From: Candidatus Saccharimonadales bacterium
GTDB taxonomy: Bacteria > Patescibacteriota > Saccharimonadia > Saccharimonadales > UBA4665
Length of the DNA stretch: 64,000 nucleotides
Reading direction: 5' to 3'
Assembly: GCA_035479955.1 (NCBI GenBank)
Contig: DATIIE010000015.1
Span: 2,268 to 66,267 of the forward strand
In this document: positions 1 through 64,000 of the stretch, in pieces
How positions within the stretch are numbered: position 1 is the first letter of the stretch
How the letters are laid out: each line of letters starts with the position of its first letter
Program-made: the position numbers and the translations under genes
Notes under the pieces: model-generated
The model's database searches: none
Told to the model about the DNA's origin: nothing
Seen by the model: only the letters and a program-made list of their open reading frames with translations

Positions 1-1065
1 TTCCTCTTGGGTGTAGGTACGCAGCGGGTCCTGGTGGGTCAGGTACTCCTCCAGCTTGCGATAAGCGCTTACTAACTGGCTTTTCTGGGGTGCGCTTAGC
101 TGGCCGCCCTTTGGCAGGCTGGAGGTAATGAACCGCATGTCGTCCATGATAGGGTCAATGGCGCGCGGGCTGGACGCCAGGCTGGCTACAGTTATGAGGC
201 TTTCGAGATAGTCGCGGTCGGTGGTAGCCGCAGGGGCCGCGTCTGATACTTCCCCACGGGCGGTAAGCAGGCGGAACTCGTAACTGGCGCGCAAGAATAA
301 CGCTGCCGCTGCAATGAAGCCCCACAGATATACGCCATAATCTTCGTACCAGTCGCCGGCTTGCAAGAACCAAGTGGTGACAATCTCATGGATTGCGCCG
401 AGCGTAAAGGCGAAAAACGCCCACGCTTGCCAGCGGAGTGCCGGGCCATAGCTTGGCCCAATATTCTTGCCAATCTTACGGGCCAACAGGGCTGCGGCCA
501 ATGCAAGGGCGCCAGCCCATCCCATTACTGCCTCGTACACTGTTACTCCATCTAGTTGGTACTGCACCACGTACGACGCCAGTACCCCACTGCCTGCGGC
601 AACCGCCACACTCATACCCGTTACTACCCAAAGCGAGGTCCACACCCCTTTCACGCTCTGCAGGCGGGCAAATTGCCACATGCTGAGGTACATAAAGAAC
701 GTACCTATAAGGAACGGCACCAGTAAGCCGCCGCCGGTTGCCCAGGCGCTGTCCCATTGGTCTAACAAGCCTATGATGGCTGTTTGCGACATGGCAATGC
801 TGAAACAGATCAAGCCAACACCCAGAAGGATGTACGCCTTACGCAGGCGCACCTTAAATTGGCGCAGACTGCGCATAAACCATACGGCAGAGCTCGTAAT
901 AAGCACGGTCAGCAGGGTGGTGAACGACATGCGCCAGTGCGCTGCCGCAGGGTTATCAACCGTGCCCGCAACCGGGATAACGTATGCTAGCCCGGCTATT
1001 ACAACCGCGGCCGCTAAAAGTGTATAGTATAGTTTCTTCTGATATTGTTGGGATTGGGAAAGCAT
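1..1065 (-). CDS. Multi-pass membrane protein (about 8 TM) with C-terminal cytoplasmic domain; 3' end runs off the window
   Basis: Hand translation from ATG at 1065 (MLSQSQQYQKKLYYTLLAAAVVIAGLAYVIP...) stays open to base 1 (355 codons). About 8 hydrophobic segments, then a helical soluble part. Absent from the ORF track because there is no stop in the window. Confidence 0.85.
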   Translation of the reverse strand, partial: MLSQSQQYQKKLYYTLLAAAVVIAGLAYVIPVAGTVDNPAAAHWRMSFTTLLTVLITSSAVWFMRSLRQFKVRLRKAYILLGVGLICFSIAMSQTAIIGLLDQWDSAWATGGGLLVPFLIGTFFMYLSMWQFARLQSVKGVWTSLWVVTGMSVAVAAGSGVLASYVVQYQLDGVTVYEAVMGWAGALALAAALLARKIGKNIGPSYGPALRWQAWAFFAFTLGAIHEIVTTWFLQAGDWYEDYGVYLWGFIAAAALFLRASYEFRLLTARGEVSDAAPAATTDRDYLESLITVASLASSPRAIDPIMDDMRFITSSLPKGGQLSAPQKSQLVSAYRKLEEYLTHQDPLRTYTQEE

Positions 1066-1128
1066 ACTACCTATCATCGCGTCCTGTTATTAAACGAGCA
1101 TTAAACAAAGCTTTCTAACTGGTTATGA

Positions 1129-1836
1129 TTATAAGCCTGTAGCCGTATGACGCAAAGCCTTGTGCACAGCTTCGGCGGTCAGGCCGTCCATTTGCAGGGC
1201 GTCCTGCAGCTGGAACGCGCCCACACGGGTACGCTGCAACCCAGCCATATAGGCACCTGTGCCCAGTGCCCTGCCAATGTCCTCTACCAGTGAACGCACA
1301 TAGGTGCCGCTGCTGACATGCACGGTAAAACGGACGTCGGGATAGTCATACCCAGTGAAAATAATGCGCTCAATATGTGCCGGGCGCGGTTCCATTTCGG
1401 GCGCTTTGCCATCGCGCGCCAGTTTGTAGGCGCGCTGGCCATTAATCTTAATAGCCGAATAAACGGGTGGCGTTTGCATAATATCGCCCTCGAAACGGGC
1501 CATGGCGATGTGCAGCTCCTCTTTGGTGGGCACCACGTTGGAAGCGAGGGTTTTCTCGCCTTCTTCATCACCGGTGGTGCTGGTTTGGCCCAGGCGCATT
1601 ACAACGTCGTAGGTTTTGTCCATTTTGGTGTACAGAGGCACCTGTTTGGTGTACGCGCCCAGCATGAGCACCAGTAGGCCAGTCGCCAGCGGGTCGAGCG
1701 TGCCAGTGTGCCCCACCGGGAAGCGCTTTTTGTTTGATTGGCTCAGGCCGCTCTGCTGCACCATGCGGCGCACTTTGTTCACCACGTCAAAGCTGGTCCA
1801 GCCCTGAGGCTTGTCTATAAGTAAAATACCGTCCAT
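1129..1836 (-). CDS. truB: tRNA pseudouridine(55) synthase TruB
   Basis: DGILLIDKPQGWTSFDVV, GHTGTLDPLATGLL, K.Y, PP.YSAIKING, SSGTYVRSL motifs. Confidence 0.97.
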   Translation of the reverse strand: MDGILLIDKPQGWTSFDVVNKVRRMVQQSGLSQSNKKRFPVGHTGTLDPLATGLLVLMLGAYTKQVPLYTKMDKTYDVVMRLGQTSTTGDEEGEKTLASNVVPTKEELHIAMARFEGDIMQTPPVYSAIKINGQRAYKLARDGKAPEMEPRPAHIERIIFTGYDYPDVRFTVHVSSGTYVRSLVEDIGRALGTGAYMAGLQRTRVGAFQLQDALQMDGLTAEAVHKALRHTATGL

Positions 1837-1903
1837 TACCTAAGAGGATAGCGGGCGCTGCGGTAGTTGGCAACTACGCTTTGCCGTGTTTACGGGGAAT
1901 ATG

Positions 1904-4165
1904 TTACTGGCCAAGGTTGCTTGGTGGCATCATGGGCGGGGGCGAGGCAGGCGGCGCGCTTGGGCCGGATGTGGCAGGTGCGCCATCAACATCGGGCAGA
2001 GTAAATGTCGGGTTAGAGGTGGCGTCCATATTAATAGGAGGCTGTGGCCCCATAGGGGCAACCACGGACGGGTCTTCATGCAGCGGCGTACCTAACGGCT
2101 GAGCGTTTAATGCCTGGATTGGCTCCGGGCCAACAGCAGTTTCAGGCTGGGAAGCAATTGCCTGCATTACAGCGTCGCGGGCGCTGGCAAGGTCCGTTGA
2201 CGGGCTGGGAGCTGGAACTGCGGGCTGCGCCATGTTGTCTGGCAGTGGCGCCTGGGGCAGTTGCGGCATGGCCGGAGCAGCCTGAGGGTCAGATGCGGCA
2301 GTTGCGGTTGGCAACGGCGGCATAAGGTCTGGGGCGTACGGCGGAGGCGTGCTGGGCGCTGGTGCGCCGGCAAATAACGGGCCGCCAGGTGCAGGAGGCT
2401 GGATTGTAGGCGCATAGCTCGGTTGGGCAGACATAGTCGGTTCTACAGGGGTTGTTGGCGAAAACGACGTGCCCGGCTGAATATGCGGGCTGTTTACATC
2501 AGCTTCAATTTCACTGAGTGTTTCCCCGCCCGGAGTTGCCGGGGCAAATGGCAGCGCTGGCGTGGCCATGCTATCGGGCGCGGGAGCTGGGGCCTGGGGC
2601 GTACCTCCGGGGTGCACAATTTGTGGCGGCGCAGCTGGCGGCGGCACCATGTTGGAGTCGTCATCATCAGTTGCAGAATTGTCCTGCGAGTCAGCTGCCA
2701 TGGGGTCGGGACCTTGGGGGACCGAAAGTGTACCCGGCGTAGAGCCACCTGGCGTCATGCTGGGCGGCAGGTATGGCATGTCGGGCGGCGCAATATTCGC
2801 CGATGCGGCCGGCGATGGGCCAAACCCGCCGTTACCGCCGTTAAAACCAGAGCCGTCTGGTGCAGGCAGCGATAACGGGTCGGTGGAGGTCTCTTCATCT
2901 TCGGGCATGCTGGCACCGCCCATTTGGCCGCCCATTTGGTTGTTGGCGCCCATTGGGGGCTGGAGGATCATGTGCGAGCTGGCCATGTGCTTATTCGGGT
3001 CAGTGTTGCCGCCCAGCAGCGGTTCCCCGCCGTGGTTGTTGATTTGCTCCATGCCCTGCAATGAGCCGTGCTCATCGATGTGGATTTGCGGGACATCTTC
3101 CTCTACCTTAGGAAGTTCAGGGCTTGGCTGGTAAGCGGGCGCAGCCGGCATAGGCTCAGGCTGTATTTCCTCAGGCTTAGCAGGCTCTTCCGGCGGGTGA
3201 TACTCTTCCTTTTTTTCTTCTTCGTGGTGTTCGGGCTCATGGTTGTCGTTAGAGTGGCCCTCTTCCGGCTTCCAGGGTTCCTCATTTTGGGCGGGGTGCG
3301 TAATTTCAAGTGTGCCGTCGTCTGGGTGTGACTCAGGCTTGCCTTGGTCGCCTTGCAGCTTCGCGCCTTCGTCGTGGGCCGCGGTTGGTAATACCGGCGC
3401 TGCTGGCGAGGGCGGCGGCGGAGCAACTGGCTCTTGCAGCTTTGTAGCAACCAACATTGGGTTGGCGCCAAAACCCATAAGTTCGGCGCTGGCGCTCATA
3501 ACGGCCGGAGTGGTCTTTTCGTTACTGAAACGGTTGGTTTCAGCAACAATGCCGGTTAGCAGCGCAGTAGCCATTTGGCCATCCATCACCTGCTTGTCGA
3601 TAGCGTCAATTAACTGCACTGTCAGTTCTGACAGGCTGCTGGCGGTAGTGTCCATCCAGTTAACCGTGCCCAGGTCGCCGCCTGGTTTGGTGTTAATGGC
3701 TGCTACAACAGCGTCGTGCAGAATGCGGCCATGCGCCGTAATTGCCTGGTCGAGTTCATTCTGCTGGTGTACGCCCAGGGCTACAACTACGTCAACGTTG
3801 AAATCGCCTTGGCTGAAATCGAGGTCTTTATCGGTAATGGAGGTTTTGTACGGTGTGATGAAAATTTTAACGACTTTATCTTCAACTTTGTAGCGCAGCT
3901 TGTCGGCCTTGGCTTTGTCGAGGGCGATGATGAAGTCGCGTAACGAGTCGGTATTCTTTTCGATGGTTTTGTCGGGTTGCAGGAACTCAAGCGTGCTGGG
4001 CACAGTGCCGCTAAATACGGCAGTGGCGTGCTTGCCTAGTTTGTTCAGTGCCAGCGTCAAACCAATACAGGCAGACAGCTGGTCAACAGATGGGTTATTA
4101 CTAACCGTTACCAGGATGTTGTTTGATTGTTTTAGGCGGTCGGCTATTGCCTGTTTTTGTTCCAT
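1904..4165 (-). CDS. DHH/NrnA-like N-terminal domain (catalytic motifs degenerate) plus about 500-aa Pro/acidic low-complexity tail
   Basis: N-terminus has DHH-family layout (ILVTVSNNPSVDQL; TALLTGIVAETNRFSNEKTT), but DxD and DHH motifs are not intact. The remainder is P/A/E/D-rich. Confidence 0.75.
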   Translation of the reverse strand: MEQKQAIADRLKQSNNILVTVSNNPSVDQLSACIGLTLALNKLGKHATAVFSGTVPSTLEFLQPDKTIEKNTDSLRDFIIALDKAKADKLRYKVEDKVVKIFITPYKTSITDKDLDFSQGDFNVDVVVALGVHQQNELDQAITAHGRILHDAVVAAINTKPGGDLGTVNWMDTTASSLSELTVQLIDAIDKQVMDGQMATALLTGIVAETNRFSNEKTTPAVMSASAELMGFGANPMLVATKLQEPVAPPPPSPAAPVLPTAAHDEGAKLQGDQGKPESHPDDGTLEITHPAQNEEPWKPEEGHSNDNHEPEHHEEEKKEEYHPPEEPAKPEEIQPEPMPAAPAYQPSPELPKVEEDVPQIHIDEHGSLQGMEQINNHGGEPLLGGNTDPNKHMASSHMILQPPMGANNQMGGQMGGASMPEDEETSTDPLSLPAPDGSGFNGGNGGFGPSPAASANIAPPDMPYLPPSMTPGGSTPGTLSVPQGPDPMAADSQDNSATDDDDSNMVPPPAAPPQIVHPGGTPQAPAPAPDSMATPALPFAPATPGGETLSEIEADVNSPHIQPGTSFSPTTPVEPTMSAQPSYAPTIQPPAPGGPLFAGAPAPSTPPPYAPDLMPPLPTATAASDPQAAPAMPQLPQAPLPDNMAQPAVPAPSPSTDLASARDAVMQAIASQPETAVGPEPIQALNAQPLGTPLHEDPSVVAPMGPQPPINMDATSNPTFTLPDVDGAPATSGPSAPPASPPPMMPPSNLGQ

Positions 4166-4269
4166 GCTTTTTGGTGTCTTCTATCTGTAAAGTCAGCGTA
4201 TCATATAAGCATTAGCTTTGCCAAATTTTTTATAGCCCTGGTCGCGTAAGGCTGCGGAAAAACTATTCC

Positions 4270-4407
4270 CACTAAGGCACCTCGGAAGCTCGAAATGTGC
4301 GCGTGGTACTAACTTCAGAAAACCGCTCCCACGGCACTTGCGGGTCTGGAAATTTGCTTTTTATAGCACATTTCCAGCTTCCGAGGTGCCTTAGTGAGCG
4401 GTTTTCT
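4270..4407. repeat. Long inverted repeat with nested complementary segments (hairpin/pseudoknot or MITE/REP-like element)
   Basis: 4270-4300 matches the reverse complement of 4366-4396 at 30/31 nt; 4317-4328 is perfectly complementary to 4396-4407. Confidence 0.85.
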
Positions 4408-4430
4408 TACGTTCGCTACGTCTGAGCTGT

Positions 4431-7283
4431 TTACGCAGTGCGGCGTTTGCGGCGCACTTTGCTCGCCACAATCACACCAATCAGCACCACAAGGATGATC
4501 AGCGGAATTGCCTTGCCCGCGCCTGCCTTAACAGCGCCAAATGACAATGCAATGCTTAAGCCCAGCCAGGTTAGCACTGGCGTGCGGCCAATGCGGGTGC
4601 GCAGGTATTCCCCGCCCAGGTAGTAGTACGGGAATACAGTGATGACCAAGAAAGTACTGGATAGCAGGCCGCAGATAAGCACCACGGTCAGGCCTTCCCA
4701 GAACGGGTCAGACAGGTACAACGGGATTAAAGATACGACTGCAGTAAAGCTGGTGGCAATCAGCGGGCGGAACCGTTCGCGCAATGCGCCCACCGCAGCG
4801 TCAACAGCCGATTCGCCTGAACGGCGCAGTTGGTTGGCGTAGTCGGTCAGCAAAATAGTGTTCTTAATACTTAAGCCAAGGAGAGCGAAGAAGCCCAGCA
4901 TAGTAAAGAAGCTGAAGGCGTTCTTGGTGGCGTACAGGCCCAGCGTAATACCGAACAGGCTGAACGGGATTGCCATAAAGATAAGCAGCGGCTGCAGCAA
5001 CGAGCGGAACTGGATCGCCAGCAGCAAGAAGATCACGCCCAGCAGAATCGGGAACGCCATAAGCAGCGTGCCAAACGAGTTCTGGTTGTCCTCTTCCTGG
5101 CCAAGGTCATATTTCAGCACGTCTTTGTTCAAGCCGTAAGACGCAATTTTGCTGTCGGTGAATTCCTTTTTCACAGCATCCTGCGCCAGGGTTACCAGCG
5201 TACTGGTGTCGTTGGCGTTAAACTTGGCGCTCACTTCCACATACTGCTTGCCGTCTTCGCGCTCATAGATGCCAGGGTCGGATACAGTGGTAGATACAAT
5301 TTTGGCCTTTTCACCGCTGACACGGGTCAGCTCGCGGTTGTTCAGGTAGGCTTGGATGTCGTTAGCCAGGCGCAGTGACGCGTCGCGGTCCTTGCTGACA
5401 ATGCGTACGCCAAAGTTAGATGACGGCGGCCCAATATCCTGCTGCGTTATCTCAACCTGGGCGCCCGTAAAGTCTTTGAATTCAGCCTTCAGCTGCTTTT
5501 GCAGCTCCGGAGCTGTTACGTCGCGGTCCTTAAATGACTCAAGGTAGATGAACGACTGCACGGTTTGCGCGTTGGCGTTGCTGTAATAAGCAGATGTTTT
5601 GAAATTACTGCCTAAGAACTTGCCTGCTACTTTGTTGGCTTTATCTGAGACTTTTTCGGCTTGCTGGATGGTAGTACCAGGCGCAAAGCTCAGCTGCATA
5701 ATAAGGCCGTTGCTGTCTTTGCTGGGTGGGAAGATGTTAAACGTCACCTTCTGGAATAGGAATCCAGCGGCCACCACAAAACCCAGGCCAATTAATACGG
5801 CAACTAAGCCAACGCTTACCAGTTTCTTTTTGGAGTCGCGGGCCCACAGCATGGGCTTGCCTACAAATTCGGCCACTTTGTCTTCCAGGCGGGCAGCGGG
5901 TTCGCTTACATCGCCCTTTGGCCCCATTTGTTTCTTACCCAGCAGCAGGTAGCGGGCGAACAGCGGGATAAATATCAGTGCCACTACCAAGCTGGTTACC
6001 AGGCTGGTGATAACTGTTACTGGAATGGCGCGGATAAAGCTGCCCAAAATACCGCTTACAAACAACAGCGGTGCAAAACTCAGCACAGCAGTTGACGTTG
6101 CAGCCACCATGGCGCGGCTTACCTTGCGGGTAGCAATCTGTACAGCTTCACGCGGATCTTTTCTCCGCCGCCGCTGCGCGTCTATCGCCTCAACCATAAT
6201 GATGGTGTCGTCAACAATCAAAGCCAGACACAGCACCAGCGAGAACAGCGTAATCGTGTTCAGGGAGTAACCCACCAGATACAGCACGCCAAGCGTAATA
6301 GTCAGCACCGTAAGCATGGCCAGCACAGTAATGAGTGAGGCGCGGATAGCAATTACCAGCGAACCAATAATAAGCACAGCGCCCAGGCCCTCAAGCAGTG
6401 ACTGCTGCAACCCGCCAATTTGTTCCTTGATGTCGTTGGCGTAGGTGGCGCTGATAACTGCCGTGTAGGGTGAGTCCTTGTGTTCGGCGTTGTAGGCCGC
6501 CAGCGTTTCCTTCAGCTTGTCATCTAGCTTAATGACATCGGTGCCGGTTTTTTGGGAGTAACCAACAGATACCGAGTCATAGAAATTGTTCTGGTCGCCA
6601 GTGCGCTCGCCGTAACGGTCGAACAGCTTCTGGCTGGTGACAGCTTTGCCGCTCAGCGGGTCGCTGCCCTCTACGAACGGGTCAATAACTGACACACTCT
6701 TGATAGATTCAAGGTGCTTGCTGCTAATGTATGCAGCTACTTTTTCGCCTTCTGCGGTGAGCTGCTCAACAGTTGCGCCGTCGTTCTTGGCGTATACCGA
6801 AATAACGCCATCGTCACCGCGCTCTGTAAAGCCGATTTTCGGCGTCTGCATGGTAAGGGTGGCGCGCTCCGGCAAAAGATGTGCGTCGGTAATGCGCTGC
6901 TGGATTTGCTTGCCTGCGGCATCAGCGTTCGTACCTTCCTTGTACTGCACTGCCAGGAAATAGAAATTGTCGTGCGAGTTTGCCTGCACGCTCTTCACGC
7001 GTGAGTCCTTCAGCACCAAATCGCTTACCGGGCCGGCAACTTGCGAGTCTACCTTGCTGGCGTCATTTACAAAATAAGTACCGTTGATGGTGGAGAATGG
7101 TATATCTATACTCGGAAAACCTTCCCGCTGTAATAGCGTGGTATAGCTAACAACACCGAATATCGTCAGCGCCAGCCAAATGACCGCGGCAAACTTAGAC
7201 CGGTTAAATACAAATAAGCTCAAGCGCGGCAGCAGCCGGTCTTGGCCGTCGTTTGAGTACATCTTCTTCACTTTATTTTTCAC
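4431..7283 (-). CDS. RND-family (AcrB/CzcA-like) transporter permease
   Basis: 950 aa, two repeats of TM + extracytoplasmic loop + 5 TM; LALIVDDTIIMVE, KNTILLTD and ERFRPLIATS motifs; GTG start after AAAGGGGA. Confidence 0.92.
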   Translation of the reverse strand: MKNKVKKMYSNDGQDRLLPRLSLFVFNRSKFAAVIWLALTIFGVVSYTTLLQREGFPSIDIPFSTINGTYFVNDASKVDSQVAGPVSDLVLKDSRVKSVQANSHDNFYFLAVQYKEGTNADAAGKQIQQRITDAHLLPERATLTMQTPKIGFTERGDDGVISVYAKNDGATVEQLTAEGEKVAAYISSKHLESIKSVSVIDPFVEGSDPLSGKAVTSQKLFDRYGERTGDQNNFYDSVSVGYSQKTGTDVIKLDDKLKETLAAYNAEHKDSPYTAVISATYANDIKEQIGGLQQSLLEGLGAVLIIGSLVIAIRASLITVLAMLTVLTITLGVLYLVGYSLNTITLFSLVLCLALIVDDTIIMVEAIDAQRRRRKDPREAVQIATRKVSRAMVAATSTAVLSFAPLLFVSGILGSFIRAIPVTVITSLVTSLVVALIFIPLFARYLLLGKKQMGPKGDVSEPAARLEDKVAEFVGKPMLWARDSKKKLVSVGLVAVLIGLGFVVAAGFLFQKVTFNIFPPSKDSNGLIMQLSFAPGTTIQQAEKVSDKANKVAGKFLGSNFKTSAYYSNANAQTVQSFIYLESFKDRDVTAPELQKQLKAEFKDFTGAQVEITQQDIGPPSSNFGVRIVSKDRDASLRLANDIQAYLNNRELTRVSGEKAKIVSTTVSDPGIYEREDGKQYVEVSAKFNANDTSTLVTLAQDAVKKEFTDSKIASYGLNKDVLKYDLGQEEDNQNSFGTLLMAFPILLGVIFLLLAIQFRSLLQPLLIFMAIPFSLFGITLGLYATKNAFSFFTMLGFFALLGLSIKNTILLTDYANQLRRSGESAVDAAVGALRERFRPLIATSFTAVVSLIPLYLSDPFWEGLTVVLICGLLSSTFLVITVFPYYYLGGEYLRTRIGRTPVLTWLGLSIALSFGAVKAGAGKAIPLIILVVLIGVIVASKVRRKRRTA

Positions 7284-7368
7284 CAGAGGATCCCCTTTAT
7301 GCCTTCATACTACCAGCCAGTGCCCTGTCAGCACAATGAAATACAGATTAAACATTCAAGGGGGCGGC

Positions 7369-7397
7369 TTTACAAAGTGTTCCACCTCTGGTATATT
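7369..7397 (+). promoter_or_regulatory. Sigma70-type promoter of rpsT
   Basis: TTTACA-N17-TATATT. Confidence 0.6.
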
Positions 7398-7429
7398 TCG
7401 TGTAGTAAATAACAACAAAGGTACTTTTA

Positions 7430-7777
7430 ATGCCCATCATTAAGTCAGCAAAGAAGCGCGTTCGCACCAGCACCAAAGCAGCTGTGCGCAACAGCAAAAC
7501 CAAGCGCAGCCTGAAGGGCGCGCTGAAAGCTTTCCACAAGGCCATCACAGGTGGTACTAAGGAAGTTAAGAGCCTTGGAAGCAAGGCCCAAAGCGAGCTG
7601 GACAAAGCCGCTAAAAAAGGCGTGATGCACAAGAACAAAGTTGCCCGCAAGAAGAGCCAGTTGGCTCGCGATGCCAAGGCTGCTGCCACTGCCACTCCTA
7701 AGGCTGTTAAAAAGGCTCCGGCAAAGAAGCCGGCTGCCGCTAAAAAGCCTGCTGCTAAGAAAACTGCCAAAAAATAG
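7430..7777 (+). CDS. rpsT: 30S ribosomal protein S20 with Lys/Ala-rich C-terminal tail
   Basis: MPIIKSAKKRVR...RN...K, LDKAAKKGVMHKNKVARKKSQL. Confidence 0.96.
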   Translation: MPIIKSAKKRVRTSTKAAVRNSKTKRSLKGALKAFHKAITGGTKEVKSLGSKAQSELDKAAKKGVMHKNKVARKKSQLARDAKAAATATPKAVKKAPAKKPAAAKKPAAKKTAKK

Positions 7778-7792
7778 GCAATTCTAGCATTT

Positions 7793-7827
7793 AAAAAACG
7801 CCCTGCCCGCGCGGCAGGCGTTTTTTT
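7793..7827. terminator. Intrinsic terminator after rpsT
   Basis: AAAAAACGCCCTGCC-CGCGC-GGCAGGCGTTTTTTT, a GC stem flanked by A and T tracts. Confidence 0.85.
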
Positions 7828-7860
7828 ATTGTTTCCCTTTAGTTCATGGCTGTAAACATA

Positions 7861-7889
7861 TTGCCTATTATGCTTATAGATGCTATAAT
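7861..7889 (+). promoter_or_regulatory. Near-consensus extended -10 promoter of the orphan at 7899
   Basis: TTGCCT-N17-TATAAT with TGn; ATG lies 9 nt downstream. Confidence 0.7.
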
Positions 7890-7898
7890 AAAAGCGTA

Positions 7899-9152
7899 AT
7901 GACTGATGGACCACTCCCCCGCCACGCGCATGAATTAGCCGCCCCACTCGAAGCTGGGACATCCGGCACCCATGGCGCAGAGGCCTTACCACTTGTACTC
8001 CAGGCCTCTGGCGCTGTTGCTGATGTTATTCACGCCCACGACATGGACACCCTTCGCTTACTCGCCGCTGGCCAGTTGCCTGAAGGCTGGGACCCTCGCT
8101 TCGCAGAACACAGCGGCGTTATGGCCATCGCAGCAAATGAATTCCTCACCAAAGGCGACCGCAACACCACCATCGTAGACGGCGTAAATGTCCACGTTGA
8201 CGATGCCCGCGAAGCCGAACAACGGCGCGCATATGCACAAAGCGGCGGCGGCAGCGAAAACGGCGTTGCCGGCAGCTTGCTGGCAGGCGTAGAAAAAGTT
8301 GCCGTTGCACCTGCCGACGACCACCTGGACGCTATGGGCGCAACGGCCATGGACGGTATACTAGCCCGCTTGCGTAGCGCATCCACAACCAACGAAGCGC
8401 AGCCTGGGGCTAGCGAGCCAGCAGCACCTGCCCCGCTGCCAAAACGCCCAGTCGCCGCCCCTGCCCCTCATGGTGAGGCTACGCAAATAATCGCGTGGCG
8501 CCCTCAGCAGCAGGACCCGGCCGGGGAAGCCACTCAAATAATTAAACGCCCGGCCCACTTAGGCGACGTCACCCAGAAAATAACCCCGCCTGCGGCAGAA
8601 GCTGACGCTGAAACGCGCCGCCTGCCACGTAGTGCAATCGCAAGCGTGCTGGGACGCACCGGCACGGGCGGCCGCCACCGCCGTAGGGTTGGCGAAGGCG
8701 AACGCGTTATCTTCACCGACGCCCGCGACACTAACCTGCCTGGCGCAGGCGATGCCGCAACGCAGCGCCTCAACGTAAACAGCGGCGCTGGTGAACAAAC
8801 CGTGGTAATTAACGCTCCACACAGTGAAAAAACAGGTGAAAAGACAGTTGTGATCAATGGCGGCGGGCGCCATGCTGAAGCTGAAAAAACTACCCCTCTG
8901 CAGCGCCCGGTACGCCTGGGTGAATTCCCAGAACCAGCCTCCCACCCTGACCCTGACGCAACCGCTGTACTGAGGGCTAGCCTGCACGCCATAGGCGAAC
9001 GCACGGGCCTAGTAGACCCTGACGCCAGTCCTGGCGAAAATACAGTGATGATAACTACCGCTGGTTCTGAATCAACGCGGCGCATTGCACCGGTTGTTGG
9101 TGAAGTAACCCAGATTATTCCTGGCCAAATGCCACGGAACTTTAACCAGTAG
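7899..9152 (+). CDS. Orphan, largely disordered protein with 12 acidic-x-T-x-x-I/L motifs
   Basis: 417-aa ORF with its own promoter. The repeated motif is conserved at protein level with synonymous differences between copies. Confidence 0.85.
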   Translation: MTDGPLPRHAHELAAPLEAGTSGTHGAEALPLVLQASGAVADVIHAHDMDTLRLLAAGQLPEGWDPRFAEHSGVMAIAANEFLTKGDRNTTIVDGVNVHVDDAREAEQRRAYAQSGGGSENGVAGSLLAGVEKVAVAPADDHLDAMGATAMDGILARLRSASTTNEAQPGASEPAAPAPLPKRPVAAPAPHGEATQIIAWRPQQQDPAGEATQIIKRPAHLGDVTQKITPPAAEADAETRRLPRSAIASVLGRTGTGGRHRRRVGEGERVIFTDARDTNLPGAGDAATQRLNVNSGAGEQTVVINAPHSEKTGEKTVVINGGGRHAEAEKTTPLQRPVRLGEFPEPASHPDPDATAVLRASLHAIGERTGLVDPDASPGENTVMITTAGSESTRRIAPVVGEVTQIIPGQMPRNFNQ

Positions 9153-9157
9153 TAGTC

Positions 9158-10072
9158 CTACAGCGTCAGCAAGTACAGCTGCAACGCTTCATCGGCGTCC
9201 ATGCTTTTGGTTTTGAGGCTTAAGTCGAGCTCCAGCAGCTCGGCTATTTTTTTGCGCAAATTAGGAAGCGTTAGGCCACGGGCCAGGCCCTGGCTTTTAC
9301 GCACCACAAACGGGTTCAATTTGGCAGCGCGGGCAATGTCTTCTGCGCTACGGACGCCTGCAGTTTTAATCACAGCCAGTACGTGCAGCTGCCAGGCCAG
9401 CATGGCGATGATTGCCTGCGGCTCAACCTTCAGGGCACGCTGTTCACGGTACAGTTCAAAGGCACGCTTGGTGCGGCCGGCAAATGCGGCGTCAAGCAGT
9501 TCAAATACAGTGCTTTGCGGCGTCGCCTCGGTAAGCAGTTCAATTGTTTGGCGGGTAATGTGCAGGTCGTAGGCCAGTAATTTGTCGAGCTCCTGCTGCA
9601 ACAGCTGCTGGCTTGCGCCAATACGGTCAATAATAAGGCGTGCGTCGTTTTGGGCAAGCGTGCCATTGTGGGCCTGGGCATATTCTGCTGCCCAGCGGGC
9701 CAGGCCCGAAGCGTCCAGGTCGTTCAGCTCGCGGAAGTCAGTCTCTTTTTTGAGTGTTTTATAGTAGCTCAAACGCTTGTCGAGCTTGGGCTCTACGATT
9801 ATCAGGTCGGTGGTGTCAGCCGCCTCTTTGAAAATTTCGGTGATGTGTTCGGCAAACGCCTTTTGCTTGCCTGGCTCGCGCAGCACCACCATTTTACGGG
9901 CGGTCAGGAACGGCATGCTGGCGGCGCTTTCACGCATGCGGCTAGCGTCGTGTTCATCGCCGTCCAGGCGCTCCAGGCCCATATCGGTATGTTCCTGCAC
10001 AAAAGCAGACACCAGCTTCTTGAGCTCGCGCGAACGCGCAAAATCGTTACTCCCGGTCAACGTCACAATCAT
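9158..10072 (-). CDS. holA: DNA polymerase III subunit delta
   Basis: MIVTLTGSNDF, SMPFLTARKMVVL, ELDKLLAY, TVFELLDA. Start at 10072 is preferred over 10078 from -10 spacing. Confidence 0.93.
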   Translation of the reverse strand: MIVTLTGSNDFARSRELKKLVSAFVQEHTDMGLERLDGDEHDASRMRESAASMPFLTARKMVVLREPGKQKAFAEHITEIFKEAADTTDLIIVEPKLDKRLSYYKTLKKETDFRELNDLDASGLARWAAEYAQAHNGTLAQNDARLIIDRIGASQQLLQQELDKLLAYDLHITRQTIELLTEATPQSTVFELLDAAFAGRTKRAFELYREQRALKVEPQAIIAMLAWQLHVLAVIKTAGVRSAEDIARAAKLNPFVVRKSQGLARGLTLPNLRKKIAELLELDLSLKTKSMDADEALQLYLLTL

Positions 10073-10115
10073 GTTCATCTATGATAACACTGTTCGGGTG
10101 CAGCGTGCGCGGATG

Positions 10116-10991
10116 CTACAGGTGGCGCTGCTGGCAATGCGGGCAAATATGCGTACCGCGGCCGGCCACGCGCAGTTTCACAATAGGTGTGCCGCAGCGC
10201 GGGCATGGCTGCCCTTCGCGGCGGAACACGTTCGCAAACCCCAGATAGCTGCCGCGCTTGCCTTCATGGTTAACATAGTTGCGGTCGGTGCTGCCGCCTT
10301 TTTCAATGCTTAAACGCAGCACGGCCTGCAAGCTTTTGAATAGCTCCTCTAGCTGCGGTGCGGGGATATCGGCCACGCGTGTTTGTGGGTGGATTTTGGC
10401 GCCCCACAAACTCTCGTCGCTATAAATATTGCCGATACCGGCCACCACGGTCTGGTCGAGCAGCACGGCTTTAATGGCGCTGCTTTTGCGGCGCATAAGG
10501 CGGGTTATGAACTGTTCGGCGGTAAAATCGGCGGCGAGCGGCTCAGGGCCTACTTTTTGGAAAAAATCGAGCTGCTCTACCTCCGGTGTTGGCAGCAGCC
10601 GCATCCAGCCAAATTTGCGCTGGTCGTTAAAATACAGCGTGCTGTGGTCGGCAAAGGTGATAATTACGCGGGTGGATTTGTCGGGCAGCTCGCCTATTAA
10701 GCTGCTATTTGGGTGGCCCGCGCCAAAATGCTCTTTCTGGCTGCGAAACACCAGCTGGCCGGTCATTTTTAAATGCGCTACTAACGAGTAATCGCTGGAA
10801 AGGTCGATGATCAGCACTTTGGCGCGGCGGCGCACCGCCGTTACTGTGGCGCCCTGAAGGAAAGTTTCCACATCGGCGGGCGCGTTTGGGAAACTTTTCG
10901 GCCAATCGTGGGTGGCGCTGGCTATGGTGCGGCCGGGCAGCAAACCGGCCAGGCCGGCGCGCACCGTTTCTACTTCTGGCAATTCGGGCAT
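10116..10991 (-). CDS. mutM: Formamidopyrimidine-DNA glycosylase MutM/Fpg
   Basis: True start MPELPEVET at 10991 (track ORF is over-extended); HLKMTG, D.RKFG, LLDQ..VAGIGNIY, CPRCG...C..CQ zinc finger. Confidence 0.97.
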   Translation of the reverse strand: MPELPEVETVRAGLAGLLPGRTIASATHDWPKSFPNAPADVETFLQGATVTAVRRRAKVLIIDLSSDYSLVAHLKMTGQLVFRSQKEHFGAGHPNSSLIGELPDKSTRVIITFADHSTLYFNDQRKFGWMRLLPTPEVEQLDFFQKVGPEPLAADFTAEQFITRLMRRKSSAIKAVLLDQTVVAGIGNIYSDESLWGAKIHPQTRVADIPAPQLEELFKSLQAVLRLSIEKGGSTDRNYVNHEGKRGSYLGFANVFRREGQPCPRCGTPIVKLRVAGRGTHICPHCQQRHL

Positions 10992-10995
10992 GAGT

Positions 10996-11643
10996 CTATT
11001 GTACGGCAGGTGCGGCGGCCTGCACCATATCAGTGGTGGCGGCCTGCATTTCCTGTGTGTATGTCGTAAAGAGGACATCGGCGGCAACAACTTGGGCAAC
11101 TTCTGTATTGCCGAGCTCCACCTGGCACGCTAAAGCGGCGGCGGCAACCAGACGCTGGTCTAAATCAACGAATTCTGGCGCGGGGGTTGCCAAGTGTTGC
11201 TCAAGCATACGGCGCTGGCGGTCACGCATCTGCTGCTCGTCGGATAATTTTACCCGCGGCAGGATATGGGCGCGGCGCAGTACGCGCGTGCAAAAATCAC
11301 TAGCTGCAGCTAAACGCCCTTTTTCCAGCAGGCCGGCAACATTGGTGGCATCCAGCGACGATTCTATCCGCGCGGCGCGCGGCGCATTCACCACCGCGTC
11401 CAGGTCTACCGATACAGCCATGCGGTCAACTGTTTCCCAGTCGGCGCGCTGGGCAGCCACAGTGGCAGTGGCGGCCACTAAATCAGGGTCGATTTCCTCT
11501 GTTAACACATTGCCGTAGTCACGGAGTGCTGCAGAAACGGCAGCCCAGCGCGTCCATACGCTGAGCGGCGCGGCCGGAGATTCGTAGGTAGGCGGCTGCA
11601 CACGCCCAAACCGTGATGCCGTCCTATATGGTATAGTTGTCAT
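10996..11643 (-). CDS. Orphan helical protein
   Basis: 215-aa ORF exactly filling the gap between mutM and 11740; no recognised motif. Confidence 0.7.
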   Translation of the reverse strand: MTTIPYRTASRFGRVQPPTYESPAAPLSVWTRWAAVSAALRDYGNVLTEEIDPDLVAATATVAAQRADWETVDRMAVSVDLDAVVNAPRAARIESSLDATNVAGLLEKGRLAAASDFCTRVLRRAHILPRVKLSDEQQMRDRQRRMLEQHLATPAPEFVDLDQRLVAAAALACQVELGNTEVAQVVAADVLFTTYTQEMQAATTDMVQAAAPAVQ

Positions 11644-11739
11644 GCTTTATTTGCTGTTGTCAATTTAGCTATCAATATACTCTTTTTGCGGCATGCGTCA
11701 AGCGACCCGGGACTGACCTGTTCTTGCTATACTTAAGAA

Positions 11740-11976
11740 ATGGAACATATTGGCGACTTATTGGGCAAATACACTCCTGCCGCATCAAATGAAATTACGG
11801 CTATTAAAAAGTACATTGCCACTGAATTTGGGGCGGAGTCGAGCGTGGCTATCCAGGGCGAGGCCGTGGTTATCACCGTGCAAAGCGCGGCGCTGGCCAA
11901 CGCCCTGCACCTGCGCCAAACCGCTATACAAACAGCAGCCGCTACAAGTAAACGGCTGCTGTTCCGGATTGGCTAG
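11740..11976 (+). CDS. Small protein, possibly DciA/DUF721-like
   Basis: TGcTATACT 6 nt upstream of ATG; VITVQSAALANAL resembles the DUF721 strand-helix pattern. Confidence 0.55.
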   Translation: MEHIGDLLGKYTPAASNEITAIKKYIATEFGAESSVAIQGEAVVITVQSAALANALHLRQTAIQTAAATSKRLLFRIG

Positions 11977-12011
11977 TGTTCGAGCGTCTCTGCCCTAAGT
12001 AGGTTAAAAAG

Positions 12012-12575
12012 TTACTGGGCGATAGTGACGTCACTGGTAAATGTGGCGTAATCGGGAATTTGGCTGCGGAATAAGGAACGGATAACCTGGGAGTTGCCCT
12101 TGAACGTACCGACACCGCAGGTGCCGATCCAGAAACGCTGTACATCGGCGTTGCCGCTGACAATTTCGTATACGTAGCGGTTGCCAGTTGGGCAGTAGCC
12201 GCGTTCGTCGGCCAGCTTGGGGTCGGGGTTGCCTTTAGTGAAGTTCAGCAGCTGCAAGGAACGCAGGAAGTTACCGTAGGCATCACTGTTGTTGGGGTAG
12301 GTTTTGGCCTTTACGACGTTGCCTTGGTAGCCGTTTACCACCTCAACGGTGCTCGCGTCGCGGCCAACGGTGATGCGGATTTCGTCATAATTCTGGTTAG
12401 CCGTAACCGGACCTTCGGTGGTAAAGCGCATTACCGTGCTGGTGTTGGTATAGTCAGAGAGGTCGGTTTGGGGCTTGTCGTTCTTGGAGCCGCCGCCGCT
12501 AAAGCCGCGCACAATCAATACGAACACTAAGATAATTAGTGCCACAACTCCTATGAATCCGATAAAATACTTCAT
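12012..12575 (-). CDS. Membrane-anchored hypothetical protein
   Basis: N-terminal TM/signal anchor, GAGG RBS, two Cys in the extracytoplasmic domain. Confidence 0.8.
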   Translation of the reverse strand: MKYFIGFIGVVALIILVFVLIVRGFSGGGSKNDKPQTDLSDYTNTSTVMRFTTEGPVTANQNYDEIRITVGRDASTVEVVNGYQGNVVKAKTYPNNSDAYGNFLRSLQLLNFTKGNPDPKLADERGYCPTGNRYVYEIVSGNADVQRFWIGTCGVGTFKGNSQVIRSLFRSQIPDYATFTSDVTIAQ

Positions 12576-12663
12576 TTCCTCATAACCTCTTTCGGATGTA
12601 TAAACAATACCACATTAGAGGTTAAAATACAAGGGTTGCAGACTACTTTACTACGCCCGGAGT

Positions 12664-13098
12664 TTAGCGGTCGCGCAGGCGCAAAAATGCTTCAACTGCG
12701 GCAAGGTCTGCGGGCAGCAGCGCATATTTGTCGCGTTCGTCGGGGTTCATCCATACAGATTCGTCATGTTCGGCGCTCAGCACCACGTCGCCGCCCGTGT
12801 AGTGGCACAGTACAAATACACCGACAATCTGTTGTTCGGCGCCATCTATAACTGGCCGCCATTCATCAACGTGGATGGCTTCGCCAACCGCAATGTCGGT
12901 AAGGCCGGTTTCTTCGCGGATTTCGCGGTTCAGGCCATCGTGGAAGGCCTCGCCTGCTTCCAGCCGGCCGCCGGGCAGATGGTATTTGCCGGTGTTAGTA
13001 CCGTCGGCGTAGCCAGCGGCTTCGCGCAAAATAAGCACGCGCCCTTCACTGTTTACAATGACTGCTTTCGCGGCAACGCGTAGTGTACTGTCGGCCAT
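12664..13098 (-). CDS. NUDIX hydrolase (MutT-like)
   Basis: Intact Nudix box GGRLEAGEAFHDGLNREIREETGL. Confidence 0.92.
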   Translation of the reverse strand: MADSTLRVAAKAVIVNSEGRVLILREAAGYADGTNTGKYHLPGGRLEAGEAFHDGLNREIREETGLTDIAVGEAIHVDEWRPVIDGAEQQIVGVFVLCHYTGGDVVLSAEHDESVWMNPDERDKYALLPADLAAVEAFLRLRDR

Positions 13099-13142
13099 CT
13101 GCTATCCCCTTGTGCTTATCTATACCGCCAGTATAGCAGACG

Positions 13143-13721
13143 CTATTTGTTCATTTCGGGCGGGGCGGAAGCCAGGAGCGCGTCGAAAATTTGTGGATAG
13201 TAGGCGCCTTCACGCGGGAAATACTTGCTGGCAGTGTCAGTGCCGCCGATTTCAGCCATTACCTGCACCACCGGGCGCCAAATAAGCTGCGAAATTTTGC
13301 TGGAATCAAGGGTAACGGTGTTGATGTCGATGTCCAGCTTCAACAAAAATACATGCCCCAGCACGCAGTGCTTGCTGCCGTTTGGCATTGGGTTTCTGGC
13401 TTTGATATTAAACAGGTGTTTCAGGCTTTCGGGCAGCACAGTTACACCCAGTTCACCAGCTAGGCCGCGGGCTGCGGCAGCTACTGGGTCTTCGCCAGGG
13501 CGCATATGCGTGCCAACGGCCACATCCCACACGCCTGGCGACAATTCTACCTCTGGCGAACGGAGCTGCAGCAGCACCTCGCCGTCGTGGTTCAAAATCC
13601 ATACGTTTACTACTTCGTGCCACAATTCACGGCGGTGCACTTCGGCGCGGCCCAGTACTTCCCCTGTTTGGTGGCCATTTTCGTCCAAAACATCGTACTG
13701 TGGCTCGGCTGTATCTGTCAT
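13143..13721 (-). CDS. NUDIX-fold protein of the IDI type 1/YfcD-like group with a degenerate Nudix box
   Basis: YDVLDENG..TG, HRRELWHEVVNVWILN..GEVLLQLRS, PGVWD. Start at MTDTAEP (13721), 6 nt after TATCAT. Confidence 0.75.
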   Translation of the reverse strand: MTDTAEPQYDVLDENGHQTGEVLGRAEVHRRELWHEVVNVWILNHDGEVLLQLRSPEVELSPGVWDVAVGTHMRPGEDPVAAAARGLAGELGVTVLPESLKHLFNIKARNPMPNGSKHCVLGHVFLLKLDIDINTVTLDSSKISQLIWRPVVQVMAEIGGTDTASKYFPREGAYYPQIFDALLASAPPEMNK

Positions 13722-13802
13722 ATCTTTATGATACTCCCTATTTATGAAGCCACGCTTTACTTTTTGGGCAGTTTCGCCGAATATAAGCATAAAGGAGACG
13801 TC

Positions 13803-14564
13803 ATGGACCAACCCGCACCAGCCCAGAAAAAACTAACCCTTAGCCTGGATTACCGCATAGTGTGCGTGGTTCTGGCTGTAATTATCCTGGCAATGATTGC
13901 TGTGTGGCGGCCGTGGCAGCCTGCGCCCAGCGCCAAAGACCGCACGGTTACGGTCACCGGCGAAGCGCGGCTAACAGCCGAACCAGACGAATTTGTATTT
14001 AACCCCAGTTACCAGTTTAAGGAAGCCGACAAAGACACCGCCATTGCGGCCATGACTGCTAAAAGTAACAGCGTTGTGGCCGAGCTGAAAAAACTAGGTG
14101 TGGCCGACAGCAAAATTAAAACCAACGCCGACGGTTGGGCGTACCCCAGTTATAACGACAGTGACCGCACACCTACCTACACTCTTAGCATCACTGTAAC
14201 TATCGCCGACAAAACCACTGCCCAGAAGGTGGAAGACTACCTGGTAACTACCTCGCCCACTGGCACACTCACGCCGCAGGCCACATTCAGCGCCAGCAAA
14301 GAGAAATCATTGCAGGCCAAAGCGCGCGACCAAGCCACGAAGGAAGCACGCGCCAAAGGCGAGCAAAGCGCCAAAAACCTGGGCTTTAAGCTTGGCGCCG
14401 TGAAGTCGCTGGATGACAGCAACGGCTTTGGGCATGGGCCAATTTACAGCATGGACGCCTCGGAACCGCTCAGCAAAGCCAGCACTGCCAGCCCGCAGCT
14501 TGCAGTGCAGCCCGGTGAAAACTCGCTGGATTACAGCGTTACCGTCGTTTATTACATCCGCTAA
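13803..14564 (+). CDS. SIMPL (DUF541) domain membrane-anchored protein
   Basis: AAAGGAG RBS before ATG 13803; TM then RTVTVTGEARLTAEPD, AR..A..LA..LG..LG.V and ...SVTVVY. Confidence 0.88.
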   Translation: MDQPAPAQKKLTLSLDYRIVCVVLAVIILAMIAVWRPWQPAPSAKDRTVTVTGEARLTAEPDEFVFNPSYQFKEADKDTAIAAMTAKSNSVVAELKKLGVADSKIKTNADGWAYPSYNDSDRTPTYTLSITVTIADKTTAQKVEDYLVTTSPTGTLTPQATFSASKEKSLQAKARDQATKEARAKGEQSAKNLGFKLGAVKSLDDSNGFGHGPIYSMDASEPLSKASTASPQLAVQPGENSLDYSVTVVYYIR

Positions 14565-14574
14565 CGGGCGGCCG

Positions 14575-15225
14575 TTACGGTTTGGCGTTACTTACCCGGT
14601 GGATAGCCGCTGCACCAATTTCCCGCAGCCAGCGCATGCGCCACGGGTCGCCCTCAAAACCGCGCAGCCAGTCCAGCTCCAAGGGCTCTGCTACGTCCCC
14701 AGTCCACCTTCCTTCGTTGCAGCGTTGGTTAGCCACGCTCGCCCCTGTTATGGTCGTATAATACAGCGCCTTTGGGTGTTCGGTAATATCCGGGTTAAAG
14801 TCTTCGAGTTCACGCTTGCCCATACGGAACATCTTACGCAGGCCGTTGAGCACTGGCAGCCATGTGTCAATTTCGTCGAACGGCAGTTGCTCCATAGTAC
14901 CCTGCAAATTTAGGGCTTTGCCGGAGCTGAACGACTTAACAACCGTAAGATCCACCTCGCCGCCGGAGTTTTCCAGGTTGAGCGCATGCCGTGTGTCCGG
15001 GAACGACCACGAGTAGAATTCCAGCGGCGGCTCGCTCATATCCAAAGATGAGCGGAAACCAGCCGACAGCACAGTGCCATGCGGCCGAGGCGTGAAACTA
15101 ACAGGGTCTATACCCACGGTGGAAAGTGTTACGTTGCGGGTAGTTAGCAGCAAGTAGCGGGCGCGGTTTACTGCTGAGGCGAGTTCAGGGGGCGGGGTAA
15201 ATAGTTCGGGGTTGAATTCTGTCAT
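14575..15225 (-). CDS. Pyridoxamine 5'-phosphate oxidase-like (split-barrel) protein
   Basis: VTLSTVG.D...PHGT, F.WS...TRHALNLE, V.LTV, LNLQGT pattern. Confidence 0.55.
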   Translation of the reverse strand: MTEFNPELFTPPPELASAVNRARYLLLTTRNVTLSTVGIDPVSFTPRPHGTVLSAGFRSSLDMSEPPLEFYSWSFPDTRHALNLENSGGEVDLTVVKSFSSGKALNLQGTMEQLPFDEIDTWLPVLNGLRKMFRMGKRELEDFNPDITEHPKALYYTTITGASVANQRCNEGRWTGDVAEPLELDWLRGFEGDPWRMRWLREIGAAAIHRVSNAKP

Positions 15226-15309
15226 AGCGCACAACTATAACAGAGGTAGCAAAATCAGTTCAACTTGTGCATCAAAATGAGCAACTAACAGGGCTACGCA
15301 ACAGTAGGG

Positions 15310-17859
15310 TTAAATTTCGCCCCAGTCCTTGCCTGTTTTAACGTCTACAGCCAGTTTTACCGGCAAGTCGTACACGTGTTCCATGGTGTCTTTCAAAACT
15401 TCTGCTACCTTTTCGGCGTTTTCGGCGGGGCATTCTACCAGGATGCTGTCATGGATTTGCAGCAATTGCTCGCCCAGGCCGTCTAAGGCCTTCTCTACTT
15501 TGAGCATGGCCATTTTCATGAGGTCGGCTTCGGTGCCCTGGATGGGCATGTTTATGGCGGCACGCTTGGCGGCCTCACGCACAACCCAGTTACTGCTTTT
15601 CATGTCAGGCGTGGGGCGGCGGCGGCCGAAAATAGTCTCTACGTACCCCTGTTTGAGGGCGAGCTCGGCAGTGTGCTCCATGTATTTGCGCAGCGGGGCG
15701 CGCAGGGCAAAATAGCGTTCAATAAACTCTTTGGCTTCCATGATTGTCATGCCCGTGGCAACGCTTAAGCCGTGCGGGCTCATGCCATACAAAATGCCAA
15801 AGTTCACGGCTTTGGCGCGGCGGCGCATTTCTTTGTCTACTTGTTCTAATGGTACGCCGGCAACTTGGGCAGCAGTCGCGGTGTGGATGTCGATGTCTTT
15901 GTTAAAGTCTTCCAGCATCTGTTTATCGTCGGCCATGTACGCGGCCAGGCGCAGCTCGAACTGGCTGTAGTCGGCGCTGACAAACACATTGCCCTCGGCG
16001 GGTTTGAACGCGCCGCGGATAGCCTGCCCCAGCTCAGTGCGCGTGGGGATATTTTGCAAATTAGGGTCGTGCGAGCTTAACCGGCCAGTGGCTGCAACAT
16101 CTTGGGCATACGTGGTGTGCAGCTTGCCACCCGCGTCCACCAGCTTAGGCAGCGCATCTATGTACGTGCTCTTCAGCTTGGTGTACTCGCGGTATTCGGT
16201 AATCAGGTTGATGATAGGGTGCAGGCCGCGCAGTTTGTCCAGCTCGGCCGAGCCGGTGCTGTAGCCAGTCTTCCCTTTTTTTACACCCGTTGTTGGCAAA
16301 CCCAGTTTTTCGTACAAAACGGTGCCCAGTTGCGCCGGCGAACTGATGTTGAACTTGTCGCCGGCCTCTTTGTAGATTTTCTGCTCAATACCAACAATTT
16401 TGATCTCGAATTCGTCGCTCATTTGGCGCAAGTAGGCGGTATCCAGCAAAATGCCGCGGTGCTCCACGGTTGCCAGCAGCGGCACCATTGGGAAGTCCAG
16501 CCGGCGCGCCACTTTCTCTAGTGTGGGCGCTTTTTTGAACTCTTTTTGTTGTTCGTTATACAACTGCCAGGTAGCAGTGATTATTCGGCCGGGATCGTCT
16601 GCTGCAATGGTTTGGCCAATAAGGTCAGACAGCTCCAGCGAACGTTGCAAAGAGTTCAAAATAAAGGCGGAAAGGCGGGTATCGTGGGCCACTTGCTGGG
16701 GCGGCTCTATATTGGCGGCCAGCAAGGCGCGGAAAATTGCTTTCAGGTCGTGTCCGATAACCGGGCCCTGGAGCACACCTGCGTGCAGGTCGCTCAACTG
16801 CACGGCCGAGTACTCCCCTGGTTTAGCGCTCAGCCACAATGTGACCGCGTCCGGGCTCAGGGCAATCAGGCGCGGTTCATCGCCGGCGAACGCTTTTTCG
16901 CTAAACGGCACTTGCTTGGCTTCTTCCAATTGTTTGATATAGCCGGCAGCGTTCTCATCTGTTTCAGCTTCAACGCCGGCCTGGGCTTGGGCAGCCTCCA
17001 GCTGGCGCAGCAATGTGCGGAATTCCAGCTCGCGCACTTTGGCAATGAACGCCGGCGGTACACCCTCAGCTGGCAGCCGCATTTTGTCGAATTCCAACTC
17101 CAGCGGCGCATCGGTATACAACGTGACTAGCTTCTGGCCTAAGAACGCCATGTCGCGGTCTTTTTCCAGCTTGGCGCGGAGGTTCGGTTTTATATCAGGC
17201 AGGTGCTCATACACACCCTCTAATGTTTCATAGGTAGAAATGAGCTCCAGTGCGCTCTTTGGGCCCACTAAGTGTACGCCAGGGATGTTGTCGGAGGAGT
17301 CGCCCTGCAGCGCCTTTACGTCGGCCCACTGGTGCGGGCCAACGCCGTATTTCTCGCGAAATGCAGCTTCATTGAACAATTCAATTTCACTGAAGCCCTT
17401 GCGCGGGATGCACACGTGCGTGTGGCTGTTTACGGTTTGCAGCAGGTCGAAGTCGCCGCTTATCAGATACGTTTCAATGTCTTTGGCCTTGGCTTTCAGG
17501 GCAAGCGTTGCCATAATGTCGTCGGCTTCGTAATCGTCAAGCTCATATAAAGGCCAGCCCAGGCTTTTCAAGACGTCCTGCAAAATAGCTACTTGGTCGT
17601 AAAAATCTTCAGGGGCGGCTTTGCGGTTAGCCTTGTACTCGGGGTACAGCTCGCGCCTGCGGCGGATATTGGTATGGCGCTTGTCCCAGGCCACGCACAC
17701 GTAGTCTGGCTTAAAGCGCTTGATAACTTCCAGCGCCATAACGGCAAAGCCGTACACGCCGCCCGTGGGCTTGCCATCGCGGGTGCTTAAGTTGGGCATA
17801 GCGTAGTAGCCGCGGTACAGCACGCTTTTGCCGTCAATGATAACCAGTCGCTCACTCAT
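15310..17859 (-). CDS. polA: DNA polymerase I (5'-3' exonuclease + polymerase; proofreading domain degenerate)
   Basis: IIDGKSVLYRGYY, EADD, GDSSDNIPGV, TGRLSS.DPNLQNIP, DYSQFELR, R.AKAVNFGILYG, QIHDS. Confidence 0.98.
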   Translation of the reverse strand: MSERLVIIDGKSVLYRGYYAMPNLSTRDGKPTGGVYGFAVMALEVIKRFKPDYVCVAWDKRHTNIRRRRELYPEYKANRKAAPEDFYDQVAILQDVLKSLGWPLYELDDYEADDIMATLALKAKAKDIETYLISGDFDLLQTVNSHTHVCIPRKGFSEIELFNEAAFREKYGVGPHQWADVKALQGDSSDNIPGVHLVGPKSALELISTYETLEGVYEHLPDIKPNLRAKLEKDRDMAFLGQKLVTLYTDAPLELEFDKMRLPAEGVPPAFIAKVRELEFRTLLRQLEAAQAQAGVEAETDENAAGYIKQLEEAKQVPFSEKAFAGDEPRLIALSPDAVTLWLSAKPGEYSAVQLSDLHAGVLQGPVIGHDLKAIFRALLAANIEPPQQVAHDTRLSAFILNSLQRSLELSDLIGQTIAADDPGRIITATWQLYNEQQKEFKKAPTLEKVARRLDFPMVPLLATVEHRGILLDTAYLRQMSDEFEIKIVGIEQKIYKEAGDKFNISSPAQLGTVLYEKLGLPTTGVKKGKTGYSTGSAELDKLRGLHPIINLITEYREYTKLKSTYIDALPKLVDAGGKLHTTYAQDVAATGRLSSHDPNLQNIPTRTELGQAIRGAFKPAEGNVFVSADYSQFELRLAAYMADDKQMLEDFNKDIDIHTATAAQVAGVPLEQVDKEMRRRAKAVNFGILYGMSPHGLSVATGMTIMEAKEFIERYFALRAPLRKYMEHTAELALKQGYVETIFGRRRPTPDMKSSNWVVREAAKRAAINMPIQGTEADLMKMAMLKVEKALDGLGEQLLQIHDSILVECPAENAEKVAEVLKDTMEHVYDLPVKLAVDVKTGKDWGEI

Positions 17860-17897
17860 GCTAACAGTATAACCTCGGAGCTGGCGGATAGCGAACG

Positions 17898-20090
17898 CTA
17901 ATCCTCGAGGTAACCCTTTAAGTGCGCTGAGTTTACCGGCTTGCGGAGTTTTTCCATTGCCCGTGCTTCTATCTGGCGGATGCGTTCGCGGGTCACGCCG
18001 TACACCTGGCCAATTTCATCAAGCGTCCTGGGTATGCCATCAGTCAGCCCGAAACGCAAACGGATTACGCCGGCTTCCCGGTCACTCAATACGCCCAGCG
18101 TCTTTTCAAGGCCGTCCTGCAGCATGACAAACACTGCCTGGTTATGGTCTGCACCTTCCGCGTCAGTGTCACTTATAAAGTCGCCTAACTCAACGTCCCC
18201 GTCTTCGCCAACTTTTCTGTCCAAAGAAATAGGTTCGCGGGAATAGCCCATGATCTCCAAGATTTTATCGGGGGTGGTGTCCATTTCCATGGCAATCTCC
18301 TCGGGGGTGGCCTCACGCCCGAGCGTCCCTAAAAGCTCACGCTGGATCTTGCCCAATTTGTTGATTTGCTCAACCATGTGCACCGGGATGCGGATGGTGC
18401 GCGCCTGGTCGGCCATTGCCCGGCTAATAGATTGGCGGACCCACCAGGTGGCGTAGGTGCTGAACTTGTAACCTTTTTCGTAGTCGAATTTTTCAACCGC
18501 CCGGATCAAACCAGTGTTACCTTCCTGGATAAGGTCGAGGAATGCCATGCCACGGCCGGTGTACCGCTTAGCCACGCTCACAACCAGGCGCAGGTTCGCT
18601 TCCAGCATGTGGTCCTTAGCGCTTGCACCTGCGCGTTCCAAATATTGCAGGTCGCGTTTCAGCTGCGCACCACTAACACCTGTAAATTTTTCGCCGCTGT
18701 CTAATCGTTCGCGGGCAAACAGGCCCGCTTCAATAGTTTTGGCCAGCTCAACTTCCTCTGCGGCATTTAGCAATGGCGTCCTGCCAATAGTCTTAAGCCA
18801 AATTCCTACGCTATCCTGCGACATTGCGCGGCCGGTTTGAGGTTCGGCGTAGGCTTCATCGCCGATGTCTTCAGAAAAGCGGCCGGCGCGTTCTGCCAGC
18901 TCGCGGCGTTCGCGGCGGCGGTCTTCTGCGGTGCTGAAGGCGTCTTCTGCCACAGCCGCGGTCAGTTGGGCAGTCGCATCCTCAACGGTTAAGAGCACTT
19001 CGTCGGCTCCGGCTAAAAGTTCGGCGCCTGAGGGGCCATCAGAGGGTGGCGGTGCCTTTTTGGCTGGCACGGCTTTTTTAGCGGGCGTTGCCTTTGCCGC
19101 AGTCCCAGACGTTGCCGCTGTTTTCTTGGCCGGGGAAGCTTTTTTGACCGCTACATAACCAGCCGGGCCGGCAACTTTCTGTGTGGCAGGTGCCTTAACT
19201 GCCGTTTCCGGGCGCGGCGTAGCCACTTGGCGTACGTCCTGCATCTGCATAAAACCTATGAAAATATCTTCGAGGTGGGAGTGTAGTGTGCTGCGCAGTT
19301 CGGCGGCGCGCTCCGGGTAGGTGCCGATCATCTGGCGGAAGGAACGCATTTCCCTTCTGCCGGTAATACCCAGCAAGGAATCCATAAGCTGGAATGCTTC
19401 GCCCTGCTCATCCAGGCCATGTTGGTCGGCCCATTGCACATACCGGTCGCGGAAACGCGTCAGTATAAAAGTTAGGTCGTCGGAAGGCAAAATGCCGGGC
19501 GGCGCGTTGGTGTCGCCAGAAAAGTGGTGCAACAGCGCCTGCGTCTCGCGTGCCGAGCGTATGGTGTCATCGCGGTGAGGGGTAAGGTTATTTCCTATGA
19601 AACGGATGGCGCGGTGGGTGTCGTCGTTTGGATAAACCGCGTGCGCCATTAAATCTGCTGCCTGGCGGCGCATAAGTTCAGTTATGCCAGGCAGGTCGGG
19701 GTCGCGCACCGGCCCGCGGGTTACGGTATTTATCATTTGGCGCAGGCGGCCGCCTACCCTGCGGCGGGCGACGTTCAGTAGCTCGTATGACGCATGCTGG
19801 CCAGTGGCTGCAGCTGCGCCGGCCAATGTTTGCTCACTGGTGCGGCCGCTTAGCAGCCCCTGGATTACCAGAACACGGCGTTCGCTGACCACCTCTCTTG
19901 CAGCTACTGCACCCGCATGGTCATGGTTGGCGGCAGCCCAGGCGGCGTCATGCAGGGCCGCGCGGGTTGCTTCATCCGGATTCTCGAGTAAAGGAGCCAG
20001 GCGCGTCTCCAAAAGGCCGTTCTCTAAAATAGCAGCATATACGGGGTCGCCCAGCACCTCACCTGGCACACCTGGAGTTGTCTCAGACAT
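17898..20090 (-). CDS. Second group-1 sigma70 factor, actinobacterial HrdB/SigA-type core (17898-18815), fused to a novel 425-aa N-terminus
   Basis: Complete regions 1.2, 2, 3 and 4; [92 protein letters not shown]. Confidence 0.93.
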
Positions 20091-20118
20091 ATTCCTATTA
20101 GATTACCTGTCATGACCC

Positions 20119-20154
20119 ATTGTTGTAAACCTGCAAAAACAGTTTTACAACAAT
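20119..20154. promoter_or_regulatory. Palindromic operator-like site between the extra sigma gene and the P-type ATPase
   Basis: ATTGTTGTAAA-N14-TTTACAACAAT, perfect 11-bp arms. Confidence 0.55.
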
Positions 20155-20201
20155 ATTACCGAACGCGCCAAAACGTGAGCGTATTCGGCTATAATGCCTG
20201 T

Positions 20202-23021
20202 ATGGAACAAAAAACCCAGCTCCCGTATTACCGTGTTGACAGCTCGGAGGTACTGCGCGGCCTAAGCACTAGCCCCGACGGCTTATCTAGCGCCGAAGCC
20301 CGCGAGCGCCTGGCCAAAAATGGCCCGAACGAACTCCAGCGCACCAAGCGTGAACCGGGCATCGTTACCTTTTTGCGCCAATTCAAAAACCTGCTGCTGA
20401 TTTTGCTCATTATTAGCGCCCTGATTTCGCTGTATCTGCAGGACTACCGCACCGCCGTTATCCTCTTCTTTATTGCCGCGATAAACACTGTGGTTGGGTT
20501 CGTGCAGGAGCACAAGGCTGAGTCGCTCATGGCCAGCCTGGAGAAATTAACAGTGCCGCGCGCCAAGGTAGTGCGCGGCGGCAAGCTGGTGGAAATTGAC
20601 TCACCCTCCCTGGTTGTAGGCGACATTGTGTACGTAGAGGAGGGCGACTCAGTGCCCGCGGACTTGCGCGTCATAGACGAGCAGGAACTGAGCACCAACG
20701 ACTTCGCGCTCACCGGCGAAAGCTCACCGGCCCGCAAATTTGTGCATGCCATTTCCGGGGATGTGCCATTGGGCGGGCGCCACAACCTGCTGTTTATGGG
20801 CACTACCGTAGCCACGGGCAACGGCCACGGTGTGGTCGTAGGCACGGCCATGAACACCGAGCTGGGGCGCATTGCTAACCTCAGCCAAACCACTAAAAGC
20901 GACGCCAGCCCGCTGACGCGCGAGCTGAACAACCTCAGTAAACGCCTCACCCAGGGCGTGGCCATTTTGGCGCTGCTGCTCACCTGGATTGCGCTGGAAT
21001 CGCACCTGGGGCTGAAAGCGGCGCTGCTGTTTGCCATTAGTATTAGCGCCGCCATGATTCCTAACGGCCTGGCCGCCGAGGTTAGCATTACCCTTGCCCA
21101 AACCGCTGGCCGCATGGCGCGCGCCCGCGCGCTCGTCAAAAAACTATCGGCCGTGGAAACGCTGGGCGCCACCAACATTATTGCCACCGACAAAACCGGC
21201 ACACTCACCAAAAACGAAATGACTGTTGAGCACCTGCTGGTGGGCCGCACCGAGTATGGCGTAACCGGCACCGGCTACCAGCCGGACGGTGTTATTGTAG
21301 ATGCCGAGAACGAACCGCTTACCGGCCAGCAAATGGAAACCATTAAACTGTTTTTTGAAACTGGCGCCCACGCCAGCAACGCCCATGTAAACCCGCCAGA
21401 CGACGAACACGGCAGCTGGTACTGCGTGGGCGACCCCACTGAAGGCGCAGTGGTAACGCTGGCGCGCAAAGTTGGCATCGACACCGACAAGCTCAACACC
21501 GCCAACAAAGAAATTAAAGAGTTCCAGTTTGACTCCGCGCGCAAACGCATGAGCTCAGTACGCCGCTACAACCAAAGCCTCACCGTCTTCACCAAAGGCG
21601 CGCCCGAAAGCGTGCTGGAGCGCTGCACCCACCTATGGGACCACGGCCACGTCCGCCCGCTCACCGCCAAAGACCGCGAGTTTTTCAAAGCATATAACGA
21701 GCGCCAGGCTGGCGATGCCATGCGCAACCTGGGCTTTGCCTACGGCACCCTGCCCGCTGGCTCCAAACCCACAAAAATGACATTCGATGAGGTTGAGCAA
21801 AACCTGGTATTCCTGGGTATGGTCAGCATGGTTGACCCGCTGCGTGACGAAGTGCCGGCTGCCATGGTTGCCGCCCGCGGCGCCCACATTAAGGTGTCTA
21901 TCATCACCGGCGACTACCCTACTACTGCCCAGGCAATTGCCCGCAAAGCGCAGCTTGCTCCCGAGGGTGAAGACATTCAGATTGTGCTTGGCGAGGATTT
22001 GCCCGGCTTAAGCGATGCCCAAATCCTGCAGCTGGTACTACGAGGCGGCGTGGTATTTTCGCGCGTGGCACCCGAAGACAAACTGCGCATTGTTGAAATT
22101 TCCAAAGCAGCCGGCAAAGTTGTAGCCGTAACCGGCGACGGCATTAACGACGCGCCGGCACTGAAGCGCGCCGACATTGGCGTAGCCATGGGCCGCACAG
22201 GTACCGACGTTGCCAAAGAAGCCGCCGCCATTGTGCTGCTGGACGACAGCTTCAGCACGCTGGTGGGCGCGATTGAGCAAGGGCGGCTCACCTTCCGCAA
22301 TATTACCAAGGCCGCACGCTGCGCACTCACCGACAACGCCGGCGAACTGTTTGCGGTGCTTATAAGTTTGGTTGGGCAGGCAGTGTTCGACGTGCCAATT
22401 GCTATTTTGGCTGTACAGATTCTGGCCATCGACCTCATTGCCGAATTATTCCCGGTAACTGCCCTTGGGTGGGACCCGGCGCAGAACGATCTTATGCACG
22501 ACCATCCGCGCAACTTAAAGGACCACATCATTAACGCCCGCGCCGTTGGCGAGTTCGTAGTGTATGGCCTGCTGTCGGCCGGGCTTGCCTACAGCAACTT
22601 CCTGCTGTTCTTTGCCCGCCAGGGCCTAAGCCCAGTGGGCGCGTCAACAAGCACCTCCCTGTACGCCCAGGCCACTATCCTCACCTACGTCACGATTGTG
22701 CTGTGCCAGTTCATCAACCTGCTGTTTGTGCGCACCAGCCCCAGCGAATCCTTCTTCACCCGCTACCTGTGGAGCAACAAAAAGCTGCTCGTCGCTTTTG
22801 CAGCGTCGTTTGTGTGTATCTTGAACATCGTATACAACCCGTGGGTGCAGCCCTACTTTAACGCCCGCCCGCTAAGCGTTATGGACTGGTTATTTGCCTT
22901 AGCAGCGGCCGCTGTGTATTTGTTAGTGCGCCTGTTCCACCATTGGAGTTTAAAGCACAGCCGCAGCGCTGTGCTGGAATTACACCGCACAAAACAGCGT
23001 GCGGGTGCAAAAGCAGCTTAA
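20202..23021 (+). CDS. Cation-transporting P-type ATPase (type II, Ca2+/Mg2+-like)
   Basis: TGES, DKTGTLT, KGAPE, MVDP, TGD, GDGINDAPALK; start MEQKTQ at 20202, 6 nt after TATAAT. Confidence 0.96.
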   Translation: MEQKTQLPYYRVDSSEVLRGLSTSPDGLSSAEARERLAKNGPNELQRTKREPGIVTFLRQFKNLLLILLIISALISLYLQDYRTAVILFFIAAINTVVGFVQEHKAESLMASLEKLTVPRAKVVRGGKLVEIDSPSLVVGDIVYVEEGDSVPADLRVIDEQELSTNDFALTGESSPARKFVHAISGDVPLGGRHNLLFMGTTVATGNGHGVVVGTAMNTELGRIANLSQTTKSDASPLTRELNNLSKRLTQGVAILALLLTWIALESHLGLKAALLFAISISAAMIPNGLAAEVSITLAQTAGRMARARALVKKLSAVETLGATNIIATDKTGTLTKNEMTVEHLLVGRTEYGVTGTGYQPDGVIVDAENEPLTGQQMETIKLFFETGAHASNAHVNPPDDEHGSWYCVGDPTEGAVVTLARKVGIDTDKLNTANKEIKEFQFDSARKRMSSVRRYNQSLTVFTKGAPESVLERCTHLWDHGHVRPLTAKDREFFKAYNERQAGDAMRNLGFAYGTLPAGSKPTKMTFDEVEQNLVFLGMVSMVDPLRDEVPAAMVAARGAHIKVSIITGDYPTTAQAIARKAQLAPEGEDIQIVLGEDLPGLSDAQILQLVLRGGVVFSRVAPEDKLRIVEISKAAGKVVAVTGDGINDAPALKRADIGVAMGRTGTDVAKEAAAIVLLDDSFSTLVGAIEQGRLTFRNITKAARCALTDNAGELFAVLISLVGQAVFDVPIAILAVQILAIDLIAELFPVTALGWDPAQNDLMHDHPRNLKDHIINARAVGEFVVYGLLSAGLAYSNFLLFFARQGLSPVGASTSTSLYAQATILTYVTIVLCQFINLLFVRTSPSESFFTRYLWSNKKLLVAFAASFVCILNIVYNPWVQPYFNARPLSVMDWLFALAAAAVYLLVRLFHHWSLKHSRSAVLELHRTKQRAGAKAA

Positions 23022-23036
23022 CCTAGCGCAGGCCGC

Positions 23037-24395
23037 CTACGCGGCTGGTGCGAGCGCGTCTTCAGCGGCGGCGGCGCGCGGCGGAAACTTAATTGTTACG
23101 CCATTTACCGTACGCAATGTCTTGTTTATGGGTACGCCAGCCAGTTGGGCGCGGCGGTTAGAGGCCAAACGGTTATCTTGCGATGCAGAGTCAATCGCAC
23201 CGCTGTTGTTGTAGCTAATGTTCTCTTCCGGGATGCCAAGGTCTAATAACTCCTGGACACGGGTGCGCTTTGTAATTTTCGGGTAATTAATGTGGCAGCG
23301 CTCACCATCGCCTGGGCAGCCTTGGGGGCCGCGCGGCGACTCTTCCAGGCCGGCTTCACCCTCAAACTGGCCATAAATTTCGCCGCTCACTAACGCGCCG
23401 GGGTATTGGTCGTCCATAAGCTGGGTAGGAGTAATGCTGTCGAGCACTTCACCGGTTTGCGTGTCGATAATTTCATGCTTGCGCATAAGTTGCAACGCAT
23501 AGCGCGTCGGGCCGGTAATGCGCTTATCGCGGTCTGCAACTGGCACTTTGGCGCCTTCTTCAGCCAAAACAATGTCCACAACTTCTTTGGATGTCATGCC
23601 TGCTGGCACCGTGTATTCGGGCACCCGCACTTCGTGCGCAAAATTCTTGAGTGACGCAGAATAACCAATCTCAATTTGCGGGTTCATTTTGCGCAGCGCT
23701 TCCTGGCGCGCTTCGCCTTGCAGCCCGTGGCGATCCAAGATAGCATTGTGCGTGTTGTACAGCAACCGTGCAGCACCGTCGCGGTCGCCCAGGTTTTCAC
23801 GCGATGAATAGAATACTGCCGCATAGCGGGTGCCTTCTAACTCATGGGTTTCCACGCCCACAACACTGTCGGCAAGGTTCAATTTAACGGAGACGCCGTC
23901 AGGTTTGTCAGCGAGGTCGTGCTCAGAAATGATCAGCACTGAGCCAGTAGCCACTTTTTGGAAGAGGGTCTCAGTTTCGCCCTGTTCATTTTGGACGTTT
24001 ATGGGTTTGGAGACGCCTTCATCGCCAAAGAACACAATATTGTTGCTGAGCGGCGTCATGACGTAGGCTTCCGACGCCTCAGGCGTAGGTATGGTGTTTG
24101 CGGCGGCACAGTTTGCCTCACGGCGCATGTCGTTACTAATAGCCAGGTCGCCCAAGCCACAAGCGGTGGCGGTGCAGCCATCTGCGGCTTCACATAAACG
24201 GGGTACGGTGTTGCCGGTAACTTGGAACTTCCCCTCCTCGGCGGGCTGTAGCCCGAGAGTGGTCGCGCCAAACTCAACTACTACGCCGTGCCGGGTGGTA
24301 AGCGCCTCGCCCGGTAAGGAGCCGGGGGCAGCCGGTTCGGTGTTGCCAAAAATTTCTACTGCTTGGGGTTGGGTGATAATAAGTGCTTCTGCCAT
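23037..24395 (-). CDS. Highly diverged PgeF/YfiH (Cu-oxidase_4)-like protein lacking the His-Cys-His site
   Basis: LNLADSVVG ~ TADCVP; AAVFYSSRENL ~ AAxHAGWRG; IEIGYSASLKNFAHEV ~ IGPSI..CYEV; QELLDLGIPEENI and LASNRR ~ QL...GV..I and FSYRR. Confidence 0.55.
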   Translation of the reverse strand: MAEALIITQPQAVEIFGNTEPAAPGSLPGEALTTRHGVVVEFGATTLGLQPAEEGKFQVTGNTVPRLCEAADGCTATACGLGDLAISNDMRREANCAAANTIPTPEASEAYVMTPLSNNIVFFGDEGVSKPINVQNEQGETETLFQKVATGSVLIISEHDLADKPDGVSVKLNLADSVVGVETHELEGTRYAAVFYSSRENLGDRDGAARLLYNTHNAILDRHGLQGEARQEALRKMNPQIEIGYSASLKNFAHEVRVPEYTVPAGMTSKEVVDIVLAEEGAKVPVADRDKRITGPTRYALQLMRKHEIIDTQTGEVLDSITPTQLMDDQYPGALVSGEIYGQFEGEAGLEESPRGPQGCPGDGERCHINYPKITKRTRVQELLDLGIPEENISYNNSGAIDSASQDNRLASNRRAQLAGVPINKTLRTVNGVTIKFPPRAAAAEDALAPAA

Positions 24396-24458
24396 AAGGC
24401 ACTGATTTTACACCCTTTTTACGAACATGGCTAGAGTCAAACCCCGCCAACGCGCAGG

Positions 24459-25538
24459 TTACGTTATGCGCGCCCCAAGGTACGCTTCCAGGCCTTCCAG
24501 AAATACAGTGCCTTCGGTGGTCCACAGTTGCTTGGTGGCCGTGAGTGCTTCATGCGCCTTTTGCCCTTCGCTGTCAGCTAATTTTTGGGCGTAAGCACGG
24601 GCGCCAGATGCCTCTATGATGCCGCGGCAGCGGACAAAATCACTTTTTGACAATTTCCCGTTGCCCAGACATTTTTGCAGAAACGCATAGTCTTCAGGGG
24701 TGATATGTTGTAAAGCGTACACCGTAAGTAGCGTGCCCTTCCCTTCACGGATATCATCCATAGGGCTTTTACCGAGCGCTTTTTCATCTCCGAAAATGCC
24801 CAAAATGTCATCTGTAATTTGGAACGCAATGCCTAAATGGTGCGCAAAGGGCGTAATAGCATCAGTTTCCCGGCAGCCCGCGCCCGCCAGCACCATGCCC
24901 ACATGCAATGGGTTTACGAAGCTATACTGGGCAGTTTTCCATTCCAGGGTGTGCCAGATGTCTTCTTCAGAGGGTTCGGCTACCAACTCGTTCATAATGT
25001 CGTAGGTTTGGCCATGTTCAGTAATGCCCAATGTGCGGTTGGTGATGCTAATGGCGTTCAGCTTTAGCTGCGGGTCTGCGTCCAGATTTGCCAGAACTAC
25101 CTGGGCCGCATGGGCGCCGGCCAGGCCAGCGTTCAACGCTAAACTTGCGCCGGCGTGGGCGGCATCACCCTTCAAATGGTGGGCGCGGTGGTATGCGGCA
25201 AGCATCTCATGGGCACTGGGTTTACCGCGGCGCACGCTGGAGCGGTCCTGGATATCGTCGCATATCAGCAAGTAGGCGTGGAACATTTCCATAGCGCGGG
25301 CAGCCTGCACAATCATTTTCATATCAGTGCCGCCACACATTTCATACCCGGCCATAACCAGCGCACCACGAATGCGCTTCCCCCCACGGGACAACATATC
25401 CAAAAAGGCATCTACCTCTAGCTCACCGTACGGCCCGTATTGCTCTGCAACGGTTTTGCGGGAATAACCGGCATAATCTGCAATATCGGCCTCAATCGCT
25501 GCCCTATATTTAGCGAGTTGTGTAGCAAAATCTGCCAT
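24459..25538 (-). CDS. Polyprenyl diphosphate synthase (IdsA/CrtE family)
   Basis: GGKRIRG, first DDIQDRS..RRG and second FQITDDILG Asp-rich motifs. Confidence 0.95.
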   Translation of the reverse strand: MADFATQLAKYRAAIEADIADYAGYSRKTVAEQYGPYGELEVDAFLDMLSRGGKRIRGALVMAGYEMCGGTDMKMIVQAARAMEMFHAYLLICDDIQDRSSVRRGKPSAHEMLAAYHRAHHLKGDAAHAGASLALNAGLAGAHAAQVVLANLDADPQLKLNAISITNRTLGITEHGQTYDIMNELVAEPSEEDIWHTLEWKTAQYSFVNPLHVGMVLAGAGCRETDAITPFAHHLGIAFQITDDILGIFGDEKALGKSPMDDIREGKGTLLTVYALQHITPEDYAFLQKCLGNGKLSKSDFVRCRGIIEASGARAYAQKLADSEGQKAHEALTATKQLWTTEGTVFLEGLEAYLGARIT

Positions 25539-25543
25539 ACCGT

Positions 25544-26137
25544 TTAGTGGAGCAGCGGAGCAACTTTGTTCTGGATTTCCAGTTTCAGTTCTTCCAGTGT
25601 GCCACTGTTTGAAATAACCGCGTCGGCGCTATCAATGATAGAACGGATGCCGCGCCCTGGCCCGCTGTGGCTGAGCCCCTTGTTTTCGTATTCATCCTGC
25701 TTTAGGAATTCTTCAAGTGTCCACTGCGCCTCAGTGTCGCGGCGGCGGGCAGTCATGCGGTCGTAACGGATATGCGCATCTGCGTCCACGCCCACAATAA
25801 TGCCGCCGGCTTCACGGATAGCCTCTGCTTCGCCCATCGAGCGCAAGCCAGAAATAACAGCGCCAGGCAGCCGCTGCACCTGCGCTTGCAGGATGCATAA
25901 ATGTACCAATGTGGCTGGGTTGATCTCGGTACGCAAGTAATTGGCAACTTGGTACAGTTGGTCGCGCGCCGGGTTAAAGTCGTACGGCTGACGATATGCA
26001 TACCGCGTAATAACCCGCAAAAAGTCGCCGCTGGATAGGTTTTGCATACCAAAAATCTGGCATAACAAATCTGCCGCAGTGTCCTTGCCAGCACCCGCAG
26101 TGCCCGTCACCCCAATAAGTCGTAGAGAATGATTCAT
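25544..26137 (-). CDS. P-loop nucleotide kinase (dephospho-CoA/NMP kinase-like)
   Basis: GVTGTAGAGKDT Walker A, VISGLRS..E, ADAVISNSGTLEEL. Confidence 0.8.
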   Translation of the reverse strand: MNHSLRLIGVTGTAGAGKDTAADLLCQIFGMQNLSSGDFLRVITRYAYRQPYDFNPARDQLYQVANYLRTEINPATLVHLCILQAQVQRLPGAVISGLRSMGEAEAIREAGGIIVGVDADAHIRYDRMTARRRDTEAQWTLEEFLKQDEYENKGLSHSGPGRGIRSIIDSADAVISNSGTLEELKLEIQNKVAPLLH

Positions 26138-26225
26138 GCCTTTATTCTATATGATCTTCGGTCATTTGCAGAATAATGGTATAGAATGTTGTGTTTATAA
26201 CAGTTATATGAGATAATTAACAGAC

Positions 26226-27404
26226 ATGACAGCAACTGTCTTCGAAGCACCAGCCCAACAGCACCCCGACGCTCTCGACCCCAGTCAACTGCCCCTCACC
26301 GGCAATGGTATTACTGGTGGCCAAACCGTTGTTTACTCCGATACTGTCGCCGGCCGCCAACCAGTTAGGCAACTAGACGATTTCGAAAAAATCATGGCTG
26401 AAGCTGGCCACCTGCCCTCTTACGTTGTTTCGGCTGCTACCGCGCCCGCGGAGCGCACAAACGGTGGCCGCATATACACCTCAACCCATGCCGTTGAAAG
26501 TGCCAGGACCCGCGGGCCGGCTTGGCATGAATTTGTCGGCAGCAGTGCAACCGCACAGCATATCGCCCCAACCGAAAATGCTGCTACCGCGCGCGCAGAG
26601 ACTACTTCCCGCCCTCGCTGGCACGTTCGTGCCGGCCGCTTTATTACCAATGCCGCCCTGCGCATGTTTAGTATGGGCAGCGAAACAAATGGCACTGAAG
26701 CTGCAAGCTATGCCGGTGCCGCTCCCAACGATTACGTTGGGAGCCGCCGCCGCACAGACACCAGCGCCGCAGATGTTGCCTACGCCACTACAACCTCTTA
26801 CGTCACCCCGGCCAAAACAGCAACTGTCCTGCCTGCTGAGCCACAGCTGTTATACATTGGCGGCCACAACAGGCACGCCGAACCCCGTCACACTGCAGTC
26901 GCTGCAGAAACAGCCCTAGTGCCCGAAACAGTCGTACATGCCCCAGCCACACCCTCGCCCAAAGAGCCCGTAGCGCAAAAAACGCCCTCTACTGAACTGG
27001 TACACATCCCGCGCGCTGCTGAACAAAACATAGCCGGTGGCAAACCTCAAGACGCATTGCTGCAAGGATTGCAGGAAGCTGGCTACGACAGCCTAGAGGC
27101 CTTCAAAAACGCCGCTCGTTTCGCCCTCCCCGCAGACCGTATCGCGTTTTACCACACGCTGCGCCGCATTGTACGAGCAAAGGGCGCCGCCTGGCACACA
27201 GCCGCCAACCTCGAGGGCGACACAGAAGCGCAAGCCAAATTTACCCAGCTTACAACCATCGTTGACGGGCTTGATAAAGAACTGCGCCTCCGCCCCCAGC
27301 AAGAGTCAGCTGACGAGAAGGAACGCAAGCAAGCCGCAGGCACCCAGCCAGACATCGAGCGCATGCGTGAAATGGTTGCAGCCAGCCGCATGTTCCGCCG
27401 CTAG
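26226..27404 (+). CDS. Orphan protein, disordered T/A/P-rich middle, helical C-terminal domain
   Basis: 392-aa ORF divergent from the kinase gene, AT-rich upstream region. Confidence 0.8.
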   Translation: MTATVFEAPAQQHPDALDPSQLPLTGNGITGGQTVVYSDTVAGRQPVRQLDDFEKIMAEAGHLPSYVVSAATAPAERTNGGRIYTSTHAVESARTRGPAWHEFVGSSATAQHIAPTENAATARAETTSRPRWHVRAGRFITNAALRMFSMGSETNGTEAASYAGAAPNDYVGSRRRTDTSAADVAYATTTSYVTPAKTATVLPAEPQLLYIGGHNRHAEPRHTAVAAETALVPETVVHAPATPSPKEPVAQKTPSTELVHIPRAAEQNIAGGKPQDALLQGLQEAGYDSLEAFKNAARFALPADRIAFYHTLRRIVRAKGAAWHTAANLEGDTEAQAKFTQLTTIVDGLDKELRLRPQQESADEKERKQAAGTQPDIERMREMVAASRMFRR

Positions 27405-27431
27405 CGCCTAGCTGCTAGGCATAGGTACTGC

Positions 27432-27605
27432 CCGGCCCACGCGTGTCACTCAGGTGCGCCTTTTATTACCCTGCGGAAACCCGCTCCAAGAAAAACATAG
27501 AAGCCACCGGCGACAGTAAGTGGGTGGGGCCAACAAAACGTGTTTCCAACTTTATTTTCGTTTCGCCTTACTGCCGCCAGATGGGCCGGCCCCAGAGTAG
27601 CCGGC
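27432..27605 (-). ncRNA. Candidate structured non-coding RNA of unknown class (about 175 nt)
   Basis: Promoter TTGCAA-N17-TAGATT (27640-27612). A 9-bp closing helix, a 14-bp helix and two small hairpins; all three non-Watson-Crick positions in the two long helices are G-U on the minus strand. Confidence 0.6.
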
Positions 27606-27611
27606 GGTGTA

Positions 27612-27640
27612 AATCTATCCAAGGTTGCCCGCGGTTGCAA
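27612..27640 (-). promoter_or_regulatory. Sigma70-type promoter of the candidate ncRNA
   Basis: TTGCAA-N17-TAGATT, downstream of the rpoD terminator. Confidence 0.65.
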
Positions 27641-27708
27641 GTACTTTTTTTAAAAAACGCTAAAAACAGGCAAACTAGCCCGGCACAGCGAAAATCCGTA
27701 GCTCTGTA

Positions 27709-27750
27709 ATAACAAAAAGCACCCCGTACCTCAGGGATGCTTTTTGTTAT
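27709..27750. terminator. Bidirectional intrinsic terminator after rpoD
   Basis: ATAACAAAAAGCA...TGCTTTTTGTTAT, 13-bp arms plus CCC/GGG. Confidence 0.85.
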
Positions 27751-27810
27751 GGAAGGGCGGGCACATTTTCGCTGTGCCGGGCTAGTTTGCCCTACTACAC
27801 CTACTGCAAA

Positions 27811-28977
27811 TCATTTAATGTAATCGTGCAGCTTACGGGCATCCTTGTGCTTGCGCAGCTTGGCCAGGGCCTTTGCCTCAATCTGGCGGATACGTTCGCG
27901 GGTTACGCTAAATTCCTGGCCCACTTCTTCCAACGTGTGCTGTTTGCCATCTTCCAGGCCGAAACGCAGCTTAATGATCTTCTGCTCGCGCTCAGTAAGC
28001 GCGGCCAGCATGTCTTTTACTTGCTCTTTCAGCAGCTGGTTAGTGGCAGATTCTTCCGGCGAAATGGTGTCTTCATCTTCAATAAAGTCAGCCAGAACAG
28101 ATTCTTCCTCGTCGTCGCGGATGCTGGCGTCCAAAGAGGAAATGTCCTGCTTAATCTTCATAATGTGCTCAACCTTGTCTACCTCAATCTCCATGGCGTT
28201 GGCGATTTCTTCATTGGTAGGCTCGCGGTTCAATTCCTGGGTCAGGCGGCGCTGGGTGCGCAGCAATTTGTTGATGGTTTCAACCATGTGCACGGGGATA
28301 CGGATGGTGCGCGCTTGGTCGGCAATGGCGCGGGTAATGGCCTGGCGGATCCACCAGGTGGCGTAGGTACTGAATTTAAAGCCCTTGTCCGGGTCAAACT
28401 TCTCTACCGCACGCAGCAAGCCGGTGTTGCCTTCTTGGATCAGGTCCAACAGGTCCAAACCGCGGCCAACGTAGCGCTTGGCAATCGAAACAACCAAACG
28501 CATGTTTGCTTCAGCCATTTTGTCTTTGGCGTCTTTGTCGCCGGCAACAACGCGCTGGGCCAGCGCCAGTTCTTCTTCGGCGCTGAGCAGCGGGATCTTA
28601 CCAATCTCGCGCAGGTACAGGCGCACGCTGTCGTCAGCGATGTCGTCCAGGTAGTGCTGGTCTTCGGTAATTACCTCTTCACCGTCTTCAACAGTCCATT
28701 CGTCGCTCAACTCAACTGGCTCTTCTGTTTCCAGAGGCGCAGCTGTTGTAACAACCTCTACGTTCATGTCGGCGAGCTCAGTATACAGCTTGTCGAGCAG
28801 CTCAGCGTTCTCAGGGGTTTCAGCAATAGCAGTGCTAATGTCACGCTGGTCAATCTTACCGGCCTTCTTCGCTTGCGCGACGAGGTCTTTTTTCACTTGC
28901 TCAAGGTCTACTGGCGCAGTGGCGGCAGCAGCCTTTGGTGCTGCGGGGGTCTTTGGCTTCTTTGGCATAGGCTTCAA
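27811..28977 (-). CDS. rpoD: Resident primary sigma factor RpoD
   Basis: Directly downstream of dnaG; region 1.1, [46 protein letters not shown]. Confidence 0.97.
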
Positions 28978-28983
28978 GCTCCT

Positions 28984-30741
28984 TTATGCTTTATGGGTTC
29001 GTAATAAGTTATCGAGTTTCGCGGCGGTCTCCAGCAGTTTTTGGGAGCGCGAGTCATCTGTTGTCGTATCCAGTTCGCGGGAAATCCGCTGTTTTTGCAT
29101 TTTTACGTAACGTTCTATCAATTGGGCCTGCAATCGAGTGGCTTCGTAATGAAGTTCCGTAATCTCGAGGTCTTGATAGAGCTCTTCAAACAATAATGAT
29201 AACATTTTACCATAATCCGCCAGTGGGCGCCATGCGTCATCTGCGGTGGGGCCTGCGGTGAAGTCCGGATGCTCGGCCAGGAACGTCAAAAGGTTGCGCG
29301 CCTGCTCTTCTACCAGCATGCCGGGCTTGAACGGTTCCAGGTAACGGCGCAGCTTGGGCTGCAGCAGCGCCAGCGACAATAAATGGTTCTCTGTCTTAAT
29401 CATTTCCGATGCGGCTTTGTCGGGCGCCACGTTCGGCGTCCTTTTCGTTTTTAGCCGCGGAGCAGGCGCATCAGGGTTGGCCAGCTTGTTTAGCAGCGCT
29501 TCCCGGCTCACGCCAATCAGCTCGGCCACACGGCCGATGTAGTGCTCCTGCTCAACCTGGTCGTCCAGGCCGCGCACAGTGTTCAAAATGATGTCACTGA
29601 ATTGCTTTTTACCTTGGGCGCTGTGTATGTCCAGTTCCGTTTGGTAGCGCTCAATCAGCCAGTCTAGGGCGTACTTCGGCTGCTGTATAATCTGTTGCCA
29701 TGTTGCCGGGTTTTGCTTAATAAGCTCGTCTGGGTCCTTGCCACTGGGGATAGTAATGATGCTGAGGCTAACGCCAACCTTGCTGGCAATGGGAATGGCG
29801 CGCTCGGTGGCGTTCAGGCCGGCTTTGTCGGCGTCAAAGCTCAGGCGGATGTCGCCGGTAAAGCGGCTCAGCGCCTTCAGGTGCTGCTCGGTGAGCGCTG
29901 TGCCTGCTGTTGCCACCACCTGCCGCACACCGGCCTGGTGGCTCATAATAACGTCCAGGTTGCCTTCAGCAACCACCACATACTTGCTTTTGCGGATCAT
30001 TTCCTTGGCCAGGTACAGCCCGTACACATGGCGTGACTTGTCATATAGCAGGGTTTGCGGCGTGTTGATATACTTTGGCGCCTCAGGGTCATCTTGCAGC
30101 AGGCGCGCAGTAAAACCTATAACACGCCCCTGCGGGTCCTGCAGGGGAATCATCAGCCGCCCGCGAAACATGTCGCCGGTGCCGCGGCTGCGCTGGGCAC
30201 TAAGCCCTGCACCTTTCACCTCTTTGTCGGTAAAGCCCTTTTTCCGCAGGAAATCCACAAGCGCACCCCCGGTGTTCGGGCTATACCCCAGGCGCCAGTC
30301 CAGTACCGTTTGCTTGGCGAATTGCCGCTTTTTAAACACGTAATTCAGCGCCAGTTCACTGCGGCTGAACTGTACCTGGTAGAACCGGGCTGCCAGCTCC
30401 AGTGCCTCGTGCAGGCGCTCCTTCTCTTTCGTGTTGCTGCGCTGGCCGCCGCCGGTGCGATATTGCTCTAAATCAACGCCTGCTTTACGGGCCAGCAGCT
30501 CCAAAGCACCCTTAAAGTCCAGGCCTTCCATCTCCATGACAAAACTGAACATATTGCCGCCCTTGCCACTGCTGAAGTCGTGCCAGATTTGCTTCTCCGG
30601 GCTGACCATAAAACTGGGCGTACGCTCGCTGCTGAACGGGCTCAATCCCTTAAAATTGCGCCCGGCGCGCTTCAATTCCACATACTGCGAGACAACATCC
30701 TCGATGTTTAACCGGCTTTTAATTTCCTCGACAGCATCCAT
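28984..30741 (-). CDS. dnaG: DNA primase
   Basis: LSPFSSERTPSF (zinc-finger Cys replaced), FRGRLMIP, KYINTPQT, AEGNLDV, FDADKAG, PSGKDPDE. Confidence 0.97.
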   Translation of the reverse strand: MDAVEEIKSRLNIEDVVSQYVELKRAGRNFKGLSPFSSERTPSFMVSPEKQIWHDFSSGKGGNMFSFVMEMEGLDFKGALELLARKAGVDLEQYRTGGGQRSNTKEKERLHEALELAARFYQVQFSRSELALNYVFKKRQFAKQTVLDWRLGYSPNTGGALVDFLRKKGFTDKEVKGAGLSAQRSRGTGDMFRGRLMIPLQDPQGRVIGFTARLLQDDPEAPKYINTPQTLLYDKSRHVYGLYLAKEMIRKSKYVVVAEGNLDVIMSHQAGVRQVVATAGTALTEQHLKALSRFTGDIRLSFDADKAGLNATERAIPIASKVGVSLSIITIPSGKDPDELIKQNPATWQQIIQQPKYALDWLIERYQTELDIHSAQGKKQFSDIILNTVRGLDDQVEQEHYIGRVAELIGVSREALLNKLANPDAPAPRLKTKRTPNVAPDKAASEMIKTENHLLSLALLQPKLRRYLEPFKPGMLVEEQARNLLTFLAEHPDFTAGPTADDAWRPLADYGKMLSLLFEELYQDLEITELHYEATRLQAQLIERYVKMQKQRISRELDTTTDDSRSQKLLETAAKLDNLLRTHKA

Positions 30742-30795
30742 TACTTGTATTGTACGCTATGCTACCTCTGGCGCGTATACACAACCACCATAACC

Positions 30796-30824
30796 TTGCA
30801 AAAAGCACATTATTATGCTAATGT
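30796..30824 (+). promoter_or_regulatory. Promoter nearly identical to the one at 63005
   Basis: TTGCAA-N11-TTATGC-TAATGT, ATG 6 nt later. Confidence 0.7.
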
Positions 30825-30830
30825 TTAACC

Positions 30831-31772
30831 ATGAGCGAACGTCCCGCTGAAACCCGCCACTCACGCAAAAATGCTTACCCTGTTGTGGCAACTGGCGCCA
30901 CATTGGTAGGTGAAATGAGCGCCGCAATCTCCCGTGAACTCGGCAAAGAACCACCCCGAACTGGAAATATAGTGAACCGCGAACGCTTCCGCCGCCAGCA
31001 GGAATCCCGCGTGGCCGGGATCCGCCGCACCCGCGATACACTGCAGGCTACACCAGGCGTTGCCAGCATGACCCATACCCAAGCCTCAGAACATGTGCAG
31101 GAACTGGCGCGCATTGGTAGACTACGTGCCGACGACCAGCGCGTCGCCAGCCGTGAAGCCCGCTACGCCCACGATTTCCCCACCCCCGAAGCCCAGCGCG
31201 AAGCCCTTTTGGCCGAAGTCGCTGACATTGCCCGGCGCGGCGACACCGCTGGCGCATACGTAAACACGCCCCACGTACGCGGCAAAACATTCGGCGCCGG
31301 CTACATAGACGGCCAGTTCAGTTTCCGCGCGCCTATGGATCCTGTCACCCCCGGCCGCAAGGCAAACCCGGTAACAGAGGGCATTTCCTTCACTCCCGCA
31401 CGCCGCAATAATGGCAGCCGCGACACATTCGTTGTCGTAGACTACCAGTTTGACCGCGGCGGTTCTACGGTTACCGCCCGTGTGGCGGTTCCGCCGCCGC
31501 TCGGCCACCGCATGCTTGCCGCCTCTGTTGAAGACCCCGGTTTCGGCCGCGACATGGCCAGCACCATTCTTGATACCCGCGCCTTAAGCATAGACGGCAG
31601 CCAGGCCACCGACCCCACATTTGCAGCAAACCCTATCGGCGCCGTGCAAGTATTTGATGGCATCACCCAGGGCCCGCTGCAGGAAACCGCCGACAAAGTC
31701 GGCACCGGCCGCTTGTTCCTCCCAGCAGGCACACACATCCAATACCCTTCCCACGCACCCGCAGCTGTCTAA
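30831..31772 (+). CDS. Orphan protein (Arg-rich helical N-half, alpha/beta C-half)
   Basis: 313-aa ORF with its own leaderless promoter. Confidence 0.8.
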   Translation: MSERPAETRHSRKNAYPVVATGATLVGEMSAAISRELGKEPPRTGNIVNRERFRRQQESRVAGIRRTRDTLQATPGVASMTHTQASEHVQELARIGRLRADDQRVASREARYAHDFPTPEAQREALLAEVADIARRGDTAGAYVNTPHVRGKTFGAGYIDGQFSFRAPMDPVTPGRKANPVTEGISFTPARRNNGSRDTFVVVDYQFDRGGSTVTARVAVPPPLGHRMLAASVEDPGFGRDMASTILDTRALSIDGSQATDPTFAANPIGAVQVFDGITQGPLQETADKVGTGRLFLPAGTHIQYPSHAPAAV

Positions 31773-31837
31773 GCACAGACAAAAACAAGCACTTTGCGAC
31801 TTGCGAAACACAAGCAGCGTATGGTTACATGTGAGGT

Positions 31838-32467
31838 ATGAATCCACAGCAGTATGGCGGCTATCCGCCTACTCCGCCAAACAACCCATACGACTTCATT
31901 ACCTCTGCGCAGCAAAAGCCGCCGCGCGCCCCTGGCACCGTTGGCGGTAATTCGTTTATAGGCCGCTTGCTGCTTATTGTTGGCGGTGCAGTTGTATTTA
32001 TGGTTGTAGGTGCCGTGGTTGTTAACCTGCTTTTTAGCAGCAAAACAAACGTCGGCAGCTTAATTGCCATTACGCAAACACAGCAGGAAATCATCCGTGT
32101 CGCCGGCCAAGGCAGCGACCAAGGAGTAAGTGACCAAGTCATAGCTGGTTCAGGCATGAACGCGCGCCTGGTGCTAACTACCCAGCAACAGAACATGCTC
32201 ACCTACATGGGTACGCAGGGCAAAAATGTGAACAAAAAAGAGCTCGACCTAAAAAAAGACACTAAAACCGACACGCAATTCGCCCAGGCAAAAGCCACCA
32301 GCACATTCGATATAGTGTACGCCCAGGTACTTACCCAGGAATTGAAAGACTACGCCGCATCTTTAAAAACCGCCTACAACAACGCCAGTTCAACTGAAAT
32401 GAAAACGCTGTTGGCCAAAGACTACAACGAAACCCAGCTGTTGCTAAAACAGTGGCCTAATGACTAG
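31838..32467 (+). CDS. Single-TM hypothetical protein with a helical C-terminal domain
   Basis: P-rich N-terminus NPYDFI, TM at about residues 43-65, GAGG RBS. Confidence 0.82.
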   Translation: MNPQQYGGYPPTPPNNPYDFITSAQQKPPRAPGTVGGNSFIGRLLLIVGGAVVFMVVGAVVVNLLFSSKTNVGSLIAITQTQQEIIRVAGQGSDQGVSDQVIAGSGMNARLVLTTQQQNMLTYMGTQGKNVNKKELDLKKDTKTDTQFAQAKATSTFDIVYAQVLTQELKDYAASLKTAYNNASSTEMKTLLAKDYNETQLLLKQWPND

Positions 32468-32471
32468 CTAG

Positions 32472-32795
32472 CTATGCGCCCGTAACAAGCTGGTACGAAT
32501 GGCGGATAAGGTCTTGCACCTCTTCCCAGCTGAGCTGCCCGCTGATAATAATAGTATTCCAGTGTTTTTTGTTCAGGTGGTAGCCGGGCATAACACTTTC
32601 GTACTTTTCGCGCAGGTGTTTGGCGAGCGTGGGGTCACATTTCAGGCTGATACTTACCGGTGTACTGCCTTCTTTTACCAGGGCAAACATTTTGTCGGCA
32701 ACCTTATACACGGCAACGCCCTCGCCAAATGGATAATCCAGCACGGCGTTTGGCATAGTCAACAGATAGTCTTCTACTTCTTTATGGGAAACCAT
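32472..32795 (-). CDS. MmcQ/YjbR family protein
   Basis: YPFGEGVAVYKVADKMFAL, LKCDP, PGYHLNKKHWNTI, LIRHSYQLV. Confidence 0.93.
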   Translation of the reverse strand: MVSHKEVEDYLLTMPNAVLDYPFGEGVAVYKVADKMFALVKEGSTPVSISLKCDPTLAKHLREKYESVMPGYHLNKKHWNTIIISGQLSWEEVQDLIRHSYQLVTGA

Positions 32796-32799
32796 GTAT

Positions 32800-33246
32800 C
32801 TACTCTATCACTTCCAGGACGGCAGCCATGTTAGGAACAACGTGGTCGGCGCCGGCTTCGTGTAGTGGTGCGCCGTCTTGGCCATGCATTACGCCAATGG
32901 TGCGGCTCAGGCCTGCGTCTTTGCCCAGCAAAATGTCGGCGTGGGCGCGGCTTACCAGTACGGCTTCGTGGGCCTCAACCTGCAATAAGGCAAGCATGTG
33001 GTGCACACCGGAAGTTTGCTTTGGCTCAACGGTTTGGTCGGCGCACAGCAATTTGTCGAAGTAAGGGGTGAGGCCGGCTTCGTTAAGACGCACCAACGCA
33101 CGGTGGTCGCTGGCACTAAGCCCGCCAATACGCATGCCCAGCCGGCGCAGAATAGCCAGCAGGTCGCGTACGCCGTCGTGCACTGCACCTTCGGCGGCAA
33201 AAATGGTGTGGTCAATGTCGAAGATGACCGCGCGCATATGCATCAC
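32800..33246 (-). CDS. HAD-family hydrolase, cap-less, motif IV degenerate
   Basis: AVIFDIDHTI motif I; YFD, K, AG..TIGV..G; AGGAG RBS. Confidence 0.7.
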   Translation of the reverse strand: MMHMRAVIFDIDHTIFAAEGAVHDGVRDLLAILRRLGMRIGGLSASDHRALVRLNEAGLTPYFDKLLCADQTVEPKQTSGVHHMLALLQVEAHEAVLVSRAHADILLGKDAGLSRTIGVMHGQDGAPLHEAGADHVVPNMAAVLEVIE

Positions 33247-33296
33247 TCCTTAGTGTTGATGCACTAATTATATACTAAATTATGCTATTTGTACAC

Positions 33297-33851
33297 TTAC
33301 TGCTTCTTGCGAAGCCACTCGAGGTAGTATTGCAGCTCAGCAATGCTTGCCTGGATGTCATCAAAAGCGCGGTGCACTTCCCTTTTTTCAAACTCAACGC
33401 CAAATTTGCCCTGCATGAATACCTTCAGGGCGCTTACGTCCAGCATGCGGTAGTGCAGCTTGAGGTCCAGCTGCGGCCACCAGTACTTAATAAAGTTGCG
33501 GTCGTTGTGGATGGAATTGCCGCCCAAAATTGCCGGCTCGTGGCCGAAATGCGCCTGCACTAGTTCAATTAACTGCTTTTCCACTTCTTTTGGCGGCAAT
33601 GCGTCGTCCAGTTTTTGCAAAAATTCGTCGCGGTTTTCGGGATAATCTTTCCACCACACATTCTGTTGCATGCGCTCGGCAACCAGCTCACGCTTGTGTT
33701 TCACGCGGGCTTCGTAGCTGCCCAGGGTCTTAAAGTCAAAGTCGGTTACCTCGGCGGCAACCTCCAAAATAACGTCTTTGGTTGGCTCAAGGCCGGTCAT
33801 CTCTAAATCCACCCAGAGAATTTTTGTGGGGATTGCGTGCTTGTTGATCAT
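33297..33851 (-). CDS. orn: Oligoribonuclease
   Basis: WVDLEMTGL, ILEVA, GNSIHNDRNF, HYRMLDVS, HRAFDDIQASIAEL. Confidence 0.95.
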   Translation of the reverse strand: MINKHAIPTKILWVDLEMTGLEPTKDVILEVAAEVTDFDFKTLGSYEARVKHKRELVAERMQQNVWWKDYPENRDEFLQKLDDALPPKEVEKQLIELVQAHFGHEPAILGGNSIHNDRNFIKYWWPQLDLKLHYRMLDVSALKVFMQGKFGVEFEKREVHRAFDDIQASIAELQYYLEWLRKKQ

Positions 33852-33876
33852 GTGGGTAGTATAGCGCGTTTACACG

Positions 33877-34278
33877 CTATTTCTTGGGCTCGAAGTTAAG
33901 CGCTACAGAATTTATGCAAAAGTGCTGGCCGGTTGGCGACGAAGCGTCGTCGAACACATGGCCGAGGTGGCTGCCGCAGTTGGAGCAAACGACCTCTGTA
34001 CGGTTCATGCCGTGAGTAGTGTCGGGTTTTAGTTCAACTGTGCCATTGGCGGCGGCTTCGGAAAAGCTGGGCCAGCCTTCCAGGCCCGGCAAATCGGAGT
34101 CGTATTTGGCGTCACTCTTAAAAATGACCTGGCCGCAGGCGGCGCAGGCATATTCGCCAGTGTCTTTGTTTTGTAACAGTTTGCCAGAGTACGGCGCTTC
34201 GGTGCCCTTGTGGCGCAGTACGTCGTATTGGTCTGGTGTGAGTTTCTTCTTCCATTCGTCGTCGCTGAGTTGCAACAT
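33877..34278 (-). CDS. msrB: Peptide-methionine (R)-S-oxide reductase
   Basis: LTPDQYDVLR.KGTE, CAACG, GWPSF, RTEVVCSNCGSHLGHVF, CINS. Confidence 0.97.
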   Translation of the reverse strand: MLQLSDDEWKKKLTPDQYDVLRHKGTEAPYSGKLLQNKDTGEYACAACGQVIFKSDAKYDSDLPGLEGWPSFSEAAANGTVELKPDTTHGMNRTEVVCSNCGSHLGHVFDDASSPTGQHFCINSVALNFEPKK

Positions 34279-34295
34279 GATGTGGCGCCCCCCTA

Positions 34296-34775
34296 TTATT
34301 TTTTCTTAGCTAAACGGTCCAGTTTAAACAGTTTGAAGATGGCGTACACAATGGCCGCAACAACCACAAAGTTGAACAGGTTGTACACAATAACGCCCCA
34401 GTTAACTGCTACGGCGCGGTGGTCGGTGACATGCACGTTTACCACCTGTTCGGCCAGGCTCTTTTGGTTAGGCAGCACCAGCTGGGTTAAAGGCAGCACC
34501 AGGCCGGTGGTAATACTGTCGACGACCACTTTGAGCTGTGTACCCAGTACTAAACCGATACCAATGCCAATGACGCTTTGGTCGCGCAAGAAGTCGGAAA
34601 ATCCGTTCAGCTGCTTGCTTACCTGCTTGCTGATAACGTCGTTCACTACCTCTGCCTGGGCAACCGGGCCAAGATTGCGCAGCTTGGAAGCCACCTCTTT
34701 CTTCTGGCGCAGGCGCTCTTCACGTTCGGTAAGTTTGGAAGCGTTGTCTTTAGTCTTCTTCTTGGCTTGTGCCAT
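34296..34775 (-). CDS. mscL: Large-conductance mechanosensitive channel
   Basis: F..FL...SVIGIGIGLVLG, NWG...NLFNFVVVAAIVY; extra basic N-terminus. Confidence 0.85.
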   Translation of the reverse strand: MAQAKKKTKDNASKLTEREERLRQKKEVASKLRNLGPVAQAEVVNDVISKQVSKQLNGFSDFLRDQSVIGIGIGLVLGTQLKVVVDSITTGLVLPLTQLVLPNQKSLAEQVVNVHVTDHRAVAVNWGVIVYNLFNFVVVAAIVYAIFKLFKLDRLAKKK

Positions 34776-34809
34776 GTTCGTTCTCCTACGTTCCTTGTAT
34801 TATACCCTG

Positions 34810-36483
34810 TTACATACGTTCGGGTGCGGCAATGCCCAACAAGCCCAGTCCGTCCTGTAATACGTCGGCGTACAGCGAGACAAGCTTGAGGCGCACAGCT
34901 TCGCGCGGGTCGCCCACAACATGCGCGTGCTCGTAAAAACGGTTGAAGATTTGGGCCAGCTCGTACAGATAGGTGCAGATGTGGTGTGGCATGAATTCGC
35001 GGGCGGACTTTTCTAAAACTTCGGGGTATTCGCTTATTTTGCGGGCTAGCGGGCGCTCCAGTTCGTCGAGTTCCGCCAAGTGCTCGGCTGCAGTCCCACC
35101 CTTCACAAGCACGCTGCGCGCGCGGGCGTGGGCATATTGCAAATACGGGCCGCTGTTGCCTTCCAGGCTCACGGATTCCTTGGGGTCAAAAATAATGTCG
35201 GCGCCAATGCGCTGCTTCAAAAAGGCGTACTTTATCGCGCCCAGCACTGCCCGTTCGTCGTCGCGGCCGGTTGCAGCGCGGTTGGCTTCATTGGCTGCAT
35301 CCAGTACGTCAACAGCGCGCAAAAAGTTGCCTTTACGGCTGCTCATTTTTACGCCGCCCTGGAGTTTTACATTGCCGTGGGTGAAATGCGTGGTGCGGCG
35401 GGCGAGTTCCGGCTCATACTGCTCCACGCTTTTTAAAACTACTTTCATGTATTCGTCGATGTCATTGCCGGTAATGACGATGGAGCGGTCAAAATGGTAA
35501 TCCCGCCACTTGCTCATTAGCACGCCGACATCTTTGGCTTCGTACGTAGGCAGGCCCTGGCTGTTGATGAACACGCGGGTGTGCAGGCCGTATTTTTCGC
35601 CGTCGAACACTACGGCGCCGTTGCTTTCTTCGTACACACCTTTAGCCTGTTGGTCGCGGACGGTTTGCAGGCCCAGGGGCGCTACTTCACTTTCGGGGTA
35701 ATACTTTTCAAATGGAGTGCCGATACGCTTGTAGAAAACGTTGAAATAATCGTAGCTCCACTGGCGGCAGGTCCAGTAAATGTGCGCGAACGGTGACTCG
35801 TGGTCGTTATCGGCAAACAGCTGGTATACACGTTTGTTCAGGGCGATGATTTCGGCTTTGGCAGTTTCGTCGTCTTCGTAGGCCTTGGTGCCGGCCACGT
35901 AACATTTGGCCATCCACTCGCTACGGCCGTTTTCCGGGACGTCTTGCAATTTCTCTGGATGTTCGCCGCCCAGCTCCTGCAGAATTGCCCACATGGTTTT
36001 GCCCACATGCAGGCCAACGTCACCGCCAAAGTTTACGCGGTGCACATTGCCGCCGGCTTTTTCTACGACGTTAGAGATGCTGTCGCCCACCACACTTGTG
36101 TACAAATGACCGGCGTGCAGCACCTTGAACGGGTTTGGGTCGGAATATTCGGTAACTATTACCTGGCCTTTGAACTGCTGTGGCGGCGTGGTTGGGGCAG
36201 CCTCAGCGGCGGTGGCCAGCGCGCTATCGCTCAAGCGGATGTTGATAAAACCAGGGCCGGCAATGGTAATGTCGCTAACACGTTCGCCGTACGCTTCGCG
36301 CAGTTTCTCGACGAGCTGTTCGGCCACGCCGCGCGGCGGTTTGCCGACGCGTCCGGCCAGCTGCAACGCAACGTTTGTGGCGTAATCGCCAAACTGCGGC
36401 TCTGGCCGGGTCAGTTCGGCTTTTACATCTGCACCAAATAGGTCGTGGATAACGGTGGCGAGCACCGTGGTCATCTCTTGCAT
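34810..36483 (-). CDS. argS: Arginine--tRNA ligase
   Basis: FGDYATN, GPGFINI, EYSDPNPFKVLHAGH, KMSSRKG, GNSGPYLQYAHAR. Confidence 0.97.
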   Translation of the reverse strand: MQEMTTVLATVIHDLFGADVKAELTRPEPQFGDYATNVALQLAGRVGKPPRGVAEQLVEKLREAYGERVSDITIAGPGFINIRLSDSALATAAEAAPTTPPQQFKGQVIVTEYSDPNPFKVLHAGHLYTSVVGDSISNVVEKAGGNVHRVNFGGDVGLHVGKTMWAILQELGGEHPEKLQDVPENGRSEWMAKCYVAGTKAYEDDETAKAEIIALNKRVYQLFADNDHESPFAHIYWTCRQWSYDYFNVFYKRIGTPFEKYYPESEVAPLGLQTVRDQQAKGVYEESNGAVVFDGEKYGLHTRVFINSQGLPTYEAKDVGVLMSKWRDYHFDRSIVITGNDIDEYMKVVLKSVEQYEPELARRTTHFTHGNVKLQGGVKMSSRKGNFLRAVDVLDAANEANRAATGRDDERAVLGAIKYAFLKQRIGADIIFDPKESVSLEGNSGPYLQYAHARARSVLVKGGTAAEHLAELDELERPLARKISEYPEVLEKSAREFMPHHICTYLYELAQIFNRFYEHAHVVGDPREAVRLKLVSLYADVLQDGLGLLGIAAPERM

Positions 36484-36516
36484 ATCAGAGACAAGTATAC
36501 CAGATTACGGGAGTCT

Positions 36517-37293
36517 CTACGAATGGGCGCCAGCGGGCGCTACGCGGTCAAAACCTACAACGTGGGCAACGGCTGGAGGCAGGCTAATGCCGGCGGGCTG
36601 TTCCTGTGGCGGCTCCTGCCCTTGTCCGCCCGTGCTCGCTTCAGGGGTTTCTTCGGGGGCGAATGTGCCGGTTGGACGCAGGAGTGAGCTGTGGCCGCGG
36701 ATGCTGATACGCAGCGTACCTTTGGTTTCGTCGTAGCGGTAATCGGTAACTTCGTATCTCTTGCCAATGGTGCGCGGGCGCACAAGCTGCACATGCATGC
36801 CGTTCACAATAGTAAAGGAGTTGCTGAACGGGTCTTTGGTAATGGTAGCTGCAGGCGAGATGTAGCCAAGCCCGCCGGCGCTGCGCAACGCAGCCTGGGC
36901 CTGCTGGCGTGTGCTGTGGTGGGCAGTCTCTGCCTTAGCCGCGATTATTGCAGCAGTGAGTGCAGCGACTCCAGTTTCGGGCTGCGGCTCTTCTGGCTGG
37001 GCGTTTGAGCGTTCCAGTGCGAGTGTGCGCTGTGTGTCTTCCTCGATAGCCTCTTCGTGCGCGGCTTCAATGTCGTGTACGCGGCCAGCGTCTTCAGAGC
37101 GGATATCGGCACCGTTGGCGATCGCCTCTAGCGCTGCGAAATCGTCGCTGGTAAGTTCCGGCAATGTGTCAATGTCGTTAATAGTACCGTTCACCATAAT
37201 GTCGCCGAGGTCACGCGGGCGTGGCGCGGCCGCAGGTGGGGTGAAGCGGTTCTCGGGTTGCTCAGGGTTGGGTTGCATGGGGTTTTCTGACAT
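36517..37293 (-). CDS. Orphan acidic protein (alternative GTG start at 37305)
   Basis: ORF fills the argS-DUF1361 gap; upstream TTGACA-N11-TTATGC-TTAAAT. Confidence 0.72.
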   Translation of the reverse strand: MSENPMQPNPEQPENRFTPPAAAPRPRDLGDIMVNGTINDIDTLPELTSDDFAALEAIANGADIRSEDAGRVHDIEAAHEEAIEEDTQRTLALERSNAQPEEPQPETGVAALTAAIIAAKAETAHHSTRQQAQAALRSAGGLGYISPAATITKDPFSNSFTIVNGMHVQLVRPRTIGKRYEVTDYRYDETKGTLRISIRGHSSLLRPTGTFAPEETPEASTGGQGQEPPQEQPAGISLPPAVAHVVGFDRVAPAGAHS

Positions 37294-37355
37294 AGTTTCG
37301 GGCACCGCTAAATGGTTTATTACTCTTCAAATTTAAGCATAAGAAGGTAAAAATG

Positions 37356-38054
37356 TCAATTTGCTGGTGGCGTTTGTTCAGGTAATTTTACGGCGTGCGT
37401 GGCGCGGATGGCATACCACATCACAACGTACACACTGCTGATAAGTACAGCAAAGCTAAGGGTAGTTGTGAACATTTCAGGGTGCTGGTGCGGCGCCAGC
37501 AAACGGTCGGATACATCGAAGAGGATGCTGGCCGGGTTCAACAAAATGTCCCAGGTATTCCAGCGCAGGTCGCGGCCGATGTAAATGGCAAAGCTGGTTA
37601 GGAAAATAGTTAGGCCCACAAGCCACCACGACGCTTGCAGCGACACGCGTTTGCGCAGTTCGGCATGCACTAGGTACAAACTCACCAGCCCCACAATAAA
37701 GGCGTTGAAAATGAACGAACTGAACATGACAACGTCAAGCGTCACATCTACGCGCGGCACTTCCAGCACATGGATATAGTCGCTCACCATATAAAAGCTG
37801 TTCGGCAAAAAGCCCAGCCAAAACAGCGTCAGCAGGAATGTCGGCCAGCTGGACCATACGTGGTGGCGCAGCAGGCGTTGCAGCCATAGGGTGAGGATCA
37901 GCGGAATCCACGCCAGGAACAGGTTGTACATAAGGTAGGCGTAGCGCAGGTCGTGGTTGCGCCAGGCAGCCAGCGAAAACAGCAAAGCACTGGCAATACT
38001 GGATGCAACCAATGCCAGGCCTAAACGGTCCCGTGTGGAAATGTACCACTTCAT
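37356..38054 (-). CDS. DUF1361 family membrane protein
   Basis: NLFLAWIP, W..FLPNSFY..SD.IH, YIGRDLRWNTWD. Confidence 0.92.
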   Translation of the reverse strand: MKWYISTRDRLGLALVASSIASALLFSLAAWRNHDLRYAYLMYNLFLAWIPLILTLWLQRLLRHHVWSSWPTFLLTLFWLGFLPNSFYMVSDYIHVLEVPRVDVTLDVVMFSSFIFNAFIVGLVSLYLVHAELRKRVSLQASWWLVGLTIFLTSFAIYIGRDLRWNTWDILLNPASILFDVSDRLLAPHQHPEMFTTTLSFAVLISSVYVVMWYAIRATHAVKLPEQTPPAN

Positions 38055-38099
38055 AATGCTTGTATTATACCAGCCCTGCCCCGTCGGCTTATAGCGTAC

Positions 38100-39119
38100 T
38101 TATTTTGCCAGCGGCAAACGCATCATAAAACAGGCGCCGCCGCCTGGTACGTTTTGCACTTTCAGTTCGGCGTTGTTGGCTTTGGCAATGATTTGCGCCA
38201 GGCTCAGGCCAAGGCCGTAACCGGCAACTTTGCTGGAGCGGGCTTTGTCGCCGCGGAACAGGCGCTCAAATACGTGCGGCAGGTCGGACTCCGGAATGCC
38301 CGGGCCTTCATCCTGCACCCACAATACGTAGTGGCCTTCATCGCGCTTGCCGCCAATGGTGACGGTGCCCTTCTCCGGCCCGTACTTTACGGCGTTATCC
38401 AGTAAAATGGCAATGGCTTCGGCCAGGCTGTCGCGGTGCCCAAGCACTGCCCCGGCTGCGGCCTCACTTTTAAACACTACTTTTTTGTCGGTGGCTGGGC
38501 GTGATTTCAGCTTCATGGCGTCGGCCACAATAGTGCGCACTGGCACCTGCTTAAGTTTCAGCGGCGCGTTGCCGTATTGGGTGAGCGCCAGCAAGTTGGA
38601 ACTGAGGCCTTCCAGCCGCTGCACTTCTTCGAGGTTGCTGTGGATGAGCTCGCGGGCTTCACGTTCGGTAAATTGCTTTTGGCGTAGGAACACTTCGTTC
38701 TCCAGGCGCAGGTTGGTGAGCGGCGTGCGCAGCTCGTGGCTAGCGTCGGCGGCAAAACGCGCCTGGGCATGGTGTGCTTCTTCAATGGGGCGTAAGGTGC
38801 GGCCGGCAAACCAGTAGCTCAGCAAACCGCCCAGGGCAACTGCGCCCACATTAATAAGCACAAAATCACGGTTCAGGCGCTGGCGCGTCAGGCCGGCTTG
38901 GTCTTCTTGCAAATCAGTAAAGTCGTTGTACGGGCGCGGCTCGTTGGGTATATAAAAGCCGCGCAGGAACAGCTGGCGCACGCCGGAGCGCTGCGCGTCA
39001 TTGCTGCGGCTGTACTCTTGCTCGAACAACACCCGGAAACTAACGGTGAGCGTTAAGGTGAACGCCAACAGTATAGCCAGGTAAAACAAGGTTAGCTTTA
39101 GCCGCGCCGACTCAAACAT
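38100..39119 (-). CDS. Sensor histidine kinase
   Basis: DASHELRTPL, LLDNAVKY, V.DEGPGI, FERLFRGD, GYGLGLS. Confidence 0.96.
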   Translation of the reverse strand: MFESARLKLTLFYLAILLAFTLTLTVSFRVLFEQEYSRSNDAQRSGVRQLFLRGFYIPNEPRPYNDFTDLQEDQAGLTRQRLNRDFVLINVGAVALGGLLSYWFAGRTLRPIEEAHHAQARFAADASHELRTPLTNLRLENEVFLRQKQFTEREARELIHSNLEEVQRLEGLSSNLLALTQYGNAPLKLKQVPVRTIVADAMKLKSRPATDKKVVFKSEAAAGAVLGHRDSLAEAIAILLDNAVKYGPEKGTVTIGGKRDEGHYVLWVQDEGPGIPESDLPHVFERLFRGDKARSSKVAGYGLGLSLAQIIAKANNAELKVQNVPGGGACFMMRLPLAK

Positions 39120-39125
39120 GTATCC

Positions 39126-39782
39126 CTATTTTACTTTGTAGCCGTGGCCACGCACAGTCTGAATTACCGCTTCGCCGATTTTTTTGCGCAAATTGGCCAC
39201 AAATGTCTCCACGGTATTGTGCTGCACGCGGGATTCATCGGCCCAAACATGGTCCAGTAATTGGTCTTTGCTGATAACTTCGCCTTGGTGGCGCAGCAGG
39301 TATTCAAGCAGTTGGAATTCTTTGGCGGTGAGGTGTACGGTTGTGTCGTCGACGGTCACCTCTTTACTGACGACGTCGAGCTGCAGTGGGCCGGTAGTGA
39401 ACGTGTTGCCGGTGCGGGGCTGCGGGCGGCGCAGCAGGGCGCGGACACGGGCCAGTAATTCGTCGAAGGCAAATGGTTTGGGCAAATAATCGTCGGCGCC
39501 GGCGTCCAGACCCTGCACGCGGTCACCTATGGTGGTGCGCGCGGTGAGCATCAGCACTGGCACTTGTACGCTGTTGCCGCGCCACAATTGCACCAGGCCG
39601 GGGCCATCACGGCGGCCAGGGATCATCCAGTCCAGCAGCACCAAGTCGTATTCGTTGGCGTCTACCAGCGTTTCGGCCATGTCGCCGTCTGGGGCAACAT
39701 CAACCACGTAGCCTTCGGCGGTTAAGCCCTTTTCCAGGCTGCGGGCGATTTTTTCTTCATCTTCTACTACCAGTACTCTCAT
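39126..39782 (-). CDS. OmpR-family response regulator
   Basis: MRVLVVEDE (start 39782), LLDWMIP, GADDYLPKPF, TVRGHGY. Confidence 0.96.
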   Translation of the reverse strand: MRVLVVEDEEKIARSLEKGLTAEGYVVDVAPDGDMAETLVDANEYDLVLLDWMIPGRRDGPGLVQLWRGNSVQVPVLMLTARTTIGDRVQGLDAGADDYLPKPFAFDELLARVRALLRRPQPRTGNTFTTGPLQLDVVSKEVTVDDTTVHLTAKEFQLLEYLLRHQGEVISKDQLLDHVWADESRVQHNTVETFVANLRKKIGEAVIQTVRGHGYKVK

Positions 39783-39846
39783 GCTTCCTATTATACAGCC
39801 GCCCCTGTACTCCAGCTGGAGATACAATTATATGCGTTTTATGGTG

Positions 39847-40311
39847 TTACAGCAGGCGGGCGTTTTTAGCGTACTCGGCGTCGCGTTCTTCAGGGGTTTG
39901 GTCGGGGCGGGCAAAATCGTCTTCCAAGCGCCAGGTAGTGCCAAGTTCAGGGGTGGAAACCTCTAAAATGTCGCAATCAGTAATGCCCTTCAAGCGGTGT
40001 TTTTGGCCCAGCTGGGTGCTGTAGCCCTTGCCTGCTTCTAATGCAGTCTCTATTACTTCGCCCTGGTTGTTTTCCCAAATAACTGCGGCCTGGCCGTTCA
40101 TTACAAACCAGCTTTCCTGTTTTTGGTCGTGCACTTGCAGGCTCAGGCGTTTGCCAGCGTTGATATGCAGCACCTTGCCCATATAGGGTGCATGTTCCGG
40201 CACCCAGTGCAGTTCGTATCCCCAGGGCTTTTCTACCTTTTTTACGTACGGGCTGGTGTTGAAGTTTTTAGGGTCAAAGTGTGGGGCTTGCCCGCTGTTC
40301 TCGCTGGCCAT
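39847..40311 (-). CDS. Cupin (mannose-6-phosphate isomerase type II C-terminal-like)
   Basis: VEKPWG, G.RLSLQVH..KQESW, HRL, EVST. Confidence 0.88.
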   Translation of the reverse strand: MASENSGQAPHFDPKNFNTSPYVKKVEKPWGYELHWVPEHAPYMGKVLHINAGKRLSLQVHDQKQESWFVMNGQAAVIWENNQGEVIETALEAGKGYSTQLGQKHRLKGITDCDILEVSTPELGTTWRLEDDFARPDQTPEERDAEYAKNARLL

Positions 40312-40312
40312 A

Positions 40313-41350
40313 TTACGCGTTCAGTTCCTTTTTAAATTTCTCTACGAGGCCCACAGGCGCAGGGTCTACCCCGTTTAAAAATGCCAGGTACAGCGTTACA
40401 AAGTCGCCGTACGCCAGCGCCCACAGCAGCTGCTCCAAAAGCGTGTCGCCCTGCACGGTCACCACGTGCGGCGCGGGGCGCAGGCCGGACAGCAGCCGCT
40501 CGGTTACCTCGAACCGTTTTTGCACACGCGGGTGCTCCAGGTTGCTGCGCAAATCTACCACAGCGTAAGGTTTGTCGATGGGATGGCTGCTCCAACCAAT
40601 AAATTCGTTGTGGTTGAATTCCGGGATTTGGCTGCACCAGGCCACTTGCTTGGCGTTTTCGTTGCAGCCGATCTTCCATTTATATGCTGCCGGGAACAGC
40701 TTTGGCCCAGCGTACATAACCAAGGATTTGCCCATCAGCTCCTGCGCCAGCTGTTTCGCCGGGTTTCCCGCTGTGGCCACCTCTGGCAGCCAGGCTTCGA
40801 TAGCCTTGGTAGTGTGTGCGGCAGCGCTGGCTAGCTCGCTCTTATAATTGTTGCCTGCGGCCAGCACAGCGGCCATGTCGAGTATGTCCAGCAGCGCCCG
40901 GAACATGGCAAATACCGCGTAGCGGGGCTGCTCGGCACGCGGCACCTCGGCAAATAAATACCCCTTCTCTTTCGCAGCTTCAGCCAATTTGCCGCCAGCG
41001 GCAATAATAGCAATGCGCGCGCCGCGTTCTTCAGCCTGGGCCAGGGCGCTCAGTGTTTCCTCGGTGTTGCCCGAGTAGCTGCACGCAATAAACAAAGTGT
41101 CCGCACCAATGTACGGTGGAATGTCGTAACCGCGCACAATTTCATATGGCTTTGTTACGCCTGGCCAAGTCGTTGGGTACAGTGCCGGCAGCGCTGAGCC
41201 GCCCATGCCAGCGAACACAATGTTTGCAGCCTGCCCTAAATCGGTGGGCGGCAAATTAAATTCGTGCGTCAGCTGGGAGCACTGGCGGTGCGCTATCCCC
41301 AAGCTGTCTTCCGGGTCTTTTTCGTGTATCCACTTCAGGTCATCTAACAT
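40313..41350 (-). CDS. Bifunctional phosphoglucose/phosphomannose isomerase (SIS domains)
   Basis: GMGGSAL, SYSGNTEET, QPRYA, ENAK, PEFNHNE. Confidence 0.92.
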   Translation of the reverse strand: MLDDLKWIHEKDPEDSLGIAHRQCSQLTHEFNLPPTDLGQAANIVFAGMGGSALPALYPTTWPGVTKPYEIVRGYDIPPYIGADTLFIACSYSGNTEETLSALAQAEERGARIAIIAAGGKLAEAAKEKGYLFAEVPRAEQPRYAVFAMFRALLDILDMAAVLAAGNNYKSELASAAAHTTKAIEAWLPEVATAGNPAKQLAQELMGKSLVMYAGPKLFPAAYKWKIGCNENAKQVAWCSQIPEFNHNEFIGWSSHPIDKPYAVVDLRSNLEHPRVQKRFEVTERLLSGLRPAPHVVTVQGDTLLEQLLWALAYGDFVTLYLAFLNGVDPAPVGLVEKFKKELNA

Positions 41351-41416
41351 TGTCCAAAATCCTTGTGCTTAGTGCTAATGCTAGCTATACTATAGCCAAT
41401 AAGTGAGAGGAAGTGT

Positions 41417-41917
41417 ATGTTCGGGCATGACGACAACGCGCAAGTGACACAAGACGCTGCAGCACAAGGGGCAACGACAGATAGTGGTCTGGGCGTGCCC
41501 GCAGCAAACAACATGGACGTAACCACCGTGGGCGCTGACGCGCAAGCGCCGGCCCAGGATGGTTTTAGCGGCGGCGCTGAGCTGCCAGCCACTGTTCCTG
41601 AAGCAGAACCTGCAGCCGTAGCTGCTCCAGCACCTGTTGCTCCCATGGGCGACGACCCTATTGGCGGCGGCGAAGACCTCCTGCAAATCAAGCAGCAAGC
41701 ATTGCAGCAGCTGTCCCCGCTGGTTGGCCACCTCGACCAAACCCCTGAAGAAAAATTCCGCACGACCATGATGATGATCCAGGCTTCCGACAACCAGGAG
41801 CTCATCAAAGACGCCTACACTGCAGCCCAATCTATCGAAGACGAAAAGACCCGCGCCCAAGCGCTGCTCGACATCATCAACGAAATCAATTACTTCACCC
41901 AGCAGCACCAAGCGTAG
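41417..41917 (+). CDS. Hypothetical protein, disordered acidic N-half and helical C-terminal domain
   Basis: TTGTGC-N17-TATACT promoter, GAGAGG RBS. Confidence 0.82.
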   Translation: MFGHDDNAQVTQDAAAQGATTDSGLGVPAANNMDVTTVGADAQAPAQDGFSGGAELPATVPEAEPAAVAAPAPVAPMGDDPIGGGEDLLQIKQQALQQLSPLVGHLDQTPEEKFRTTMMMIQASDNQELIKDAYTAAQSIEDEKTRAQALLDIINEINYFTQQHQA

Positions 41918-41935
41918 GCCGGGCCGGGGCACACG

Positions 41936-42511
41936 GTGGTCCGCCTCAAACACGTAAATAACCTGCTGTTTGCCGCAACGGTGGTAATTTTACTGTACAT
42001 AATTGTTGCGCCAGCATTGCCGATGCTGACGTTTTGGCTGCAAAGCCGCACCATGCGCGCCACGCAGCTAGCCGCCCAATTACACGTGCCTTCCACCAAG
42101 GTAACCGTGCCCACTGGCGAACGCCTGGTAGTGCCGGCCATGCTGCTGAACGAACCAATTAATGAGGGCGCGAACCTCAGCGCCCTGAACCACGGCGGCA
42201 CCTGGCGGCGCCCCAAAACAAGCACGCCGGACGCTGGTGGCAACACGGTAATTGTGGCGCACCGCTACACCTACACTAACCCGCGCGGCACATTCTATTT
42301 CCTGAATAAAATAAAAGTTGGCGATGAAATTGGCGTGTTCTGGCACGGCAAGCGCTATGTGTACCGCACTACAAGCGTCCGCACCGTGAACCCTAACGAC
42401 GCAACCGTGGAAGCGCCCACTAAAAACGCCCAGCTGACGCTGTACACCTGCACTCCATTGTGGCTTCCTAAAGACCGGTTGGTGGTAATTGCCGAACTGG
42501 AGAAACCATGA
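41936..42511 (+). CDS. Sortase (class E/D-like)
   Basis: N-terminal TM; catalytic His (AHRY), Cys (LTLYTC) and Arg (DRLVV). Confidence 0.93.
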   Translation: MVRLKHVNNLLFAATVVILLYIIVAPALPMLTFWLQSRTMRATQLAAQLHVPSTKVTVPTGERLVVPAMLLNEPINEGANLSALNHGGTWRRPKTSTPDAGGNTVIVAHRYTYTNPRGTFYFLNKIKVGDEIGVFWHGKRYVYRTTSVRTVNPNDATVEAPTKNAQLTLYTCTPLWLPKDRLVVIAELEKP

Positions 42512-42618
42512 GCGACAAAACGCGCTTCTGGCTGCTGCTTTCGTTATTCATATTGAGCGTGGTGCTGCTGGTCATACTCAATTCAGCACTGGCCCAGCAA
42601 GTACTGGTGCACAGTTAA
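42508..42618 (+). CDS. 36-aa single-TM peptide translationally coupled to the sortase
   Basis: MSDKTRFWLLLSLFILSVVLLVILNSALAQQVLVHS; its ATG overlaps the sortase TGA (ATGA); below the ORF-track cutoff. Confidence 0.6.
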   Translation: MSDKTRFWLLLSLFILSVVLLVILNSALAQQVLVHS

Positions 42619-42637
42619 ACCGCGCGGCTCTTCCCTG

Positions 42638-42922
42638 TTATTCGGGCTTGGCTGCGCCAGATGGGGCATTAGCCTGCACCCGGGCCGCACTCTTCGCCGG
42701 GCGGCGCCAAAAGCGCACCAGCACCACAATAAGCAGCAGCAAACACGCAACCCCCACAATAAGGGCAACCAAAACACCGGTATTTGCCAGCGGGTTCGTG
42801 CCAGTGCCCGAGCTACCACCCGCAGTAGAACAATTTGTGCCGGTATGGGTTTGCGTGTTACATGCGTACGTATTCTCGCCATAAGCGTTGGAACCATACA
42901 CATCTGCAAATCTGCTATACAT
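42638..42922 (-). CDS. Minimal sortase substrate (LANTG + TM + RR tail)
   Basis: NPLANTG-VLVALIVGVACLLLLIVVLV-RFWRR; AAAGG RBS. Confidence 0.8.
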   Translation of the reverse strand: MYSRFADVYGSNAYGENTYACNTQTHTGTNCSTAGGSSGTGTNPLANTGVLVALIVGVACLLLLIVVLVRFWRRPAKSAARVQANAPSGAAKPE

Positions 42923-42992
42923 ATCGTGCCTTTCGTATAAGCGTTACCTATATGCTATCATACAAGAGGTCAACATAATAAAGTGAGGCGAC

Positions 42993-43199
42993 ATGACTGG
43001 CACCTTTGCCTTTCTAGATTTAGGCACTCCTGAGCTCATCATTATCCTGGTGATCGTGCTGCTTTTATTTGGCGGCCGCAAACTTCCGGAACTATCCCGC
43101 AGTATTGGGCAATCTATGCGCGAAATTCGTAATGGGCTAAACGGCGACGGGCACCATGAGAGCAAAAAAACAGAGGAAAAACCAAAGCACAACGGCTAG
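42993..43199 (+). CDS. tatA: Twin-arginine translocase TatA
   Basis: LG.PELIIILVIVLLLFGGRKLPELSRSIGQSMRE. Confidence 0.93.
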   Translation: MTGTFAFLDLGTPELIIILVIVLLLFGGRKLPELSRSIGQSMREIRNGLNGDGHHESKKTEEKPKHNG

Positions 43200-44385
43200 C
43201 GCGGCCTCGCGCGAGCACAATCCGAAGCTGCCTTTTATAGAGCACCTGCTAGAGCTGCGTAAGCGCTTGTTTTACGTGGCGTTGTCGGTTATTTTATGGA
43301 GCGTTGCGGCTTATTTTGTGCAGCAACACATTGTTAGCATATTGCTGCGGCCGGCGCATAACCAGCAATTTATTTATACCAGCGTGGGCGGCGGCATCGA
43401 CTTCCTGTTCCGCGTATGTTTGTACGCGGGTATTGTGTTTAGTATCCCCGTTATTGTGTTCCAGGTGCTCAAATATTTGCAGCCGCTTATTAAGAAAGAC
43501 GCTGTGCGGTTTATTGCCGGCGGCAGTGTCGTTTCAGGGGTGCTGGCGGCGGCTGGCATGATGTTTGGTTATTTCCTGGGGCTGCCCGCTGCCCTGCACT
43601 TCTTGCTGCACCAGTTCACTAGCGGCCAGATCCACCCGCTGCTTACTATCCAGTCGTATATGTCATTCGTAACACTGTACATGCTGGGGTCGGCGTTGCT
43701 GTTCCAGCTGCCCCTGCTGATGGTGTTGATTAACCGTATTAAGCCGCTGAAGCCCAAAAAATTGCTTGGCTACGAGCGCTGGGTAATTTTACTAGCGTTT
43801 GTGGGCGGCGGCATTATGAACCCCTCGCCGCGCGTGCAGGACCAGCTGATGCTGGCAGTGCCGATTATTTTGGCCTACCAGGTTGGCGTAGGGCTGGTGT
43901 GGTACATGAACCGGGGTGGCCGCTCTGAAAAGATGCGTGCCATGCTTGCAAAAGACGCCGCCGAGCGCCAGCAGCGCCATTCGCGTTTCGTAGAGGCGCA
44001 AACTGCGTTACAGCAAAAAATGGCCACAACTGTGCAGCCTTCGGCAGCAGCACATGCCCGGCAGGCCGCGCCGCGCGCCGCGGCCGTGGTTACAGCACCC
44101 AAGCCTACTGTCATACATACACCAGCTGTTGCCAGCGTTCCTGTAGCAGCCCGGCCCGCCCATAAGCGCATGGATGTGTCGCCAGTCAAAGTGGCGCCTG
44201 CTGCAACGGCGCAGCCCCAACAGGCCCAGCGCACCACCCGCACCGCTGCCACCAGCCGGCCCATATCCCGTGCAGCACAGCCGCCGCGCCGCGCCTACTT
44301 CAACGATTTCGTGCCACGCCGCGTACCAGCAGCAAACACCTACCGTGTGGCACCCCGCCAGGGAAACTCCCCCGAAGCAGCATAA
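43156..44385 (+). CDS. tatC: Twin-arginine translocase TatC with about 160-aa disordered C-terminal extension
   Basis: LPFIEHLLELRKRL, SIP...QV..YLQP, FQLP, P.P.V.DQLMLAVPIILAYQ; start overlaps tatA by 44 nt. Confidence 0.92.
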   Translation: MRAKKQRKNQSTTASAASREHNPKLPFIEHLLELRKRLFYVALSVILWSVAAYFVQQHIVSILLRPAHNQQFIYTSVGGGIDFLFRVCLYAGIVFSIPVIVFQVLKYLQPLIKKDAVRFIAGGSVVSGVLAAAGMMFGYFLGLPAALHFLLHQFTSGQIHPLLTIQSYMSFVTLYMLGSALLFQLPLLMVLINRIKPLKPKKLLGYERWVILLAFVGGGIMNPSPRVQDQLMLAVPIILAYQVGVGLVWYMNRGGRSEKMRAMLAKDAAERQQRHSRFVEAQTALQQKMATTVQPSAAAHARQAAPRAAAVVTAPKPTVIHTPAVASVPVAARPAHKRMDVSPVKVAPAATAQPQQAQRTTRTAATSRPISRAAQPPRRAYFNDFVPRRVPAANTYRVAPRQGNSPEAA

Positions 44386-44390
44386 GCGGC

Positions 44391-44419
44391 TTGACGCCTT
44401 AGGCAACCTGGCCTACAAT
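44391..44419 (+). promoter_or_regulatory. Promoter of the small TRKEFL peptide gene
   Basis: TTGACG-N17-TACAAT. Confidence 0.7.
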
Positions 44420-44444
44420 CAGGTTACAAACTTAAAAACAAAAA

Positions 44445-44639
44445 ATGACCATGAACAAAGCACTACAAAACCTCATGGAAAAAGAGATGACACGCAAAGA
44501 ATTCCTGGCCGCGTGCGGCCTGGGCATTGCCAGCTTGCTGGGCTTTGGGTCTCTTATCCGCATGCTGAATGGCAAAGACCAAGCCACTGGTGGCGCCGGT
44601 CTTACCAACGGCTACGGTGTGCACCGCTACGGGCGCTAA
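44445..44639 (+). CDS. 64-aa peptide resembling a Tat signal (TRKEFL + hydrophobic segment) with a short GYG..RYG tail
   Basis: MTRKEFLAACGLGIASLLGFGSLI; own promoter; directly after tatC. Confidence 0.75.
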   Translation: MTMNKALQNLMEKEMTRKEFLAACGLGIASLLGFGSLIRMLNGKDQATGGAGLTNGYGVHRYGR

Positions 44640-44684
44640 CCTCTTTTTCACCCCCCCAGTTACAACGAAATCCTACAGCCAATT

Positions 44685-44717
44685 AAAAAGAGCCGGCCAC
44701 CTCAGCCGACTCCTTTT
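44685..44717. terminator. Bidirectional terminator between the small peptide gene and groEL
   Basis: AAAAAGAGCCGGC-CACCTCA-GCCGACTCCTTTT. Confidence 0.65.
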
Positions 44718-44745
44718 CTGCTGTTTGTTTGATTCTATTGTACCA

Positions 44746-46392
44746 CTACATCATGCCCATGCCGGACATATCGGGTGCTCCGCCGGCATCTTTTTTCTCC
44801 GGGATTTCCACAACCAAGGCGCCCATGGTCATGCTGGTTCCGGCAATGCTTACAGCGTTGAGTAGTGCCTCTTTGGTTACGCGGGCTGGGTCAACAACAC
44901 CGTTCGCCTTGAGGTCTACCAGCTTAGCCGGGTTGTTTACGTTAACGCCATAGCCGGGCTTGCCTGCACGCACTTGTGGCAGCCATTCGTCGGGGTTGAG
45001 GCCGGCGTTGCTTAGCAAAATGCGGAACGGCTGTTCTAAAGCGTTCTTCAGTATCATCTTGCCGGCGGCAACAGCGGCGTCGTCATCGTTGCTGGAGGTA
45101 ATGGTAGCGCTCAGGTTAATCAGCGTTACGCCACCGCCAGGCACAATACCTTCAGAAAGTGCAGCCTTCACAGCGGCAACTGCGTCGTCTACGCGGAACT
45201 TCTTCTCTTCAATTTCGGTTTCGGTGGCGCCGCCAACTTTAATGACCGCAACCTTGCCAGAGAGAGCGGCGCGGCGCTGCTCGAGTGCCTGGCGCTCGTA
45301 GTCGCCGCTGGCGGCATCGATTTGGGCGTTGATTTGCTTAATGCGGGCAGTTACGTCGGCAGCTGCGCCAGCACCTTCCACAATGGTGGTGTCGTCTTTG
45401 CCGACGATCACCTTGCGGGCGGAGCCGATCATGTTCAGGTCAGCGTTTTCAAAGGTGTAACCACGCTCTTCAGAAATAACGGTGGCGCCGGTAAGGATGG
45501 CGATGTCGTCCATGATTTCCTTGCGGCGGTCGCCAAAGCTTGGGGCCTTAATGGCTACGGTGTTGAATACGCCCTTCAGGCGGTTCAAAATCAGCGTGCC
45601 CAGGGCTTCGCCTTCAATGTCTTCGGCAATAATTACTAAGTCTTTCTTGCCGGACTGTGCCAGTTTTTCAAGGATCGGCAGGAATTCCTGGATAGAGCTG
45701 ATTTTGCGGTCGGTAATAAGCACGGCAGGCTTGGTGTATACAGCTTCCATGCGGGCAGTGTCGGTAACCATTAAGGCGCTGACATAGCCCTTGTCGATGG
45801 TGAAGCCTTCAACCACTTCACTTTCCAGTGAAAGGCCCTGGCCTTCTTCAACAGTGACCACACCTTCGCGGCCAACTTTTTCCATAATGTCGGCGATCAG
45901 GTCGCCAATTAGGGCGTCGCCGGCGCTAATGGTAGCAACTTCGGCAATACGGCCCTTCTTGCCCTGGATGTCTTCACGCATGCCTTCTAATTTGCTCAGT
46001 ACGTCCTGGGCGGCAGCTTCTAAGCCCTTCCTGAGTAACATTGGGTTGTGGCCAGCAGCAATCAGCTTGTTGGCTTCGTTCAAAATGTGGTAGGTCAGCA
46101 CGGTTACGGGGGTGGTGCCGTCGCCGGCTACATCGTTCATTTTGCTGGCGGCTTGCTTAATCAGCTCGGCGCCAACTTTGTAGCCTAGGGTCTCGTCGTC
46201 GGCGTCAGCAATTTCCACGCCCTTGGCAACGGTTACACCGTCGTGGGTTACGGTTGGGCTGCCGTAGCTTTTGCTAATAACCACGTTGCGGCCTTTGGGG
46301 CCCATGGTTGTCTTTACAGCGTTGTATAAAATTTCGGCACCGGCCAGCACGCGCTTGCGGGCGTCGTCATCGTAGAATACTTTTTTTGCCAT
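44746..46392 (-). CDS. groL: Chaperonin GroEL
   Basis: TMGPKGRNV, THDGVTVAK, AGDGTT, GIVPGGG, GGAPDMSGMGMM tail. Confidence 0.98.
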   Translation of the reverse strand: MAKKVFYDDDARKRVLAGAEILYNAVKTTMGPKGRNVVISKSYGSPTVTHDGVTVAKGVEIADADDETLGYKVGAELIKQAASKMNDVAGDGTTPVTVLTYHILNEANKLIAAGHNPMLLRKGLEAAAQDVLSKLEGMREDIQGKKGRIAEVATISAGDALIGDLIADIMEKVGREGVVTVEEGQGLSLESEVVEGFTIDKGYVSALMVTDTARMEAVYTKPAVLITDRKISSIQEFLPILEKLAQSGKKDLVIIAEDIEGEALGTLILNRLKGVFNTVAIKAPSFGDRRKEIMDDIAILTGATVISEERGYTFENADLNMIGSARKVIVGKDDTTIVEGAGAAADVTARIKQINAQIDAASGDYERQALEQRRAALSGKVAVIKVGGATETEIEEKKFRVDDAVAAVKAALSEGIVPGGGVTLINLSATITSSNDDDAAVAAGKMILKNALEQPFRILLSNAGLNPDEWLPQVRAGKPGYGVNVNNPAKLVDLKANGVVDPARVTKEALLNAVSIAGTSMTMGALVVEIPEKKDAGGAPDMSGMGMM

Positions 46393-46404
46393 GTGTGGAG
46401 TCTC

Positions 46405-46674
46405 CTATTTAATTGTGGCGATGATGTTTTTGTGGAAAACAACGGTAAACTCTGCACCGTCGACTTTAACAGTCGTGGATTCGTACTCGTTTTTGTACAG
46501 CACGCGGTCGCCCACTTTTACAGCGGTTACTTCCGGGCCAACAGCTACAACTTTGGCTACCTTTGGCTTTTCGGCTGCGCCGCTCGGCAAAAACAAGCCG
46601 CTGGCGGTTTTAGTTTGGGCTTCCTCAGCCTGTACTACTACATATTCTGCAAGAGGTTGCACAGGAATACTCAT
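46405..46674 (-). CDS. groS: Co-chaperonin GroES
   Basis: QPLAEYVVV, TASGLFLP..A.EKP, VKVGDRVLY; AAGGGAGGA RBS. Confidence 0.96.
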   Translation of the reverse strand: MSIPVQPLAEYVVVQAEEAQTKTASGLFLPSGAAEKPKVAKVVAVGPEVTAVKVGDRVLYKNEYESTTVKVDGAEFTVVFHKNIIATIK

Positions 46675-46709
46675 CTCTATCCTCCCTTAATAAGTGTTCG
46701 TTGAGAACG

Positions 46710-46736
46710 CTAGCACTTTGCATGCATGAGTGCTGA
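46710..46736. promoter_or_regulatory. CIRCE element 1 (HrcA operator)
   Basis: CTAGCACTT-N9-GAGTGCTGA versus consensus TTAGCACTC-N9-GAGTGCTAA. Confidence 0.85.
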
Positions 46737-46740
46737 CGCG

Positions 46741-46767
46741 TTAGCACTCACTATATCGAAGTGCCAA
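46741..46767. promoter_or_regulatory. CIRCE element 2, overlapping the groES -10
   Basis: TTAGCACTC-N9-AAGTGCCAA; minus-strand promoter TTGACG-N17-TATAGT at 46778-46750. Confidence 0.85.
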
Positions 46768-46802
46768 CCACGCGTCAAGATTACACACGGCTGCTTAAAA
46801 AA

Positions 46803-47873
46803 TCAAGTGCGGGCTGTGCTGCTAGGTACGTCGCCAGGCTGCGGCTCCCGGCCCTCGCTCACTTCCTGGCGAGTGCGCTCCAGCACGATTTTATAGGTGC
46901 GGTCGAGCACGCTACGGTGCGGCGAATCAGATTGGCTCAGCGCCATATGATACTGCTCAAACAACGTATCCAGCTCAAACATAAACCGTTCCTCAGGTGT
47001 ATTAGGGCGCTGGTCAGCCGGCAAATTAGGATAAACATAGTCACGCATAGACAAGCGCACTCTGTAAAATTCCTGACGGAGCGACAATACCAACTGCTCG
47101 GGCACCGGATCATCCGGACCTGTCTTGTCTAGTAAGTCTTGGATGCTCGTGCCCTCTTCCATGTCGTGGACAATAATCTTACCTTCCTTCTCGCTGGTAG
47201 CCACATTCTTAAACTGCGGATCGCCATGGACCATGCCTTTTTCATGCAAGGCCAACATCATTTGCACGGCAGGTTGCAAGCGCTCGGCAACTTCGCCAGC
47301 CTGGATGCCACGCCAGTTTTCAGCGACGAGGGTAGATAGCTCATCCAGGTGCTCTGTCACTAAGTAATACCGCGGAACTTCGCTCCAACGGTCTGCAATA
47401 ATTGCCAGCGGCGTTAAGGTAGACAGCCCTTGTTGGCGTGCCCGCTGCAACATACCTACTTCCTGCGCTAGGTTACTGCCCTCGTTTAGCATGAACGGCT
47501 TCACCGCCACTAACCGGGTGTCCACCACTGCCCCGTCCGCAGACGCCATGCGCAGTTCTCCTAAAAATGTGCCGTGGTATGACTCTTCATGTCCCATCTC
47601 TAGCAAAGGCTTGCGGGCAAATGTCAGCTCGGCGGGCCCTTTTTCGCCATGGTCCCGAAAAGGCGCCAATACATCTGGTGAAAAGTTGGTATTGTCAAAG
47701 CGCTGAGCTAATTGGTCTGATGCTATATGCCCATTGTGGTCGAGCCGGGCGGCCATATCTGGCATAGTGCCAGATAGCCGGGCGTTGTGCATGCCCAAAC
47801 GGTCTATGAACGCCTGCTCCTGATGGGACGGCGAACGCAGGCTTTCGCCAGGCTGCAAATTTTCCATGCGCAT
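46803..47873 (-). CDS. Protein-kinase-like fold protein (Kdo/RIO/APH-like)
   Basis: VAVKPF (Lys), QEV (Glu), LVTEHL hinge, LHEKGMVHGDPQFKNV catalytic loop, HDME; ATG lies 1 nt after the upstream stop. Confidence 0.82.
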   Translation of the reverse strand: MRMENLQPGESLRSPSHQEQAFIDRLGMHNARLSGTMPDMAARLDHNGHIASDQLAQRFDNTNFSPDVLAPFRDHGEKGPAELTFARKPLLEMGHEESYHGTFLGELRMASADGAVVDTRLVAVKPFMLNEGSNLAQEVGMLQRARQQGLSTLTPLAIIADRWSEVPRYYLVTEHLDELSTLVAENWRGIQAGEVAERLQPAVQMMLALHEKGMVHGDPQFKNVATSEKEGKIIVHDMEEGTSIQDLLDKTGPDDPVPEQLVLSLRQEFYRVRLSMRDYVYPNLPADQRPNTPEERFMFELDTLFEQYHMALSQSDSPHRSVLDRTYKIVLERTRQEVSEGREPQPGDVPSSTART

Positions 47874-47874
47874 G

Positions 47875-48522
47875 TTAAATCCCACCCCCACCTTCCTGTA
47901 ATTGTTGGCCGAGCGCCAGGAGCTGCTTCTGCTGGAACAGGCCGGGCAACTGGGAAAGTTCATCGACTATACCGTGGGCAAAATCATCGCGGCGCGCTGA
48001 TGGGTCGAAGTTATATGGCGGAAGCAAGAATACGCCGATGCCGTCCGGGGACTGCACATCTGGCGCAAAAGCGAAACGGTCAATAAGCTGCACGCCTTCT
48101 ATAGGTGCTATGCCGCCTAGGCCGCTGTCGTATGCGGTCCGATGCGCTTCGCCCACCATTCGGAGCAAGCGGCCATACTTCTCTGGATGAACGGCAATCA
48201 GGTGGGCGCTATCCCCTAGTGTGTGGGTGCCTGGTGGAATCAGCCACAAACCAATGCCAGATTCGCTGCCCACCTTTGTTGGCACAGGCACAGCATTGTC
48301 GGCAAGCCGCGCCCGCCATAAGGCGTCTGTGCCATTTTCGGGCACAGCCAGTATGCGTACGCCATATTCAGACGATACGAACTCTGCTAGCTCATGCCCT
48401 TCTGCATGCCCCACAATAATGCGGCGGCTAAGAGCCACGGGCTCCATAGGTATGCCGGCCGTTGTAAGTGTCGCCAAAATATCGTCTGCACCGGCACCGG
48501 GTCGCTTCTCCCTTGAACTCAT
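47875..48522 (-). CDS. Hypothetical protein, possibly a degenerate kinase-like fold, co-transcribed with the kinase
   Basis: TATAGT 6 nt before ATG; VPVP, IPPG..TL, Y..L...VG; no HGD/DxE motifs. Confidence 0.6.
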   Translation of the reverse strand: MSSREKRPGAGADDILATLTTAGIPMEPVALSRRIIVGHAEGHELAEFVSSEYGVRILAVPENGTDALWRARLADNAVPVPTKVGSESGIGLWLIPPGTHTLGDSAHLIAVHPEKYGRLLRMVGEAHRTAYDSGLGGIAPIEGVQLIDRFAFAPDVQSPDGIGVFLLPPYNFDPSARRDDFAHGIVDELSQLPGLFQQKQLLALGQQLQEGGGGI

Positions 48523-48566
48523 GCCCTAACTATACCATCTGTTAGCTGTGCCCTATAATGGTGCCT

Positions 48567-49367
48567 ATGCCTAAAAAAATACTCATGACTCCAGCCGATT
48601 ATTTCGGCATCGAATACGAAATTAACGCCTGGATGCACGAGGAAAACCAGGTCAACCATGCCATCTCTGTTGAGCAGTGGCAAAAGGTGTACGACATCTA
48701 CACCAAACAACTTGGCTGGGAGGTGGTGCTGGCTGACCCGGTAAAAAATTTACCCGACATGGTGTTCTCCACCGACTGCTGCCTTATGATTGGCGGCAAA
48801 ATTTTGCTCAGCAGCTTCCGCTTCCCTGAGCGCCAACCCGAAACCGAACACTTTAAAAAATGGTTCGAGGCCAATGGCTACGGCTCGCAAATGAAACAGG
48901 CCGTGCACCGTTTTGAAGGCGGCGGCGACAACTTAGTGTGCGGCAATAAAATTCTAGCTGGCTACGGCTTCCGCTCCGACCCTGAGGCCGCCCAGGAAAT
49001 GCGTGATTACTTTGGCCTTGAGGTTGTGCCGCTGCACATCGTAGACCCGTTCTTTTACCACCTAGACACTTCTGTTGCCGTTTTAAGTAACGACACTGTC
49101 GCCTTCTACCCTGCCGCCATCGACGAAGACAGCCAAAAACGCCTGCGCGCCGCCATACCAAACGTGATTGAAGCCACACTGGAAGAAGCCCAAGGCTTTG
49201 GCCTGAACGCGGTAAGCGACGGCAAAACTATTATCACCAGCGACGAATCACAGAGCTTGCTCGACAAATACAAAGCAGCAGGCTTTGAAGTTATTGGCAC
49301 GCCCATTTTGGAATTCCGCAAATCCGGCGGCGGCGTTAAGTGTATGACGCTGGAACTGCGCAGCTAA
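48567..49367 (+). CDS. Amidinotransferase/DDAH/arginine deiminase superfamily protein
   Basis: M.P.DYFGIEYEINAWM, LPDMVF..D, FEGGGD, FYHLDT, GGGVKCMT; start MPKK 7 nt after TATAAT. Confidence 0.92.
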   Translation: MPKKILMTPADYFGIEYEINAWMHEENQVNHAISVEQWQKVYDIYTKQLGWEVVLADPVKNLPDMVFSTDCCLMIGGKILLSSFRFPERQPETEHFKKWFEANGYGSQMKQAVHRFEGGGDNLVCGNKILAGYGFRSDPEAAQEMRDYFGLEVVPLHIVDPFFYHLDTSVAVLSNDTVAFYPAAIDEDSQKRLRAAIPNVIEATLEEAQGFGLNAVSDGKTIITSDESQSLLDKYKAAGFEVIGTPILEFRKSGGGVKCMTLELRS

Positions 49368-49380
49368 AACCTGGCAACAG

Positions 49381-49662
49381 CTAGGCGCGCTGTGCTTCGG
49401 CGTTCATAAGCCCGGCTAGTGCTTCGACCGGGAGTGAGCCACGCTCTTGCCCCCAGCGGATACTTACCAGGTCTTCACCTAAAATTATAGAGTACGGCGG
49501 CACTACTTCGTCGGGCGATGATATCACCGGGCCAGGCCGGCCTTCAGCCCATTCGCCGCGGGCAAAATCTACAGCTTCACGGAGCGCATCTACGCCAACA
49601 TGGTCGGCAACGCGTCCGAATAAATCAAAAGCTAAGTATCTCTCTTTGCCAGCCTCGTTCAT
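49381..49662 (-). CDS. Small acidic protein, putative EndoU immunity protein
   Basis: 93 aa directly downstream of the EndoU gene; own promoter TTTACG-N17-TATAAT (49699-49671). Confidence 0.6.
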   Translation of the reverse strand: MNEAGKERYLAFDLFGRVADHVGVDALREAVDFARGEWAEGRPGPVISSPDEVVPPYSIILGEDLVSIRWGQERGSLPVEALAGLMNAEAQRA

Positions 49663-49699
49663 GAATTGTGATTATATACTCTTTAAGTGTTTTCGTAAA

Positions 49700-50488
49700 C
49701 TACTTATGTAGGTTCTGCTGGCTGGCCGGGCTACCAGTGGCGTGCGCCCACATCTGCTCTGGCTCCAAATCCATAATGCCCTTTTTGCCGGAAATCATGG
49801 GGAATGCTGCCTTCACCCGCTTAGTGTCGGCATTTAATATCAAGCGGATAGGCATTTTTGAGACACCGTCAATTAATACCGCTTCGCCTTGTGTAACGAC
49901 CACTGGTTCGCCGTACGAATCTACTGAAGCGCGTGCTTTTGATTCGTCTTGCGTGTTAACGGCCTGGCGAACCGCTTGCGCCACGCCCAGCGCATCATAC
50001 TCATTCGGGAACATGGCGTTGCGGGTATGCATGAGGTGCTGTTCGCCGTTCGGTGCTTTGGTAAGCTGCATTTTCGGGCGGCCGTCCAGGGCGATTTTTG
50101 CGAGGAACGGTTCGGCTGGGCGCTCTTTGTACCAACGGCTGTGGGCGCTGTTGGCGCCTTCAAGGTGGGAGCGGTCCACTTCCCTTGCCGGCACTTCTTC
50201 ACCATTGGGCAGCGTAACATTACCCAACACTTTGCCCGATGGCTCGTGGTGAAAGCCGCCGGTTTCCACGTCGCCCGCAAAAGTGTGCATAAGGCCGTCC
50301 ACCCCTTCTGCTGGACGGTAATCGAACATATCGATGATGCCAGAATCGTGCGCGTAGTCGTAATCTACACCAAACAGCTCTTTTAGCTGCGCATCACGTT
50401 CTGGGGTAGAGGCGGCCTGCTCAGCCGGCGCCTGCGCGGGTGCGGTGGCTACATCTGGCTGGGGTATGGTGCGTACTGCTTCGCTCAT
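49700..50488 (-). CDS. Bacterial EndoU-family ribonuclease (toxin-type) with a disordered A/P/Q leader
   Basis: HTFAG...GGFHH, AMFPNEY...VAQAVRQA, final I.LIL....VKAAFP. Confidence 0.78.
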   Translation of the reverse strand: MSEAVRTIPQPDVATAPAQAPAEQAASTPERDAQLKELFGVDYDYAHDSGIIDMFDYRPAEGVDGLMHTFAGDVETGGFHHEPSGKVLGNVTLPNGEEVPAREVDRSHLEGANSAHSRWYKERPAEPFLAKIALDGRPKMQLTKAPNGEQHLMHTRNAMFPNEYDALGVAQAVRQAVNTQDESKARASVDSYGEPVVVTQGEAVLIDGVSKMPIRLILNADTKRVKAAFPMISGKKGIMDLEPEQMWAHATGSPASQQNLHK

Positions 50489-50566
50489 GTGTTTGTTTCG
50501 CTATTTACATCTTAATTATTAGCATAAAGGCGATGGAATGTCAATTATGTGGCACGCCAGCAACTG

Positions 50567-51277
50567 CTAATTAATGTGCCGCAGCGTCATACCAAAAAGC
50601 CGGCGGTACAGTTTCACTTCTTTATTCGGGTCGTTGCCGTTGTGGGCGAACCGGGCAACGGTGAGTACATGATTTCCGTCCCGTTCCACCACGCGCACCG
50701 GCCCCCAATATGTGCGCGACTTAGCGCCCACATAGCGTGAGTAAAACGGCCCTGACATGCCCGTGTTGCGGCGCACAGCATTGCGCGCCCAGCCGTTGTC
50801 GATATACACGCGCAGGTCGCGGTAGAAATGGCTTTCCAGCCGCTCTGTTTCTGCAGCGTCGGGCACTATGTCGCCCAGCACGCCGGCCACCTGCGGGCGC
50901 AGGTCAACCACGCGCACTACTTTTTCGGCGTCGGTGGTCAGTTCAGCACCGTCAACTACATACAGGCCTTCGCCCAGCAGTGGCTCCATATGTGTGAACT
51001 GTTCTGCCGGAACCTCTACCCCGCTTATCGGCGTGGCGGTTGTGAATGCCTCTGGCACAGGCAGCGCAACTTCGGGGTTACCTTCGGCAGACACGCCCGG
51101 GGCGGACAGTATAAGGTCATAGCCTTCATGCACAGCCAGCTCTGCGATTATCCCGGCCATCTGGCCATACTCATACGATCGGGGGTGCAGCGCTTTTAGC
51201 TCCGCGCATAAACTCGTAATATACGCAGCAGCAACTGGGTCACATTCTGGCGGGTGGTTGTTTATCTCTACGCCCAT
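50567..51277 (-). CDS. Orphan; C-terminal about 95 aa possibly RelE/ParE-like
   Basis: Two helices then FYSRYVGAKSRTYW...VLTVARFAH...LY, echoing the RelE YRLRVGDYRIIY...V.VL.VGHR..IY order. Confidence 0.55.
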   Translation of the reverse strand: MGVEINNHPPECDPVAAAYITSLCAELKALHPRSYEYGQMAGIIAELAVHEGYDLILSAPGVSAEGNPEVALPVPEAFTTATPISGVEVPAEQFTHMEPLLGEGLYVVDGAELTTDAEKVVRVVDLRPQVAGVLGDIVPDAAETERLESHFYRDLRVYIDNGWARNAVRRNTGMSGPFYSRYVGAKSRTYWGPVRVVERDGNHVLTVARFAHNGNDPNKEVKLYRRLFGMTLRHIN

Positions 51278-51407
51278 AGTTCGTACCTATATGGCGTACG
51301 ATAGCACTTCGGGCGGGCACAAGAAATATATTGTGATATATATCACTAACTCCCCTGTTATGAGAGGGGCAAATTCTGTAGTATGTAGGGCTTTGGCAGG
51401 TGGGGGG

Positions 51408-52772
51408 TTAGCGCTTCTTTTTGAGCGCTTTCAATGTTTTGCGGGCCACGGCGATTTCGTCGTAATCGCGCTTTACGGTACGGCGCGGGTCGCTGTCGTC
51501 TTGTTGGAGATGGCGCAGCTCAGCTGCCTTGGGGCCGTTGCTAAGGATGGATTTCTCGTGCCCCTTGCCCAGCAGCAGTACAATGTCGCCCTTCTTGGCC
51601 ATGCCAATGGCGGTTTGCACCGCTTCTTCACGGTCGTGCACTAGGAATAAGTCGCGACCGCGTTTCTTGCCGGTCTTCTCTGCCCCGCTGGCGATTTGCT
51701 CTAAAATCTCCTGGCCGTCGATGTCGCGGTCGTCCTCTTCGGTCACGATTACCACGTCAGTGCCTTGGCCAGCAGCCTGGCCTTGCAATGCGCGCTTGGC
51801 TTCGTCGCGGCGCCCGGCCGAGCCGAACACAGAAATGATGCGGCCCGTAGCCAGCGGCCGTACTTCCTTGAACAATTTTTCAAAACTTTCGGGCGTGTGG
51901 GCGTAATCTACAATGACGCTAAAGTCTTGGCCTTCGTCGACGTGGGTCATGCGGCCTTCCACGGCGTGCAAGCTGGCGATGCCTTTTTCAATTTGCTCGC
52001 GGCTTAGGCCAATGGCCCGGCCAACGCCCACAGCTGCCAGCGAGTTGTACACATTGAAACTGCCTGGCAGGTTACATGTAATGTGGTATTCGTCGCCGTC
52101 AATTTTGGCAACGTAGGTGCTGCCGTTTGGCGTCAGCTTAATATCATGGGCGCGCAGGCCGCCTTTTTTCACGCCGTATAAAATTGGGTTTTTAACGGCT
52201 GAGGCAAACAGCTCACCGTTCGGGTCGTCGGCGTTAGCCACGCCCACGCGCAGGCCGGCACGGTTGCGGTCGGTTTGTTGGAACAGCATGCGCTTGGCTT
52301 TGCGGTAGTTTTCGAACGTGCCATGGTAGTCCAAATGCTCGTGGCCCAAGTTGGTCAAAACAGCAACGCTGTACGGGATCGACCATACACGGTGCTGCGC
52401 CAGCGCGTGGCTGGTGGTTTCCAAAACAAGCCATTCAACTTTGTTGGCCTTCATTTTCACAATCTTGTTGATGAGCGAGCCCACGCTCAGCGTGGTCAAA
52501 CGCGAGGGGTTGGGCTGGGCACCCTTGCCGTCGCCGTAGTCCACCGAGATAGTGGTCATCATGCCCACTTTATGGCCGCTTTCACGCAGCATGGCAGTAA
52601 TAAGCGTGCTGGTGGTGGTTTTGCCGTCGGTGCCGGTTACACCGATGACCTTGATGCCTTTTGCCGGGAAACCAGCTTTGGCCTGGCGCAGCATGGCTTC
52701 GCCAAGATGGCCGACTGGCTCAATTTTACGAAATAATGAACGAGGGATGACTTTTTTAATGAGTGTACGCAT
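51408..52772 (-). CDS. murE: UDP-N-acetylmuramyl-tripeptide synthetase
   Basis: GVTGTDGKTTT, LETTSHAL, TNLGHEHLDYH, GRM, VDYAHTP, FGSAGRRD, GKGHE. Confidence 0.95.
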   Translation of the reverse strand: MRTLIKKVIPRSLFRKIEPVGHLGEAMLRQAKAGFPAKGIKVIGVTGTDGKTTTSTLITAMLRESGHKVGMMTTISVDYGDGKGAQPNPSRLTTLSVGSLINKIVKMKANKVEWLVLETTSHALAQHRVWSIPYSVAVLTNLGHEHLDYHGTFENYRKAKRMLFQQTDRNRAGLRVGVANADDPNGELFASAVKNPILYGVKKGGLRAHDIKLTPNGSTYVAKIDGDEYHITCNLPGSFNVYNSLAAVGVGRAIGLSREQIEKGIASLHAVEGRMTHVDEGQDFSVIVDYAHTPESFEKLFKEVRPLATGRIISVFGSAGRRDEAKRALQGQAAGQGTDVVIVTEEDDRDIDGQEILEQIASGAEKTGKKRGRDLFLVHDREEAVQTAIGMAKKGDIVLLLGKGHEKSILSNGPKAAELRHLQQDDSDPRRTVKRDYDEIAVARKTLKALKKKR

Positions 52773-52840
52773 GCCACAGAGTATAAGCCTATCTGTTACG
52801 CAGCGCCAGTCCCCTGTCCTTTTGTGGTATTATATGGCCA

Positions 52841-53902
52841 ATGAGAGTCCTGGGCATTGAGTCGAGCTGTGACGAAACTGCCGCCGCTGTGGTTGAAGAC
52901 GGCCGGCGGTTGCTGAGTAATGTGGTGGCCAGCAGCATGGATATCCATGTGCAATACGGCGGCGTGGTGCCGGAAATTGCCGCCCGCAGCCACATTGAGG
53001 CCGTGATGCCGGTAATCCAGCAGGCGCTGGACGACGCCGACTGCACCTGGGACGACATCGACGCCATTGCCGTTACTTATGGCGCTGGCCTGAACGGCAG
53101 CCTGCTTATTGGGGTATTGGCCGCACGCACACTGGCTATTGTGAAAAATAAGCCGCTGTACGCCATCAACCACGTTGAGGGGCATATTTACGCTAATTTC
53201 CTTACCGAAACCACGCTTACGGGCCTTACTATGCGCACTTCCCAGCCCGTGTTCCCAATGTTAGGGCTGATTGTAAGCGGCGGCCACAGCCAGCTTGTGG
53301 TGTGGCGCAACCATTTCGACTACACATTATTAGGCCAAACATTAGACGACGCTGTCGGGGAAGCCTTCGACAAAGTCGCAAAAATTTTAGGGCTTCCCTA
53401 CCCCGGCGGCATCAGCGTTTCAGTACTCGCCCAGCAAGGCGACGCTAAAGCGTTCCGTTTACCCAAAGCCCGTCTGGAACATAAGTACGACTTTAGCTTC
53501 TCCGGCCTGAAGACCGCAGTACTGCGTGCCGCCCAGGAAGCTGTTGGCAGAGACTATTCCCTGCCCTCTATCCAGTTGCCGAACATGCTTAATGACACCC
53601 AGAAAGCCAACCTGGCTGCCAGTTTTGAGCGCATCGCTTACGAAACACTGGTAGACAAAGCCGTATTGGCGTTTGAAGAGTTTGCTCCGAAGAGCTTTGT
53701 GATTGGCGGCGGCGTGGCAGCCAATGCCGAACTCCGTCGCCAGCTGGCTGAGCGCATCCCCTTGCCTATTGAATATCCCGACCGCAAATTATGCGGCGAC
53801 AACGGCGCCATGATCGCCACGTTGGGCTGTTTCCATATGCAGCACGGCCGCCCAACCGTGGACCCGTTCGCTTTGGAAACTGCCCCTAACCTTTCTATGT
53901 AA
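52841..53902 (+). CDS. tsaD: tRNA N6-adenosine threonylcarbamoyltransferase
   Basis: GIESSCDETAAA, GGVVPEIAARSH, NHVEGH, SGGHS, DDAVGEAFDK, FSFSGLKT, GGVAAN, DNGAMIA. Confidence 0.98.
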   Translation: MRVLGIESSCDETAAAVVEDGRRLLSNVVASSMDIHVQYGGVVPEIAARSHIEAVMPVIQQALDDADCTWDDIDAIAVTYGAGLNGSLLIGVLAARTLAIVKNKPLYAINHVEGHIYANFLTETTLTGLTMRTSQPVFPMLGLIVSGGHSQLVVWRNHFDYTLLGQTLDDAVGEAFDKVAKILGLPYPGGISVSVLAQQGDAKAFRLPKARLEHKYDFSFSGLKTAVLRAAQEAVGRDYSLPSIQLPNMLNDTQKANLAASFERIAYETLVDKAVLAFEEFAPKSFVIGGGVAANAELRRQLAERIPLPIEYPDRKLCGDNGAMIATLGCFHMQHGRPTVDPFALETAPNLSM

Positions 53903-53921
53903 TTATCCCTGTAAAACCTGC

Positions 53922-54116
53922 TTGACATCCGAGGCAACCCCGCCTATTCTGTTCCAGCACAAAAATAAAAACGTGAAAATAAAACATACCCATCCAGAGA
54001 CTATTACTATGTACGGTTTGGTCGTACCAGCCGGTTTTTCTATCCCTGCAATTGGGGTGGATTTGAGGTGGGCTTTCACGCGAAAAGCCCTGTTTGCATT
54101 GGCTTTTTTCATGTGA
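53922..54116 (+). promoter_or_regulatory. valS promoter and long leader with competing hairpins and a small ORF (attenuator-like)
   Basis: TTGACA-N17-TATTCT (53922-53950); GGGCTTT/AAAGCCC versus AAAAGCC/GGCTTTT hairpins; ORF 53973-54116 with GTC-GTA Val codons. Confidence 0.4.
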
Positions 54117-54241
54117 AAAATTCTCATTTTTGCGACAATGCGGCAGGTACCATAGTGCTGTATTAACAGAGGTGGTAAATCACTCCATAAAGTGTTATGC
54201 TGTTGTTTGATATCACTAACTTTAGCTCAAAGGGAACGACT

Positions 54242-56791
54242 ATGAAGTTACCGAAGGTGTACGAACCGGCCGCGTATGAGGCCGACATCTACGCACTCTG
54301 GGAAAAAACCCAGGCTTTTCTACCACGTAAAACCGGGAAAAGCTATTCTGTCGTCGTCCCGCCACCCAATGCTAATGGCAACCTGCATCTTGGCCACGCT
54401 ATGACCCTCGGCATCCAGGATATTTCGGTGCGCTACCACCGCCTGAAAGGTGAGAGCGCCCTGTTGCTGCCTGGCGCCGACCACGCCGGTTTTGAAACGC
54501 AGGTGGTATATGAAAAGCAGCTCGCCAAAGAAGGGAAGAGCCGTTTCGATTTCACCCGTGAAGAGTTATACGCGCAAATTTGGGACTTCGTCGCCCAGAA
54601 CCGCACAAACTTTGAAGACCAGTTCCGGCGCCTCGGGGCAGGGGTGGACTGGAGCCGCTATACTTTCACACTCGACGACAAAATCGTAAAACGCGCCTAC
54701 GCCACGTTCAGAAAAATGTGGGATGAAGGTCATATCTACAGAGGTGAACGCCTGGTTAACTACTGCACCCACCACCGCACTGGCTTTGCCGACATCGAGG
54801 TGGTCTACCGTGAGCAAACCACCCCGCTGTACTACATGAAATATGGCCCGTTCACCCTGGCCACCACCCGCCCGGAAACAAAATTCGGCGACACCGCCGT
54901 AGCCGTACACCCCGACGACAAGCGCTACCAAAAATATGTAGGCCAGGTAATTGAAATTGAAGGCGTAAACGGCCCATTCACTGTGCAAGTTGTTGCCGAT
55001 GAAATGGTTGACCCTAACTTCGGCACAGGCGTTGTGAAGATCACACCGGCTCACTCCTTTGACGACTGGGATGTTGCCCAGCGCCACAACCTGCCGGCCA
55101 AGCGCATTATCAACCACGACGGCACGCTCAACCACTTTGCCGGCCGCTTCGAAGGCCTCACTATTATGGAAGCCCGCAAAGCCGTAGTAGCCGCCCTGGA
55201 AGAAAAGGGGCTGCTTGTAAAAGTAGACAAAGACTACAAAAACCGCGTTGGCCACTGTTACAAGTGCGACACTGTTATTGAACCGATGCTTATGGAGCAG
55301 TGGTTCATCGAGATGCAGCCGCTTGCGCAACCCGCCATCCAGGCGCTGAAAGAAGGGAAGGTGGCATTCCACCCTGAAAGCAAGAAACGCCAGCTGATTG
55401 CTTACCTGGAAAACCTGAAAGACTGGAACATCAGCCGGCAGATCGCCTGGGGCATCCCCATTCCGGCCTACCAAAACGTTGATGACACCGACGACTGGAT
55501 ATACGACGACGCCGACCTCACCAAAGAAATCATTGAAAAAGACGGCAAAACCTACCGCCGCGACCCAGACGTATTTGACACCTGGTTCAGCAGCGGCTCG
55601 TGGCCCTACAGCACCCTCGATTTCCCAGACGGCACCGACTTTAAAGATTTCTACCCCTTAAGCCTGATGGAAACCGGCTTCGACATCCTCTTCCCCTGGG
55701 TCAGCCGCATGCTGATGCTGGGCCTGTACGTAACCGGCGATGTACCCTTTAAAACCGTGTACCTGCACGGCCTTATCCTGGACGAGCACGGCCAAAAAAT
55801 GAGCAAAAGCAAAGGCAACGTGGTCAACCCCATGGAAATTGTCGACGAGCATGGCTCCGACGCGTTGCGCATGGGCATTATCACCGGCCAAAGCGCCGGC
55901 AACAACCAGCCGTTTGGCTTGCCAAAGGTAATTGGCGCCCGCAACTTCTGCAACAAACTATGGAACATTGCCCGTTATGTAGAAGAGAAGGTGGGTAACC
56001 CCAAGACCCTGCCCAGTGTTGAGGCCCACAGCGACGCCGACCACTGGATCTTGAGCCGTTTGGCCGAAACCACAGATACGGTTAGTGACTATCTGGAGCA
56101 ATACCGCTTCAGCGAAGCGTACGAAACCCTCTACCACTTTGTGTGGGACGATTTTGCCGACTGGTACATCGAAGCCAGCAAGGCAGAGGAGAACAAGGCG
56201 CTGCTAGCTTACGCCCTGGAGGTCATCTTAACCATTGCCCATCCGTTTGCGCCGTTCCTGACGGAAACTATCTGGCAAACACTGGCCTGGGCGCCAAATA
56301 CAGTGCTGGCCAGCGGAGCATGGCCCACAGGCATCCCACAGGCCGATAAGAAGCGCATGCGCGCCTTCGACGAAGTGAAGGGCATTGTGGGCGAAGTACG
56401 CGCCGTTATGAAGGCGGTAGGCGTCCACAAAACAACGCTGTACTATACCGAGGCGCCGATTGTCACTGCCAACGCCGCCCTGATTGCCCGCCTGGCGCAC
56501 CTGGAAAAGGTGGAACGCAGCACAGCAGCTGGCGGTGTAAAACTCACCCAAACCAAGCTCGAACTGCGCCTGGACATTAGCGAATCTGCAGCCAGAAAGT
56601 ACCTAGGCAAGCTGGCCGAGCAAGAGCAGGCCGAAACAGAGGCCAAGAAGCGCCTTGAAGGCCGCCTGGGCAACAAGAGTTATGTGGAAAATGCGCCGGA
56701 AACAGTTGTAGCGCAAACCCGCCAGCAGCTGGAAGAAACGGACATGCGCCTGCAAAACCTGAAGCTCGAAAAGAAGCGCTTCCAGGACTAG
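54242..56791 (+). CDS. valS: Valine--tRNA ligase
   Basis: MKLPKVYEP start after AAGGGA; PPPNANGNLHLGH, DHAG, TTRPET, KMSKSKGN, C-terminal coiled coil. Confidence 0.98.
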   Translation: MKLPKVYEPAAYEADIYALWEKTQAFLPRKTGKSYSVVVPPPNANGNLHLGHAMTLGIQDISVRYHRLKGESALLLPGADHAGFETQVVYEKQLAKEGKSRFDFTREELYAQIWDFVAQNRTNFEDQFRRLGAGVDWSRYTFTLDDKIVKRAYATFRKMWDEGHIYRGERLVNYCTHHRTGFADIEVVYREQTTPLYYMKYGPFTLATTRPETKFGDTAVAVHPDDKRYQKYVGQVIEIEGVNGPFTVQVVADEMVDPNFGTGVVKITPAHSFDDWDVAQRHNLPAKRIINHDGTLNHFAGRFEGLTIMEARKAVVAALEEKGLLVKVDKDYKNRVGHCYKCDTVIEPMLMEQWFIEMQPLAQPAIQALKEGKVAFHPESKKRQLIAYLENLKDWNISRQIAWGIPIPAYQNVDDTDDWIYDDADLTKEIIEKDGKTYRRDPDVFDTWFSSGSWPYSTLDFPDGTDFKDFYPLSLMETGFDILFPWVSRMLMLGLYVTGDVPFKTVYLHGLILDEHGQKMSKSKGNVVNPMEIVDEHGSDALRMGIITGQSAGNNQPFGLPKVIGARNFCNKLWNIARYVEEKVGNPKTLPSVEAHSDADHWILSRLAETTDTVSDYLEQYRFSEAYETLYHFVWDDFADWYIEASKAEENKALLAYALEVILTIAHPFAPFLTETIWQTLAWAPNTVLASGAWPTGIPQADKKRMRAFDEVKGIVGEVRAVMKAVGVHKTTLYYTEAPIVTANAALIARLAHLEKVERSTAAGGVKLTQTKLELRLDISESAARKYLGKLAEQEQAETEAKKRLEGRLGNKSYVENAPETVVAQTRQQLEETDMRLQNLKLEKKRFQD

Positions 56792-56820
56792 CCTCTGTCA
56801 GCAGGTCATCCACGCTGTAG

Positions 56821-56837
56821 TTGCAACAAAGTCGCAA
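56821..56837. promoter_or_regulatory. 7-3-7 palindrome over the -35 of the Fur-family gene (putative autoregulatory operator)
   Basis: TTGCAAC-AAA-GTCGCAA (1 mismatch). Confidence 0.5.
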
Positions 56838-56856
56838 TACATGTTACCGTATTTAT

Positions 56857-57279
56857 ATGAGTTTGCCCCGCGACGCCTTCCGCGCCCTGCTAAAAACCAA
56901 CGGCTATAGCGTTACGAAAGCGCGCTTGGCTGTGTTTGACGCGCTGCTCGGCAAAGAGCCGCTCGGCATGCACACTCTGGTAGAAAAAACAGGGCAGGTG
57001 GACCGCGCCAGCGTATACCGCGCCGTTGAACTGTTTGAACGCCTGGGCATAACGCAGCGCCTGCACACCGGCTGGAAGTACAAGCTGGAGCTGACCGACA
57101 AGTTTGCCGAGCACCATCACCACCTTACCTGTGTGCGCTGCGGCAAAACCATACCCATGAACGAGCACGAGTTGGAAACACTCATCACTAAACTAGCGGC
57201 CGCGCACCAATTTACGCCAACCGCGCACCAAATAGAGATTCAAGGTGTTTGCGCAGCGTGCGCACACCTGGAAAAGTAA
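56857..57279 (+). CDS. Fur-family metalloregulator (Fur/Zur-like)
   Basis: T.ARLAV, ASVYRAVELFERLG, HHHHLTCVRCG, G.CAAC. Confidence 0.93.
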   Translation: MSLPRDAFRALLKTNGYSVTKARLAVFDALLGKEPLGMHTLVEKTGQVDRASVYRAVELFERLGITQRLHTGWKYKLELTDKFAEHHHHLTCVRCGKTIPMNEHELETLITKLAAAHQFTPTAHQIEIQGVCAACAHLEK

Positions 57280-57282
57280 AAA

Positions 57283-58140
57283 TTATTCCGCAGGCTCAAG
57301 CGAGCTACGCACCCGCTCGGCAGATTCATCCGGGCGGTAATCGTCAAACCATAGCACGTGCCAGCCCTGTTTTTCGGCGGCCATAAGGTTCACGCGCGAA
57401 TCGTCTACCAGCAGGATTTGCGAGGCAGGGCAGTTGGCGCGCTCGCTGGCGATCTTGTAAATTTCAGCTTCGGGCTTTATTGCTTTTACCTTAGAAGAAT
57501 CAATTATGGTGTCGTACGGGATGTTTGGTATTAAGCTGCGCTTCTTAAGCTCGTCTACGAAGCCAGGCATGATGTTAGTAAGCAGGCCTACATGGTAGCG
57601 CTCGGCAGCCCAGCGCACCAGGTCGTGCATCACCGGGATCGGCTCAACAGCGTCCAGGTAATAATCCATCCAGTCAACGTTGTGGATGCCCAGTTCCTCG
57701 GCCAGCTTCTGGTTAAAGGCCGGCATGTCCATTTCGCCGCGGCAGACGAGGTCGTTGTAGTGCCAGAAAATCATCTCGATAACATCGGGTGAGGCGCCGG
57801 TTTGCTCGCTTAAACGCGAAAAGGCGCCATGGAAGAAGCGCACCAGGCAGCCGTTAATGTCGAAGTATACGAAGCTGACACCGCTTTTGCTGTGCAGTTT
57901 AGGGGTGTGCGGAGCTGCAGTGCCCGCGGCAGTGGCGCCGCCCATAAGTTCGTCCAGGCCAATGCCCAGGGCGGTAGCGATACTTTGGATAGTGAAGATG
58001 GAGGGCGACTTAATGGCGCCGCGCTCAATTTTCGTAAGCGTGGAGTAACTGAGGTTGGCCTTTTGGCACAACGACTGTTGCGTTAACCCTGCTTGCACCC
58101 GCGCAGCTTGCAGCCGCCGGCCCAACCGCTCCTCATTCAT
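57283..58140 (-). CDS. XRE-type HTH fused to a HAD-family hydrolase
   Basis: LQAARVQAGLTQQSLCQKANLSYSTLTKIERG; YFDINGCL, LLTN, KP..EIY, LVDDSRVN; start 6 nt after TATCAT. Confidence 0.88.
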   Translation of the reverse strand: MNEERLGRRLQAARVQAGLTQQSLCQKANLSYSTLTKIERGAIKSPSIFTIQSIATALGIGLDELMGGATAAGTAAPHTPKLHSKSGVSFVYFDINGCLVRFFHGAFSRLSEQTGASPDVIEMIFWHYNDLVCRGEMDMPAFNQKLAEELGIHNVDWMDYYLDAVEPIPVMHDLVRWAAERYHVGLLTNIMPGFVDELKKRSLIPNIPYDTIIDSSKVKAIKPEAEIYKIASERANCPASQILLVDDSRVNLMAAEKQGWHVLWFDDYRPDESAERVRSSLEPAE

Positions 58141-58209
58141 AGCCATATGATACCAGTTGGCGCCAAAAAATCCAACAACTAGCCGCATTCGGCCAGGAGC
58201 CGTAAGCAG

Positions 58210-58998
58210 CTAGGACTGGAGTTCGGCGTAGGCTGCAGCCACATGGCGCTTGATTTCGGTGCGGCGTTCCGGCGTCAGGCGCGTGTCAGCCGCCAGGGCA
58301 TCGTCCAGTTCGCTGGTAAGGCGCCAGAAACTTGGCGCTTTATTTGCATTGTGCGAGAGGGTGAAGCCGCAAGGGTCAACCCAGCCAATCTGCTCGTTGC
58401 CGTTATATAGGCCAAAGGGGCGCAGGGGTTTTGTGGCAACGCTGCCCGCCGCCAGGGTAGCAAACGCCCCAACACGCATTGGCTTGTCGCGCTCGCCGCA
58501 CACTACGGTTGCGTTGGCGCCAATGGACGCGCCAAACTCGATTGTTGTTTCGCCGACTTCCCAGGGGCCAAACGCGCGCGGATGGCGGTCGTTCGGGAAC
58601 TTAGCGCCCGGCCCGATAAACACTGAGCTGGCCACGGTTATGCCCTCCGGAATAGATACGTGGTTTTGGATGCGGCTGTAGGGGCCAATTTGCACATTGG
58701 TGTTTACGACACTGGCATGGCCTATTGCTGCGCCAGCGCCTAAACGGGCGCCCGGCCGCACTTGGGAATGGTCCCAGGCTGCGGCGCCTTCGGCGAGATG
58801 GGCGCCATTTATATGGGCGCCCATTCCTACGATACTGCCATCAGCCAGTGCTGCTTCGCCTTCAATAACAGCGCCGGCGTGGATTCTCACCCCTTCGCCA
58901 ATAACCGCCTCCGGCATAATAGATGCCGATGAGTGCGCTAAATAAGTTGGGCCGCCATTCACTAACTGTACCGGCCGCAGCTCGTATCCTAATCCCAC
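58210..58998 (-). CDS. Left-handed beta-helix (hexapeptide) acyltransferase, WbpD/WxcM-like
   Basis: Hexapeptide repeats; IQNHVSI..G.T....VFIGPGAKFPND..PR, GASIGANATVVCG. Confidence 0.85.
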   Translation of the reverse strand: MGLGYELRPVQLVNGGPTYLAHSSASIMPEAVIGEGVRIHAGAVIEGEAALADGSIVGMGAHINGAHLAEGAAAWDHSQVRPGARLGAGAAIGHASVVNTNVQIGPYSRIQNHVSIPEGITVASSVFIGPGAKFPNDRHPRAFGPWEVGETTIEFGASIGANATVVCGERDKPMRVGAFATLAAGSVATKPLRPFGLYNGNEQIGWVDPCGFTLSHNANKAPSFWRLTSELDDALAADTRLTPERRTEIKRHVAAAYAELQS

Positions 58999-59098
58999 AG
59001 GAGACTCCTCTCTGTAATAATGAGGCGATTATATAAGACGCCACCCCTGGAATGCAAATAGGTATACGGCGGCCTGCGAAAAGGGCTACAATAAGCAT

Positions 59099-60265
59099 AT
59101 GCAATTCTTACGTAAAGCAGCCCTGACAGCCGCTGCATCACTCCTAGGTATCACGCTGTTCAGCTTTGGGTTAACCTGGAGCCTGTACCAAGTTTTTAGC
59201 ACGCCGCACCAGCTGAAAACATCTATTACCAGCAGCGGCTTATACGACTCAGCCATAGCCGCCATATTAAAACAGCAAAGCAAGACCGCCGAGCCCGGTG
59301 GCGCAAGCAGCGATGTGCCGGTAAACCGCCCGGAAGTGCAAAAAATAATTGAGCAGGCGTTCCCGCCGCAGCTGCTGCAATCGCAAACAGAGCAGGTGAT
59401 TGACGCAACCTACACCTGGCTGAGCGGCGATGCGGCCAGCTTGCAATTCAGCCTCGACTTTTCACAGGCCAAAGCCAACCTTGCCAATGGGTTGCAGCAA
59501 TATGCAAAGCAGCGGTTAAGCTCATTGCCAGCGTGCCCGGCCAACACGATTCCGTATGAAGGCGTGGATGTATTTAATGCCACCTGCGTGCCGCCCGGCG
59601 CAGACATAAATGCCATCGCCGCGAAAGCGCACGATGACATTATGAACGGCGACTTTCTAAAGGACCCGACCCTAAACGCCAGCACTCTCAAAACATCCGA
59701 CGGCAAACCGCTGCAGGAACAGCTGCGCGAAGCGCCAGGCATTTACCGCGCCGTAACATGGAGCGTCTATGGCGGTGCCGTGCTAGCACTGCTGCTGGCA
59801 GCGGCCATGGTATTTTTGAGTGTCACACGCCGCGTTGGCGTGCGGCGGGTGGCCATTTCCAGCATCACAGTTGGCGCATTGAGCGCGGTGCTGGGCTGGC
59901 TGAGTAGTTTTGCAGTGCACCAACTTGCACATAAATTTACTGATTCGCAAACATCGAACACATCTTTGCAGCCGCAAATCAGCAACCTGGTGCAGTCATT
60001 GGCCGACGACCTGCGGAACTGGTGGGTCATCTTCGGCCTGACATGTGTGGTGTTGGGGATTGCCGCGCTGATTGCACTCCACGTAACAAAGCCAAAAAAT
60101 GCGATTGATTTGCGCACGCAAGGGAAGCCCCATCCCAAAAGTGACGCGCCAGATTTAATTCCCAGTGACGACAGCAAGCCAGCAATGGCCACGCGCCACG
60201 AACATGTGGTTGCGCCGCCCACAGAAAACAAGCAGCCAAAACCGCGGCCGCCGGCCCAAGGCTAA
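59099..60265 (+). CDS. Membrane protein (N-terminal TM, helical extracytoplasmic domain with a Cys pair, 3 C-terminal TMs)
   Basis: Hydrophobicity pattern; TACAAT 6 nt before ATG. Confidence 0.82.
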   Translation: MQFLRKAALTAAASLLGITLFSFGLTWSLYQVFSTPHQLKTSITSSGLYDSAIAAILKQQSKTAEPGGASSDVPVNRPEVQKIIEQAFPPQLLQSQTEQVIDATYTWLSGDAASLQFSLDFSQAKANLANGLQQYAKQRLSSLPACPANTIPYEGVDVFNATCVPPGADINAIAAKAHDDIMNGDFLKDPTLNASTLKTSDGKPLQEQLREAPGIYRAVTWSVYGGAVLALLLAAAMVFLSVTRRVGVRRVAISSITVGALSAVLGWLSSFAVHQLAHKFTDSQTSNTSLQPQISNLVQSLADDLRNWWVIFGLTCVVLGIAALIALHVTKPKNAIDLRTQGKPHPKSDAPDLIPSDDSKPAMATRHEHVVAPPTENKQPKPRPPAQG

Positions 60266-60820
60266 CTACACAACGATAACATTCTCAGGAGGGATAGGCC
60301 GCGTTACACCAGGCGTTAGCGGCATATTTGCCACATCTACCCCCAGCAGGGCGCTGATAGCAATCTGCGAATACGGGTCTATGCCGCTAAATGGTACCTC
60401 ATTGCCAATGACGGGATGAAAGTTAACAGGGGGGGTAACGAGCTCGGTTGTGGCGCGCGGGAAGCCAATTATGATACCTGGCACAGCATGCACGCCCGTG
60501 CGGCCGGTCATGGCCGCCAGTTCTTCAGCCTCTCCCTGGTTAAAGTGGCCTTGGTACAGGCCGCCGCGTGACAGCATGTAGGCATGCCCGTGCGCGTATG
60601 CGTGGTCATTGTCTGTTCGCTTAGCAACAACGTGCATAAAAAAATCGTCGCGGGGGTTAACGCGGTTAACGCCATGTGCCAGGTTTAAGGCCAGTGCGCC
60701 CAACGAAGCACCGCGCAAGTAATAATTGGCGCGCTCGGCAGGCGGAATAAAGTCGATAACCGTGCCTCGGGGAAGGTTAAACAGTGGCTCTGGGTTAAAA
60801 CCGGCGGGGCGGTTGCTCAT
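60266..60820 (-). CDS. Orphan protein
   Basis: Start MSNRPAG 7 nt after TGgTAAAAT, with TTGCAA upstream. Confidence 0.7.
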   Translation of the reverse strand: MSNRPAGFNPEPLFNLPRGTVIDFIPPAERANYYLRGASLGALALNLAHGVNRVNPRDDFFMHVVAKRTDNDHAYAHGHAYMLSRGGLYQGHFNQGEAEELAAMTGRTGVHAVPGIIIGFPRATTELVTPPVNFHPVIGNEVPFSGIDPYSQIAISALLGVDVANMPLTPGVTRPIPPENVIVV

Positions 60821-60862
60821 AAAGTATATTTTACCATGAAAACATGTTTTTGCAACGTAACA

Positions 60863-60897
60863 GAAAAACACCTTGGGTTGATTCCAAGGTGTTTTTC
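60863..60897. terminator. Intrinsic terminator downstream of tRNA-Ser(GCT)
   Basis: GAAAAACACCTTGG-N7-CCAAGGTGTTTTTC, perfect 14-bp stem. Confidence 0.88.
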
Positions 60898-60899
60898 GT

Positions 60900-60992
60900 T
60901 GGCGGAGAGGGAGGGATTCGAACCCTCGCGGGGGATTGCTCCCCCCTATCGATTTAGCAAACCGACCCCTTCAGCCTCTTGGGTACCTCTCC
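60900..60992 (-). tRNA. tRNA-Ser(GCT)
   Basis: GGAGAGG acceptor, TCGGT-TTGCTAA-ATCGA anticodon arm, long variable arm, GTTCGAATC, encoded CCA. Confidence 0.97.
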
Positions 60993-61067
60993 ATTTGCTG
61001 CCAAAAGTTCTATTTTTCGGCTCGACCAGAGAATTGTACTATATTTTATCTCTGTTGGCGAGGGGTT

Positions 61068-61985
61068 TTATGCCGAGCCTGGGCCATTGCCGCGCGCCCA
61101 CCTGCGGCGGTGTGGCTGGCCTGGAGCGCGGGGCGGCTCATCCTTGCCAATAGTAGTGTACTTGCCGACAGTAGCCGGGCCTTCACTCTGGGCCTGCTGG
61201 CGGGATGCCAGTATTTGGGCGGTGATTGTCTCATATGCCCGGTCGGCACCATATGGAACCATTAGGGTGCGGCCGACGATTGCTGTAGCCGGTGTTTCGC
61301 CTTCGGCTACGGGCAGCGCCCATTGGCCAGCTTCAATCTCTAAGTGGTAGCCGTCTTTCACCTTTGTAGCAGGGGAGGTGTCCAAGCTAACCTGGCGGTG
61401 CATAACAGCTTCAGCTACAGAAACGGATGCGACAGCAGGGTGCCTGGCATAATCGGCTGGGCGGGCGGCTGCGCCCACTAAGCGCACGTCGGCTTCGGTG
61501 GCCGCTTCAGTGGTGCGCGCAACCGTAAGTTCGCCCGCATTGCCAACGCCATATGTGGCAACTACAGCGCCGGTTTCAGTACGGACGCTGTGTGTGGTGC
61601 CGGGCAATAAGGGCTGAAATATTGGCTCAGGCTGGGCGTCGGGTGCGGGAGTTTCCCAATGCAGGCTGGCGTACCGTGGTTTTACCGGCAGCTGGCCGTC
61701 GGCAGTAACGGTTATGGGCAGCGCGCCGATATCCAAAATACGCGTGGCTGCAGTTTGGGCGTCATAGTTATAGCCAAACGCGCCACCATTCGGCTTGCGG
61801 CCTTCGTAACGGCCGGTAACTATTGTCAGCACATCTTCACCGCCAGGGGTGTTCTGTAATTCGGCCATGCCCAAGCTAACTATTTCCACGCTGGCGCCCG
61901 GATTTAATATGCTGAGGCCGCTCAGGCTGGCTGGGCTATCAATTAATTCTGGCTGCTGGGGCGCGCCTTCTGCGGGACTGGTCAT
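61068..61985 (-). CDS. Orphan beta-rich protein between two tRNA-Ser genes
   Basis: AGGAG RBS; ATG 30 nt downstream of the tRNA-Ser(TGA) 3' end; Arg-rich C-terminus. Confidence 0.78.
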   Translation of the reverse strand: MTSPAEGAPQQPELIDSPASLSGLSILNPGASVEIVSLGMAELQNTPGGEDVLTIVTGRYEGRKPNGGAFGYNYDAQTAATRILDIGALPITVTADGQLPVKPRYASLHWETPAPDAQPEPIFQPLLPGTTHSVRTETGAVVATYGVGNAGELTVARTTEAATEADVRLVGAAARPADYARHPAVASVSVAEAVMHRQVSLDTSPATKVKDGYHLEIEAGQWALPVAEGETPATAIVGRTLMVPYGADRAYETITAQILASRQQAQSEGPATVGKYTTIGKDEPPRAPGQPHRRRWARGNGPGSA

Positions 61986-62014
61986 ATACTATGTACTCCT
62001 GTAATCTGGTCGAA

Positions 62015-62102
62015 TGGCGGAAGGGGTGGGATTCGAACCCACGGTGAGTTGCCCCACACTTGTTTTCAAGACAAGGTCCTTAAACCACTCGGACACCCTT
62101 CC
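62015..62102 (-). tRNA. tRNA-Ser(TGA)
   Basis: CTTGT-CTTGAAA-ACAAG anticodon arm, long variable arm, GTTCGAATC, CCA. Confidence 0.97.
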
Positions 62103-62198
62103 GTATAACAGGGGTCATTATATCATCTGTGGCTATTATTGCCAAAATTCTGCGGGAACGCTTCTGCTTAACAACAATACGTTGTACAATACTGGCAT

Positions 62199-62792
62199 AT
62201 GGCAGGGGGAGAGAACGAACCACCACAGAACCAAGAGCAGGGATCTTGGTCGTACCGACCTGAAGGCAGCGACGCTTCTGCAACTACCTCTACAGAGCAA
62301 CATTTAGCAGCAGAGGCTGTCGCCCCACAGGACGACAATGCAGTCACCTGGACAGCGTCGGAGTTTATTGCGCACGAAAAAAATCCGTTATGGTATGTTG
62401 TGCTCATTTTAGTTACCGTCGCAATTGGCGCAGGGCTATTCCTGCTAACGCGCGACTACATTTCAGTAGCAGTTGTGGCGGTGCTGGCAACCGTATTCGG
62501 CGTCGCCGGTTCACGCAAGCCGCGCGTGGTGTCATACCGCGTTGACCGCGGCGGTATCAGCGTAGGTAAAATATTCCACCCTTATGGCTCATTCCGCTCT
62601 TTTGCCGTGGTAGACGAGGGGGCATTTTCCAGCATTACATTCCTGCCGCTGAAGCGCTTTAACCTGCCACTCAGCATTTACTTTGCCGAAGAAGACGAGC
62701 ACAGAATTATGGACGTTTTAGGCAACCACCTGCCACTAGAACCAGGGCAGCTTGATGCGTTGGAACGCGCCATGCGCAACCTGCACTTCTAA
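62199..62792 (+). CDS. Two-TM membrane protein with a PH-like C-terminal domain (DUF5673-like)
   Basis: VTWTASEFIAHEK...WY, two TMs, YRVDRGGI.VG..FHPY..FRSF. Confidence 0.75.
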   Translation: MAGGENEPPQNQEQGSWSYRPEGSDASATTSTEQHLAAEAVAPQDDNAVTWTASEFIAHEKNPLWYVVLILVTVAIGAGLFLLTRDYISVAVVAVLATVFGVAGSRKPRVVSYRVDRGGISVGKIFHPYGSFRSFAVVDEGAFSSITFLPLKRFNLPLSIYFAEEDEHRIMDVLGNHLPLEPGQLDALERAMRNLHF

Positions 62793-62885
62793 CCTGTAAA
62801 ATACCCAGGCGAACCTCTGGAAAAAACTTCTCGTATCTGCTATTATTAGTGTTGCTCGCGCGTGAGGTCACGCAAAAAGCATTAT

Positions 62886-62962
62886 GCACCCGTAGCTCAG
62901 CTGGATAGAGCGTTGGCTTGCGGAGCCAAAGGTCGTAGGTTCGAATCCTGTCGGGTGTACCA
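62886..62962 (+). tRNA. tRNA-Arg(GCG)
   Basis: TTGGC-TTGCGGA-GCCAA anticodon arm, TAGCTCAGCTGGATAGAGC D arm, GTTCGAATC, CCA. Confidence 0.96.
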
Positions 62963-62974
62963 AATTGAATATGT

Positions 62975-63003
62975 GAGACTCCTCTTTGCAGGAGTCTCTT
63001 TTT
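62975..63003 (+). terminator. Intrinsic terminator after tRNA-Arg
   Basis: GAGACTCCT-N6-AGGAGTCTC-TTTTT. Confidence 0.9.
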
Positions 63004-63004
63004 A

Positions 63005-63033
63005 TTGCAAAAACGTCAATATTATGCTAATGT
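63005..63033 (+). promoter_or_regulatory. Promoter nearly identical to the one at 30796
   Basis: TTGCAA-N11-TTATGC-TAATGT, ATG 6 nt later. Confidence 0.7.
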
Positions 63034-63039
63034 TTATAT

Positions 63040-63690
63040 ATGTCTGCGTCCACTGTTACGCCGCAAGAACTGGCACGTTTCACCGCTTATACCGAGCCTG
63101 GCACACAGGTGATCGGCAATGACGCAGCCGGCAATAAAATTTCGTATCCGGTTGATAAAATTATCGCCCTAGCCGGTAATGATGGGGAAGCTACGCGCCA
63201 CGCTGGCCGCACCGATATTGAAGGGGCCAACCGGCGCGAATTACATCTTCCGGCGCGTATCGGCGGCGCCGTTATGGACGTACTCGAGGAGCGCGGTATC
63301 TTAACCTGCCATGGCTTTGCGCATCGTCTTACGAAAGGGCTCGCCCACGACAACCTGCCGTCCGCCCCAGTGTCGCCTGGGCACCAAACGAACACATTAG
63401 GAGTAGGGGAGATGGGAGTCATTGGCGACCCCGCATCTCCTGAGGTAAGGAATCCTAACGGCCACATCATATTAAACCCGGCCGAGCCGCTGCACAGCGT
63501 GGTTGGCCTGGGGCATGACAGCAAGGAGGTTATCGACATGGCGGAGATGCTGGCGCCTCCCTCCATCACCCCAATCGACAGCTTAGTTACGAGCTACCAG
63601 CAGCTTAGCGGGCAAAACGTAAACTTGCACCGCGCTGCACCGCCGCCGGATATTCCACCGCCAGTAAATCCCTATAACCCGTTTTCGTAG
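63040..63690 (+). CDS. Orphan with a papain-like Cys-His signature (putative peptidase/deamidase)
   Basis: TCHGFAH nucleophile-type motif, PLHSVVGLG His strand; no signal peptide. Confidence 0.6.
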   Translation: MSASTVTPQELARFTAYTEPGTQVIGNDAAGNKISYPVDKIIALAGNDGEATRHAGRTDIEGANRRELHLPARIGGAVMDVLEERGILTCHGFAHRLTKGLAHDNLPSAPVSPGHQTNTLGVGEMGVIGDPASPEVRNPNGHIILNPAEPLHSVVGLGHDSKEVIDMAEMLAPPSITPIDSLVTSYQQLSGQNVNLHRAAPPPDIPPPVNPYNPFS

Positions 63691-63741
63691 CCTCCTGGCA
63701 CCACAGCATTCTGATCTGTTACAATAATACCGTCCATTTAT

Positions 63742-63833
63742 GGAGAGGTCGCATAGTTTGGTCTAGTGCGCTGCACTCGAAATGCAGTATAGGGGTGACT
63801 CTATCGAGGGTTCGAATCCCTCCCTCTCCGCCA
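63742..63833 (+). tRNA. tRNA-Ser(CGA)
   Basis: CTGCA-CTCGAAA-TGCAG anticodon arm, long variable arm, GTTCGAATC, CCA. Confidence 0.97.
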
Positions 63834-63844
63834 GATTTGTTTTT

Positions 63845-63874
63845 AGCCCGTTACCTAGGAAGTAGCGGGTTTTT
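63845..63874. terminator. Bidirectional terminator between tRNA-Ser(CGA) and comF
   Basis: GCCCGTTAC...GTAGCGGGT stem flanked by T tracts. Confidence 0.7.
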
Positions 63875-63875
63875 A

Positions 63876-64000
63876 TTATGGGCGTGCCGGGCGGGGAGCA
63901 GCGGCAAACGTAAGCAACACAACACTCGCCGCTTCGGCCTTGAGGAGCGCCGCTGTGGCCGCTTCGCATGTGGCGCCTGTTGTAAGTACGTCATCAATGA
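63876..64000 (-). CDS. comF: C-terminus of a ComF-family phosphoribosyltransferase-fold protein (5' part outside the window)
   Basis: Hand translation IDDVLTTGATCEAATAALLKAEAASVVLLTFAA...stop at 63876. Confidence 0.85.
   Translation of the reverse strand, partial: IDDVLTTGATCEAATAALLKAEAASVVLLTFAAAPRPARP

What the first reader, a model, noticed from the sequence alone, without database searches (positions are those of the whole stretch)
41936..44639. Sortase + Tat + three micro-peptides: a compact candidate surface-display system
Seen: within 2.7 kb lie a sortase, a coupled 36-aa TM peptide, a 94-aa LANTG substrate, tatA, tatC and a 64-aa Tat-signal-like peptide. The two small proteins share a YGxxxYG motif (YGSNAYG; YGVHRYG). 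Established: class E sortases recognise LAXTG, and TatAC alone is the minimal Gram-positive-type translocase. Inference: a dedicated pathway that exports and wall-anchors or polymerises very small Gly/Tyr-rich peptides (coat, adhesin or host-attachment factor). A reduced genome keeping Tat next to such tiny apparent substrates is unexpected.
Basis: partly seen in the sequence, partly recalled or inferred. Interest (0 to 1): 0.72.

Follow-up and report, generated by a model that had tools for sequence, protein, structure and literature searches.

The report
Tat cassette with two tyrosine-glycine micro-proteins
A soil Saccharibacteria genome carries a four-gene cassette (a minimal Tat protein exporter plus two tiny proteins sharing a tyrosine-glycine motif) that is gained or lost as one unit across the class and here lies beside a separately inherited sortase, which suggests an undescribed small cell-surface module.

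Summary
All six ORFs are real, conserved genes at the stated coordinates. Comparative genomics splits the stretch into two modules.

- **Module A, sortase plus the coupled 36-aa membrane peptide.** This pair also occurs in Tat-less genomes, beside large L[AV]xTG substrates. It is not assignable to class E.
- **Module B, p94(-)/tatA/tatC/p64.**
  - In 201 Saccharimonadia genomes all 63 with p64 have TatC, against 65 TatC-positive genomes in total.
  - One same-family genome has identical synteny with exactly these four genes missing.
  - p94 stays beside p64 or tatAC through inversions, relocations and duplications.

p64's N-region is the lineage's ordinary Tat signal. The same RK-containing sequence heads GH16 and GH26 enzymes in relatives, but p64 lacks their cleavage site, so it probably stays membrane-anchored.

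Both small proteins conserve [YF]GxxxYG. It sits at the C-terminus of p64 and at the mature N-terminus of p94. p94 relatives carry a Sec signal peptide in distant families and none in this family.

Best reading: Tat inserts p64, p94 inserts N-out and is cut at LANT|G by the adjacent sortase, and the two motifs act together outside the membrane. The genetic linkage is shown. The biochemistry is inferred.

The parts
41417..41917 (+). Context only: conserved 166-aa hypothetical protein that travels with the sortase
   Evidence: It is syntenic upstream of the sortase in both Tat-positive and Tat-negative genomes. It has no Pfam family.
41936..42511 (+). Module A: membrane-anchored sortase (191 aa). 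N-terminal TM is aa 10-34. Catalytic residues are His109 (VAHR), Cys172 (TLYTC) and Arg181.
   Evidence: Pfam PF04203 at 84.7 bits. Best NCBIfam match is class E at 63 bits, far below the 160-bit cut-off. PDB matches are class C 2xwg at 42 bits and SrtE1 at 35 bits. Orthologues occur in Tat-negative genomes.
42508..42618 (+). Module A: 36-aa single-TM peptide translationally coupled to the sortase (ATGA overlap). Positional analogue of actinobacterial SafA.
   Evidence: It is conserved directly after the sortase orthologue in Tat-positive and Tat-negative genomes, with HMM E-values of 1e-11 to 1e-14. SafA is described in PMC9282373.
42638..42922 (-). Module B: p94, a signal-less tail-anchored micro-protein. 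Features: YGSNAYG at aa 9-15 (nt 42878-42898); Cys21 and Cys31; Gly/Ser/Thr linker; LANTG at aa 45-49 (nt 42776-42790); TM at aa 50-69; RFWRRP at aa 70-75; cytoplasmic tail.
   Evidence: The family alignment gives invariant Y9, Y19, L45, T48, G49, R70 and R74. The gene is linked to tatA/p64 across the class. The charge bias fits an N-out orientation.
42975..43003 (-). Promoter-like site for p94, in the divergent p94/tatA intergenic region
   Evidence: GTGCCA-17-TATTAT, 9 of 12 matches. This is a consensus match only.
42993..43199 (+). Module B: tatA (68 aa)
   Evidence: PF02416 at 55.7 bits. TIGR01411 at 55.8 bits, above its 53.9-bit cut-off.
43156..44385 (+). Module B: tatC (409 aa). The TatC domain is aa 29-236, followed by a roughly 165-aa Ala/Pro/Gln-rich C-terminal tail. 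It overlaps tatA by 44 nt.
   Evidence: PF00902 at 157.9 bits. TIGR00945 at 132.2 bits against a 132.7-bit cut-off. The tail sequence is shown.
44391..44419 (+). Own promoter-like site of p64 (TTGACG-17-TACAAT)
   Evidence: 10 of 12 matches. This is a consensus match only.
44445..44639 (+). Module B: p64, a Tat-signal micro-protein. Features: T-R-K-E-F-L at aa 16-21 (nt 44490-44507); Gly/Ala/Ser-rich hydrophobic region at aa 20-38; basic c-region RMLNGK; short linker; C-terminal GYGVHRYG at aa 56-63 (nt 44610-44633).
   Evidence: Invariant E14, R17, E19, F20, G33, Y57, G58, Y62 and G63. It co-occurs strictly with TatC. NCBIfam NF038009 matches at E=2e-15 but below its cut-off. The homologous N-region serves as the signal peptide of GH16 and GH26 enzymes in relatives.

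Best explanation
The 2.7 kb holds two neighbouring units, not one machine.

**Unit A** is a general-purpose membrane sortase with a coupled 36-aa membrane partner. The partner most likely stabilises or modulates the sortase, as SafA does for actinobacterial SrtA.

**Unit B** is a four-gene cassette, p94 / tatA / tatC / p64, inherited or lost as a block in Saccharimonadia.

Proposed mechanism:

1. TatAC recognises p64 through an ordinary lineage-type Tat signal (S/T-R-R/K-x-F-L, weakly hydrophobic h-region, basic Sec-avoidance c-region).
2. p64 lacks the AxA-type cleavage site that the same signal has on larger cargo. It therefore stays anchored N-in/C-out and shows its C-terminal GYGxSxYGG motif on the outer face.
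3. p94 inserts N-out/C-in. In distant families it uses a Sec signal peptide cleaved right before the motif. In this family it most likely uses signal-independent (YidC-type) translocation of its short, almost lysine/arginine-free N-tail.
4. The adjacent sortase cuts p94 at L-A-N-T|G and links the roughly 48-residue Tyr-Gly/disulphide peptide to the wall.
5. The near-identical motifs, at a free C-end in p64 and a free N-end in p94 and other tagged surface proteins, act together outside the membrane. This could be by pairing with each other or by binding one common partner. The result is a small surface-tethering module.

Shown: gene content, linkage, phyletic coupling and motif conservation. 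Inferred: topology, sortase cleavage, lack of p64 cleavage and motif pairing.
For: **Tat-p64 coupling**

- In 201 Saccharimonadia genomes, TatC is over cut-off in 65 and p64 is present in 63. All 63 are TatC-positive, and no p64 occurs among the roughly 136 Tat-negative genomes.
- In a phylum sample of 251 genomes, p64-like genes occur only in TatC-positive genomes.

**Cassette behaviour**

- G130, of the same family, has PGI-p166-sortase-p36-groEL with exactly p94/tatA/tatC/p64 absent.

**Linkage survives rearrangement**

- Rearranged loci: L062, L088, L099, L097, L109.
- p94-p64 pairs away from tatAC: G153, G131, L080 and G327.
- A duplicated tatA'/p94'/p64' trio occurs in G036.
- Of 80 p64 loci, 71 have tatC nearby, 66 have p94, 61 have p94 with tatA and tatC, and 52 have the sortase.

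**Sortase independence**

- Full-length orthologues occur in many Tat-negative genomes, followed by p36 and beside 271-1232-aa LADTG, LVNTG or LVKTG proteins.

**p64 as cargo**

- Distant orthologues have true RR (DRREFL, NRREFL).
- There are 2-4 diverging paralogues per genome.
- Its N-region, including RK, is the signal peptide of GH16, GH26 and beta-helix proteins, where it is followed by small-x-small sites that p64 lacks.

**p94 topology**

- N-tails average 44 aa with 0.9 K/R (2% against 10% in the proteome). C-tails are 21% K/R.
- Signal-peptide-bearing relatives place the motif right after the AxA site.

**Motif**

- The invariant columns are given.
- The same N-terminal tag heads dockerin, fn3 and histidine-kinase proteins next to tatA/p64.
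Against: - No expression, localisation or interaction data exist. Only DNA metagenome runs hold the locus.
- p64 scores below the curated cut-offs of both TIGR01409 (no hit in this genome) and NF038009.
- NCBI's description of the related family as 'Tat system-associated' leaves open that p64 is an accessory factor rather than cargo.
- Why a roughly 20-residue unstructured tail should need Tat is unexplained.
- The p94 profile is weak in distant families. Some assignments rest on the short motif plus position.
- The Y/F co-variation between partners rests on only two clean cases.
- Genomes are MAGs and related to each other, so the raw co-occurrence counts overstate the number of independent events.
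Confidence: 0.5

Rival explanations
1. Hitch-hiker export. p64 works as a signal peptide supplied in trans. Its C-terminal Tyr-Gly motif binds the N-terminal Tyr-Gly motif of signal-less p94 in the cytoplasm. TatAC exports the pair and integrates p94's C-tail, after which sortase processes p94.
For: - p94 lacks a signal peptide throughout this family and in some others (68 of 82 collected relatives).
- p94 is never found without Tat and p64.
- The two genes stay adjacent even when away from tatAC.
- Tat is known to integrate C-tail anchors and sortase substrates. Signal-less C-tail partners encoded next to a Tat substrate were named as an unsearched class in PMC10924467.
Against: - Relatives in distant families have their own Sec-type signal peptides yet remain tied to Tat and p64, so the tie is not explained by export alone.
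- The signal-less N-tails are short and almost free of Lys/Arg, as expected for Sec-independent or YidC insertion.
- No complex has been shown or could be modelled here.
Confidence: 0.17
2. p64 is not cargo but an accessory or regulatory component of the TatAC translocase. For example, it could be a permanently docked signal-like peptide that primes or gates TatC.
For: - Co-occurrence with TatC is near-perfect, and p64 usually sits directly after tatC.
- The related NCBIfam model NF038009 is described as a 'twin-arginine translocation system-associated protein'.
- Few other Tat-signal proteins are detectable in these genomes.
Against: - There are multiple diverging paralogues per genome, some far from tat genes and inside surface-protein clusters.
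- The N-region is interchangeable with cleavable signals of GH16 and GH26 enzymes.
- Five of eight TatC-positive genomes of other Patescibacteria classes lack p64.
- The most conserved part after the signal is the far C-terminal motif shared with p94.
Confidence: 0.13
3. One reading: sortase, 36-aa peptide, p94, TatAC and p64 form one dedicated pathway that exports and wall-anchors or polymerises small Gly/Tyr peptides.
For: - All six genes are adjacent in 48 of 80 p64 loci.
- In this family p94's motif L[AVT]NTG matches the motifs of other substrates next to orthologous sortases.
- In G217, p94 has moved next to the sortase.
Against: - The sortase and p36 persist without Tat, p64 or p94 in many genomes.
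- The cassette persists without an adjacent sortase in most other families.
- Some p94 relatives have no sorting motif at all (L134, L135, kinase forms).
Confidence: 0.1
4. There is no functional link. The genes are neighbours only through inherited gene order next to groEL.
For: The whole HK-RR-PGI-p166-...-groEL region is syntenic in the genus.
Against: - Linkage of p94, tatAC and p64 survives inversions, relocations and duplications, and extends to other orders and another class.
- There is strict co-presence and co-absence.
- The motif is shared and conserved.
Confidence: 0.03

Closest known systems
Tat-dependent tail-anchored proteins and Tat-dependent sortase substrates of Actinobacteria (Gallego-Parrilla et al. 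2024, PMC10924467)
   Same: Tat and sortase act on proteins held by a C-terminal helix. The paper explicitly predicts C-tail proteins without their own signal, encoded next to a Tat substrate.
   Different: There, one protein carries both the Tat signal and the C-tail. Here the Tat signal (p64) and the sorting signal (p94) sit on two separate micro-proteins joined only by a shared motif. p94 has either no signal or a Sec-type one.
SrtA-SafA pair of Actinobacteria (Ramirez et al. 2022, PMC9282373)
   Same: A small single-TM protein is encoded immediately downstream of a housekeeping sortase, and the linkage is conserved.
   Different: p36 has 36 aa rather than 52. It lacks SafA's PGP and FPW motifs and instead conserves M-S/N-E/D-K-x-R-F-W before the TM and LN..GQQ after it. 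No detectable homology was found, and a signal-peptidase-antagonist role is untested.
NCBIfam NF038009, 'twin-arginine translocation system-associated protein' (70-position model)
   Same: p64 aligns over nearly the full model (positions 2-65) at E=2e-15, and the architecture appears the same.
   Different: The score of 56.8 bits is far below the 100-bit cut-off. No genome of 251 Patescibacteria sampled reaches the cut-off, so the curated family is a sister group from elsewhere. No publication was found. Relatives in public records are all 'hypothetical protein'.
Uncleaved Tat signal-anchors such as Rieske iron-sulphur proteins (own knowledge)
   Same: A Tat signal that is not removed serves as an N-terminal membrane anchor.
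   Different: Rieske proteins carry a folded cofactor domain. p64 carries only about 25 residues ending in a Tyr-Gly motif.
Streptomyces chaplins with class E sortases (own knowledge; SrtE1 structure paper PMC5148588 listed)
   Same: Very small surface peptides, some wall-anchored by sortase through non-LPXTG motifs, act together with unanchored relatives.
   Different: There is no sequence similarity to chaplin domains. Chaplins use Sec signals, and there is no Tat link.

Membership tests
Sortase (Pfam PF04203) | Profile score above the gathering cut-off | tested here: met
   84.7 bits against a 26.6-bit cut-off.
Sortase (Pfam PF04203) | Catalytic His, Cys (TLxTC) and Arg | tested here: met
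   His109 (VAHR), Cys172 (LTLYTC) and Arg181 align with solved sortases.
Class E sortase (NCBIfam NF033747) | Score at or above the 160-bit subfamily cut-off | tested here: not met
   63.3 bits. Classes C and D score about 52-54 bits. The best PDB relative is class C 2xwg, with SrtE1 fifth.
Class E sortase (NCBIfam NF033747) | Substrates with LAXTG (Ala at position 2) | tested here: inconclusive
   This copy has LANTG, but family members have A, V, T or S at position 2. Neighbours of orthologous sortases have LADTG, LVNTG, LVKTG or IPNTG.
TatA/E (TIGR01411, PF02416) | Score above cut-off | tested here: met
   TIGR01411 at 55.8 against 53.9 bits. PF02416 at 55.7 against 21 bits.
TatC (PF00902, TIGR00945) | Score above cut-off | tested here: met
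   PF00902 at 157.9 against 25.1 bits. TIGR00945 at 132.2 bits is just under its 132.7-bit cut-off.
Twin-arginine signal peptide | Consecutive Arg-Arg in S/T-R-R-x-F-L-K | tested here: not met
   This copy and its whole family have T/S-R-K-E-F-L. TIGR01409 gives no hit in this genome. Distant orthologues have RR. RK versions head GH16 and GH26 cargo in relatives.
Twin-arginine signal peptide | Polar n-region, weakly hydrophobic h-region, basic c-region | tested here: met
   The sequence is read directly.
Twin-arginine signal peptide | Occurs only where a Tat translocase exists | tested here: met
   All 63 p64-positive genomes are TatC-positive and none of about 136 Tat-negative genomes has p64. 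The phylum sample agrees.
Twin-arginine signal peptide | Tat-dependent export shown | not testable with these tools
   This needs reporter fusions in tat-positive and tat-negative strains.
NCBIfam NF038009 (Tat system-associated protein) | Score at or above the 100-bit cut-off | tested here: not met
   56.8 bits, E=2e-15. No sampled Patescibacteria genome reaches the cut-off.
LPXTG-type cell-wall sorting signal (TIGR01167) | Motif, then a hydrophobic stretch, then a positively charged tail at the C-terminus | tested here: met
   LANTG, then a 20-aa TM, then RFWRRP. L45, T48, G49, R70 and R74 are invariant. The HMM score itself is 12.7 bits against 15.9, so below cut-off.
LPXTG-type cell-wall sorting signal (TIGR01167) | N-terminal secretion signal on the same protein | tested here: not met
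   There is no hydrophobic N-region, and only 70 nt separate the start codon from tatA. Relatives in other families do have one.
LPXTG-type cell-wall sorting signal (TIGR01167) | Cleavage and wall linkage by sortase | not testable with these tools
   This needs a peptide cleavage assay or wall proteomics.
SafA (sortase-associated factor A) | Small TM protein encoded directly downstream of a housekeeping sortase | tested here: met
   ATGA overlap. The gene is conserved after the sortase orthologue in Tat-positive and Tat-negative genomes.
SafA (sortase-associated factor A) | PGP and exoplasmic FPW motifs | tested here: not met
   p36 has neither. The motifs are as described in PMC9282373.

The most novel reading that the evidence does not exclude
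p64 and the N-terminal Tyr-Gly tag form a new protein-sorting pair. p64 would be a Tat-inserted micro-protein that is little more than a signal peptide plus a docking motif. It would capture, and for signal-less partners such as p94 possibly co-export by hitch-hiking, surface proteins that carry the matching tag at their free N-terminus. Those partners include tiny sortase substrates, dockerin and fn3 proteins, and sensor kinases. In Saccharimonadia the Tat system would then be retained chiefly to serve this module.
Probability: 0.2. Interest if true: 0.85.

Novelty: new variant of a known kind. Interest (0 to 1): 0.6.

Why it matters
Tat is rare in Patescibacteria (14 of 251 sampled genomes) and patchy in Saccharimonadia (about one third). 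What it is kept for there is unknown. This work shows that its presence is tied to an unannotated micro-protein family of about 1,400 sequence clusters, all labelled 'hypothetical', and to a partner with the same Tyr-Gly motif.

That gives a concrete, testable candidate for:

- the function of Tat in these epibionts;
- a natural case of a tail-anchored sortase substrate without a signal peptide encoded beside a Tat-signal protein, a class that Tat researchers have flagged as unsearched;
- a possible new N-terminal tag on surface proteins of bacteria that live attached to host cells.

Tried and rejected
- **Single-sequence homology search with p64.** It found only 2 proteins. The profile search was needed.
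- **TIGR01409 scan of 20 Tat-positive and 20 Tat-negative genomes.** It did not discriminate. It hit roughly 460-aa proteins in Tat-less genomes and missed the RK signals.
- **My own TATFIND-like scan of the genome.** It gave only a few plausible candidates: a 211-aa protein at C52 with DRRQLL and a 410-aa protein at C24. Neither has a Pfam family.
- **RNA evidence.** Only DNA soil metagenome runs hold the locus.
- **Class E membership of the sortase.** Rejected.
- **Homology of p36 to SafA.** Rejected on motifs; only a positional analogy remains.
- **Resemblance of p94's YGxGxYGxC...C to the pediocin-box of class IIa bacteriocins.** Considered from memory and dropped, because no Pfam bacteriocin family matched at E<1.
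- **Y-to-F co-variation between p64 paralogues and partner proteins.** Only two clean F-F pairs were found, so it is kept as a lead and not as evidence.
- **WxL/Csc-like nature of the clusters that hold FG-type p64 paralogues.** Only a sub-threshold WxLIP_PGBD hit was found.
- **Structure prediction.** Not run. The tool folds single chains only, and the open question is an interaction between two micro-proteins.


Full report
**Observation**

The ORF list and the sequence confirm every element of the finding:

- A 191-aa sortase at 41936-42511 (Pfam Sortase 84.7 bits).
- A 36-aa hydrophobic ORF at 42508-42618 whose ATG overlaps the sortase stop (ATGA).
- A 94-aa minus-strand ORF at 42638-42922 (p94) with LANTG, a 20-residue hydrophobic stretch and RFWRRP.
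- tatA (42993-43199) and tatC (43156-44385), both with clear family matches.
- A 64-aa ORF at 44445-44639 (p64) with T-R-K-E-F-L, a Gly/Ala/Ser-rich hydrophobic stretch and a C-terminal GYGVHRYG.

The window lies in a 1.18-Mb, 133-contig soil Saccharimonadales assembly (record titles). None of the three small proteins has a Pfam family. p64 matches NCBIfam NF038009 ('twin-arginine translocation system-associated protein') over its full length at E=2e-15. That is 56.8 bits against a cut-off of 100.

**The small ORFs are real genes and the shared motif is real**

tblastn and HMM searches recover all three in dozens of genomes.

- In 21 p64 sequences, E14, R17, E19, F20, G33, Y57, G58, Y62 and G63 are invariant.
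- In 16 p94 sequences, Y9, Y19, L45, T48, G49, R70 and R74 are invariant and Y14 is nearly so.

p64 therefore ends in GYG-x-S-x-YGG and p94 begins with YG-x-G-x-YG-x3-Y, usually followed by two cysteines. About two YGxxxYG motifs are expected by chance in the whole proteome. Here they sit in two tiny genes about 1.5 kb apart (42922 to 44445) and are conserved across the class.

The sorting motif in the family is L-[AVTS]-[ND]-T-G, not strictly LAXTG.

**Linkage**

Across the genus and family, the block HK-RR-PGI-p166-sortase-p36-p94(-)-tatA-tatC-p64-groEL(-) is syntenic. A scan of one genome per species with the p64 profile returned 80 loci, almost all Saccharibacteria MAGs. Within those loci:

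| Feature near p64 | Loci (of 80) |
|---|---|
| tatC | 71 |
| p94 | 66 |
| p94 + tatA + tatC | 61 |
| sortase | 52 |

The linkage survives rearrangement:

- Inversions give sortase/tatC(-)/tatA(-)/p94(+)/p64(+), or sortase/p94(-)/p64(+)/tatC(-)/tatA(-) (L062, L088, L099, L097, L109).
- In other orders of the class, the p94-like gene again sits divergently beside tatA-tatC-p64, without an adjacent sortase (L119, L122, L123, L129, L130, L133-L135, L138).
- Where p64 is away from tatAC, the p94-like gene goes with it (G153, G131, L080).
- G036 has a second tatA'/p94'/p64' trio.
- In a genome of another Patescibacteria class, a divergent p94/p64 pair lies 7 kb from tatC.

**Phyletic pattern**

In 201 Saccharimonadia genomes, TatC is over its cut-off in 65 and p64 is present in 63. 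All 63 are TatC-positive. The TatC-positive genomes without p64 are one with a partial TatC and one 86%-complete assembly.

In 251 genomes spread over the phylum, TatC occurs in 14. p64-like genes occur in all 6 Saccharimonadia among them, in 3 of the 8 others, and in no Tat-negative genome.

By contrast, full-length orthologues of the sortase (>115 bits) occur in many Tat-negative genomes. There they are followed by the 36-aa gene and neighboured by ordinary large substrates:

- 271 aa with LADTG
- 1232 aa with LVNTG
- 1006 aa with LVKTG
- IPNTG proteins

The clearest single case is G130, of the same family. Its order is PGI-p166-sortase-p36-groEL, so precisely p94, tatA, tatC and p64 are missing. 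The stretch therefore consists of a sortase/p36 unit and a four-gene cassette that happen to be neighbours in this family.

**What p64 is**

- Distant orthologues have genuine twin arginines (DRREFL, NRREFL, DRRQFL), while this family has a fixed RK.
- A basic residue follows the hydrophobic region, as in Sec-avoidance c-regions (established knowledge of Tat signals).
- In relatives, the same N-terminal 45 residues, RK included, head 361-854-aa secreted proteins. Two of these are GH16 and GH26 glycoside hydrolases. There the signal is followed by small-x-small sites such as SHAA|T.

So the RK sequence is this lineage's normal Tat signal, and Tat has conventional cargo in some relatives.

p64 lacks such a cleavage site, so I infer that it remains signal-anchored with its Tyr-Gly tail outside. 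Genomes often hold 2-4 diverging paralogues, some ending in HGFGS[RS]KFG and lying in clusters of secreted beta-rich proteins. This fits a cargo family better than a translocase subunit.

All public relatives (1,381 clusters) are labelled 'hypothetical' and have no Pfam domain. The one paper found on Tat in soil Saccharibacteria notes the translocase and four TATFIND hits, but not these proteins (PMC6031116).

**What p94 is**

In distant families the homologue has a Sec-type signal peptide whose predicted AxA cleavage site lies one to four residues before the Tyr-Gly motif. The motif is therefore an extracytoplasmic tag at the mature N-terminus.

The same tag heads larger proteins encoded at the same position:

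- TM-anchored 223-aa proteins
- a dockerin protein
- an fn3 protein
- two sensor histidine kinases

In this family, and in some others, the signal peptide is absent (68 of 82 collected relatives; the set is biased towards this family). These signal-less N-tails average 44 residues with 0.9 Lys/Arg (2% against 10% in the proteome). The C-tails hold 21% Lys/Arg. That is a strong positive-inside signature for N-out/C-in insertion, and is typical of short N-tails that cross without Sec (established knowledge of YidC-type insertion).

Most p94 relatives keep a sortase motif (LANTG, LVNTG, LINTG, LPDTG, LPTTG, LPVTG), but some have only a TM anchor.

**The sortase and p36**

The enzyme has the His, Cys (TLxTC) and Arg residues but cannot be placed in class E:

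- NF033747 gives 63 bits against a cut-off of 160.
- The best solved relative is a class C enzyme, with SrtE1 only fifth.

The genome has three more sortase genes. One lies beside a 312-aa LPNTG ice-binding-like protein and one beside an 81-aa LPHTG protein.

p36 is a positional analogue of SafA, the 52-aa membrane protein that follows the actinobacterial housekeeping sortase and protects it from signal peptidase (PMC9282373). It lacks SafA's PGP and FPW motifs.

**Mechanism**

The best-supported account is this:

1. TatAC inserts p64, which stays anchored and displays its C-terminal motif.
2. p94 inserts N-out.
3. The neighbouring sortase cuts p94 at LANT|G and attaches the roughly 48-residue peptide to the wall.
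4. The two near-identical motifs act together outside the membrane. One sits at a free C-end and the other at a free N-end.

The genetic coupling is shown. The topology, cleavage and pairing are inferred.

The main rival is hitch-hiking of signal-less p94 on p64 through Tat. It matches a class of substrates that Tat researchers have named as unsearched (PMC10924467). It is weakened because signal-bearing relatives stay equally tied to Tat and p64, and because of the charge pattern of the N-tails.

A role for p64 as a Tat accessory subunit, as the NCBIfam name hints, is not excluded.

**Verdict**

There is a conserved, compact surface-related module built around Tat and two micro-proteins. The sortase is a neighbour and likely processing enzyme rather than an obligate member, and the class E/LAXTG assignment does not hold. 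The module is a new variant of known kinds (Tat cargo, sortase substrate) with an undescribed shared tag. It deserves experimental follow-up.

Noticed in passing
G000:C24:10929-11793 (same genome, outside the window); also L158:7080-7939: A second sortase gene sits next to an 81-aa protein that is little more than a Thr/Gly-rich N-tail plus LPHTG, a TM segment and a basic tail. It has no signal peptide. G153 has an orthologous 60-aa LPATG protein directly upstream of a sortase. Tiny signal-less sortase substrates appear to be a recurring theme in Saccharibacteria.
   Followed up: partly
window 43876-44385: TatC carries a roughly 165-residue Ala/Pro/Gln/Arg-rich C-terminal extension beyond the TatC domain. 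TatC reading frames in relatives range from 242 to 414 aa, so such tails are common but variable.
   Followed up: no
L085:8186-10048 and L132:7514-9619: Sensor histidine kinases have an extracellular N-terminus that, after a signal peptide, starts with the same YGxGx[YF]..C..C tag. They are encoded right beside tatA and p64. This hints that the tag and p64 may also feed into signalling.
   Followed up: partly
L161, L163, L164, L103, L108 (relatives): p64 paralogues ending in HGFGS[RS]KFG lie inside a conserved cluster of secreted beta-rich proteins and TM-anchored Ig-like proteins. One protein has a sub-threshold WxL-interacting-protein hit. In two genomes a 186-aa protein starts, after its signal peptide, with PFGxGKFG, which mirrors the Phe version of the motif.
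   Followed up: partly
L144 (G130:C2:213000-221000): A same-family genome has identical synteny but lacks exactly p94-tatA-tatC-p64 between p36 and groEL. This is a natural deletion or insertion of the cassette.
   Followed up: yes
G187, G189, G200, G242, G215, G102 (Tat-negative relatives): Proteins of roughly 460 aa (394 aa in G102 and a 150-aa frame in G215) match the TIGR01409 Tat-signal model above its cut-off in genomes without any TatC. They are either leftover signals after Tat loss or false positives.
   Followed up: no
window 41417-41917: A 166-aa acidic, Ala-rich protein of unknown function ends 18 nt before the sortase start. It stays with the sortase in both Tat-positive and Tat-negative genomes, so it may belong to the sortase operon.
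   Followed up: partly
G000:C52:343-978(-): A 211-aa protein of unknown function has a textbook twin-arginine signal (DRRQLLRAF..., ASAA). After p64 it is the best further Tat cargo candidate in this genome. It has no Pfam family.
   Followed up: partly
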